A stretch of 57,404 nt of DNA, the filler included, from Hydrolagus affinis (lineage: Eukaryota): the NCBI GenBank assembly GCA_012026655.1. It is 3 parts of 3 records of this genome, joined end to end, with 100 filler letters (N's around TTAATTAATTAA, not from the genome) between each part and the next. Parts side by side here need not be neighbours in the genome. Positions count along the whole stretch, not along the records: positions 27,379 to 40,675 come from JAAILG010020738.1; 2 more parts are not named here. The stretch is one strand, 5' to 3'. The notes beneath the pieces are model-generated. The model did no database searches and had not been told where the DNA came from. It saw only the letters and a list, made by a program, of their open reading frames with translations. Of the stretch, positions 1 through 57,404 are shown piece after piece. Every line of letters begins with the position of its first letter. The stretch's first letter is position 1. A program made the translations under genes and the position numbers.

Positions 1-245
1 AGCCCATTGTGACAGCGCCGGCTCCTTGATAGAACCATCACTCCCCCCGCACTTTACCCCGTAGCCTAGCAAATTTGTCCTCCCCAAACTCTTCTTTCGA
101 AAACTATCTTAACTTAGTACTCAAGTTGAAGATAAAAACACAGGTACGGTTAAAATTACACTCTGAATATAGGGCGCCTTACCTCGTCCTCCCGACATGA
201 AAAGTGCTCTATAAATGTAAAATTATTATTGTTCTTGTTGTTTAC

Positions 246-347
246 CTGTCAGGTTGCGTTTGCAAAGTGGGGCAAAGATAAGCAACAGAAATACAATCAG
301 CAGGACCAGAGCAGTGATCCCAATAATGATCAGAAGATAGTAATTAT
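246..347 (-). pseudogene. Gene A (VJ-C1-TM Ig-superfamily pseudogene): transmembrane exon
   Basis: ctgcag acceptor and gtaaac donor, 102 nt, phase 1-1. Encodes DNYYLLIIIGITALVLLIVFLLLIFAPLCKRNLT: uncharged TM followed by a basic stop-transfer segment. Cytoplasmic exons would lie left of the window. Confidence 0.85.
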
Positions 348-929
348 CTGCAGTTTAGAGAAAGAATTTGAATGAGAGAGAGAGCGTGAGAGTGAGACGA
401 TCCAATTACTGGTCACATTCGTAGCTGCCAAACATTGTACACACAATCTAGTCCCACAAACCTTTGTAATTTTTTTGTGATGAAGGAATATTACATCGAG
501 ATAGGGATTTGCCAATTGACCAACAAGCTAGTTAGAACTTAATGCTGGTAAACATATGTGCGCATGTGTTTGGAGTAAAATGATATTGCCGGCAACTCTG
601 ACCATTTGTTTAGAATGTAATAATAATAATCATCCTTGCCCGTGAGACAACTCTTTTTAGCATTTTCCCTCAATTTCAAAGCTCTTCACAGGATGCAGTG
701 TACAAGTGGTTTTCACCTTTTGTAGGTGAAACTCGGCAGCCAATTGCGCACAGCGACATCCCCACAAACAGTCGTGAGTCGAAGAAATCTAACTATAACT
801 TTGTAAAAAAGATATATTTTCAAGGTACTATTACCCACAGAAAAGGGATCCAACAATTGACTAACAATCGAATTCCTACCTACTGTTTGGTAAGCAGAGA
901 TTTATGTGCGTGTGTGTGTGTTAATAGTA

Positions 930-1210
930 ATAAACCTTGATATGATATAGCGCTTTTGAAAGCACTTCACGGAATATACTTTAAAGCAATTTAACTGTAT
1001 ATTTGTGGGTGCAACACGGCAGCCAATTGCGCATAGCAGCGTCCCCACAACAGTCGTGGATTGAAAATGACCATATTTTATTATTGTGTTTTTTTACTGG
1101 AGGGATTGCTATTAGGGCTGTGTGTGTCCAGGTTTCGCCCAGATCTGCCTGGATTCGAACAGAGGTCTCACTGTTGTAAGAAAAGTGATCTAACCACTGA
1201 GGTACAGAAC
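930..1210 (-). mobile_element. tRNA-headed SINE with L2-type 3' tail (dominant family; many further copies, e.g. ~5085-5250, 6640-6860, 26015-26310, 55450-55700)
   Basis: Pol III A/B-box head (ctcagtggttaga...gttcgaatcc), central gctgtgcgcaattggctgccg motif, tail gtgaagcgctttgaga...aaagcgctatatcaa plus (ATT)n. The 3' part resembles shark DeuSINE/SacSINE1-type elements. Confidence 0.8.
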
Positions 1211-1350
1211 TCACAAGTAATAACCGTGTCCAACGTTTCACCCTGACATGGTAGGGAAACGAACCCGGGTCGACTCATGATGAGCGCTCTAACTGCTGAG
1301 TTACAGCGACTAACTAATCTAGTTATTAGATAATTAATCTGTAAACTCAC

Positions 1351-1670
1351 CATTGCTCCTTTTCTCTGGGTAGCTCACGTTCTTCTCCATAGTATTCTCT
1401 TGAGACACTTGAACAATACAGTTGCACATGGCACCTTTGATCCAGTTGTCCTTTGACATGAGGATCTGACTCCTCACAGTGTAAGTCCCGTCAGGTTGGG
1501 ACGTCCCTTGATCACTCGTTCCCGCCATCACTTGTCCTGACACATTCCAGAACACGGGAACCATATTGTAGGTCACTCCCCTGACCAAACACACCAAGGG
1601 AAATTATTCAACCAATCCAGGTGAACACGAGGCACGAATATTTGCAAAGAAGTCTGGTCTGTGGAACTCT
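1351..1670 (-). pseudogene. Gene A: C1-set Ig domain exon with a 1-nt frameshift
   Basis: Acceptor ccaacatcag, donor gtgagt. ESSTDQTSLQIFVPRVHLDWLNNF is in one frame and PLVCLVRG..VFWNVSG..DGTYTVRSQI..NWIKGAMCNCIV in another. The exon is 320 nt (321-1) and the shift falls at ~1596-1603. Confidence 0.85.
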
Positions 1671-2542
1671 CTGATGTTGGGGACAGACAAGAGAATATAT
1701 TAGCGTGCGCCGTCTCAGATTTAATCTTACCCGGGAAAATGAGAAGCCTGGAGCTCTGGAATCCTCTTGCCCAGTGGATTACGAGCGTGCTACCTGTATT
1801 CGAATCCATGCAGGTCAGGGCGAAACTTTGAGCAATCCGCCTTATTCTACATGCATAAAATATGCCGTCAAAAAAAATTGGGTGAGTTCAATCCACGTCT
1901 GTTTGTGGACAATGCTGTGCGCAACTGGCTGCCTTGTTTCGCATAGATATACTCACTTTACAGGACATTCTGTGAAGGAAGCGCTTTGATACGCCTAGAA
2001 AAACTGAAAAGCACTATATCAAAACCAAGAGTGATTATTCTTATGTACTATTTAGCCTTGCAGACAGCGCTCTCACCAACAACAACTTACGCTTGTCTAG
2101 CGCCGATCATGCCAGGAGGGCACACCATTCAACGGTTTATGAAACTAAGATGGGAGTTCGAGTCAGGAGGATTGGAGAGCAGGTAGCTTACATGTGGGAG
2201 CGTGGCTGACGGAGCAGTCAAATGGAATCTCTTTAGAAAGGAGTAGAGGGGGCTCAGACAAGTGTTGAGGTGGAGCGATTGTTGGAAAGTCAATCTCTCA
2301 AAAGCCAAACTGAGTACTTTCAGAAGTTATGGAAACACACCGCAAGGGTTCTCCCCTCTGCCCTCTTCCACGATGCCTTTGGTATCACCAACATGCGCCT
2401 AATACTCCATTGAGTACAGCGAGCACTGTGCCGCCCTACCGGGATAGACAGAGTTAGTATCTCGTTCTAGCAATAAACTAATGAGAAATATATCCTTGCA
2501 TAGGTGGAATGCGTCAGATCACAAAAAAAGTGGGATTCTTAC

Positions 2543-2860
2543 CTCCGACAAGTAGAGTGGATGCGTTCCATAGAAGGTAGCTATATTGTTCAGAGCAATA
2601 GTATGAGCCAGAATCATTTCTCTGCACATCACGGATTTTCAGTTTAAAAGCTCCTTTGACTGCTTCAGAACTATATCTGCAAAATGACCATTTGCAGGAT
2701 CGAGTATCGATGAGCTGTGGTGCTTCGCCATCAGTTTGTTTGTACCAAACAGCTCCATCCACAGATTCTATCTCGTAGCTTGAGTAGCATAGCACCTCAA
2801 TATCCTCTCAGACTTTGACGATGCGGAGATAGGGGAATAGCGACGTGATAGGTTCCGTTT
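2543..2860 (-). pseudogene. Gene A: V-set (germline VJ-type) exon with in-frame TGA
   Basis: 318 nt, phase 1-1. TEPITSLFPYLRIVKV*EDIEVLCYSS..AVWYKQ..KLKIRDVQRNDSGSYYCSEQYSYLLWNASTLLVG. The TGA at 2808-2810 replaces the conserved Gly of the V-x-x-G-E motif. Confidence 0.88.
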
Positions 2861-3681
2861 CTGAATGCGTAAAACTGCCGTTTAACTGAAGTTGGAGTTT
2901 AACGAAAGAGATAACAACAATAACATGATAATACTAAAATTGTAGTTACATAGATCATGACATTCATTTAGGTAGAACGTCACAAATAGCTGGGACTATT
3001 AGCATCCGCACTCGAGCTGGGGGGTTAGGATCAGGAGTGGCGAAGGGTCACGAGGATCCGGATAGGTGGGTGGCCGAAAGCACGGTAAAGGAGGCAAACG
3101 TAGAGGGCGACACAAAGGGAATGCGGGATGGAGTTCCAAATGGTCTGAAGCCCTGATTGTCAATGGTGGGGCGGGAGAGGCAGGAGACTTGAATTAGGCA
3201 ACAATAATTTATTTCACATAAAGCTCCACCATGGCAACGTCCCTGAGATTTTAAGTAAATAAATGTACATCAAGCCAGACGGTAAACAAGAGTTAAAATC
3301 GTACTGTCACTGCAGTTTACAATGTAACATGTGCAACGCTCTGAGTCTTCTCTAACATGTGATCAGTCGCCTGAACAAATGTAAGGATTGTTATCATTAC
3401 TTTTATTATTAATATTGCGGGAGAGAAACAGATTATAATCCCTTCCCTGCTGTAATTCCGCTTTGAAAATTAAAAACTCTATGAATTGAGTATTTTTTAG
3501 CCAAGCTTGCCCGAGGCAACATTGTAATTTTTCTTGTCACTAGATTTACCGTATTCTCTTACTCTCTTCCTCTGCTAAACGCCTTTCCTTGTATGAATTT
3601 ATGGTACCAAATAATCGCTCCTCTCAAAATCGTTCCCTGCCAACCTCCCGTTAAATGATCCAGTCGCGTGTTTGAACTTAC

Positions 3682-3736
3682 TGCTTATCCAGGACAGCAA
3701 GACAGAGAGAAGCTTTGACGACAATATTTTCGACAT
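3682..3736 (-). pseudogene. Gene A: leader (signal peptide) exon
   Basis: ATG..MSKILSSKLLSVLLSWIS followed by a phase-1 gtaagt donor; in frame with the V exon. Confidence 0.72.
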
Positions 3737-5644
3737 GATGAATCAAGCGATCTGGCCAGTTTGCTGCTGAGTTACTTGGTACTTGCGAGTTAGTGGATGA
3801 AATGGGTGGAAGTATTCTTTAGCCCACGCTTGAGGTAGAGATCCATTATGTGTCTGCTCCCAGGCAAGAACACCTCACTGTAACCTCTCTGTCTCACAGT
3901 GGCCAGACTTGCCTTGTAGACAGTGATCATTGTGAGACATTCCATGACGTAGTGAGACCTGCCTTGGAGACACAGTTCACACTTGCGTTTAACTTTACAG
4001 TGACCTTTGCATATGCAACAACAATAATCCCTTTGTTGATACAGCGGAGTGTCACGTCATCGAGACATCTTACAAAACCTCCAATAATGTACTAGCAAGT
4101 GTATTGACTGTGTAGTTTGTTGGCGAAAGCGCAAGCCAGTTGTGCATGGCAGTGGCCCCAAAATATCCTTCCATTGATTGACCAAATTATTATGATAATT
4201 AAAAACATTATTAATTGGATTAACAGCCCCTGTAGCAATCCATCAATTGAATAACAATTCGGTTTCTAGCTAAACAGATCCACGTATGTGGAATAAGGAA
4301 ATTTGCCTAACTTCTCGACCTGACTTGATAAGTATTCCAACACAGATCCTCTCAAACTGATCTGCACGACTTCACTTTAGCTATTCATAATTGCAGTCAA
4401 GATTTGTAGCGTGCCGTAATTGTATTGTTTCAAGCTAGACAGTCTTTACGAAATTAGACTGCTTATTTTCCTCCCTAAACTGATGATTTTCAAATGAACT
4501 CAACTGAGTATTGCAGGCCCAGAAAAATTGTGACTATATTTGGAAGCTAATTACTTCCAATCATTCATGAAAGATACCACATAAGGCACCAAAGTAAATT
4601 GGATCAATTATAATGTTTATATTCAACACATGGTTGGAAAATTTGGGATGTTTATGTTTCTTTGCAATAAAAATAGCAAAATACTTAAACCTCAGCATTT
4701 CGTCGGAGAGAAAAGCTCAGGTTAATGGGAGTGTATTCCATGAAAATAGAAAATCTTCATATTGGTTCATAAAGTGTTCTTCTGTTCATCTACGATTCTG
4801 AAGAGCTTTAGTTGTGTCAATGTTCTGGAGAGAGTTATGTTCCTAAAACACACAATCACTTGTTGTAAACGGAAAATTATTTTCATTTCAACACATAACA
4901 GGTAATCCAATGGGTTACTTAGGGTGCTCCCTCATCAAGTAGTCTCAAACTCTAGTCAAGCCTCATTCTTTGTTGTAGATAATAAGTGTTAATAGCAACT
5001 AATGTGTTTCATCAGATTGCCTATCAATTAATGGAAAATTAAATGGCAACTCACTTGAGCGTCAATGCTTGTATTCTCAAACATAAAGATAATAATAATT
5101 ATTGTATTGAATACAGAGGCTTATCGTTTCATTGAGATTTTTCAAAGCACTTCACAGAATATACTCTAACGTGAATTGACTGTAGTTAGTAGTCGAAACG
5201 CAGCAGCCAATTGCGCACGTTGACTTCCCTCATGTGCCATGGTTTTAATAACCAGATTGGTATATTGCTGTTATTGCAATTGACTGAACACATTCAGACC
5301 ATACTCGATGTGTTGTTAAGTTGGTCACTGTATCAAGCCTCGCTTCATATTCACATAACGCTCGCTTTTTGGAGGTGAGAGAGAAAAAATGTAATATGAT
5401 TGGATGCCCTTTACAGACTTTAATGTACACGTGGGCGTTTAATACACAAACAGGAAAACCACAAAAATATGTTTTGCCGAAAACAATGTACTTTTGCTTA
5501 TTCTTAAGTTATTAATAAACATGCGGTTTTCCAATCTCACTCTGTACGTCAAACTGTCCAGCCCCCGAACTAACCATAATTGTATCGTTCTTAACGGTCG
5601 GAAAGTTTTGAGACACTCACAAACAGTTCAGATCCACACACACA

Positions 5645-5687
5645 ATGAGGTTCTTAATGATCTGTGCGCTCTCTCATCTACTTCAAG
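5645..5687 (+). CDS. Gene B (non-rearranging VJ-C1-TM receptor, PRARP-like): leader exon
   Basis: ATG MRFLMICALSHLLQ + phase-1 donor (aag|gttaga). Joins VVVLRMA-LEQTP at the start of the V exon to give a plausible signal peptide. Confidence 0.68.
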
Positions 5688-6214
5688 GTTAGATTTTAAT
5701 GTTCTCATCAGATTCGCCAGTCAAAATAAAAATTGCAGGATTTTGTGTGGAGGAATCTCAATGCCATTTGAAGAGTTTACTGTACAATTTAGTGGAAGTT
5801 TACTTTGTTGTCACACAATATCTATCCAAAGGACAGCAATGAAGTGAACAAGGAATTTTAGCTGGGAGATAACGATAATATTTCTTACATTTGACACCGT
5901 GCCTCATCCCGTCTTCAAGACATCAAAAGGCGCTTCATTTTTAACCAATATATACTGTCAAGTGGATTGAGGGTATACTCGACAGCCCACAGAATATTTA
6001 CAGTCAATTCACTTGATAGTATATTCTGTGAATAGCTTGGAGTCGTTTCGAAGACATCATGATAAATACTGTTGTTATTATAATCGGGAAGTGTGTTGCC
6101 TTGGTTCAGATGCAATATTAATATTGCATATTACTACTAACTGTTCAGAAACAATTCATTTCCTTGAATCAATGACTTGGCTGTAATCTTGCTCAATGTT
6201 TGACTTTCTTTCAG

Positions 6215-6550
6215 TTGTGGTATTGCGGATGGCTTTGGAGCAGACTCCAGCACTGCAGACATTGGCGGTAGGGAACACTGTGAAGATTGATTGTTACAGC
6301 AGCATGCACTCACTGAGCATTGCTGTAAGATGGTACACACAGAGACACAATGAGAAGCTAAAAAGGGTCTATACAGTATCACAAACTTCTCCAAATGGGA
6401 TACAAAAAGAGAACAAAACTGACGGTTATCACCATATTTTCATCATCGAAAATGCTCAGAGAAATGATTCGGGGACATATTACTGTTCTGCTAGAAACTA
6501 TACAAGTGGAACCATTGTATTTGGGAATGGCTCCGAAGTCATAATTGCAG
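6215..6550 (+). CDS. Gene B: V-set exon including J-like G strand
   Basis: tttcag acceptor, gtaagt donor, 336 nt open. Canonical Cys (IDC), Trp (VRWYTQ), NDSGTYYC, and a J-type FGNGSEVII motif in the same exon. Confidence 0.92.
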
Positions 6551-7218
6551 GTAAGTTTCACCATCCATTTTTTATGCGTAAGAATCAGAATAACGCTGTC
6601 ATTTGCTTTAGCACCTGATTGTGTCTTCAAGACATCTCACTGCACTTCACATGATATTGTGAGTTGCCTGTATATTTTGTTAGCGAACGTGGCAGCCAAC
6701 TGCGCACTGCAGTTTTCCACAAACCGAGTGACGAATTGATTATTATTTTTGTTTTTGATTGAATTACTAACGCTGGAGAAGCGATTCAAGAGAACTTGCT
6801 TGACATTTTGCCCTGACGGGAATCGAACCCAGGTCCTCTCGCTGGTGAGGCGAATGTTTTTTGCATTGAAATACAGGACACAATAGGAATTTAAGAACAT
6901 AGAAACAGAAGGAGGGCTTTCAGCTCCGTGAAACTGTCTGGCCATTCTCTAAGATCGCGACTGACCTCTATCTTAATTATAATTACAATTACCTGACTTT
7001 GCCCCATCCCTCTTCACACCGAGTATCCCTCTTGATACTCGTAACTACAAAGATTTCTCCACGCCTAAAATTCGCTTTGCAAACTAGACGAACTGAGCGC
7101 AGTTTTCAGGCAAGGCGGGCGAAATTTTGGTTAAGTTTCCTTACTCTAGTTACCAGTAGTAAGAAGGTAAACAGTTGTTAATCCATTACTGGATTACCTT
7201 TTTCTGCGGTAATATTCC

Positions 7219-8160
7219 ACATAAGAACATAAGAACATTTGAATTAGGAGCAGTAGTAGGCCATTCGGCCCTCCGAGCCTGCTCCGCCATTCAATAAGAT
7301 CATGGCTGATCTTCTCACCTAACTCTGATTACCTGACCTCTCCCCATATCCCCTAATCCCTCTATTTATCAAAAATCTATCGGTCTCAGACTTGAAAATA
7401 TTCAAGGACTGAGCATTTACAGCCTTCTGGAGTAGTGAATTCCGTAAGTTCAATACCCTATGAGTGAAGAAATGTTTCCTCCATTCTGTTCGAAAAGACT
7501 GACCCTTAATTTTAAGACTATTATCCCTGGTTATAGATTCTGCTACCAGGGGAAACAGTCCCTCAGTGCCTACTTTATCAGCCCTTCAAGAATCTTATAT
7601 GTTTCTATAAGATCCCCACTACTTCTTCTTTACTCTAGAGAATACAGCCCTAGTTTATTCAACCTATCCTCATATGTCAGTCCCATCATCCCAGGAACTA
7701 ACCTAGTGAATCTACGCTGCACCCCCTCTAAGGCAAGTAGGTCCGTCTATAATTAAGGAGACCAAAATTGCACACAATACTCTAGGTGCTGTCACACCAG
7801 GGCCCTATACAGGTGCAGTAAGACTTACCTACTCGTATAATCTAAACATTTTGAAATGAACGCTAGCATGACGTTCGCTTTCTTCGTTGCTTGTTGCACC
7901 AGAAAATTAACTTTTTGGGACAGGTGTACAAGAACACCCGCATCAGTTTGAATACTAACACTATCTAATTTCTCCCCTCTAGAAAATAATCTATTCTTTT
8001 ATTCTTGCTACCTAGGTGAATAATTTCACACTTGCTAACATTAAGTTCCATCTCCCACCAACTTGTCCACTCCCCTAGCCTATCTATATATTGTTGCAAT
8101 ATTTTTGCATCATCCTCAGAGCTCACTGTACTCACTCTGCTACCTAGTTTAGTGTAATTC
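7219..8160 (-). mobile_element. CR1 LINE 3' fragment in gene B intron
   Basis: (AAGAACAT)n tail and CR1 RT/3'UTR sequence; closely similar to the copies at ~20880-21370 and 40776-41095. Confidence 0.85.
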
Positions 8161-8504
8161 TCTCAAAAATCAAAAAGTAACAAAATGGTCGCTTCATCCA
8201 CGAATGTTTGCTGCACACTGCTGTGAGCAATTCACTGCCACGATTCACGCAGCAATACCCAGTCACTACGCCTATGTCGTCTATCATGTGAAGTGCATTG
8301 AGCCGTCTTGCAGACGAGACCAGGCTGTCTATGAAAAGCAAAGATTATTATTAGTTCACTCCAAGTAGCTTAATGATCAATTATGCGGATCTGGTGCGCT
8401 TTTTACATGTCCTCCTGATGTGAGAGGCAATAAGCAAATGTAATATCTTGTGATGTGTTGACGTTGTCCTGTTGAATTGATTGTGTTCTGTTCACTGGTC
8501 TCAG

Positions 8505-8807
8505 CCGGTCCCCCCAGGATATATATTTTATCTCCTGCTTCGGATGAGATCCTGTCAATGGAGACAGTCCCATTGATGTGTTTGGTCATTGGAGTGATCC
8601 CTGGTTCCTCTGCCATCCACTGGACGGTGGCTGGACAACGTATGGAGGGCCTGACTGATTCGGGTATCATAGGACCAGATGGAACCTACAGCATCAGGAG
8701 TCAGATCAACATCTCAATGGAGATATGGGAGAGCGGCGTTGTCTGCACTTGCATTCATCTCAACTCCACTGAACACACTGGAAATCAAACTGAATTATAT
8801 CACGCAG
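8505..8807 (+). CDS. Gene B: C1-set Ig domain exon
   Basis: 303 nt, phase 1-1, open. GPPRIYILSP..PLMCLV..IHWTVAG..DGTYSIRSQINISMEIWESGVVCTC. Confidence 0.9.
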
Positions 8808-9993
8808 GTAACCAGCCACATGGCTATTGACCTGTCCAGCTCCTTGTTTTCCTTCTCTATCCAAAATTGTCAGTGGATAGAAGACCAGCGTCCATCCAGT
8901 TCGCCTTTCACCATTCACATGTTTTCCTGTAGATCAGTTGTTGGAGGGCTCATCTCACAAACGAGATGACCCGGGTTTTGTTCGCGGGTGGGACAGTGCA
9001 AAATGCTGGGCAGGATTCCTTATTAAACACACGCCTCTTTTTATATTGCAGCAAGTAGAAATGCGGTTTATAATCGATACTTGCAATATTTTTCCGGCGG
9101 TAATAAACCTTTGGAAATAATTTGATTTCAAAAGAATTCGGTCACGCAGTCCATAGCTTTGGTGGGACATTGCTGTGGATAATTAGCTGCCACGTTTTTC
9201 CCACAAAATACACCGTCACCACATGTTACTGCGAAGCGTATTGAAACAATAATAACTTGCATTTATCCAGCGCCAGTTATACAGGTTAGAGAACCAGAAG
9301 GCTAGTCAATGTCTTGTCAACCTTCTCTGCTCTTAGAAAAACAATCCGAGGCTTTCTCCTTTCTCTACATAATCTATCTCGCTTTGGGTCAAGGGATTGT
9401 GCTGATCAAGCGCCCTGACTGAAGCCATTTGATCAGTCTTGTCCATGTGCAGTCACTGCCGCAATTAAAAGTTTTTTTTTTTACTGATACTGAACATAAA
9501 CTTAGCATAATAACAACGATCATTGAAATTAACCTAATGCAGATCACATCTTCGAGTCATCTCACAGCACTTCACAATATATAAGTCAATGCAAATTCAC
9601 TCTAGTTTGTGGTGAAGAATGGCAATCTAATTGTGAGCAGCACAAAGTAGTGGATTCAGTTGCCAATTTATTACGATTGAAAGTAAATAATAACAAACTT
9701 TGCATTCGATATGGATATTTTCACAATTTCTAGCCGTCTCAAAAATACTGCAAAGGGAATTGAATGTGTATTTGTGGAGGCAATGTAGCAGCAAATTGCG
9801 CACAACAATGTCTCACAAACAATCGTGCATTGAAATTACTCATTTATTATTGTTTCTTTTATTTAATTCTAATTAATTTTATTTTTGAAGTGATTGTTGC
9901 CGTCAAATATACCGCCGATTATTCACAGCTCCAACGACGGCACTAATTTAGTGTACTCTTATAATGTGCTTATCAGTTATTTGCGTTCCTCAG

Positions 9994-10113
9994 AACCTCC
10001 AACAAGTCTAGAAAACAGGGAGTGGCTTTTCGCTATTCTAACGATAGCGTTTCTTCTGCTCCTTGGGATCCTCATTGTGGCTGTCAGAAAGATCACCAAC
10101 AATCGCAAACAAG
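9994..10113 (+). CDS. Gene B: connecting peptide/transmembrane exon
   Basis: ttcctcag acceptor, gtaatg donor, 120 nt, phase 1-1. EPPTSLENREWLFAILTIAFLLLLGILIVAVRKITNNRKQ. Confidence 0.88.
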
Positions 10114-10469
10114 GTAATGAATATTAGCCTCAGCACCAGTCACGATAAAAAAAATATATGGACACGAGGTGGCCATACAGCCCATCGAGCCTGTTCCGTT
10201 TAGCTTACCACAACCCACCCCCCCTCCAGTAGCTACTTTCCATGCGCTCGGCTGGCTCCAGACTCCTGTTTGTGTCTCGTCTCTTCCACTCCACCATTAG
10301 TGGCCGTGACTTCATAAACCAATACTCCCTGACAGTCTCCCTCAATCAATCCGCCTTGATATCTCTCTCCCCAATTTGAAACCAGGACGAAGTACCTCCC
10401 TGTTAATTCGTGCTTTTGGTCACCGCCCCTGTTTCCTCCACCCCTGGCTCGGAGTCAGACTCTAATTTT

Positions 10470-10663
10470 AAGCAAAAAACCCAAAATTCTGCAGATGCTG
10501 GAAATATGAAACAAAAAGCGAAGTCGCTGGGAACACTCAGCATGCCAGGCAGCATCGATAGAGAATGCATATTGAGCCCACGTTTCGGGTCCATGAATCT
10601 TCTACAGAATAAATCTTCTTGGACCCGAGAAGTTGGCTCACTTTCCTTTCTCCGTGGATGCTT
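10470..10663. mobile_element. Penelope-like element pLTR remnants, two copies in opposite orientation
   Basis: The minus strand reads ctgtagaagattcatggacccgaaacg...gatgctgcctggcatgctgagtgttcccagc...catatttccagcatctgcag (hammerhead-bearing shark PLE repeat). A second degenerate copy starts on plus at ~10605. Confidence 0.65.
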
Positions 10664-11334
10664 CAATAATAAACCTTCAAAAAAATCCACAATAATAAAA
10701 TTGGTCATTCTAATCCAAGACCATTTGTGGGGAATCTGCTCCGTCTATACATATAGAGTCACCTCACCTTTCATAACCTAATCTGAAGCGCTTTGAGACG
10801 TCTAGAGGACGTGAAAAAGCGGTATATATCATGCAAGGATTATTATTGTTATTGTTATCGCATCTCGCTTGCTGAGTGTTACCAGCGATTTCTCTTCTTG
10901 GTTCCAATTTTAAGATGATATCTCTTGTTCTGGATTCCACACCAGTGGAAAAAGATTTTCTATAGCTGTTCCTTCAATTCCATTTATTATATTGGAAACC
11001 TCAATTATATTACCCTACAACCTCTCAACATCAAGGGAATATTATCGTGCAATTATAAAGCAGATACATAGGACATTCAGTCCATTGTGTCTGTGTCGGG
11101 TCTTCGAAAAATGCCAACGATTCGCACACACCCACACTTAACGAAAAGGCTTCCGAATTTGTCTTCCCCAAATTTTTCTCCTCTTGTTTCTGAAACTTGT
11201 TATGGAATCGGCTTCCACCAAATTTTGAGGCAACACTTTCCAGGTACTTTATTGAAACAGGCATTGGAAGGACCGCTGTGATGAATGTAGTCAATTTGCA
11301 CCATTAACGCCTCTTCATTTATCTTTTTCAACAG

Positions 11335-11393
11335 TCACCGTATCCAGGAATGATCCCACCCGAGACTTAAGACCGATCCAGCAAGAAAACGAG
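11335..11393 (+). CDS. Gene B: first cytoplasmic exon (terminal exon not identified)
   Basis: atctttttcaacag acceptor, gag|gtaaaa donor; phase 1 matches the TM exon. VTVSRNDPTRDLRPIQQENE. Confidence 0.62.
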
Positions 11394-11899
11394 GTAAAAG
11401 TACAGAAAGCCAATAGGTTCTTAACTGTATGGCTTGTGGAGTCCTGTGGCTCAATGGCTACAGCGCTCTATTCCCCAGTGAGAGGACCTGGGCTTGATTA
11501 CAGGCCGGGCGAAATGTCAACATGTTTCCCTGCTCCCCACACCTCTGTGCATCGAACAGTAAGTAGGAACCTAGTTGTTTGTCAATTTGTGGAACAATTG
11601 CTGGGGTAATAATCCCTCCAAAAATATATAAATCAATATAATAATAATGTGGTTGTTTCACCCACGACTATTTGTGGGACATGGCTGTTTAAAATTAGCT
11701 GCTGCTTTTCCTGACAAAATGTACCATCATTTAACTTGATAATATGTTATGCGAGGAAGTATGTGACGTCTCGAGGAGGTAAATGAACGTAACAAGTTAC
11801 CCAATCTATGAATCTAACACTGATCCTGTCACTCGTGAATGGTAAGCTCCCACGACTGAGCTCCAGGAGTCCAGTCAGTTATAAACAATTAAGGAGAGC

Positions 11900-12440
11900 T
11901 GTGCAGGCTTTCACTTTGGTTTTCTCTCCGACAGACAATGTATGCTCGACTGGCGATCAGGGAAGATTCTGGACTGTGAAGCCATCGCAGAGAAGGTGGG
12001 AAAAACGTGGAGATGGTGTAACTTCACGGCATACCACGGCTCTGCATTCCACGGTTTCACTCTGCCTACAAACGAACCCACCTCTTTTCCTTCTTTCACC
12101 ACTTTCAAGCAATAGCTCGATCTGCCTGTCCCCATCTCTGCAACATTGCCCGACTCCGCCAGTTCCTCACCCCAAAAATGTTAAAATCCTCACCCACGCC
12201 TTCAAAACATCCGGCTCCCCTATGCAAATGCCCTGCTTGTTGTTTTTCCTAACTCCTCCGACCAAAAGCTGCAGATAATACAGAACTTTGTGGCCGTGTC
12301 CTCTAGCGTTCCAAGTTCCATGACCCCATCTCCCCCATCCTTGCTGGACTGCAATGGCTCCACATCATCTACAAAATCCAATTCAAGATCCTGGAACTCA
12401 CTTGTAAAGCCCTTCATAACCACCACCCTCCTTACATCCA
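11900..12440 (+). mobile_element. Decayed L2 LINE fragment
   Basis: One frame reads HDPISPILAGLQWLHIIYKIQFKILELTCKALH, matching the L2 ORF2 C-terminal HITPVL..LHWLP..RI.FKIL motif. Confidence 0.7.
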
Positions 12441-13273
12441 CGCATTTCACAAAATATACTGAATTGATTATATTTTACAATTCTGGTTAAAACGCCAGAA
12501 ATCTCAGTGAGCAAAGCTTCGGACGAGCCTGAATTGACCTTCATCTGTATCTTTCTGCATTCTCTAGTTCAGAAACTACTGACTCAGGCAACAGTGCTAT
12601 TGCCCAAGAAACACAAATAAATTCGCTTCTCTTTATAAATGGTGCCATAACATCTTCAACATTTAGTAAGTCGAATCACACATTCTCGCTAAGTTCTTAT
12701 TGAAATCACTGCTCCTACAGTAATGGTCAGTGTCCCAATGTGGAGATGAAAACACAATTTTCTAATACTTTGGGGCAAGTGATTCCAGTTGAATCAAGCT
12801 GGCAGCTTTACTTTACTGCAAACTGCAGAAACCAATTAATCATTTAAACAACTTGCCAGGAATACCAAAGTCAGCGGGAATCGGATAGTAAATACGACTT
12901 ATCCTGTGTATTATTGGAATTGGCATCCCCTAAGCATCCCCTTCGCTTGGCACACACAGGAGCTCACACTAACAACACGATATTCAAGAGCGAAATACCC
13001 GCGTGATTTATATAAATAGTGAATGCTTCACTGAGCAGAATCACTGCATGATCATTGTGCAGAATCAGTCATATAGAAATCATGTACTATCGATGGAACT
13101 TTGCATCCCAGTTCAAATAGAGTTTATTTTCACCAACTTTTTCTCTCACCCACACAGAAACACATCACCATGCTTTCCACATTTGAGAAGCTACCATTTG
13201 TGAAGGGCAGTATTTAAATGAAATTACAATTAAAACTGTTTTGCTAAAATATTGAAAGCGAATGTCATATCGT

Positions 13274-13660
13274 GGAGCTCCTGTAACTCAATGGTTAGAG
13301 CACTCGCCTAGCAAGCGTGAGACATGTGTTCGAATCCAAGCAGATGAGGTCGAAAATTTCCCTACTCAATACGCCTAACAATACTCCGTCCAAAAAACCC
13401 ACAGTAATAAAATTGGTCATTTCAATCCACAACTGTTTGTGCGACACTGCTGCACGCAATTGGATGCTATGTTTCGCCGACAAATATACAGTCAATTCCT
13501 CACCCCAAAAAAGCGAAATTCCGCACCTAAGCCTTCATAGTATCTGGCTCCACTATGCAAACGCGTACAGTATTTACAGTTTATTCTATGAAGCTCTTTT
13601 AGATGTCGATAAGATGTGAACATCGCTATATCAACTGCAAAGATTATTATGATTATTATT
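13274..13660 (+). mobile_element. tRNA-headed L2-tailed SINE (with internal insertion)
   Basis: Head ggagctcctgtaactcaatggttagagcactcgcc..gttcgaatcc, central motif, and (ATT)n tail. Confidence 0.8.
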
Positions 13661-13991
13661 ATACTAGTTATTATACTATTATATTACACTATATTATTAT
13701 ACTATTAGTTTCGTTAAAAAATAAAACTGTGTTGATTTGCAATATTTACAATGCGCTATATCATGAGCTGCCTGTACATTTCCCAGCAGCGAGAGTGAAA
13801 TATCATAACATAAGCAATTATTGTTCGTTGGTTAGATTTCTGGTCAATCTCTAAAAATAGTGGTTTATCTCATCTACTGGACTGTCCTACCACAGCAATA
13901 TACTGCCTGGGATGGTACATGTGGAGTTGTATTGTATTGCAAATCATAGATCGCAGCCTTTACCGAACCAAAACTAAGAACTGCATTTTGT

Positions 13992-14063
13992 GGGGATTCA
14001 GCTTTGGGGTAGAGCACGTGCTTTGCATGTATGAGGTCCCGTGTTCAATCCCCGGCGTCTCCA
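13992..14063 (+). tRNA. tRNA-Ala(TGC), degenerate, probable pseudogene
   Basis: 72 nt, near the vertebrate Ala-TGC consensus GGGGATGTAGCTCAGTGGTAGAGC..TTTGCATGTATGAGGTCCCGGGTTCGATCCCCGGCATCTCCA. T8>C, altered D loop, mismatches in acceptor and T stems, no adjacent T-run. Confidence 0.75.
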
Positions 14064-14483
14064 CGTGTGTTGTCAGAATCATATAGTGGAGTGTCAGATT
14101 TGGACTTTTTTATTATAATTTAATGCGATATTTTGATATCGTGTTACTCCACAGAATATATCCACAGCACGCTAGCATTTGGAACAAAACAACGAAAATG
14201 TTCAACGACACCCTGTAGTTCACTGCTTGTTGATCACTCACTGATGCGATGCTATAGATCTCATTAAACTTCAGTTATCACCTGTGATAATTCACTCTGA
14301 TGTGTAATAAAGAAAATAAGCGAATCAATTGGTGAAGCTGGAAAACATACACAGATACTGCAGCTCATAGGCATCACAATGGTTTGTTTTTCTGAAGAAG
14401 CTACTGCTCTAAAGCGAATTTTATGAAAGATAAGAAAATCTTCATAGAGAAGCATATTTTTGCGCTCAGCAGAAAATACTATT

Positions 14484-14555
14484 TTCCTTGACCGAGAATT
14501 GAACCCGGGCCGCAATGGTTAAAGCGCCGAATCCAAACCACTAGACCACCAGGGA
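14484..14555 (-). tRNA. tRNA-Glu-derived gene with TTA anticodon, probable pseudogene
   Basis: TCCCTGGTGGTCTAGTGGTTTGGATTCGGCGCTTTAACCATTGCGGCCCGGGTTCAATTCTCGGTCAAGGAA matches the Glu-TTC scaffold. The anticodon is TTA, the anticodon stem is damaged, and there is a C4:A69 mismatch. TTTT lies just downstream. Confidence 0.78.
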
Positions 14556-15034
14556 CTTCTCTTGTAATCATAGTACTAACCATTGCTTTATGACATCGCA
14601 CTAAAGTGAATGATCGTATGTTTGTGGGCAAAAATGCGGCAGCCAAAATTACACAGCAGTGTCCTCAACCAGTCATGGACTGAAATGATCAATTTTATTA
14701 CTGCATTTTTTTACGCATGATTATCAAGCATGTGGAGCCAGAAAACTTCCACAAGGTTTCACCCTGACCTGCCTGGATAGGAACACACGTCTCACACTTC
14801 TACTCATTTAGTGCAGCTCGTATACTTTCCCGCACGATGCTCTGTGACCATATCGCTGCCAGCCTCCTTAGTCTCCATTTCCTCTACATCTCCCTGTGCA
14901 TCAAATTCCAGATCCTCGGTTCTCATTTTCAGGACTATTCACGGCATTGCTTCCGCCTATCCCTCCGACCGGTTGCCTCCCAACGAGGGAGACAACCGGC
15001 TCCGGCCTCCACAAGGACAAACCTGGGAACAATA

Positions 15035-15960
15035 GGCCAGTCTGTCTAACAATAGTAGTGGGGACACATGTAGATAATATAATCAGGGACAAGACAGATC
15101 TTCACTCAGAAATATATTGGTTAAAAATGGACAGCCAGCACGATTTGCTGAAGACAAATCTTGCTTGACGCATCTGATATAATTTTTTGATGAGGGAACC
15201 GATTGGGTCGATGAGGCCTAGTGCAGTTGACGTAGTTTATATGGACTTTTAAAAGGCATTTGACACAGTACAACGTGAAAGGCTTTTTAAAGAAAATAGA
15301 GGCCTACGGTGCTAAAGAGACAGTGGCAGCTTGGATCCAGAACTGGCCGTGAGACAGAACGCAAAGTTGTGGTGAACGGCTGCTTTTCTGACTGGAGCGA
15401 ATTGTACAGTGGCGTTCCCAAGGGATCGTTATTGCGACGATTATTATTTTTAATTTACATTAATGTTCTAGACTTGGGTATAGGGAGTACCATTTCGAAG
15501 ATTGCAGATGACACAAGTTTAGGAAAAATAGTAAATAGTGAGGAAGATAATCGTCAACTGGAAGAAGATATAGATGGAGTGGTAAAATGGACAGACATGT
15601 GGCAGATGAAATTTAATCTAGAGATCTTTGAGGTGATGCATTTGGGGATGAGAAACGAGGGGAAGCAATAAAGGCTGGGTAGTACAGTTTTAAATTGTGT
15701 GAAGGAACACAGAGACCTGGGGGATTTGTGTGTGATTCTTTGAAGGTGGCAACCATAACAACAACTTCGAATTATATACAGCCCTCCACGCCAGACGGCT
15801 TCTCAGAGCACTTGAAAGGAGAGGTACAAAAGGCTATCAAATAAGCGTACAGGATACTGGGTTTACAAATGGCATAGAGTACTACAGTCAGGAAAATCTA
15901 ACAAATCTCTATAAAACTTTGGTTAGGCCTCAGCGAGAGAACTGTGTACATTTCTGGTAA
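15035..15960 (+). mobile_element. CR1 LINE RT fragment
   Basis: GVPKGSLL..LFLIYINVLD..STISKIADDTSLG..KWTDMWQMKFN (ORF 15309-15671). Confidence 0.9.
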
Positions 15961-16180
15961 CCACACTAATGAAAGGTGTTATGGCTTTCACAGTATGCAC
16001 GCACACCTGTCAAAAACCTGTGTAATTTCCTAGTTCCCACTCGTTAACGTACTTAATATTTACTCGTAACCTTGTGTCATTTGCAAAATTAAAGTTCTAT
16101 TGATTCATCCACACTATAGATATATTTTATGCTAAGTTCCCAGTACAAACTCCTGTCTGATATGTGATAAGGACTTTTTC

Positions 16181-16325
16181 AAGGAAGGAAGGAAGGCAGG
16201 GAGGCAGGGAGGGAGGGAGGGCGGGAGGGCGGGAGGGAGGGCGGGCGGGCGGGAGGGAGGGCGGGCGGGCGGGCGGGAGGGAGGGAGGGAGGGAGGGAGG
16301 GAGGGAGGAAGGGAGGGAGGAAGGA
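16181..16325 (+). repeat. (GGAA)/(GGGA)/(GGGC)n compound microsatellite
   Basis: Visible directly; it produces the low-complexity ORFs at 16164 and 16179. Confidence 0.95.
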
Positions 16326-16654
16326 ACCAGTTTGAGTAGGACTTTGGGGGTAAAAATGAGGTTTTCTACTCGAATATCTGAGAGATGGGGAGCCAGAGAT
16401 ATCGGGCAATAATGAAAACGATTGCTTTTTGGTGACTGGTGTGAGGGAGAACACAGGGTACAGAGTATTGATTAATCTGCCACATGTGGAGGAAAGAGTT
16501 AAGAAATCCATTACTTTTCTTAAATTGTTCTCCAATTTTATCCACCTAACTTCTGTTCTTTGAATTCTCCTCGACTGTTACCAAGATATTCGGTTTCCCA
16601 CCACACTAATGAATTCTTCAAGAAATTTAATTAGTTTAATCAGAGATAAACTAC

Positions 16655-17260
16655 AATATAAATCACCGAAAAAAAACGTTTATTGGACTGGACTGTGTTC
16701 GCCTCATTTCCTACATCACCTCTTCCCCCTCTTTCTAAAATCCTGATAGGGTCTCCATGGTCCTCACCTACCACCGAACCAGCCTCAATAGCCAATGGAT
16801 AATTCTCGCCGTTTCCGTCCAATCTAGATTGACCCTATAACAAATAACATATTTCCCTGCCTTTCTGTCTCAGCATTCCGAATGTACCGCTGCATATGTG
16901 ACTCCTTGTTTCATTTCTCCATCAACAACAACAGTTGCTCCCCTACTTCTCGCACCTTTACATGCCAGCGCAGAAGGTATCATACCCGAAACATGCCACT
17001 CCTCTATTCCCAGACCACTATGCAAGGTTATACACTAACCCCCAACCAAGTACCCAAGCATAGTTTTTAATGTCAGGCAACGGTTTACATGTTCTTCCGA
17101 AAATCTAGTACATTTCATCCGCTGCTCACGACGCGGTCTCCTCTATATTGTGGAGACTAAGCGTAGATTGATTGACCGATTTGCTCAGCATATATATTCT
17201 GTCCGTAAATACAACCCTGAACTACCAGTTTCATGTCTTTTTAACTCTCCTTCCTAGTAG
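16655..17260 (+). mobile_element. Penelope-like element fragment (RT linker + GIY-YIG endonuclease), decayed
   Basis: 17084-17257 translates FTCSSENLVHFIRCSRRGLLYIVETKRRLIDRFAQHIYSVRKYNPELPVSCLFNSPS, a GIY-YIG signature (..C..C...YIGET.R.L..RF.EH). DRVSMVLTYH lies upstream. Confidence 0.82.
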
Positions 17261-17689
17261 CAGATATTCGTGTTAGATGTAGGCATGTGACCGAATGCAA
17301 GGTCAAAGAGGAGAGTCATGAGACATGTCTTAAAGGAGTAAAGGTATAGAGCGAAACTTTGGAATGGTGGAAGGATTTCCAGAGACTGGGGACTGAACGC
17401 CCGACAACTGATGTGGGGCAAGGAAAGTTGGGGTGGGGGTGTGTGTGTGTGTGGGGTGGGGGTGTTGAAGCAGGAAAGCTTGCGAAATACAAGCAGCGTT
17501 TATTGAGTTATTTTGATTTTATATTCAGTAAACTAAATGTGTGTATTTTTCTGAATTATTTTTAGTAGAATATCTCAGTTTAGTTGGCATCACTCTCACT
17601 TCTGCTTCATAACATTTTCGGATAATTCGCATTTCTCAATTAGCAAATATAATTGCCAAAACGCTGCTGACAATTTTGTTTTTGTTCAG

Positions 17690-18270
17690 CCGGACGAAAT
17701 ACAAATCCCAAAGCCGTGCCCTCCACCGATAACCGTCTCCTCTGTCCAATTATCATGCCGTGCCGATTCTCTCCTCAAATTCACACTGCGAGGATACGCT
17801 GGACTTCCTCGAGACCAAAATCGAGGGAAACCATTGGCTGCACTGCCAACTTCCTCTCCATCCCCATCTCCACCATCCAACATTCCAATCCCTACCCATA
17901 ACTCCTTCCATACTTTCGAAACCGTCGCTCACTCACCTGCCATCATCATATCGATTGTGAACCCTACCAGCTGCTACCTTGACACAGCTCCCACAATCAT
18001 CCTTCCCTTCCAGTTCTACCTCCTTGCTCACCTTCTCCCGAAAATCAACAATCTCTCCCTATAATCGGGCACTGTTCACTTCCCCCACACATCCACAGTA
18101 GCTTCCAAGCTGCAGAAAAGCTTGCCTGGTACATCGCTGCTTTCCAATTGCAGGACAAAATCCAACATCTCCTTTTCTGTCCAATCTCCTTGAAAGAGTC
18201 TTGCTTCCCAACTTAATTATTTCCTCTACTTCACTCCCAACAGGAACACTTACAATCAGTTTATGTGCTG
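17690..18270 (+). mobile_element. Decayed L2 LINE ORF2 fragment
   Basis: Remnants of L2 motifs (LDFLETKIE, SCYLDTAPT, and an RP.SN.PFLS.ILE-like segment). Confidence 0.6.
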
Positions 18271-19035
18271 CTCACAACAAAACAACTACTTTGTTGTTCA
18301 GGGATGCAGCTAAAAAATGAAAATCAGTTGAACTGTGACTACATGTAGCCCTACTTATGCAATTAAATTCAATTGAATTAAAATAATTTAAGTGAATGTA
18401 TTACTTTAAAGTAAGTTAATGAATGTAAGTTTCGGTGCATCATGAAATGCACGTTAGTGCTGAAGCAGTTAATCTTTCTTCTATAACTACGAAAATCACA
18501 ACAAGATCTGCATCTCGGTGGATAGAGCACTGGCCTCACAAGCTAGAGACCTGGGTGCAACTCCACGCCAGGGTGAAACATTCGGCAATATTCCTCACTC
18601 CACATACCTAATAATAACAACAACAACAATAACAACAATTTGGATTTACATAGCGCCCTCCACGCCGGACGGCGTCTCAGAGAGCTTATATAATCCCGCA
18701 ATGTATAATAATTATACATTGTGCACAATTCGCTGCTACAATTCGCCCATGTGAATACAGTCAATTTACTTTACATAATATTCTGTGAAGCAACTTGAGA
18801 AATTTAGAAGACATGAAAAGTGCTATATCAAATGCAAGGGTTATTATTAGTATTACTTAATATATAGCAGCAGTTAATTAACTTTTTTGTGAATCAAACA
18901 GGTTGCAAAGAACAAATATAGTTGTAGGCTATCACGCGAATGAGGGATAGTTTAAAGAAACGTTTCTTATTCTACCTTTCTTGGTTTCAAAACAATACAT
19001 TTATTAAGTATAAGTTATATGCTATTGATGTGCCC

Positions 19036-19961
19036 TCAACTGGTTTCACTTTGCTGTTTATTATCCAACAAGTTAACGATCATTTTCAATGGGTGCTTTA
19101 TGGCATTGACTAACTCAACTCTAAATCTCGTTTGAGCCAAAGCATAAATGAATGTATTGGTGCCGCAACTCAGCAAGAGAAACATATTTGCGGTGTGAAC
19201 AGCTATGAACAATGGATCAGTGTATTTATTCGGCAGAAAGTGGGAGTTTGTGGTTCGAGAGTATATAAAGACGGTGACATATGGCATCCACAGCAACACA
19301 AAACTCCCAGAAATGGTGAGCAGCAAAATTATGGATTTCTTCCGGCTCTGCAACTCAGGATCATTGATTCTCTCCTTCCTGTGTCCGAGTAGAGACCTGC
19401 GTCTCCTGTTGGCTGCCAGGACATGCCTGACAGTCAGAGCGTTCAGCATTATTATCAGAAAATAGGGGATGAGAGGACAGTAAACAGTATCTAGCCAATC
19501 GAAGAATAACCATCCTGGAGACGAGTAGTAGGTGGGTTTTATCTTGCAACCTATCGGCACATGGTAGATGAGGTAGATAGGTTCAAACTTGAAGTAAATA
19601 GCTATGTTCTTCACGCAGGTCAGCCCACACACAAACGCAGTCATAAACTGAGCAGTTCTCAATGTGCAATATTGGGCTTTGATCTTTGGGTAACAGATTG
19701 CTACAGAGCGGTCCACAGTGAATGTCACCGTCAGCCACACTGATGTGTCAGCTAGACAGTAGTTCATGGCCTCATTGGCACTACAGAATGGCGTATACTC
19801 GATGACCGAATGTGGGAAATAGTAACGTAGAAGGTAGTAAACCACAACATTACAAATTAGTACCAGTAAATCTGTTGCTGTCATAATCAAGAGGTAGAGA
19901 TACACACATTTAGAAAGTCCACATCTTCTCTGACACAGGATAGCAATTGTCAGCAAGTTGG
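19036..19961 (-). CDS. GPR139/GPR142-like class A GPCR, exon 2 (7TM body)
   Basis: Acceptor ttctgggcag, phase 1. ANLLTIAIL, TVDRSVAIC (DRY variant), WMPY (TM6), GTNTFIY (NPxxY variant); open to TGA at 19036-19038. With exon 1 the protein is 331 aa. Confidence 0.92.
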
Positions 19962-20879
19962 CTGCCCAGAAGCGGAAAGAGAGAAACGTTTAAGAATCTA
20001 ACTGATTGTATCGAACTTTAAACATAAGTTGTGAAGTAATTGCGCTCGAGCTCATTAATCCTGCTAAGAAACTTTATTTTGGGACGTTCTCAAGTTGTGA
20101 AAAGTGAATTACCAATTTCAGTGCTTGAAATCATTTTACTACTGTTATAATAAATATCTTACCATTTGGTACACCATGAATTCACGTAAGGAAAACATCC
20201 TAAGGTTCTTCAAAATATTGTAATAGTAATAATAATCCTTGGATTTAATTTGGTAACTTATCTCATCATTGGAACATCTTACAACTCTTCATAGAATACA
20301 CTGTACTGTAAAATGAATTGACTATATTTTGGGCTTGACACCCAGTGGCTAACTGCACAGAATAGTATACCCACAAATAAACATTGATAGCTTGACCAAA
20401 TTATTTTCATGCATGAAGAGCAATGAAACTTGCCCTGTCAGGAACAGAATTCAGGTCCTTCTCTAGTGAAACCTGTGCACTATCAAATGACATCTAGAAA
20501 TCCAGCTTACTGTTATTTCTCACAATATTGCAATAAAATTACAATAATATCAAATTTAACATCCTAAACCTGTATTCTTTTGTTCTCGACTATGGGGACA
20601 TCTGCATCTATTAATCGGGGATTTCTTATTTTTAATCCACTTCAATTTCGCATACCTTTATAACGTTCACCATCATTAATCAACAACAAAAGCAACAATT
20701 TTGATTCATATTTATATTGCGCCCTCTACACCGAACGGCGTCTCCGAGTGCCTCAAAATAATAGATACCATTGGCGAGCCTGGGGCAGGTGGAAGAAAGG
20801 TGACAGAAAGCCCGGTCGAAGAGAAAACCTTCTCTTAATACTCAAGAGCACACATTCTAATTTGGCTGGAAGCGAAAGA

Positions 20880-21370
20880 TCCTTCGACAAAATTGGAAAA
20901 GAAAATAGGTTATTTCCTGGGATGAGGGGACTGACCTATGATGATAGGTTGAATAAACTAGGGCTGTATTCTCTAGAGTACAAAAGAATTAGGGGGGGAT
21001 CTTTTTGAAAGATATAAGATTCTTAAAGGGCTGGATAAATTAGACACTGAGGGACTGTTTCCCCTGGTAGGAGAATCTATAACCAGGGGTCACAGTCTTT
21101 AAATTAAGGGTCAGCCTTTTAGAACAGTGCTGAGCAAACATTTCTTCACTCAGAGGGTAGTGGATTTATGGAAGGCTGTAGATGCTCAGTCCTTGAACAT
21201 TTTCAAGGCTGGGACTGATAGATTTTTAAAAAATAGTTCGATCAGGGGATATGGGGATAGGGCAGGTAATCAGAGATAAGTTAGAAAATCAGCCATGATC
21301 TTATTGAATGGCGAAGCAGGCGCGAAGGGCCGAATGGCCTACTCCTGCTCCTAATTCTTAGGTTCTTATG
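20880..21370 (+). mobile_element. CR1 LINE 3' end in GPCR intron
   Basis: PGMRGLTYDDRLNKLGLYSLE motif, CR1 3'UTR and ttcttaggttcttatgt tail. Confidence 0.88.
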
Positions 21371-22674
21371 TAAAATATCCTGGGCGAAAAATCTTGAAGC
21401 CTGACAAATTATTACCTAGACATTGTTCTTTGCAAATGGTGTTCACCTGCACATTCAACACTGAATTATAATGAGTACAGTTTGCAGTAACTCCTGTGAA
21501 GCATCTTGAAATATTACTGTTTTGGGTTATCGATTACTTTCGTGCAGTGAATTAGTGAGGTTTGACTACTTAGAGTGATTTGAGGTTCCTGATCTCCATC
21601 ATGCATCCAGACTTAGGCTGAATTGTGTAGGGTTGTTGGAATTGGTCAAAGTTCACTTCCCTTTTACTGTGCAATGACCCTTTTATGGCCATGTTGGCAG
21701 CACATTGCACTCCATGGTGAGTTTGCTACACTCACCACTCAAACCCAGATCTCTGATCCTTGGCTACAAATTCCGCGTGCTCACCTATAATTGAAAGCTC
21801 CACCATCTCATTTCCTCTCCGTATCGCTGTGATCAGCTGCAGCCTTACATTCCCTGATGCTCCCTTTCTTCAGTAGCCACGTTTCTGTTTGATAACCCAT
21901 CGCTACCTTGCCCAGGTTTTCAAATCAGCTCGCTCTACTTCACATTCTCTGGAACTCAACCTGCAGCTACATTTTCTCACCATCTCTATCCATTTAGACA
22001 ATCAAATCTTTTCTCAAGGCTTTACACTTTGACTATTGTTTCGGTTAACATTTTCCCTCTCCACCACTTCAGCTGCCACCTACCTCCATTAAAGTCAGGC
22101 GCCCATCTTGCAGTGACGAATGATTTGAAATGTAGCCCTGATATTAATTGCATTGTGTAAGTGTAAGTTGTATTCCATTGTAAGACGCAGAAGTGAAATC
22201 GCAAATACTTTCATTGACGTGGCAAAGAAAACAAGTGCAAGTTAATTGGACACTCATTTAAAGAAACATTGCCATAGACTTTGCGGAAGTGGACAGGAGA
22301 AATAAACAACATCAAACAAGATTGTTTTGCATTTACTTTGTGCTTTGTTGGGACTAAGTTGGGAGAAAGTCAAAAGGAACTTAACAGTCTTGACATACAC
22401 ACCAAAATTACTGTAGGAAGCGAGAAGGTTAGCAATGGAATGGTAATCAAATGAACCGTCAATTGGTAGACCATGAAACAGATCTTGAATTTACTTAGGC
22501 AGGAGGCGAGACAGAAGGTGAGCCCATCCGGTATTCCTGGAGCAGACGCTGTATGGTCACCCGCTGATGGTGGGATGTTCAGGGTAGTTGGAAATATTGC
22601 CAACCAGTGCCATTTGACCAATTGTTTGGCTGTGGCAGTATGGCTGGAACATTTGATGATGCAAATGTGCTTAC

Positions 22675-22744
22675 CTGGTAATCCTATCACTGCCAGGAAA
22701 TGGAAAAAAATAAATGTTATCTGTACAATTAGTGGAAAACCCAT
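22675..22744 (-). CDS. GPR139-like GPCR, exon 1
   Basis: ATG MGFPLIVQITFIFFHFLAVIGLP + phase-1 gtaagc donor; joins to give the GLPAN TM1 motif. Confidence 0.88.
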
Positions 22745-24164
22745 GTTCTTCACTACTGTGGGCCAATGACTCACACAAAATCAAAGACTTATTGTGTGTG
22801 AAACAATAGTTCGGTTATATACAGTAAGTCAATGCTCCAGAGACCCGTTACAAAATAACGGCTGTCAGTTTCGTGCAAGTAAACAAACACCTTCAATCAT
22901 TATCAGGGAATAGAGTAGATCGTAGAAATAGGAGCGTGTAGCGAGGTACTCGCTTGGAAATCAGAGCAGCCATTGTAGGGTTTCATTAGGGCAAGCTGCC
23001 CCAAACTAGATTATCTAACTTTTTCTGGCACCTAAATTCACGTTTTTGGATCCCTCCTCTTCTTTTCTAGTCAAAGCGCTCCAAAATGCACTTTGCAATA
23101 ACAACAGCAACTTCAATTTCTATGGCCCCCTCCATGCCGTACTGCGTCTCAGAGCGCTATCCCCATACTTCCATTGTATACTTATTCATGATCACTTGAT
23201 CCACGGCAAGAGTGCTTACTCCATACTGAGCAAATTGAAATGATACGTCCTGTGAATCCACCTTCAATAGACAACCTTATTAAGAATGAGGAGCCTGAGG
23301 AAGGGCACAAACATCAAATAATTGCATTTGAATTGCCCAGTTCATGTCAGGAGGACATGCTAAAACACTGAACATTCACAGATCCGCTCACGCACTGGTG
23401 GATTGGATCAGCAGGGGAGAGCTGCCAGAAGAATATTTAGGAATATGGCCAAATGCATGGGTGAAGAAGAGGTTTGTGAAACAGTTCTTGAAGGATGAAA
23501 GTAAGCGGCATCGAATGGAGAAGTTCCAGAATTTGGGGGCAGATATGCTCAAGGCTGGATTTCTAATGGTAGGGCAGGAAAGTTGTGGTAAATAAAGCAA
23601 GTTTTCTTGGAATTACAAGTGGAGCTGAATGTTTATGTAAACCTGGCTCAGTCACACATCGCTGATTCAGGAATTTGTGCTTACAGCATGGGATTTATAT
23701 TTATAAAGTCCAGTCTGCCACTACTCTACATTGTTCAGGGATGTTAGAGGTGGGGTGAAATGAGAAAAAAAATTGAGGTCCTATCTCCCTGAAAAAGTGG
23801 ACATTCAGAAACGGGAGTGAGATTCTTCCAATTCCGGAGCCAATATGCCCATGGGACAAAACAATTCTTCAAATAGAAAAACTATGATTTAAAAAAGGAC
23901 CAATAACATGGAGCTATTAAAGACAAATAATGTGTAAAAAACCTGATAGAGTTTTTAATGAGCTACCGGAGAGGGTGCATGAAGTTAGTACAGGGTGCGA
24001 GTAGGAGACTGAGTCGATCACAGATTCTCTTCCTGGAACAGTTAGTTGTAAGTCCAGTCGATGATAATGGAAGCGATAGGATAGGTGAAAGTATAGCTAA
24101 CCAGTGCAACTGAAGTGGCTGGAACAGTACGGTTGGCGCATTGCAAAGATATACATTGTCTTAT

Positions 24165-24236
24165 CAGGGAATATGAAACCCGCCAGAAAATGGTAAAAAC
24201 AAATAAAAGTTAACATGACAATTGATGGAAACCCAT
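24165..24236 (-). pseudogene. Dead duplicate of GPCR exon 1
   Basis: (M)GFPSIVMLTFICFYHFLAGFIFP. A 1-nt deletion follows the ATG, the donor is mutated GT>AT (ataag), and the downstream intron shares tgttccagcca and gcactggtt with the real intron. Confidence 0.75.
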
Positions 24237-25424
24237 CTGTTTCAGAAAAGTGAGCCCATGATTCACACAGTGTTAAAGGATCATTGAGCGTGAAAGAAAC
24301 TCTGTTATGCAAAGTAAGGGCATCCTTCACAGAGACATGCACAGTTGTACATTAATGTGTGCCTTCAGCTACTATGCCCCTAGGCTCTGGAACTCCCTTC
24401 CTCACTACCTTCACCTTGCCCCCTTTCTTCCCAGTTTCTGATTACAGCTCAAGTCCTTTTTCTTCTGCAGCTCCTTTGGTCACTTTCCTACCTCTGCCCA
24501 TGACTCGGTCGCGGGATCCGTTACTGTGAAGCGCTTTGAGATGCCGTCCGGCATGGGTGGGGCTATAGAAATCGAGGTTGTTGTTGTTGTTGTTAGGTAC
24601 AGAAGAGTGACCAAACACCTTTAAACTTTTGCAGGGAATACGACAGATCAAAGAGATGGGCATTCACACATTTATGCACAGATGAACAATTGATATAATA
24701 GAAAGTTGTAAATTGTCAATCAGCCTGGTTTGGTGTGTTTCGGCCAGACATTTGTAGATTCAATACACAGATTAGGAATTTGAATACAGAGTCAAGGCTG
24801 ATACAAAAATGCCGTGTTTCAGTGCATAAGGCGGTCTTAATTTGAGAATCTGTGGGGATTTTGTTAATTTTCTGGTCTACTTTCATCACTCCAAGCAGCA
24901 TTGAGAGATTAGGGTCAGAGACTCCGTTCTGTGCAACCTCGCATCTCTCAGCTACGTAGCATGCATGCCTTCTGCATTGGCTGACTTCTCTACCTAGAGC
25001 ACTGGCTCCACATCATCCAGAGGATACAATTCAATATCCTGGTCCTCACATTTAAAGCCCTGCACAACCTCTTCCCACCCACCATCTGTGATTTTTTATC
25101 CCCTTACCAACCTGCCCACCCTCTCCGCTAAGCAGGCTCTGGCGTCACCACGTCCTCTGACCCATCCGCCGTACCATTGTAGGAGAGCCTTCTGCCACTC
25201 TGTCCCCAACCTCTGGAACTCCATCCCACAGTCCCTTCGCAATAGCCCCATTCCTGTTCTCTTTCAAGTCTCGCCTCAAGACTTTTCTGTTCGATGGATC
25301 CATTGGCAATTCATAAACAACCATTACCGCTCCCCTGTCACCAGCTCGTGTCTGAAGCACTAACTTTCCAGCGCCTTAGGTTGTCCTCCTGACGTGAAAG
25401 GTGCTACCCATTTGTAATTTTTTT

Positions 25425-26015
25425 TTTGTTGTTTTTGCATACCTCTGTGGACTGAGCTGCCTGAAGAGAATAGCCGTATACTTTATGTTTGAAACTAAAT
25501 ATATTATACACTATATGGCCGTAGGTTGCAAAACAAAACCCACCTATTGCAGGATGGTCTTCGGGTGGCTTGATACAGTTTACTGTCCACTCGGCTCCCG
25601 GATTCTGATCATGCTGCTGAATGCTCTGACTGTAGGCAGGTCTCGGCAGCCAACAGAAAATGCAAGTTAGGTCGAGGTTACTTTTAGGGTTAGGCTTATT
25701 GTTATGGTTAGGTTGTGACGAAGTGCTGTGGACCCGAAGCTTTGACATTTTTTCCTTTCTCCATGGATGCTGTCTGACCTGCTGAGTTTCCCCTGCAACG
25801 TCTGGTTTTGTTTCAGAAAATGCAAGTCTCTGCTGGGTCATAGGAAGGAAGGCAGCAGTTATCCTGACCTCAAATAAGTTGATCATTTTATTTTTCACCA
25901 TCTTTGGCAGCTTCGTGTTGATGTGGATGCCATACATCACCTTATTCGTATACTCCTGAAGTACAAAATCTGACTATGAGCCGTGTGCATACAATGAACT
26001 CCTGCAGCTCAATAG
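25425..26015 (+). pseudogene. Inverted GPR139-like exon-2 pseudogene fragment (TM4-TM7)
   Basis: AYLCGLSCLKRIAVYFMFE..GCKTKPTY..WLDTVYCPL..LIMLLNALTV and TIFGSFVLMWMPYITLFVYS align with the intact gene. It has deletions, frameshifts and a 146-bp insertion. Confidence 0.88.
25668..25813 (+). mobile_element. 146-bp insertion: telomere-like repeats + Penelope pLTR fragment, 14-bp TSD
   Basis: Flanked by cagaaaatgcaagt at 25654-25667 and 25814-25827. Degenerate TTAGGG units are followed by tgacgaagtgctgtggacccgaagc..gatgctgtctgacctgctgag. Confidence 0.75.
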
Positions 26016-27278
26016 TGAGAGCATGTGCCTCACAAGCATCAGATCTATGTTTGAATCCAGGCAGGTCAGGCTAAATCTTGGGCAAATTACCTCACTGCAT
26101 TTGCCTAATAATAATCCATCAATAAAAACATTAATAAAAAAAGATAATTTTCAATCTACGCCTGTTTGTGGGACAATGCTGTGCACAATCGGGTGCCGCG
26201 TTTCACCCACAAATATACATTCAATTCACTTTACAGTGTTTTCCGTAAAGCATTTTGAGAAGTCAAGAAGACGTGAAAAGCACTATATAAAACGCAAAAA
26301 TATTATTAATATTACCACCCCACTGCCAAAGATAATTGAAAGTTTGTGGCCAGAACCACCATTATTTGCAACCTTAGTTCCCCAAGTATCCTAAGATGCA
26401 ACGCACCTGGACTGAGTGCCTTATCTACCTGGGGCACCACCGATCATTTTCTTCTCAGTTTATTCTTAGATTATCTACTTTCGTAATGGCTCATCAGTTA
26501 TTGTGGCGATGGGCTGTATCCTTTTCGTTTGTGAAGAGAGCTGCAAAGTATCAATTCAATATATCAGTCACGCCCTCTGCCATCACAAGAAGATTTCCTC
26601 CTTGGTCACCGATAGGGCATCCCCAACCCCCAACTAACTTTAACTATCCTTTTATTATTTTTCTTGCTAAATACCTCAGGTTTCCTTTTATGCTAACTGC
26701 TAATATTTTTTCAACCAACATAATTGTTCCTCTTATTTCCTGTTTCAGTTCTCTTCTATAATGTCTATACTACATCAGAACCCTGTCTGTAGTTTGGAAC
26801 TTACATGTATCATAACTCTCCTTTTACTGTTTTATTTTAATCCCAATCACTTTAGTCACCCTGGGCTGCTTAGTTGCCTTACCGTTGCGCTTTGAAGTAC
26901 TTTAGCTGTTCTGTTCGCGAAACGTCTCCTGTGCGTATAATTCCCATTGCTCTTTAGCTTTTTTTTAACCTGCCAATGCTTCCTTCCTGCCCAACATGTT
27001 AAAGTCCCTTTTCAGCTGCCGAAAAAAACTTTCTTCTAGCGGAAAAGCTACAACTTTTGCTTATTCCCTATACCTTTCCATAAGCACTCTAAACCTAAAA
27101 TGTTTTGATCAACAACAACAACAACAACAAATTACATTTATAGAGCGCCTTTCACGTCGGGAGGACGTCCCAAGGCGCTGCACAGGGGGAGTGTGACCCG
27201 AGCTGGGAGGGGAATGTTTGGGCGGGGGTGAAACACGAAGGGGAGGTTGAAAAATTCGGGGGGGAACAGAAGGCACGG

Positions 27279-27378
27279 NNNNNNNNNNNNNNNNNNNNNN
27301 NNNNNNNNNNNNNNNNNNNNNNTTAATTAATTAANNNNNNNNNNNNNNNNNNNNNNNNNNNNNNNNNNNNNNNNNNNN
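27279..27378. other. Artificial spacer (44N-TTAATTAATTAA-44N)
   Basis: Exactly 100 nt, contains a palindromic six-frame stop linker, identical to 40676-40775. Confidence 0.95.
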
Positions 27379-27680
27379 ACTAGTGAAAACAGCATTTGCT
27401 CAGAGCAAGGGTTGGGTCGCGCCTCAACCTACGGTATTAACAGGACTGTAGCCGACAAATTCACTCAAGCATAAAAGGCAGCTCTAAAGCATCTGGATTT
27501 TTCTTTGCCATTAAAAACCTACAGTTTTTTTTAAATGGAAAGAATTATAATGTGATAACAAGAACATGTTGATTTCTCCTTTTACGGCCTCTATTACCCC
27601 CCCCCCCCCCCCACACACACCCCATCAGCAACCAAACAAGGCAACCAGACAGGTTGCTATAAAGCGAGTTACTTCACTAC

Positions 27681-27744
27681 CTGCCGAGCAGAAGGGACCA
27701 CAGGACATCAGAGCCCACACCAGGACACACAGGTTGACTGCCAT
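27681..27744 (-). CDS. Orphan leader exon of an unidentified secreted or membrane protein gene
   Basis: gccATGG Kozak context; MAVNLCVLVWALMSCGPFCSA + phase-1 donor (cag|gtagtg); 64 nt. The rest of the gene would run into the spacer. Confidence 0.55.
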
Positions 27745-28486
27745 GGCTGGAAGCTTTACCCTAAGACACTGTCGCCGGCCGACTCTGATCGGAGCCATTT
27801 TAAACTGTGCCCGAAATTACTGTAATAAAGAAAAAGTCGCATTTCAGTTTCACTTTCTTTTTGGATGTAAGCAGACAACCCAGCAACCCGAGCTGTACAG
27901 CCAGCTCCCCCCGCTGGTCTCAGCCTCACAGCCATCATCCAACAAATGCACTAGTCACAGAATTTAAATAGGGGTGTGGGGGGGATGCTTGATGCTATCT
28001 TTCTGCATGTTAGGCATATATAACATCATTATTTTAATTGAGACATTTTACATTCCAATGGTGTTATATTCTGCATTTTTTTTTAAAGAAGAAACAAATT
28101 TTCTCTTCCAGATTATCGTCCGGTATCTATATATGCTCAGATGTTGCTTTTTTAAAAAAAAATTGTTGGCACACTTAACACACGTCCCTCCATTCCAGGA
28201 ACCCACAGTCTTAGCCTGTGAGACAATTTTCTCTTACAATTTAAATTCACGCTGAATTATGGAAATTTCTTATACTCGATCATAATTTTGAAGTCACTTT
28301 TCTGCAACTCCACAAAACCAATCTGGTTTCCAGATTAAGATTTACAGAATGGCAGGCTAAATCTAGGTTTTATTTTCAGGACATGGAATTGGATTTGACA
28401 GCCTCACCTTTCACGAGTAGCTCTCTGTTCTTTTTGTACGGTGATATAAACAGTCCAGGTGTACAGTTCTCTCTCTTCCAGCTGTC

Positions 28487-28700
28487 AATCAATCAATCAA
28501 TCAATCAAAACATTTATTAAACCCTTTCACCTCGAGAGGACGTCCCAAGGCGCTGTACAGTTAGGTAGGGACAAGAGCAGGTGGGGAGGGGTTGGGGCAG
28601 GATGAAAAAGAGCAGGAAAATTGACTATATTTGTGGGCGAAACGCGGCAGCCAAATTGCACACAGCAGTGTCCCACAAACAGTCACTGAAATGGGGCCAG
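28487..28700 (-). mobile_element. SINE variant with (TTGA)n tail; near-identical copy at ~31745-31985
   Basis: Both read (tcaa)n..aaaccctttcac..gagaggacgtcccaagg..gtacagttaggtagggacaagagcagg..aaagagcaggaaaattgact..tgtgggcgaaa. Confidence 0.75.
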
Positions 28701-29507
28701 GGGAGAAAGGCGGAAAAGAGAGCAAGGGGAGAGAGGGAGGGAATGGTGGGGTGGGGGTTAAGTCAGGGAGGAAGAGAGTATATTTGGCTGATAAAGGAAG
28801 GCATTTCTTTCCAATAATTCATGAACAAAAATTTTCACTCCAAGTCTTGTAAATGTATGATTCCCTCCATTGAATGCGTACACTCTAGACTTTCTTTAAA
28901 CCTATTTGACAATAGTCATATTAACAGTTGTGAAAGTGGTATCAAGTTCTGATTTATCATAACTGGTTACTTTGCATTCCAGGAGAACTTCTTCATTTGC
29001 CAACACTTTCTTTGTGGAGAGAAAGTTCTCAAAATCTAAGACACATCTACAGTACATAAATAAAATATTTCAAGCAGAATATTAGTGGCATTAAACATCT
29101 TTCATGGGAGTTTAAAGAGATGCGATTTTAGGTAGGATTTAAAGAGAAAGAGAGTTGATATGGAATTGTAGGGGGAGGGAGATCCACAGGTTGGGGGTAT
29201 TGGAATGAAAGCTCGATTAACGATGTGGAGAAAGCCTAGATTACCAGAGCGGAGGAAGTGGGGGGAAAAATAGAGTAAAAGATCAGAGTGATAAAAGGGT
29301 TGCAAGGAGTGGAAAGATTTGTAGGTTACGACAAGAACCTTAAAATTGATCCACTGTGAAATGGGGGAGCCAGTGGAGACTCGAAAGGGCTGGAGGGATG
29401 GGTGTGTGGAGTTTGTTGCAAATTATGTTGCAGGAAGCACATTTTTGGATGAGTTGGGGCTTGTCAAGGGTGATGCATGGGAGACCGGTGAGGAGTGAGT
29501 TAGAATA

Positions 29508-29901
29508 TTATTATAATAATAATCCTTGCATTTGATATAGTGCTTTTCACATCTTCTAGTTGCCTTAAAGCGCTTCACAGAATAATAAGAATAACACTTG
29601 CACTTGATAAAGCGCTTTTCACATCTTCTAGATGTCTCAAAATGCTTCACAGAATATACTGTAAAGTGAATTAACTATCTACTTGTGGGTGAAATGCAGC
29701 AGCCAATTGCACACAGCAGTATTCCACAAACAGTCGTGGATTGAAATGACCAATTGTATTATTGTTTTTTTTTTGAGGGATTATTATGCATGTAAGTGAA
29801 GTAAGGAAACTTGCCCAAGATTTCGCCCTGCTCTGCCTGGATTCGAACATTGGTCTCGCGCTTGTACGGCGAGTGCTCTAATCACCGAACTACAAGACTC
29901 C
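29508..29901 (-). mobile_element. Full-length tRNA-headed SINE with tandemly duplicated tail
   Basis: Head ggagtcttgtagttcggtgattagagcactcgcc..gttcgaatcc; the tail segment is present twice. Confidence 0.8.
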
Positions 29902-30344
29902 ACGATATACAAATATGTATGAAAATATCACAGACAGATTAAGGTTGTAAAGTACTATATATAAATATGTATTGTAGTTTTGGAATGACAAGGCAACATT
30001 ACAAGGCATTTAACATTGACAGCAATATAAATGAATCAAACAGAAATTATACAATAAGCTTTGCTGAAAAACATCATTCTCGAAACTGCCTTCCTAAACA
30101 AAACAAATTTCAAGTTAAATTTGCCTGATTTCAAATCAGTGATCAAATCGTCAAAACACCCACTCAAAGGGTATTACATTATGACATCAATCATATTTGA
30201 AAATAATCATTGACTTCCAATACATTATATTTTAATCACTATGATTCATATGTACAGTAGCACATTTTACATACTCAGCAGCGTATATGAAAATATTATG
30301 GGCCACATATTTCATTGTTTTTTAAGTTCCAATGAATTGTCCCA

Positions 30345-30532
30345 ACCTGGCTTATTAGCATTCATGTTTCTGAATCAGAAGGTCGCCGGGTCAAGTTCTA
30401 TTTTGGGGCTTTGAGTTCATGGTGTCAGCTGACATGCCTGTACAGTGTGGGGCCAGTGTTGCATCGATAGAGTTTGTGTTCTTTGGATAAGATGTTAAAC
30501 TGGGTTTCATCCACCTGTTCAATTGGATGTTC
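30345..30532 (+). mobile_element. Old DeuSINE (SacSINE1/AmnSINE-like) fragment
   Basis: tctgaatcagaaggtcgccgggtcaag..gctgacatgcctgtacagtg..ctttggataagatgttaaac resembles the Deu domain as I recall it (gctgacactccagtgcagtac..gtctttcggatgagacgttaaac). Confidence 0.6.
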
Positions 30533-30544
30533 AATAATAATTCT

Positions 30545-31078
30545 TGCATTTAATACAATGCATTGAGCAGTCTCAAAGTGCTTTACATACTGCCGCCCGC
30601 ATACTCACCCACACCAAGCTTCGCTTCCCCATTACTCCAGTCCTTGCCACACTTCACTGGCTCCCTATCCCAGAGAGGATTGACTTCAAGATCCTCACCC
30701 TTGTTTTCAAGTCACTCTACTCCTCTGCACCCACCCTATCTCTCTGATCTCCTCTCTCCCCAAACCAGCACCCGCTGTCTTCGCTCCACCAGATCTGGCC
30801 TCCTCCATGTTCCCCGAATCCTCCGCTCCACCCTCGGCAGCCGTGTCTTCAGCCACCACTCCCCAAGGCTCTGGAACGCCCTTCCTCACTCCCTTCACCT
30901 CACCCCCTCTCTTCCCAGTTTCAGGTCCCAGCTGAAGACCTTTCTCTTCGACCGCACCTTTGGTCACCTTTCTACCCCTGCCCCTAGCTTGTTCCCGGGA
31001 TCCGCTACTGTGAAGCGCTCTGAGACACCGTCCAGCGTGGAGGGCGCTATATAAATCAAAGTTGTTGTTGTTGTTGTT
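30545..31078 (+). mobile_element. L2 LINE 3' end
   Basis: AARILTHTKLRFPITPVLATLHWLPIPERIDFKILTLVFKSL; ends ggcgctatataaatcaaa(gtt)n. Confidence 0.92.
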
Positions 31079-31743
31079 TACATGATTTACTGTTGAGTGC
31101 AGCAACTGTGTATTTTGTAGGCAATTTAAAGATTCTGTGCTACTATGCAAAGAAAGAAGGGGGTTATTTGCTAGTGTCTTGGCCAATAATCCTCTGGTTA
31201 AAATTGATCATTCATTTCATGGAATCTTTGTGAACACAACAAAACCTTTGCTGAGTTAGGGGGGATGCTGCTATTTAAAGTTTGGAAGCTTCTGGTAAAA
31301 GGTACATTTGGAGTGTAGGCAATGTAACAGCTGTGGTGGAAAGCAGTCCTGGTCAGGGATCGGATGTGGGATAGGAAAGACAGCTGGAAATTGAACCTGA
31401 TGCCAAGATTGCATAAGGGTTCAGTAATTCTTAGGGAGTGGCCAGGGAGGTTGAAGAGGTCAGGGACGCAGGAAGGAAGACAATGATGGGAACCAAGGAG
31501 TATGGCTTCCATACTGTCATTGTTCAGCGGCAGGAAGTTTGTGATCATCCAAGTGTACTCGGTAATGTTTGGGATATCACAAGTACTTTATAAAATGAAT
31601 TTATCAATGTTTGTCACTCTGGACCTAATGGCCAGCTGTAAATTCAGTCTAAAACCCAATTAACTTGAGGATTTTTCCACTGAGGAACCCTGTATAGGTC
31701 AAGCTACAAAAAAAATTCTGAAATTCCATTCTTTGATATTTAT

Positions 31744-31806
<63 letters not shown>

Positions 31807-32329
31807 CTTACATTTATAAAACCCTTTCATGTCGAGAGGACATCCCAAGGTGCTGTACAGTTAGGTAGGGACAAGAGCAGGGGGAGGAGTCGGGGCAGGA
31901 TGGAAAAGAGCAGGAAAATTGACTGTAAATTTGTGGGCGAAATGCGGCAGCCAAATTGCGCACAGCAGTGTCCCACAAACAATGTCATTTTATTGTTTAT
32001 TATGTTATCTTATTATATTATATACAATACCTTATACATAATACCTTTCAAATTAATAGTACAGTACACGCAAACTTGTTTGACACTGGCTGGGGATCCA
32101 ATCGGAAGTGGAAGACAAATGGGGTGAGGAGAGGAAAGATAATCGAAAGTGTGGTCAAAGAGCTAGATCTTGAATGAGGCGAAAGAGCAAGTAATTCAAA
32201 GGGTCACCAAAATTGAGTTCCGTTCAACTCACTGGGGTTTGCAGCACTAATGAAACCAAGCAAGGATGGAATGATGGGACGTCCTACTGATGTGAAAGGC
32301 ACTATACAAGTGTCGTTTTGTTGTTGTTA

Positions 32330-33000
32330 AAATGGTACCATTTACCTTATACTGTCTCTCCTCATTCTTCCTACCAAAAGGCAACACTTCGCATTTCTCG
32401 ACATTAAACCTCATCTGCCATGTTCCTGCCCATTTTACCAATCTGTCTAAGTCCTCTTGGAGTCTATCCTCCACATCATTTACTACATATCCTAGCTTAG
32501 TATCATCTGCTAATTTGGAAATTGTGCTCCCTATATCCAGGTCCAGATCTATATAGTTCAGAAAGAGCAGTGGTCCCAATACCGACCCCTGAGGGGCACC
32601 ACCACCAACAAAAAAAAATTGTATTTATAGAGCCACTTTCACATCACTACATATCTCCCTCCAGTCAGAAAAGCAATCGTTCACTACTACTCTCTGCTTT
32701 CTGTCTCCTAGCCAGTTCTGGATCTGCATTGCCACCATCCCTTTAATACTGTAGGCTTCTATTTTGTTTATAAATCCCTTGTGTGGCACTTTTGTCAAAT
32801 GCCTTTTGAAAATCCAGATAAACTACATTCACTGTTCTACCTGCACCCACCCTCTCAGTCACTTAATCCAAAAATTCTATTAGGTTTATCAGACACGATC
32901 TGCCTTTAAAAAAATCCATGTTGACTATCCTTTATTAAACCATATTTTCTAAGTGAGAATTTATATTGTCCCGCATTATAGTCTCCAGATGTTTCCCTGG
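32330..33000 (-). mobile_element. CR1 LINE RT fragment
   Basis: GPLLFLNYID..STISKLADDTKLG..LQEDLDRLVKWAGTWQMRFNVEKC. Confidence 0.88.
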
Positions 33001-33172
33001 TACTGACGTTGGGTTGATTGCCATTTCCACCCTTCATTACAAAAACATTAAGATTAATAAAACCAGATTTGATTCAATGAAATCATGGTGTTAGTGAAAA
33101 GTGGGGCTATGAAATCAGGGGTGGTGTAGAATCAAGGAGGGATTCGGTATGTGAAAGAAAGGATTTGGTAGA

Positions 33173-34908
33173 TTAAGAGAGAGATTCTGTGAAAACAGAG
33201 TTTGAATCAATGGAACCACATTCAGGTTCAACGGAAACAGAACTTGGTTCAATGGGGGCAGATTTAGGGTCAAGCACAGGAGGTTCAGGATCTGTGGGAG
33301 TTAATTTAGGTTTACGTTTAGTGGGAGTTGGTTTAGGTTCAGTGGGAGGTGGTTTAGGATTAGTGGGAGTTGGTTTAGGGACAGCAGGAGGTGGGTTACG
33401 GTCAGTGGGAAGTGGTTTATGGTCTGTGGGAGATGGTTTAGGGGCAGTGGGAGATGGTTTAGGGGCAGCAGGGGGTGGTTTATGGTCAGTGGGAGGTGGT
33501 TTTGGGTCTGTGGGAGGTGGTTTGGAGTCAGTGGGAGGTACTTTAGGGTCAGTGAGAGTTAGTTTAGGGTCAGTGGGAGGTGGTTTAGGGTCATTTAGAG
33601 TTGGTTTAGGGTCAGTGGGAGGTGGTTTAGGGTCTGTGGGAGGTAGTTTACGGTCAGTGGGAGGTGGTTTATGGTCAGTGGGAGGTGGTTTAGGGTCTGT
33701 GGGAGGTGGTTTATGGTCAGTGGGAGGTGGTTTAGGGGCAGCAGGAGGTGGTTTATGGTCAGTGGGAGGTGGTTTGGGGTCTGTGGGAGGTGGTTTAGGG
33801 TCAGTGAGAGGTGGTTTAGGGTCAATGGGAGGTAGTTTTTGGTCAGTGGGAGTCGGTTGAGGGTCAGTGGGAGGTGGTTTAGGGGCAGCAGGAGGTGGGT
33901 TATGGTCAGTGGGAAGTGGTTTATGGTCTGTGGGAGGTGGTTTAGGGGCAGTGGGAGGTGGTTTATGGTCAGTGGGAGGTGGTTTAGGGTCATTTAGAGT
34001 TGGTTTAGGGTCAGTGGGAGGTGGTTTAAGGTCTGTGGAAGGTAGATTATGGTCAGTGGGAGGTGGTTTATGGTCAGGGGGAGGTCGTTTAGGGGCAGCA
34101 GGAGGTGGTTTATGGTCAATGGGAGGTGGTTTAGGTTCAGTGGGAAGTGGGTTAGGGTCAGTGAGAGTTGGTTTAGAGTCAGTGGGAGGTGGTTTAGAAT
34201 CAGTGGGAGATGGTTTAGGGTCAATGGGAGGTAGTTTCGGGTCAGTGGGAGTTGGTTGAGGGTCAGTGGGAGGTGGTTTAGGGGCAGCAGGAGGAGGTTT
34301 ATGGTCTGTGGGAGGCGGTTTAGGGTCAGTGAGAGTTGGTTTGGAGTCAGTGGGAGGTGGTTTAGGATCATTTAGAGTTGGTTTAGGGTCAGTGAGAGTT
34401 AGTTTAGGGTCAATGGGAGGTAGTTTATGGTCAGTGGGATTTGGTTTAGGGCTAGTGGGAGGCGGGTTAGGGTCAATGGGAGTTGATTGAGGGTCAGTGG
34501 GAGTTGGTTGAGTATCAGTTGGAGTTGTTTGAGCGTCTGTGGGAGTTGGTTGAGAGTCAGTTGGAGTTGGTTTAGGGACAACGGGAAGTGGTCTATGGTC
34601 AGCGGGAGTTTGTTGAAGGTCAGTGGAAGTTGGTTTAGGGTCAGTTGGAGTTTCATGAGGGTCAGTAAGAAGTGGTTTAGGGGCAGTGAAAAGTGGTGGT
34701 TTTGGGGCAGTGGAAAGTGGTGGTTTAGGGACAGTGGAAAGTGTTGGTTTAGGGGCAGTGGAAAGTGGTTTAAGGGGAGTGGCAAGTTCATCAGAAGTAA
34801 TGCAAAATTGTTTGCATTCAATGGGTGTTTGCTGAGGTTCATCAGTTCCAGACTTGGATTCAATGGAATCATCATGCTTGACTGGATTGTATTCACACTT
34901 TGCTCCAT
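33173..34908 (-). CDS. NCR3LG1: B7-H6-like gene: last exon, 578-aa proline-rich repeat tail
   Basis: Polypyrimidine acceptor (ttgtttcattcaattag); phase 1 matches the TM exon donor; stop-free for 1.7 kb to the stop at 33173-33175. Confidence 0.75.
33248..34660 (-). repeat. Coding 21-bp minisatellite (consensus plus strand GTCAGTGGGAGGTGGTTTAGG; PKPPPTD)
   Basis: 64 consecutive in-register heptads plus 3 more after a 2-codon insert; preceded by ~4 octads (PKPPLSTA). Confidence 0.95.
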
Positions 34909-35339
34909 CTAATTGAATGAAACAAGTGAAGCAAAAAAAACAATTAATTTGTTTTAAAAATATATCAAAAATAAATATCATTTTGAAATGCAGTACCAAT
35001 TCATGCATGATGATATAAAAAAGGAACTCAGAATAATGCTTTAGGATGGACCAAGGCAAGAGAACATGGGTTTAAAATTGAAATGGCAATTTCAGGACAT
35101 ACCCCAGGAAGTTTTTTTGTATGGATAAGATAATTAATGGTTCGGACAGTTTGTCAGAAAAGGTGGCTGAGGCAAAGACACTGATCTCATTTAAATGTTC
35201 GTAGCATCATGGAATCTTATAATAATGATAATCCTTACATTTTGTATAGCGCTTTCCATGTCTTGGGATGTCCTCCTGATGTGAAAGGCGCTATACAAAT
35301 GTAATTTTGTTGTTGTTGTATAGCCAGGAATATTCAGCT

Positions 35340-35940
35340 CCCATTCTTGCCTATGTTTGAGCCAAGTCTCCGTTGCTGTACTATATCATATCCCCCTGCG
35401 GCAACTTGAGCCTGCAGCTCACCTTAGTATTCAGTACAGAGTACCGCTTTGTGAGTGCCACACTTTCAGGGGATTTCTGCACTGCCCATCCCCTCTTCCT
35501 ACCATGCCGGGTTGTCACCCAGTCACTCTCCCTCTGAACCCTCGGTGGCTGTTGGGTGACCACCTCCTGAAATGTTTGATCCATGAAATCCTCAGCCTCC
35601 CATATACAATGGAGTGACTCCAGTCTCCCTTCGAGCTCAGAAATCTTGAGCTCAAGCTCAAGCAGCCGGAAGCACTTCCTGTATACATGATTGTCTAGGT
35701 TGCACAAAGCATCCTGGGGTTCCTACATGCCACATGCCCCGGTTCTCAGCTGCCCAGCCATGTTCACAGACATGTTTTAAATTATTGTCAATATTATATA
35801 ATATTGTATATATTTTACAACTTCGCACCTACTTCCCCCCTCTGCACCTAATTCCCACTCTCACCCAATTCCTTCTCACTCTGGTCTTGCCTCACTCCGG
35901 TCGCAGCTCACTCTAATCGGCTCTCAACTCGCCATTCGGT
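35340..35940 (-). mobile_element. CR1 LINE 5'/ORF1 fragment
   Basis: CRKC..LLELELKISELEGRLESL..W..V..R..NRYS-type CR1 ORF1 zinc-finger/leucine-zipper region (ORF 35381-35707). Confidence 0.78.
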
Positions 35941-36110
35941 TCTCAGCTCACTGAATTGCAATGTTATGTGCAATTCAGCAGGAAATATAAATCAAGATCC
36001 ACACTATTCTACCTCTTGAAAATAATTTTTAGATTCTTTTTCAGCAGAGATTTCAAAGCATTTATCAACTAAATAACATCTGTATTGTTTCTTCATGAAG
36101 AACATCTTAC

Positions 36111-36185
36111 CTTTACAATAAATCCAAATGGCTACAAATAAGGCACACACCAGCGGAACACCAACACCTCCAACTATTGCTGGAA
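36111..36185 (-). CDS. NCR3LG1: B7-H6-like gene: transmembrane exon
   Basis: aaacccag acceptor, aag|gtaaga donor, 75 nt, phase 1-1. VPAIVGGVGVPLVCALFVAIWIYCK. Confidence 0.82.
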
Positions 36186-37287
36186 CTGGGTTTGTAACAA
36201 GAAAAGATGAAACTTAGATATGATTTGTGCCACGGCAATAAAAAAAAGTCAGGTTTTAACTATCCACTCTCATTAATTATCTTCAATATCTCAAAAACCC
36301 ATTGTGGTATCACTTTTTCTCTCATTCTGGGCACAAGAACCCTGGCTGACCAAATGATTTCCCTACTGAGGTCAATATCATTTTATTACAATAACATTAA
36401 TCCCAAATTGAGAAACATTTACAAAATGTAGAACACTTTTATGTGTCCTGTATTTCCATTATTTTTCCTTATTATTTCCCTGCCTCCAACACCAAGCAGG
36501 GAATGAGGGAGAAAAGGTGTGGGAGGTGATTGTAGGCATGGTCAAAGAATAGGTTTACAGGAATGTTTCAAAAGACAAAGAAGTTGGGGGATTTAGGGAG
36601 GGACTTCAATGGGATGGAGTGAGCAGCCAGGAAGATTGAGGTATGAGAACCAATGGTGAGGAGGCACTGGTGAGAGCTGAGAAGATTGGCTGTCATTTTG
36701 TTCAAGTTGAGTTGAAGAAAATGACCAATTCAGGAGGTAGATTTGAGGATTATGAGCATATACATAAAAATGTAGTCCATGAGCGTGGATGACATCAATA
36801 AGAAGGGACATGTAGATGAGGGAGATGGGGGAAATGAAGGGACTGAAGATAGAGTCTAAGGTTTGTTCTGGGTTACTTTCTGGGGGAAAAGGAGAAACAA
36901 CTTGAAGAAATGAAACAGAGATAATAGTTCAGATAGGACTAGAATAATCAGGAGAGTCCATCCCATGAAGGTGAATGAGAGAGGAGAGATGATCAAAGAG
37001 GATTGAATGGTCGACAGTATAAAAAACAGCAAAGAAAGATTAAGGAAGACAAGTGACTAAAACTACATAATTTGCATCTCAAAGGTGAGCTGTTTGGATT
37101 CTGTGAGAAGGATAGAAGCTGGACTACTTTATATTAGTACCTTGTATTGGTGTAGGACGTAAAATCTATAAACAGATTTAATTTCTCTACACTCATTCAT
37201 TTATCCCTGGTTTAAGTGAGAACAAGCAATGATAACTGTAAATCAAAATTTAAGTGAAAATTACATTACTCTCAAAATAGAGCTTAC

Positions 37288-37614
37288 CATAATTTGATTT
37301 TTGAAATGATATTTCAGCTGTAATGGTATCAGGAAATATTCCGTACTTCACAGTACATTTATATTTGGCATTGTCATCGATTACTTCATCCTCTGATGAT
37401 ACAACATTCAATGTACTGAAAACATTAAACGTCCCATCTTTGTTTCTAACAGGAGCTTCAGTTGAAGTATTACTTAAAACATGTTCTGTTTTTCCTTGTG
37501 ATGTTTTGAACCAACTTATCTCAAGTTTCTCGGGATGAAATCTGCTAACTTCACATCTGATTGACCTCGATGAACCCTTGTTACCAGCAGTGGACAAGCT
37601 GATCTCTGGCCGAG
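37288..37614 (-). CDS. NCR3LG1: B7-H6-like gene: C1-set exon
   Basis: 327 nt, phase 1-1. RCEVSRFHPEKLEISW..PVRNKDGTFNVFSTL..YKCTV matches the B7-H6 C1 pattern (CE.SGFYP..I.I.W..N.DGTFNV.S.L). Confidence 0.9.
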
Positions 37615-37889
37615 CTGTGGAGAAGAAAAACGGGTTATGCAAGATGAGAATGAGTTGGAAGGAGGCAGGGTAGAGAATATTTACTAGGATTATACCTGGA
37701 GTTAATGGTTTGACCTATGAGACCAGAGGAAATGTGACTTTGTTTGTTGGAACATAAAATGGTGAGAAGTGACCTGATAAGAGATCCTTAAAATTATGAG
37801 GGGATGTGATAGAGTAAATAATCGGGAGAAATTATTTCCACTGGTTAATGAGTCAGTAACTAGAGGGCATAAATTTTAAGTTAGTAAAT

Positions 37890-38845
37890 GAGCAAATGGG
37901 AGGCTGTAAGAGGAGCTATAGAATCTTTATTAAAATTATTGTTTGATACCCCAAAGTGTATGTGAAAACTGGAATAATCTTGATTGATCTTAAGGAATGC
38001 AAGACAGAGAGTTTGGACCAAATGGAGTGAGGTTTGTGTTTGTGAGTTTTATGATTGTGTTGATGAAGACTTGGTGGATAGGTGTTATTCCTTTCTTTAT
38101 TTGGAATGATGGTGTATAACAGTCTATCTCAAGTCAATAAAATGGACAATGTGTTGATGTAAGAGACTACGAAGAAGACCTGAAGTCAACATTCACAAGA
38201 TCAGAAATGTGTATAGCTTCAAGTTAACCTGACACTGTCCTGATTAATTGTTGACTCTTGGTGCCTTCCAGTCTGCTTGGATGAGATCTTCAAAGGATAT
38301 TACGATGTGAAGGTGTCAAGAAAGGACAATTAACTGTCGAATTGAACTCTTCAAATATGGTATCAGAGGAACTCCAACTTCCTGAGATTAAAACCCTGAT
38401 AAACCTTGGGGCATCCCATGTGTGGTAACCCGATTGGATGGATCAGTTCAGGAATATGAGTGAACAACAAACTGTGAACTTTGATTGGGTAGAATGGCCT
38501 CTGCCTACACCTTATTTCATCATCACGTTTCCAAATTTGGGGTATAAAAGAATAAAGCAAATGTTAAGAATTTGGACACCATTGGGATACCATTGGGACA
38601 CTGTTGAGACAGTATCAGTCATTGTGAGATAGTGTATCCTATGGTCCATGTGGGTTCATAGCTAAACAATTAGCCAAAGGATTATTGGTGTGTTGGTGTC
38701 CCCAGCGAAGGTCGAGGTGAGCCTGCCCTGAATCATCTTCTGCAGTTGTAACAGTTTAATAACCGTCTTTATAATTAATAAATTAACCCTTTGATTTATC
38801 CATTGCTTCTGTACTATCTTACCTCAGGGTCGTACAACATAAAAA
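37890..38845. mobile_element. ~0.9-kb LTR-like insertion interrupting a CR1 3'UTR fragment
   Basis: CR1 sequence stops near 37886 and resumes near 38846. The insert has tataaaag and aataaa motifs and ends ..caaca. I could not resolve a clean TSD. Confidence 0.4.
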
Positions 38846-39287
38846 CCCTCCAAGGCTAGAAGAAATGATTTCATGCACAGAGTTATTAAGATATGGAATG
38901 CCCTGCCAGGTATACTGTACTTCAAAAGGGAACCAGACATAGCCTACAAAGGGTCCCCTACAGGGATACGGGAAAAGAGTAGGTAAATGGGGCTGAAAGG
39001 ATTGTTCTTGAAGGAGCTGGCACAACACAATGCGGTATTTGCAATGGCAAAAAATTCTATGGTTCCAAATTCCAATAAATCCATCAAATGCTGGAGTTAC
39101 ACAGAATGATATGGTATGGAAACAATTCAGCCCAGCTAGTCCATGTCAAACATTGCTGGATTAATTAGATGAAATTATTTTCTCTTTCATTGACAGGTGC
39201 ACTGGAACAATAAATTTAGCTATACTAAGTAGAATTTCAGGCCGTGAGATGTGTTTTGGCAGCCTTGCCATCTTTTGACAGCCTTAC

Positions 39288-39638
39288 CTATCAGCTGCAG
39301 CTCTGCACTCTTTTCTTCACTTTCTGGGGTAATATAAACAGTGCAGGTGTATACACCACTCTCCTCCATCTGTATAGATGGTAGATAAAGTGAGGCATTT
39401 CCTTCCAGTATTTCTTCATCAAAGATTTTTGCTCCAGGTCTTGTTATTGTATGCTTTCCTCCAGTGAATACATACAAGTTTTTTTTTATTCCACTTGAGT
39501 AAACCACGTTCCATGTAACAGCTACATGTTTGATTTCAAAGTCTGATTTATCGTAACCAGTTACTTTACAATTGAGGAGAACATCTGTATTTGCCAAAAC
39601 TTTCTTTGGGGAGTGAAATATCTCCAAATCCAAGGCAC
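39288..39638 (-). CDS. NCR3LG1: B7-H6-like gene: V-set exon (leader exon not found, probably beyond the spacer)
   Basis: 351 nt, phase 1-1. RPGA..GNASLYLPSIQMEESGVYTCTVYITP matches the B7-H6 V motif RPGA..[26 protein letters not shown] as I recall it. Confidence 0.9.
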
Positions 39639-40675
39639 CTATATACAGTACAAACAAAATATTTCAAACAGAATTAGTGGGCAATACACATCTTTCATAA
39701 GCACGATAGTCATTTAAAGTGATAAGATTTTGCTCACGAAGAGTATATTCTGTAAAGCCGCCTCAACGACATGATAATGCGCTAAATCAAATACAAGGGT
39801 TGTTATTATTATTATTTCAAGTGAGATTTACTTGCTTTACTCAGCAAACACTGGCCTGCCTCATGTATCCTGCCCTCTCTGCCCTTTCAGCTATTTCTGC
39901 TCTGGCACTCCCAGAATACCCACCTTCTCACTCCTTGTAACTGCAGAGTGTAACTAATGTGAAAGCTGAGATCCAATTAGCACACAAACAACCTTACTTT
40001 ATAAAACTCTACAACCATGACAACACTTCATTCAGGGTGCTGGCAAACCCCCTGGATATAATATGAATGCCTCCTTAACTTTCTTTTCTTAAAAAAAGAC
40101 TAGACATTAAAAACAAATTAACAATACAATTGATCTCTTTACATTATTTAGCTGAGGGAGAAATGAAACACAAAATGCACACAAAGTTAAGATCTTTATC
40201 TCTGACTTGGAAATTCCAACCATTCATGGCATTATCCAGGCTTTGAAGTCTTTTTCATTAAACCTCAAATCTATGCTTCGACCCATTCAGATTTCCCTAA
40301 CTCCACAATATTTCTCATTTCCATCACCACCACCTATTGGCGACAGAAAGCCTCATGTATACATTTACCATGTCTACAGCAACTCTGCTCACTCTACGGG
40401 CTTTCTTGACAAAGGAACGCTCTGTATTTTGCATTTCAAGGCGGGTTTCCCATTGCAAATGTCTGAAGTTACAGTACCGGTTATAATGGTAACTTGAGAT
40501 ATATTTGCAAGTGATGGAGAACAAACAAAGGTGAAGAAAAATATTTCTGTTTGAAATAATAATTATCAAATGGACAACAAAATTGTAAATGCTAAACCAC
40601 TATCAAATGCAATATTATAGTTTGCTCTAAAGGCTTCTTACTCTATCATGGGTACATCGTTTACACTCACATCAG

Positions 40676-40775
40676 NNNNNNNNNNNNNNNNNNNNNNNNN
40701 NNNNNNNNNNNNNNNNNNNTTAATTAATTAANNNNNNNNNNNNNNNNNNNNNNNNNNNNNNNNNNNNNNNNNNNN
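40676..40775. other. Artificial spacer (44N-TTAATTAATTAA-44N)
   Basis: Identical to 27279-27378. Confidence 0.95.
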
Positions 40776-41095
40776 CCATAAATTCACTACCCTCTGAATG
40801 AAGAAATGTTTCCTCAACTCTGTTCTAAAAGGCTGACCCTTAATTTTAAGACTGTGACCCCTGGTTATAGATTCTTCTACCAGGGGAAACAGTCCCTCAG
40901 TGTCTACTTTATCTAGCCCTTTAAGAATCTTATATGTTTCAATAAGATCCCCCCTAATTCTTCTGTACTCTAGAGAATACAGCCCTCATTTATTCAACCT
41001 ATCCTCATGGGTCAGTCCTCTCATCCCAGGAACTAACCTAGTGAATCTACGCTGCACCCCCTCTGAGGCAAGTATGTCCTTTTTTAAATAAGGAG
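40776..41095 (-). mobile_element. CR1 LINE 3' fragment truncated by the spacer
   Basis: Highly similar to 7430-7760. Confidence 0.88.
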
Positions 41096-41713
41096 ACCAT
41101 CTTCTAGACATCTTCTAGACGCCTCAAAGCGCTTCACAGAATATACTGTAAATTGAATTGACTGTATATTTCTGGATAAAGTTCCTTTATAAGTTTCAGA
41201 TTGGTCAAGTTAAACAATGACTGTATATGTTCTGGGTGAGCTGACCACAGACTGTTGTTTCCTAATGTTGCTATCAGTTGGTGTTGGAATAAGTTACTGG
41301 AAAGATGAGCAACACTTTCTGAAGCATTGCTTGATATTTGTATGATTGATTTCCAAATATCTCTGATTGACAACCGCTCAGCATTAAACACGTACATACA
41401 TTGGTTGAGCTGTAACTTTGCAGTCTGTGTTTATCCGTATATCTGACCAGATTTACCAAATCAAATCTTTGTGATCAGAAACTGAGCGACACAGTGCGTC
41501 TGCGAGGCCATCTCCTGCTAACAATGGGAGGATCAGGTCCCAATTTCCTCATGTTCTACAGATCCATAAACTTGGTTTCAAAGCTCATAACGTGCATTGT
41601 TCCCAGTAAAATATCCCAAAGGGTACAACGTAAATTGATGCTCTGACCACTGAGCTACAAGACCCCACGCGTGAATTTGAAAGGAAACTGAGAGCCAGGT
41701 TGTTGCCATGTGT

Positions 41714-41982
41714 TGAGGACTTGGTGATATTCTTGACAATGATGGTCTGGGTGGGGACATGGGTGTAAACCGCGTCCCTCCTCCAGTTCTGGCCGGGACA
41801 GTCAGCCGGCTACTGGTGCCGCTGGTCCCATTGTCTTCTTTAACCAATGGAGAGGTCACAACACCTGAGGCTATGGGCTGCCCGTCCTTCAGCCAGTCAA
41901 CCCTGAGTTTCTCTGGATGGAAAGCGGATATTAAGCAGACAGCCTCTTTAAGCAAACGCCTCTTCTTTCCCTGGGAGATGGC
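41714..41982 (-). pseudogene. Immunoglobulin constant-type (C1-set) pseudo-exon
   Basis: VCLISAFHPEKLRVDWLKDGQPIASGVVTSPLVKEDNGT..SSRLTVPA, then after a frameshift NWRRDAVYT-(Cys lost)-PTQTIIVKNITKS. The W..YT pattern is IgH/IgL-constant-like. Confidence 0.8.
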
Positions 41983-42051
41983 CTGTAGTGAGATACAGTG
42001 GATTATACACACTGTGTTTACTCTGATCACTGTCATGTCTCTGATCTCCAG

Positions 42052-42223
42052 GCTGGACAGCTGTTTGTCTGACAGCTGATTGTGCCGAGGATCTGATCTC
42101 CACTCTCACTACGAGCCGCTCACTGACACAGCTGGACCTGGGCGATATTAAACTGGGAGATTCTGGAGTGAAGCAAGTGTGTTAGGCTCTGAGGAACCCA
42201 GAGTGTAAAACACAGATACAGAG
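42052..42223 (+). pseudogene. NLR/ribonuclease-inhibitor-type LRR pseudo-exon
   Basis: ctccag acceptor, gtaac donor, 172 nt (171+1). LDSC/LTADCAEDLISTLTTSRSLTQLDLGDIKLGDSGVKQVC*ALRNPECKTQ, with TAG at 42183-42185. Confidence 0.85.
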
Positions 42224-43409
42224 GTAACAGACTGTGTCTCCAGAGATTGTGCGTGTATGAGAGAGGGAGAAAGGCACTGGATTCGAACACAGGTCTCACG
42301 CTTGTAAGGTGAGTGCTCTAACCACTGAGCTCCAGGAGCTGCTATAAGCAGCTGACAGCTGTGTTTCCTCCACAACATGTACAGTCACTCCACTTGACAG
42401 TATATTCTGTGAAGCACTTTGTGGCATCTCCACAGAATGAGAAGGTGTCTTATCAAGGGCAATGATTCTAATTATTATTAAAAGTGAGGACAGGACGAGG
42501 ATGTTGAATTTGATTGGTTGGGGAACAGGGAACGAGTGTATCTGGTCACAGAGCCTGCTGTGGGAGAGGACACGAGCTGCAGAGACCCGAACAGTCTGTA
42601 GCTTGTGGAGGAAAGAGCTGGGAAGCCCAGAGAGCAGAGAGTTGGTGAAGTGAAGCCGAGATGTGAGAACAGCATCAATAAGGCTAACAGTGGTCCCAGG
42701 GGAGAGGGAGAGGCATATATAAAATGTATAAAGTTTTACATCATAGAAGGAGGTCATTCGGCTGTTGTGTGGAGAGGCTTTCTGATCTTTATCAGCCTCA
42801 CTCTCCTCACTGCCCCCAACACATTCACCGAGTAAACAGATAAAATAAGTGATGAATGTAATTTAATTTAATCTGTAGCCTTTATTGCTTTATTTTAAAA
42901 GGTGCTTTATTTTAAAAGCATCTTGCAAATTAAGACTAAAACAACAACAAAGTTACATTTCTAGAGCGCCTTTCACGTCGGGAGGACGTCCCAAGGTTCT
43001 GGGACTAAGCGCTCTGAGACACCGTCCGGCGTGGAGGGCGCTATATAAATCAAACTTGTTGTTGTTGGGACTAGCATTTTTCCTCAATTTGGCAATGATT
43101 TATTACAGTCTATTCATATCCCATAAAATAAACAGTCACTAAACTTTGCAATGTATCCTGTAAACTGCTTTGAGACATCTGAACAATGCAATAAGGGGCT
43201 ATGTTAGGCACTAGGATTATTATTACATAAATTGCAATGAATTGATGACTATACCTATTTAATGATTAAAATGTTTTTAGGTATAAATGGCAATTAATTA
43301 ATGGTTATATTTTATTTATAAATATAGGTTAGTTCATGATATTTAAGATATAAATGGTGAGGAATTGATCATTATATTATTTGTATCAGTGATGATGAGT
43401 TTCTGAACC

Positions 43410-44484
43410 AAACTCCTCACCCGCACCAAACTTCATACCCCCATTACCCCAGTCCTTGCCAAACTGCTCTGAATCTCAATCACAGAGACGATTGACTTCA
43501 AGATCCTCCATTCCTCTGTGCATCCCTTCCTCTCTAGCCTCCACTCTCCTCACAACAGTACCCACTGCCTCAAATATGCTGTGTCCGGCCTCCTCCTTGT
43601 CCCCAGAATCCTCCACTCCATCATCGGCAGTTTTGCTTTCAGCCACTACACCCCGTAACTTTGGAAATCTCTCCCTCAACCTCTTCACCTCATTCCCTCC
43701 TTCCCGATCTTATATTTTGTGAAGCACTTTGAGGTCGGGAAGTCGTGAGAAGCGTTATATTAAACACAAGAATTATGATTCTTATATTCGAGTCACACTG
43801 GAAAGCCTTTCCCTTTGACCGCACCTGCAGTCACCTTCCCCCTCCCCCTGGCTCAGCCTCGGGCTCCGGCATTATTAAGCGCTTTGTGACTTTGCCAGGC
43901 ATGGCCGCCTCCATGTCTTTGTCACCTCTCAGCTGGACTATTCCAATGCCCTCCTCGCTGGTCTCCCCTCCACCACAATCCATAAAATCCAACTCATTCA
44001 AAACTCTGCCACCCACATTCTCAACCGCATGAAACTTCGCTCCCCCATTACCCCAGTGCTTGCCAGACTTCACTGACTCCCTGTCCCAGAGAAGATCGAT
44101 TTCAAGATCCTCACTCTTGTTCTCAAATCTCTCCACTCTTCTGCACCCCCCTACCTCTCTGACCTCCTCTCTCCTCAAACCAGCAGCCGTTGCCTTCACT
44201 CCACCGGGTCTGGCCTCCTCCGTGTCCCCCGAATCCTCTGCTCTACCCTCAGTGGCTGTGCCTTCAGCCACTACTCCCCGAGGCTCTGGAATTCCCTTCC
44301 TTACTCCCTTTGCCTCGTCCCCTTTCTTCCCAGTTTCAGGTCCCAGCTAAAAACCTTTCTCTTCAACCATGCCTTTGGTCACCTTTCTACCCCTGCCCCT
44401 GGCTTGGTCCTGGGATCCATTGTGAAATGCTCTGAGACGCCATCCGACGTGGAGGGCGCTATATAAATCGAAGTTGTTGTTGTT
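43410..44484 (+). mobile_element. Two tandem L2 LINE 3' fragments
   Basis: QLDYSNALL..SPITPVLA.LH.LPV..KIDFKIL motifs; (gtt)n tail at ~44475. Confidence 0.9.
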
Positions 44485-44583
44485 GGACGGCGCTATATAA
44501 ATGCAGGTTGTTGTTACTGTCGACTAAATTGGTTTATTTGCTTTGATACCTGTAATTCTGTTTGTGGCACATTTCGTATCTAT

Positions 44584-44900
44584 GGAGTCTAGTAGCTCAG
44601 TGGTTAGAGTACTCATCTTACAAGCATGAGATCTGTGTTAGAATCCAAGTAAGTCAGGGCAAAACCTTGGGCAAGTTTCATTCCTTCACACGCCTAATAA
44701 TAATCCCTCCAAAAAAACCACAATAATAAATTGGTCATTTCAATCCACGACTGTTTGTGGGATGCTGCTGTGCGCAATTGGCTGCCGCATTTTCGCTCAC
44801 AAATATACAATCAATTCACTTTACAATATATTCTGTGAAGGGCTTAGAGACGTCTTGAAGACATGAGAGATGCTATATCAAAATGCAAGGATTATTATTA
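44584..44900 (+). mobile_element. Full-length tRNA-headed L2-tailed SINE
   Basis: ggagtctagtagctcagtggttagag head through gcaaggattattatta tail. Confidence 0.85.
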
Positions 44901-45066
44901 TATTTATTAATATGTAGCTGGCTGCTATTTATTATATGGTAAATATTTCACTTGGGGGTTTAGCTGAATTGCTCTATGTAATATCTAGGTGATGAGTGTC
45001 AGTGTGTTCCCGGTGTGAGAATCTGTGTTGATGTGAAATGTGATGTATAAACAGTGAAGTCCTCAC

Positions 45067-45149
45067 TGCTCTCAGTGGGGCTGTCAATCAGCAATAAAAC
45101 TGCTGCCAGTATAATGGCTTTTGGGCAGATGTGTCTGTGGTTTCCCCAT
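45067..45149 (-). pseudogene. Possible frameshifted leader exon
   Basis: Removing one G from ATGGGG gives MGNHRHICPKAIILAAVLLLIDSPTES + phase-1 gtgagg donor (83 nt = 82+1). Confidence 0.35.
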
Positions 45150-46379
45150 TTCAGACCTCACTGGGGCCCAGTCTGACTGTAAGTGCTGCAGCTTCACTGT
45201 ATGTGTGTGTGTGTCTATGTAGTTTTGTCTGCATATAAGTGTGTTTGTGTATGTGTGTCTCACTGTGTCGGTCTTGTGTGTGTGGGTTTGTGTGTGTGTG
45301 CGTATGGAGACTTGCATTTGTATATATTTGTGTGTGAGTGTGCTTATTAACTGTAAGAACATAACAACATAAGAAATGCGAGATGGAAAAAGACATAAAT
45401 TCAATCTAGTTCACCTTCTTGTCGGTCATACGTATATATAATCCTGTGCTGTCTAGAATGTTATTTCCTAAAATAAAACTAATCTGTGTTTGAAGGAATC
45501 TACTCTTCCTGCTTCAACTGCCTCCCTAGAGAGCCTGTCCCACATGTTCACTATTTGCTCACTGATATAGTGTTTGCGAAGATTCATTCTGAATTTACAC
45601 TGCTTGAATTGTAGCTCATGTCCTCTGATTTTTACTATTCTGGACAGGTAGAAGTTTTAAATACAGCAATAATATCACCTCTCAATCTTCCAACAACAAC
45701 AACACAATTACACTTGTATAGCTCCTTTCACATTAGGAGGCGCTGGACAGTCATTGTTCCAGCGTGAAATACTCAAGTTACTTAGTGGCTCCTCAGAGTT
45801 CAATCTTTCCATTACCTCAATTATCTTGCTTACCCTCCTCTGTATATTTTCGATTTCTCCAATATCACGTTCACACTGCGGGAATCAGAACTATACACAG
45901 TTCTCTCAGTGAATTCTCACCAATGATTTATACAGTGGCAGGGTTATCCCACTATTTTGGCTTGTTATTGATATCTTGATTCATCCCAACATCTAGTTTG
46001 CTTTACTCATGGCCACAGAGCATTGTTGAGAGAGATTCAATTTATTGTCAATCAGAATCCCCAGGTCCTGATACACCAGGTTTGTCTACATAACAATCTC
46101 AATTTGTTAGTCTTTCGGGTGGAACCTTCAACCAAGTCCTCAATGTTTGGGTGGATATTAAATATTCTTTGACATTATTGATGAAGAGAAGAGAGTTGTT
46201 CTTTGTATCCTGGCCAGCAATATCCAGACTATGTGTGGGACACTGCTGTATGCAATTGGGTCCAGGTTTCTTCCAAAAAATATACAGTCACCACACTTTA
46301 AAATGTATTCTGTGAAGACTTTGAGATGTTTCAACAACGTGCTAAGACTGTCATTAAAAAGATTAAAAGGGTTAAACAC

Positions 46380-47220
46380 GTAGCTTAAATGGTTAAAAGC
46401 GTTGCTGAAAGAGTGGTGCGGGAGGGCAGGGGTTCCATTTTATATGCCATTGGCACCAGTATTGGGGAAAGGGGGAGCTGTTCAATTGGGATGGGCTAAA
46501 CCTAAACCGGGCTGGGACTAATGTCCTGGTCAAATCGTTAACTGGTGGGTAGACAGAGCTTTAAACTAATAAGGGCGGGGAGGGAGGGTTGTGGTTAAAT
46601 GTAAATCAACAAAGCAAAGACAAGGCTATAAAACAGTGTAGTGACTTGGGGGATCAAGAACAGAGTGTTTTAAGTAGGGACAAAGAGTTCAACAAAGTAC
46701 ATAGGGCAATAATGAGCAGGGGAGATAGTAAAAAGTTAGAATTAAAGGCGCTACAACTGTATGCACAAAGCATTCATAACAAGTTAGACAAATTAATGGA
46801 ACAAATAGAGATACCCTGTACATGTAAATGGTTATGATCTACTAGCCATTACTGAGATGTGGTTACAGGAAGACCAAGGTTGGGAGCTAAACATGCCAGG
46901 GTATTTGACATATAGGAAAGATAGGTAACACGGAAAATAAGGTGGGGTGGTAGCCCTGCTAATAAGGGATGAGTTAAAAACAGTGGAGAGGAAGGATCTT
47001 AAATCAGAAAATCTGGATGTAGAATCAGTATGGGTGGAGCTAAAAAACAATAAGGGGCAGAAAAAAATTAATAAATTTCTAAAGGGTAAAGGGATTAAGG
47101 GATATGGGGATGAAGCGAGGAGATGGAATTAGATTAGAAGATCAGCCATGATCTTACTGAACGGTGGGGCATGCTCAATGGGCTGAATGTCCTACTCCTG
47201 CTCCTAATTCCTATGTTCTT
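46380..47220 (+). mobile_element. Internally deleted CR1 LINE (ORF1 esterase end, EN start, 3' end)
   Basis: WDGLNLNRAGTNVL, LQLYAQSIHNKLDKL, ITEMWLQ..ELNMPGY, then CR1 3'UTR ending ctcctaattcctatgttctt. Confidence 0.82.
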
Positions 47221-47238
47221 AAAACACTAGTGGGTGTA

Positions 47239-47742
47239 CAGGTAGACTCTGCTTCACATTGCTTTTGTCAACATTGTTTCGTTATTGTACTGCTGATACA
47301 TAGGGAACATATATCCATTTAACGTTGCGAGGTTCGCTATTAGGTCATTCGCCATGGGTGGAAAGGGGGCACAATGGCACTAGGGCCTGTCCATCAAGAG
47401 AGTCGCAGGCAGGCTGGAGTGAACCAGGCCGCCAGTGAGAGAGAGGCAGGCTGGCAGCGAGTGAGACCAGCCAGCCGGTAGCGAGTGAGTTAGCCAGGCA
47501 GGCAGTCAGGGAGCGAGTGAGTGAGCCAGGCAGGTAGTCAGGGAGCAAGTGAATGAGCTGGGCAGGTAGTCAGGAAGTGAGTATAATGTTTTTTGAAGAA
47601 CATTGTGACAAAAAATATCCAAAAGAACCTAACTCCAGTTTATACATTAATTCTTATGGTAAAAATGTGTTTGCTTCATGTTGTTTCGCTTAAAGCCGCA
47701 TTTTTCAAGAACACAACTACGACGTTAAGCGAGGAATACCTG
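47239..47742. mobile_element. Tigger/pogo-type MITE with TA target duplication
   Basis: TA|CAGGTAGACTCTGCTTCACATTG ... CGACGTTAAGCGAGGAATACCTG|TA imperfect TIRs; internal GC-rich tandem repeat. A partial second right end lies at ~49315-49462. Confidence 0.7.
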
Positions 47743-48382
47743 TAGTTTAAAGACCTCTGAACAGTAGTTACAGTATTGGGCAGAGTATTATTCAGGAAAT
47801 TAGAGGAGCATCTAACAAGTGTAAAACAGTCATTACAGGGTGATTGACTTGGCCAGTTCAGGCCAACTGTGTGTCCTTCATTCCCCCCAACTCCACCATC
47901 ACTGGCTATACTTTCAGCTACTATGGCTGACCCTCTGATACTCTCTGTCTCAATGCCCCCATCTTGTCTCCTCTTCCCAGTCTCCTGATCACTCCTGAAG
48001 ACTTTCCTCTTCGATTGTGTTACTGTCACCTTACCTTTCTCCCTGTTTCCAAATCAAACTCTATAATTTTTAAGGTCTTAACCAAACTGTGGCTAAAGCT
48101 CCCAGGATTATATAGATATGATGTTTCCTGGAGTAATAGGTCCACTCCTGGTCAATGTCACACTTGGAGTACAACTCTGATCAGCCCACACCTGGAGTAC
48201 AAAAACAACAAAATGACACTTGTGTAGCACCTTTCACAAAAGGAGGAGTACTATGTACAGCTTTATCAGGCCACACCTGGACTACTTTAACACTGCTTTG
48301 TCTGCACATCCCTTTAGCCCGTACATCACATTGAATGGTTCTGAAAGTCTGTTTATTTCCACACTTGTGTTTCTGATTTCAG

Positions 48383-48415
48383 GTGGTTATGTGGATAGTC
48401 AGGCTCCCAGAGAAG
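48383..48415 (+). other. Orphan 33-nt exon-like segment
   Basis: Strong acceptor (ttgtgtttctgatttcag) and donor (aag|gtgagt); phase 1-1 reading GYVDSQAPRE. Parent gene unknown. Confidence 0.4.
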
Positions 48416-49625
48416 GTGAGTGACATATTATTGATGTTGGCTGTGAAATCAGTTCACTGACTGTGTGTAACCATGGCCCAGTCCCTACCACTGCTAATAG
48501 CCACAGAGTGAAAACTCCATAACATTCCCCATCACAGCCTCCTGTGCAGTGCTCCAGCCTCCACCACCATTACTGACAGCCTGTTTCATTGATTAATTCC
48601 CTTCTGGTTAACAGACCTCTTAGCCTGCAGTCTGTCCTGAAATGGCCCTTTACAAAACTCTACATCTGTGTCCGCTTGTTCTCCTGTCATGATACACACT
48701 GAACTATTGATCTGGGTTTATGATCTCAATCCCATCTAAAATTTAATTCAAGTCTATAAAGTCGCCTTCTCTAGAGCGAAGAGCCCCAGCCTGTATAATC
48801 AATGCTCCATAATTGGGCCAATAGAAAAGTGCGGAATGTGACAAATGTGGGTGGTGATTGGTGCTACTGAGGCCCAAACTCCCAAACTCCATGTTTTAAC
48901 TGTATGGATATACTGTAAACTAAATAGAATGAAAGGTTATTTCTGGTAGGTCAAGGGTTATGGGGAGAAAGCAGGAAATTGGAATTGAAAGGATCAGTCA
49001 AGGTACAGATTAGCCATGATCTAATTAAATGGTGGAGCAGGCTCAAAGGGCAAAATAGCTGCCTCCTGTCGCTATATTCATAAATATTGGTTTGTTGAAA
49101 TAAAATCTGTGTGAAGCATTTGTGGGAGAGGTGCAGGGAGTATAGGTGGGAAACACCACTCCCGCCCACTGACCACATCAACCATCTCCAGTAAGTGTTT
49201 TTTTAATTGTATTTTTACCTTATTTATATATTTATTAAATATTTATTCTAATTTTCAATACCAGTAGTGTTGTTTTTGGTCTATATTTAATATTAGTTTA
49301 AGAAAATTTAGACCAGAAATGTACCGAAGGAACGTAACACATATTTATACAATTAGGGCCTCTGCTCATTTAGGTCATTTAGGTTTCGCTATACAGTACG
49401 TCGTTTCAATTAAAGTCGCACTTTTCAAGAACACATGTCTGACATTAATTGAGGGGTCCCAGTATAGCAGCACAGTGACCTTAACAACCTGCCAACTGCT
49501 CTCGGTAAACATGAGAAATCTGTCTCTCACATCCAAAGCCAGATAGCACTGAAAACCTTTGGAAATACGTGAATAGATTTGACTCTAAATGAACAGCAAA
49601 AGATCCATACTGAACAGTACAATAA

Positions 49626-50190
49626 AAAGAGCCCCCAAACTAGACCCCATCCCCAACTCTAAAATTTAGTCCACAACCCTAACGCCAACCCTAACCCCCA
49701 ACGTGAACCCGAATTCTAACCCTAACCCCTAACCTCCAACCCTAACTCTAACCCTAGCCCCCAATCCGAACCCCAACCCTAAACCCAGCTCTAACCCCCA
49801 ACCCCCATCCCGAGACCTATCCCTCACAAACTTTTCTCCCCCACCAAAAAACGATCTCCTCACTTAACGAAAGAAGCAAACACATTCAGTGCTCCAGCCT
49901 CCACCACCATTCCTAACGGCCTGTTTCATTGATTAATTCCCCTCTGGTTAACATACCTCTTAGCCTGCAGTCTGTCCTGAAATGGCCCTTCACAAAATTC
50001 TACATCTGTGTCTGCTTGTTCTCCTGTCATGATACACCCTGAACTATTGATCTGGGTTTATGTTCTCAATCCCTGAAATTTATAAAACCTAACTCTAACC
50101 CTAATACCAAATCCTAACACTAATCCTAATCCTAATCCCAACCCTAATTCTAATACCAACCCGAAGACTAAAACTAAGCCTAACCCTGGC
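49626..50190 (+). repeat. Telomere-like (CCCTAA-degenerate) module 1, containing a captured 187-bp host segment
   Basis: Degenerate AACCCT arrays plus the unique core ..cttaacgaaagaagcaaacacattca..tgaaatttataaaacc shared with modules at 52447-53203. 49887-50073 duplicates 48547-48733. Confidence 0.85.
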
Positions 50191-51159
50191 CTAGTTTGAG
50201 AAAAACATTTCTGCTGCCAGAAAAAGTGGGATCACAAATTGAGAGAGGGACAAAGGTTGAATGTGAACCTAAGCCTACATTCCCAGTCCGGGAAGGCAAA
50301 GGCAAACACAAACTCCAAAACCCCCCAAAAAAATACATCTCAAAAACCTTCCCTAAAACTAACAAACCTAACTCAATGTTGCTTGAAACATCTAATTAAA
50401 TTACACCTTAACAAAAAACATGAAACAAAATTCAGGAATAAACACACAAATGCCATCAGATCTAGTTGGGTGGAATATAATTTAATAAATAAAAACCCGA
50501 GTAGAAAGTTTCCACCAACGCCCTAGCCAGGGTAAAGGGATTAACTCTTAAACATTAGAATGAAACAATGGCTAAAAACACATCATATGGCGAGAGGGCC
50601 ATTAACGCCATTAACACTAAAGCACATCTTGTGGGCTGTTCTGTCCCATCCACAAGTATAACTGAAACTTCCCTCCACACAGAAAATTTTAAAATCTCCT
50701 TGAAAAAGCCACAGGCATTGGCGAAGCATTGGAGGAGATATTTTTTGCGTTCCAGTTCGGAAATTCCCCCAAACCTCAGAGAGTCAATATATGGAGCTGG
50801 GATCACCAGACCCCGACCCTTCTAAAGAAAAGCTCCTCCTCCCCTGCTCTTCCCCCTTTTCTTTCTCTCCTTCTCTCCCTCTCTTTCTCGATTTTTCTCA
50901 GCCTTTGTTTTCAGCTCCCCGGACAGATAAGCACCGGAAACCACAGAGTAGTGGGCTGCGAAACTGGGATCTTGGGACCCCCAAACAAAGCTCCAGTCAG
51001 AGGCCCAATCTCCCGGGGTAAGCCCACTTCTCTTTCCTTTATACACCTTTCCACACCCCACCATCCAAAGCAACATGGTGCGGACTATATGCAGGTTGCA
51101 AAAATGCAACTGAACATACCTGAGTGAGGCTGGTGGGCCCCAAAATAACACACACAGGG

Positions 51160-52385
51160 ACACATTTGCAAGGGTATTCGGGGCCTTTTTTAGACTGATC
51201 CAAACATATCATCATTTAATTTTTTTAAAAGGTAATCCCGAAACCCCAAAAGGGATTCCAAACCAAGTAGAAAAATTGACAGAGTTAGTTAAACCAGCCA
51301 CACCGTCAGAAGGAACGCTCTGTAAATTGGCCAAAAATGCAGAGATGTGGGCAAAATATCCTTATCGAACATTATAAGAATAACATAATTGAACTAAATA
51401 ATGAAATTAGGTCAATTGAACCAACAGCCTGAAAGGAGGAGGCCTTCAAAGTGGCAATCTCCTAGGCAAGGAAAGCCCTAAAACAAAAATTTAAAATGTC
51501 GACCACAGATCGGACAAGGCAGCACATTTTTTAAATTAGCAGAGCAGAAACCCCACAATAATGACACCTCAACTAACACTAACCAGTAAGTGCACTCCCA
51601 CCCCACTCCCTGCAGTAAGAACTCTTCCGGCCAGGCACAACTGGAGTTCACTCCAATGTGTCTGTACACCTGGACCTAGATATTCTCCTGGCATCTCAAG
51701 AGCAACCACAGTTACCAACGGTGACCGCTGGCACTTGGGATGCAGTGAGACCTGCTAGGACAATACAGGCTAAGCCCACACTCCTACTGCAGATTCATCT
51801 CCCACCCGTAGAACAACGGCAGCCAAGAGAGCGACCCCACGTCCTTCTACACAGCGACTGTCCCCAGGCTATACAAAGTAGCAATAGCCCCTTCCCCACA
51901 GAGAGACAGTAACACAGAGTCAGGAACAGAGATGGGAATTTCTCCCCTCCATGCCCAACAGGGAATTGATAAGAATTTAAATACAGTAACTGTCCACAAA
52001 AGGACAGATCGTAAAAATGCAGATGGGAATATTAAAACCCTCAAAACCAATCATAATAATTCGGGACGAAAACCTCACAACAAAACAGGTTGTCCAAATG
52101 CACACACACAGGAGCAGGCTTTTCCAGAGGCAAACTTCCATCATGTGGATAAAACGTGAAACAAAATCATACCCTGTAAGAAGACCACAAAGGTCTTCAT
52201 TTTCTCCCTCGGTTTCCACAACTGGGGTCAGCAACCAAAGACTGCCATTAAACAATTGAAGGCGATGTTAAAAAGGGCCAGGCAAGGTTTCCCCAAAGCA
52301 GAAATCCTTGTCACAGAAAGTAATTTTAGCCACAATTTAAACCAAAAAGAAAGGACTACCTTAGAGGAAGTCAATATTTATTGAA
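51160..52385 (+). mobile_element. Decayed retroelement ORF1 with SGNH-esterase domain (Penelope/Neptune-type likely); no RT follows
   Basis: DTFARVFGAFFRLIQTYHHL..VKPATP..LAKNAEMW..ILIEHY..EAFKVAIS*ARK; Pro/Thr linker; KPIIIIRDENL (GDSN block), AFPEANFHH, FSLGFHN..KQL..ARQGFPKAEILV..NFS..L..VN. Contains stops and frameshifts. Confidence 0.7.
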
Positions 52386-52446
52386 AAAACAAGATTAAAA
52401 ACAATAACACCCAGCGGATTAAATTCCCAGTAATATGGTTAAATGG

Positions 52447-53203
52447 AAAGCCCCCCAAAATAATTCTCAAACCCAACTCTAAAATCCAGCCCACAACTCG
52501 AACCCGAAACCTAACCCCCAACCCTAACCCTAACCCACAACCGGAACCCTAATCCTAACCCCTGATGTGAACCCTAACCCTAATGTGAACCCAAACCGAA
52601 CACTAACCCTAACCCCCATCCCGAAAGCTATCCCCCCAAACCTTTCTCCCACCCAAAAAAAATATCCTAACTTAAGGAAAGAAGCAAACACATTCATGAG
52701 CCCAAACGAAATTTGACAAAACCCACAGTGGGTTATCAGGAAAACACAAGCCACGTGTATCATGATCCCTGAAATTTATAAAACCTAACCCCAATCCCAA
52801 CCCTAACATGAACCCTAACCCTAACCCCCATCCCTAAACCTATCCCCCAAACGTTTCTCTCCCATAAAAAAAATCCTTACTTAAGGAAATAAGCAAACAC
52901 ATTCATGAGGCCAAGCGTAATTTGACAAAACTCCAGCACAGGGGGATTATCGGGAAACACAAGCCATGTGTATTATGATCCTCGAAATTTATAAAACCTA
53001 ACCCTAACCCGAATCCAAAGGATGCCCTATCCCTAACTATAACCCTAAACCTAACCCGAAACCTAGCACTAACCTTAAACCTAAGGATGTCCTAACCCTT
53101 ACCCTAACCCTAAGGATGACCTAACCCTCACCCTTACCCTAATCATAATCCTAAACCTAACCCTAAGGATGCCCTTACCCTTACCCTAATGCTCAACCTA
53201 ACC
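52447..53203 (+). repeat. Telomere-like modules 2 and 3 (tandem ~250-bp units) plus trailing CCCTAA-like array
   Basis: Two copies of the core ctatcccccaaac..cttaaggaaa.aagcaaacacattcatgag..atgatcc..gaaatttataaaacctaacc separated by AACCCT-like arrays. Confidence 0.88.
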
Positions 53204-53465
53204 AACTCTTTAATATTAGAAGATGTGCACTCCTTGTATTCTTAAATAACAACAGGAATGCTACCATTCCAATAGATCAAAGTAATACTGATGAAAGGTG
53301 TACATTATTTATAGGTGTGGGCAGGCCAGGATTACTTCATTCAGCATTTAAAAGGTGCTTTCCAGGTAGATAATATTTCAGCCTACTTACTGAACATTCA
53401 GTTTGTTAATAATTGAGGAAGAGATTGTGCACCTGGTCAGTGCTGCCTCAACACAGGGATGAAAC

Positions 53466-53627
53466 ATGGATCTATCTGTCTTGCCAAATAACAACCATCC
53501 TGACCTATTTATGCAGCTAGATGTAAAAGCATTATCTGTAACTCCCAATTTGGGTCATTTTGGGTTGCCGGGACTATCTGGAGCAGCTCTGAGTGGTCAA
53601 CATTGGCACAACCATGTCTATTCAAAG
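53466..53627 (+). CDS. MINAR2: MINAR2 exon 1
   Basis: MDLSVLPNNNHPDLFMQLDVKAL..QHWHNHVYSK matches the MINAR2/KIAA1024L N-terminus (MDLSVLPNNNHPDKFLQLDVK); aag|gtaagt donor, phase 0. Confidence 0.93.
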
Positions 53628-54173
53628 GTAAGTGGCAGGAGAGTTTTTCATGCAATGGAGCTGAAATGGGAAGAGAGTGGGTGGGTTTTCTGAAAGGATC
53701 AGGTGAAATTGGCCAAAAGGCATTCTTCATCCAATCTCTGTTATGACTTAATGATCGCTGAATATCTGAGGATCCTGTACTCGTTTTTGGAGATTAGCCT
53801 TTAGATGTATTTATGAAGTTCTGGAGGCAGGGAGAATAAAACACTTTCAATTAAATAATAGAAGTTAAGCAGTCAGTTTAGTGTACTTGTAAATTAACAT
53901 GAAGCATATGGACTTCAATTAAGTGAGTGCACTGCTGTAACTGATCTGAAAGAACATCCATTATCAAATAGTTTATGTTAAACTCTAAATCAAATTTGTG
54001 GAAACCAAATGAATTTTTGCAACTTCTATTAAAATAGAAATACTAGTTGAAGCAAAATTTACTATATTGCGGAGGATATTGATGGCTTGGTCACAAATTA
54101 ATTTTGCTAATAACCTGTGTGTTGTGAATTCCTTCATGGTTACTGAACCACCGTGGGTTCCATTTTTTTTCAG

Positions 54174-54416
54174 AACCCCAAAATATCACAAAGGTTGAGC
54201 TTGCAACCAAATGATGGTCGCCCTGCTGTCATTGATCACGTCCTCAGCAAGCACATCACTCCCGTAACACTGAAAACCACCATCAAGAGGAATCCCCTGT
54301 TTGAAGACATACAGGGGATCGATAACCGACAACAGAGCAAAGCTCACCCATCCTGGACCATCCAGGAATATGATAGGCACTCAGTGCATTTAAACCTGAC
54401 GGATTACTTAACCAAG
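54174..54416 (+). CDS. MINAR2: MINAR2 exon 2
   Basis: ttttttttcag acceptor, 243 nt, phase 0-0. KRNPLFED..PSWTIQEYDRHSVHLNL matches PSWTIEEYDKHSLHTNL. Confidence 0.9.
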
Positions 54417-54595
54417 GTGATATATTAAAAGTACTGTAGTTAAGTGATTTCAGTATCCTAATTTTAATTCATTTGCATTTTTTTGTCTTTTGGATGAGGC
54501 ATTAAAAAGTGCCGTCTGAATGTTTCAGGTTTGCATTAAAAATCCCATGATACTAATTTTAAAAATGGGATTTTCTCTCGGACAACACTCCAGGA

Positions 54596-55266
54596 ACTTA
54601 ATTGAACCTTGACCTCATGTCACCTTCTACCATCTCCGACGGATCGCCCGTCTCCGGCAATACCTCACCCCAAAAGCCGCTGAAACCTTGGTCCATGCCT
54701 TTGTCGCCTCTCAGCTGGACTATTGCAATGCCCTCCTCGCTGGTCTCCTCTCCACCTCAATCCACAAAATCCAGCGAATTCAAAACTTTGCCGTTCGCAT
54801 ACTCACCCGCACCAAGCTTCATTCCCCCATTACCCCAGTCCTTGCCAGACTTCACTGGCTCCCTGTCCCTGAGAGGATTGACTTCAAGATCCTTACCCTT
54901 GTTTTCAAATCCCTCCACTCCTCTGCACCCCCCTACCTCTCTGATCTCCCCTCTCCCCAAACCAGCACCTGCTGCCTTCGCTCCACCGGGTCTGGCCTCC
55001 TCCATGTTCCCCGAATCCTCCACTCCACCCTCGGCGGCCGTGCCTTCAGCCATTACACCCCAAGGCTCTGGAACTCCCTTCCTCACTTCCTTCACCTCGC
55101 CCCCTCTCTTCCCAGTTTCAGGTCCCAGCTCAAGACCTTTCTCTTCGACCGTGCTTTTGGTCACCTTTCTACCCCTGCCCCTGGCTCGGTCCCAGGATCT
55201 GCTATTGTGAAGCCCTCTGAGATGCCATCTGGCGTCGGGGGTGCTATATAAATCGAAGTTGTTGTT
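54596..55266 (+). mobile_element. L2 LINE 3' end in MINAR2 intron 2
   Basis: VHAFVASQLDYCNALLAGL..SPITPVLARLHWLPVPERIDFKIL; (gtt)n tail. Confidence 0.93.
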
Positions 55267-56510
55267 GGCGGGGAGTTGTAAAAATAATAATATACATATC
55301 ATTTATTTTTGTTGTGCTGTCCTGTCAAGCATCACATTCTAAAGGAGCCCCCCCTCTCGATGTCCTCATTTCTGAGCTGTTTTGTCCAGTTCTGAACTAC
55401 TATCAGTGAGAGTTGTGGAGCTGAGGAAAGGGAGGGCAAAATATCTCTGACTCCTATAGCATAGTGTTTAGTGCATTGGCCTCACAAGAGAGAAGACTCA
55501 GGTTTATCAATTGGCAGGTCATTTTTCTAGGGTTGTAATCCCTTCAAAAAACAATTGGTCACAAAAGTGACTGTTTGTGGATCACTGCTGTGTGCAACTC
55601 GCTGCCAAATTTACCTCCACTTTACAATATATTCTATGAAGTGCTTTGAAGCATCTCAACAATGTGATAAAATGCAATATCAAAACTAAGGATTATTATT
55701 ATTATCCTCCAGGCAATACATTTCATCCTCAATCCACTCAGTGTGTGTGTGTGTGTATGCTTATGTGTGTGACCCAACACCATTGTGTTTTCTCTACCAA
55801 GCTGTGAAATCTCATCCTATATATAGATATGTTGTGTTTAAAGAAGGAATGTCTCTCACTATCCAAAAAGGATTTAGGTACTCATGATAAAGAGAAGGCT
55901 GTGGGCTCCCCAGCAATTGGTATAGGACCAATTACCCTATCTTGGCAATGTATACATGCTGCCATGTTTGCCCACAAAATATACAGCCAATTCACCCATT
56001 AAAAGGCCTGATAGCCAGAAACACTGGCATTGAAGGCTTTGTTAGCTGATGTGCTAGTTAAAGGATTCTATTTGTTTTTTGTCCTTCAAATAATTGAGAA
56101 GTAGTCTGCCTATTAATTGCAAAGTCAAGGAGCATGCAGTGCTTTATTTTCTCAAATAATTTGTTCAACCAAAAGATTGTGATGTGGTAACACTTTCGAT
56201 CAGTTAGGCCCAAACCAATAATAGGTGTTCTTTGCCATCTCTATGGGTGTGGCATCCCAACCTTGTTCAGTTCCACTTGTCTCCAGGCATCAGCAGTTCA
56301 AGAACCTTGCTCTCACATTTAAATTCCTCCATCCTAATTTTTAGGTGTTCTTCAACTGATCTGAGTACTCCTTTCGTTTAGTGAGCATCAGCCTGCTTCA
56401 TGCCCTCGTGTTTCGCCCACGAATACAGTCAATTTACTTTACAGTATATTCTGTGAAGCGCTTTGAGACTGATAAAAAAAAATGTGAAAAGCGCTATATC
56501 AAATGCAAGG

Positions 56511-56544
<34 letters not shown>

Positions 56545-56830
56545 CCTACCTGCTCCACCATCAGTGAGCAGGCTTCAGTCATTCTGCCCCATTCTTTGGA
56601 ACTCTATCACAAAGTTCCACTGACTCCCTCCACTTGTTCAATCAAGTCTCAAAGCATCCTCTTGGACCAAAATTTCAATCAGCTCTTTCAGCTCCCAACC
56701 CAACATGAGTGCCCATCCAGGATTGGTAAATGGTTTGAGATGTGATCCTGACATGAAAGGCACTGTATAAAATGTAAGTTGCATGTGTTTAGAAAAGGTT
56801 AAACACTTGGTTTCATTTGCTTCAATTTAG

Positions 56831-57022
56831 GAGGATCCAAACGACCTGAAATTTTGGATGGATGACATTTACACCCCAGGGTACGATTCTTTGTTAAAAA
56901 AGAAAGAGCTTGAAATGAAAAGAGCCAAATGCTGTAAAATAATAACACTGCTGTCATTGGTAGCCTGTACTTTAATCACTGTAATTACTGTTTCAATAGT
57001 TGTTGTTGGACGTACTCATTAA
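56831..57022 (+). CDS. MINAR2: MINAR2 exon 3 (C-terminal TM anchor)
   Basis: ttcaatttag acceptor. EDPNDLKFWMDDIYTPGYDSLLKKKE..CCKIITLLSLVACTLITVITVSIVVVGRTH*. Total protein 198 aa. Confidence 0.92.
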   Translation, partial: EDPNDLKFWMDDIYTPGYDSLLKKKELEMKRAKCCKIITLLSLVACTLITVITVSIVVVGRTH

Positions 57023-57404
57023 AATATGCAGCCAAAGAAAGTTAATATGAAACAAATTTAACAGTTATTTTAATGGAATTGTACCCATTTTCACAATGAT
57101 GCATGACAGAGATTACATTGTTTTACAGACATTCAAAATTGTCTGCATCATATTTTCATATATGTTGGTAATGCATTTTTAAAATAGATTTGCATAATGT
57201 GCATTTAGGAGATACAAACGTATGATCTTCTAACAAAAATAAATTGACTGTTAATGCTCTAACAATTTGCATACGTTACCCATTTAGTTATTTCCTAAGT
57301 GCCCAGACATTGTTATTATTAATACTCAAAATGATGACTTGGATGAGCCAGGGATTATGCCATGACTTGGATTTTTAAAGCATAAGACACACAAGTACTC
57401 ACTG

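Follow-up and report, generated by a model that had tools for sequence, protein, structure and literature searches.

The window analysed is a 57,404-nt stretch of Hydrolagus affinis DNA, and the locus described here lies on the minus strand, in the 13-kb piece that comes from JAAILG010020738.1 and ends at position 40675. A four-exon model was obtained, encoding in turn an IgV domain, an IgC1 domain, a transmembrane (TM) segment and a long proline-rich tail. Every exon is in phase 1 with AG/GT borders, and the four when joined give a V-C1-TM-tail model of ~830 codons with no frameshift or internal stop. Database searches were run exon by exon. The features, in the direction of transcription, are:

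40143-40223, minus strand: candidate leader-like exon, with an ATG and a hydrophobic core like that of the Callorhinchus milii signal peptide
39288-39638, minus strand: IgV exon, 351 nt, phase 1 to 1, AG/GT borders, Pfam V-set E = 2.1e-8
37288-37614, minus strand: IgC1 exon, 327 nt, phase 1 to 1, Pfam C1-set E = 6.5e-12
36111-36185, minus strand: TM exon, 75 nt, phase 1 to 1, the sole hydrophobic segment in the model
33173-34908, minus strand: last coding exon, 1736 nt up to the stop, a predicted cytoplasmic tail of 578 codons plus TAA (33175-33173), acceptor and stop conserved in C. milii
34778-34906, minus strand: unique juxtamembrane segment of 43 aa, with YNPV at 34891-34880 (from translation)
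34682-34777, minus strand: four octad units of 24 nt (Tandem Repeats Finder period-24 row and translation)
33317-34681, minus strand: 65 heptad units of 21 nt each, register unbroken (Tandem Repeats Finder and translation)
33176-33316, minus strand: non-heptad C-terminal end of 47 aa, acidic/Ser, rich in E, S and P
32931-32936, minus strand: AATAAA, a candidate polyadenylation signal ~240 nt past the stop, read from sequence

The single TM segment spans model residues 225-255 (Kyte-Doolittle >1.6), and the tail is C-terminal to it. The predicted junction between the TM exon and the last exon (36111>34908) is in phase, with no intervening exon in the window model. The original prediction had the V, C1, TM and last exons splicing in phase, with the tail following the TM and comprising a YNPV motif, about four octads, ~64 uninterrupted heptads and an acidic/Ser end. 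This description holds throughout, including the unbroken register, except that the heptads number 65. Rfam and tRNA scans of the 13-kb piece gave no matches. Just downstream of the gene there is a further V exon of this family, in a decayed state.

Judged by sequence and by the modelled fold of the C. milii orthologue, the ectodomain is B7-H6-like. The top PDB match of the V exon was human B7-H6 (7.8e-10), and the C1 exon matched B7-H6 in the PDB over residues 6-92 (9.5e-9, near-top rank). A family profile gave 1.2e-45 for B7-H6 against 7e-25 for CD276 (B7-H3), and in a Foldseek search with the model of the C. milii orthologue, ranks 1-7 were all B7-H6 (TM-score 0.67-0.71). B7-H6 is thus ahead by V-exon sequence, family profile and orthologue fold, in line with the proposal of a B7-H6-like ligand. 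Human B7-H6 (NCR3LG1), the ligand of NKp30, is likewise a type I protein with an IgV + IgC1 ectodomain. Induced by stress, it allows abnormal cells to be recognised by NK cells, and for a B7 family member it has an unusually long cytoplasmic tail. According to one report (PMC11476788), that tail resembles a Gag polyprotein and contains ITIM-like, SH2-binding and SH3-binding motifs. The window tail, by contrast, is a tandem heptad array in which no Gag or other Pfam domain was found (628-aa ORF, E ≤ 0.1), in line with the earlier proposal of a tail acquired independently of the Gag-derived human one; its only non-Ig database matches were low-complexity Pro-rich proteins.

Tandem Repeats Finder reported two arrays: one with a 21-nt period at 33309-34772, with 69.3 copies and 78% matches, and one with a 24-nt period at 34672-34787. 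The commonest heptad is PKPPPTD, with 13 exact copies, and the pattern of P at positions 1, 3 and 5, K at 2, T at 6 and D at 7 is dominant in both the H. affinis and C. milii genomes. Proline makes up 35% of the tail; in the array P accounts for 35% and T for 14%. K and D alternate, giving the tail 68 basic and 71 acidic residues. Mean unit-to-unit identity was ~79% at every lag, and the lag analysis of the array showed local block duplications but no repeat of higher order. A wrap-around alignment to a 21-mer with a linear gap cost was discarded, since it broke 3-nt insertions into single bases.

The window locus is collinear with C. milii scaffold MU249848.1, with a non-coding identity of 80-87%. 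The C. milii counterpart is LOC103175083, whose old model (XP_007886036.1, 610 aa) was named 'uncharacterized' and whose current product is 804 aa, corresponding to the first 300 residues of P0001 followed by the entire 504-codon last exon. The two genes share the V-C1-TM-tail architecture, the last-exon acceptor, the PKPPPTD heptads, a KRK stretch, the EPECGSIDSNS end and the stop. In both genomes the last exon reads without interruption from its acceptor to the stop codon. Comparison with C. milii L002 shows that the acceptor is conserved together with its pyrimidine tract; the stop and 3'UTR are conserved too. At the C-terminal EPECGSIDSNS motif a 39-nt coding stretch is identical in C. milii, with one 21-nt in-frame indel nearby. 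The TM exon has a conserved donor, an acceptor shifted by 6 nt and one 18-nt deletion, both changes being in frame. Within the 43-aa juxtamembrane segment only the E-Y neighbourhood aligns. Particular to C. milii are a 72-nt extra cytoplasmic exon between the TM and last exons (no counterpart was found in the window intron), a longer TM exon, units of 5 and 9 residues, and ~15 membrane-proximal Y-ending units carrying 9 PPxY motifs. Particular to the window are the four octads, the 43-aa unique segment with its YNPV, and H-K and A-A unit variants.

Non-coding gaps between the two genomes occur at ~1 indel per 100 nt, and just 1 of 18 was a multiple of 3. In contrast, the V and C1 exons had no gaps in 224 codons, and the TM and last exons differed only by changes of 6, 18 and 21 nt and by whole units of 15, 24 or 27 nt. 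That the exon indels are always multiples of three argues that the array has been maintained as coding sequence.

Homologues of the leader-V-C1-TM part (E 1e-44 to 1e-61) were found, for example, in Heterodontus (XP_067902348.1), Chiloscyllium (XP_043561673.1), C. milii (XP_042197542.1) and Cetorhinus (XP_078404004.1, named 'NCR3LG1-like' by NCBI). Most elasmobranch and other C. milii B7-H6-like proteins likewise carry long tandem-repeat tails after the TM; their tails differ, however, in being acidic E/Q/D/K/G-rich repeats or ~170-aa modules, with at least four unrelated repeat types among them. An Ig part joined to a proline-rich tail was found in none of the 150 best representatives except C. 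milii P0001, and word-based protein searches returned P0001 alone. Look-ups of exact products gave no entry for P0001, P0005 or P0014, nor for three start variants of the window's tail ORF. Going by these matches, the proline heptads appear limited to this lineage among the cartilaginous-fish relatives compared. P-rich tails, for which the original prediction suggested a search among chondrichthyan relatives, are thus present in the C. milii counterpart, whereas the long tails of the other relatives are acidic. The literature search, which extended to full text, gave no description of the heptad tail; Flajnik et al. 2012 (B7H6 evolution) and Ohta and Flajnik 2015 were outside the search. The claim that the architecture is undescribed therefore stands for the papers searched but is weakened in that XP_007886036.1 was already public and long repetitive tails are common.

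Our preferred reading, to which we give a probability of roughly 60%, is that the gene is a holocephalan member of the B7-H6 (NCR3LG1) family and the counterpart of LOC103175083, with a tail that is an in-frame array and may act as a scaffold. The product would be a type I membrane protein with IgV and IgC1 domains, one TM helix and a ~580-residue tail from a single last exon. The tail would have arisen mostly as a 21-nt tandem array within coding sequence. Because the unit length is divisible by three and few of its codons are prone to become stops, slippage or unequal exchange would alter copy number and leave the frame unbroken, and selection would have kept that frame intact in two lineages. 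In the AlphaFold model of the C. milii orthologue, a signal helix is followed by two domains of beta-sandwich fold and a TM helix, after which there is no secondary structure, with pLDDT <50 over most of the tail; the tail is predicted to be non-globular, extended and polyproline-II biased. It could serve as a long flexible intracellular spacer and scaffold, offering ~23 K-x-x-P-x-x-P (class I SH3-type) sites to adaptors once an NKp30-like receptor engages the ectodomain. By regex count only, the window has 23 class I SH3-type motifs, [RK]xxPxxP, against 27 for C. milii. PPPP runs and [FLWY]PPPP (the profilin/EVH1 ligand type) are absent in the window, where the longest run is PPP, found 30 times.

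It is also possible, though we do not favour it, that the tail is coding yet has no specific partners, being a tolerated, largely neutral low-complexity expansion (disordered filler or spacer) that shows the same tendency as the acidic tails of the relatives. Differences among the units fall 56/65/46 over the three codon positions, with no third-position excess, and 123 are non-synonymous against 29 synonymous, so residue identity inside the array is barely constrained. The two species differ in their unit variants and in copy number. PPxY (WW) motifs number 0 in the window tail against the 9 of C. milii, so that at least a PPxY docking function is not conserved. The variety of unrelated repeat types among the relatives' tails fits neutral filler as well. 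Neutral filler accounts less readily for a frame held over ~500-580 codons in two lineages despite many indels, for the dominance of one heptad pattern in both species and for the conserved C-terminal motif.

A less likely alternative is that the window copy has recently been disabled or is unexpressed, with its body intact and a usable first exon missing. A search of 39639-40675, up to the piece edge, found no signal-peptide exon in a matching phase. A tblastn search with residues 3-14 of C. milii P0001 matched the leader-like exon at 40193-40158 with 67% identity; the sole strong GT donor of this exon, at 40142, is phase 0, whereas the V exon requires phase 1, and the codon homologous to the C. 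milii start is not ATG. The predicted type I topology combines the one TM in the window with the signal helix seen in the C. milii orthologue, the leader-like exon being out of phase with V. The V domain has 88/116 residues identical to P0001 (76%) and the C1 domain 81/108 (75%), both without gaps, and these values set against a non-coding identity of ~85% indicate a divergence close to neutral. The decayed V exon downstream indicates that gene death does occur in this cluster. However, neutral substitution at 7.5-15% predicts 2.8-5.1 stops in V + C1 + TM where 0 were observed, and over the 830 codons neutral drift with the non-coding indel rate predicts several stops or frameshifts. The real leader may, moreover, sit past the piece edge, ~1 kb upstream of the V exon.

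We consider it improbable that the main transcript reads through the TM donor or takes another 3' end, which would give a short-tailed protein and leave the repeat as an intronic or UTR minisatellite. The sequence after the donor is ~90% conserved and is open for 37 codons here and ~18 in C. milii. The heptad frame has 0 internal stops in 578 codons, and the remaining five frames have 6, 10, 13, 53 and 120; other frames of the array can, however, run far without a stop (336 codons in C. milii), and a substitution-only simulation of the array gave P(no stop) = 0.31. The open heptad frame by itself is therefore not beyond chance. The intrinsic coding tests on the array (stop simulation, codon positions and synonymous/non-synonymous differences) were uninformative and were not counted as support, which comes from the comparison with C. 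milii. There, the conserved acceptor, the shared stop and the in-frame exon indels set against 1/18 in non-coding sequence all oppose read-through, and the heptad array is CDS in two NCBI annotation releases of C. milii.

Skipping of the symmetric TM exon, which as a phase 1 to 1 exon of 75 nt would keep the frame and give a secreted V-C1 protein with the Pro/Thr repeat as an extracellular O-glycosylated mucin-like stalk, is very improbable: the P and T content of the array is as in secreted PT linkers, and the tail-matching P0053, P0095 and P0128 look secreted or surface-located, judged by sequence, with Pro/Thr-rich linker or mucin-like repeats, but the TM exon is conserved and in frame, its splice sites are conserved too, and the annotated C. 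milii product contains the TM. Provided the TM exon is included, the repeat is C-terminal to the sole TM and the Ig domains are N-terminal, which is not the arrangement of an extracellular repeat.

Read as the intracellular tail of a B7-H6 family member, the array can be compared with the intracellular proline-rich repeat regions of the CD2 tail, titin PEVK, the RNA polymerase II CTD heptads and formin FH1. These lie in the cytoplasm as non-globular, proline-rich elements that serve for multivalent docking or as springs, and the RNA polymerase II CTD is a tandem heptad array too. The window array has no sequence relationship to any of them, however, and its unit is zwitterionic (K, D), without aromatics or Ser-Pro phospho-sites. 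To our knowledge, none of these repeats is joined to an Ig-superfamily ligand as a 65-unit array. Extracellular Pro/Thr linkers, mucin- and extensin-like repeats and bacterial TonB-type (E/K)P rods are similar in composition and in their short period, but they sit outside the cytoplasm, whereas the window array follows the sole TM of a predicted type I protein.

A broader and doubtful extension is that cartilaginous-fish B7-H6-like ligands use fast-evolving repeat tails as signalling or anchoring modules ('reverse signalling'); in holocephalans the module would be a polyampholyte rod of ~450 residues in polyproline-II form, bearing dozens of SH3-type sites. If so, titin PEVK and the Pol II CTD would have in this rod an intracellular, membrane-tethered counterpart, and nothing comparable is known to have been described for any immune ligand. 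Should the shark and chimaera tails be translated, B7-H6-like ligands of the oldest jawed vertebrates would have acquired very long repetitive tails repeatedly, providing a natural series of tail variants for comparison, and a proline-heptad array kept in frame would point to a selected intracellular role of the ligand in anchoring, sorting or reverse signalling. Relatives are at present annotated as 'retinitis pigmentosa 1-like 1', 'myb-like protein X' or 'midasin-like', owing to the low complexity of their tails, and this annotation needs cleaning.

The gene model comprises four exons on the minus strand of the piece 27379-40675, all bounded by AG/GT and all of phase 1, as established by reading the DNA and by script.

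Features of the gene and its repeat array
39638-39288, minus strand: V exon, 351 nt, phase 1, AG/GT borders
37614-37288, minus strand: C1 exon, 327 nt, phase 1, AG/GT borders
36185-36111, minus strand: TM exon, 75 nt, phase 1, AG/GT borders
34908 to the TAA at 33175-33173, minus strand: last exon, phase 1
32931-32936, minus strand: AATAAA, candidate polyadenylation signal
33309-34772: 21-nt array, 69.3 copies with 78% matches (Tandem Repeats Finder)
34672-34787: short 24-nt array adjoining the 21-nt array (Tandem Repeats Finder)
33173-35059: 628-codon ORF spanning the 21-nt and 24-nt arrays
39220-39657: IgV-like ORF (Pfam V-set, 2.1e-8)
37250-37642: IgC1-like ORF (Pfam C1-set, 6.5e-12)

In translation, the TM is followed by a unique stretch of 43 residues with YNPV in it, then by four octads, 65 heptads and a 47-residue acidic and Ser-rich end. 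The heptads span 33317-34681 in unbroken register, and Pfam found no domain in the 628-codon ORF. The original prediction described these exons and this tail accurately, except that it gave ~64 heptads where translation and script count 65. The feature is real, with the observation confirmed and its interpretation partly supported. The gene is a B7-H6-family ligand whose cytoplasmic tail is a lineage-specific coding heptad array.

Searched against proteins, the tail gave one Ig-containing match, XP_007886036.1, the 610-aa 'uncharacterized protein LOC103175083' of Callorhinchus milii, with signal peptide, V, C1 and TM. Proline heptads ending in Y or in D make up the tail of this protein, which shares the C-terminal motif of the tail in the window; its ungapped identity is 76% to the window's V exon and 75% to the C1 exon. 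The C. milii locus used for comparison (L002, scaffold MU249848.1) was reached via two further family members of that species and begins inside the LOC103175083 gene, whose region on the scaffold is about 5,631,600-5,645,000 (L002 1-4945 and upstream). Collinearity of the window with L002 runs through the pre-TM intron (87% identity), the TM exon and the last exon, and onwards through the 3'UTR (80%), intergenic DNA (82-86%) and a decayed downstream V-like exon. This collinearity argues that the window holds the orthologous locus in another holocephalan, an old segmental duplicate being less likely. At least five V-C1 genes of the family lie within ~145 kb of the same C. milii scaffold (about 5.60-5.75 Mb; L002 and a further locus, L001), with products of 422, 710, 717, 804 and 1107 aa, the 1107-aa one having five C1-set domains.

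The heptad frame contains no stops in 578 codons, and the remaining frames contain 6 to 120. Very few single changes can turn the majority unit into a stop codon, and a substitution-only simulation left the array stop-free in 31% of runs. Differences between units are distributed 56/65/46 over the three codon positions, without a third-position excess, and number 123 non-synonymous versus 29 synonymous. In C. milii, the array also reads open over 336 codons in a frame other than that of the heptads. By itself, the open frame in the window is not clearly beyond chance and, since long ORFs are cheap in such repeats, the case for coding must rest on comparison.

The window and C. milii share a conserved last-exon acceptor and pyrimidine tract, and in C. 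milii the heptad frame likewise runs open from acceptor to stop (504 codons). The TAA and the sequence following it are also conserved, and the C-terminal motif is encoded by 39 nt that do not differ at all between the two. In the current C. milii annotation, the product has 804 residues and its end coincides with the shared stop; because 804 residues equal the first 300 of the old model plus the entire last exon, the array is counted as CDS in both annotation releases, which are predictions and not proof. The clearest contrast between coding and non-coding sequence comes from indels. The non-coding alignment of 1,739 bases has 18 internal gaps, only one a multiple of three, whereas the 224 codons of V and C1 have none, against about 7 expected at the non-coding gap density. 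The TM exon differs from that of C. milii by an acceptor moved 6 nt and one 18-nt deletion, the C-terminal end by 21 nt, and the off-register units in either array are all of 15, 24 or 27 nt. Neutral substitution at 7.5-15% predicts 2.8-5.1 stops in V, C1 and TM together, with a probability of finding none of 0.05 to 0.004. Selection has clearly acted on the reading frame through most of the period since these lineages diverged, even as its residues change quickly.

V and C1 have diverged between the window and C. milii almost as fast as non-coding DNA, which fits a fast-evolving immune ligand and also relaxed constraint. Only one exon in the piece (40223-40143) looks like a leader. It is similar to the signal peptide of C. 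milii, but its donor is phase 0 and it reads ATA at the position of the C. milii start; either the true first exon lies past the edge of the piece or the start was lost in this copy. Between its TM and tail exons, C. milii carries a further exon of 72 nt to which the window has no counterpart, and the TM-to-tail intron in the window is half the length of that in C. milii; the predicted direct 36111>34908 junction is in phase. The first ~40 nt of intron just 3' of the TM donor (36070-36110, minus strand; L002 1018-1060) are about 90% conserved, and read-through past the donor stays open for 37 codons in the window and for about 18 in C. milii, so that a read-through isoform with a short tail is possible, as is a splicing element. 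The same intron of the window holds a 108-aa ORF (35381-35707, minus strand) with a coiled-coil-like start; it lacks a Pfam match, has no equivalent in the intron of C. milii and is probably part of an inserted repeat.

The first PDB match of the V exon is human B7-H6 (7.8e-10), with B7-H3 behind it, and the C1 exon matches B7-H6 over its whole length (9.5e-9). Used as query in an exhaustive search, the C. milii protein gave 759 relatives, the closest being V-C1-TM proteins of sharks, rays and C. milii, one of them named 'NCR3LG1-like'. A profile of twelve of these (A4) matched human B7-H6 at 1.2e-45, covering both domains, and CD276 at 7e-25. In the AlphaFold model of the C. milii protein, a signal helix precedes two beta-sandwich domains and a TM helix; what follows has no secondary structure, with pLDDT under 50 for the greater part of the tail. 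The model's best seven PDB fold matches are all B7-H6. The proposed likeness of the ectodomain is borne out by PDB sequence, profile and fold matches, and the label 'B7-H6-like' is well supported.

Most close cartilaginous-fish relatives carry several hundred to more than 1000 residues of tandem repeats after the TM. These differ in kind from the proline heptads: some are acidic E/Q/D/K units about 27-60 residues long, a C. milii paralogue has G/T/E/N/K-rich ones, and others are ~170-residue modules present in up to seven copies. A check for P-rich tails on an Ig part found LOC103175083 alone among the 150 best representatives of the 759 relatives. Long repetitive tails are thus a family-wide habit, already in databases under misleading names; among those 150, proline heptads are confined to this holocephalan gene. 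The view that the architecture was undescribed stands in that no paper on the heptad tail or on family-wide repetitive tails was found in a literature search that did not extend to the main B7H6 evolution papers, but the C. milii version is already annotated as CDS in databases. The human B7-H6 tail has been described as Gag-polyprotein-like, with ITIM-like, SH2- and SH3-binding motifs (PMC11476788); as the original prediction held, the tail in the window is different, with nothing of that kind detectable by Pfam.

Six shark and ray relatives (P0006, P0009, P0012, P0016, P0020 and P0021) have 1-7 copies of the ~170-residue module after the TM. It contains Cys and conserved LFHW, IPC and STVLKVTA stretches, belongs to no Pfam family, and may be an undescribed folded cytoplasmic-side domain or the product of chimeric gene models. 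B7-H6-like isoforms of Chiloscyllium plagiosum bear the NCBI names 'retinitis pigmentosa 1-like 1 protein', 'myb-like protein X', 'midasin-like' and 'ribosome-binding protein 1-like', which look like artefacts of low-complexity tails.

P makes up 35.5% of the tail in the window, T 14%, K 11% and D 10%. Basic residues number 68 and acidic ones 71; there is a single Tyr, and hydrophobic segments are absent. Its K-P bonds would resist trypsin. P-rich sequence of such composition should be non-globular with a strong polyproline-II bias; 455 residues fully extended would reach ~140 nm, though the actual chain is probably a semi-flexible coil. The expected dozens of PxxP sites are present as a motif count (55), together with 23 [RK]xxPxxP and 1 PxxPx[RK]; a scan for PPxY, PPPP and NPxY gave 0 for each. 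The C. milii tail has 27 [RK]xxPxxP and 9 PPxY, compared with 23 and 0 in the window. On this motif basis, putative WW docking is lineage-specific, and docking of profilin or EVH1 to the window tail is unlikely. The best reading, to which we give a probability of about one in three, is that the tail would serve as a long intracellular spacer and scaffold offering many weak SH3-type sites. The main alternative is that it is tolerated filler without specific partners.

Downstream of the gene, a second V-like exon of the family (28425-29066, minus strand) has about 49% identity with the V domain of C. milii; a ~290-nt insertion breaks it, and it is no longer open. The collinear place in C. milii (L002 7741-8083) holds a likewise decayed V exon, so the pair looks like an old shared pseudogene remnant of a tandem cluster. 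A 110-aa ORF fragment (32247-32579, minus strand) with a weak RVT_1 match (Pfam E=0.0015, below cut-off) is probably retroelement debris. A ~320-nt element, at 29581-29903 and 29513-29656, is 79-84% identical to at least 7 places in L001 and L002 and is a dispersed, SINE-like repeat; in the window, it is adjoined by a 72-nt tandem duplication.
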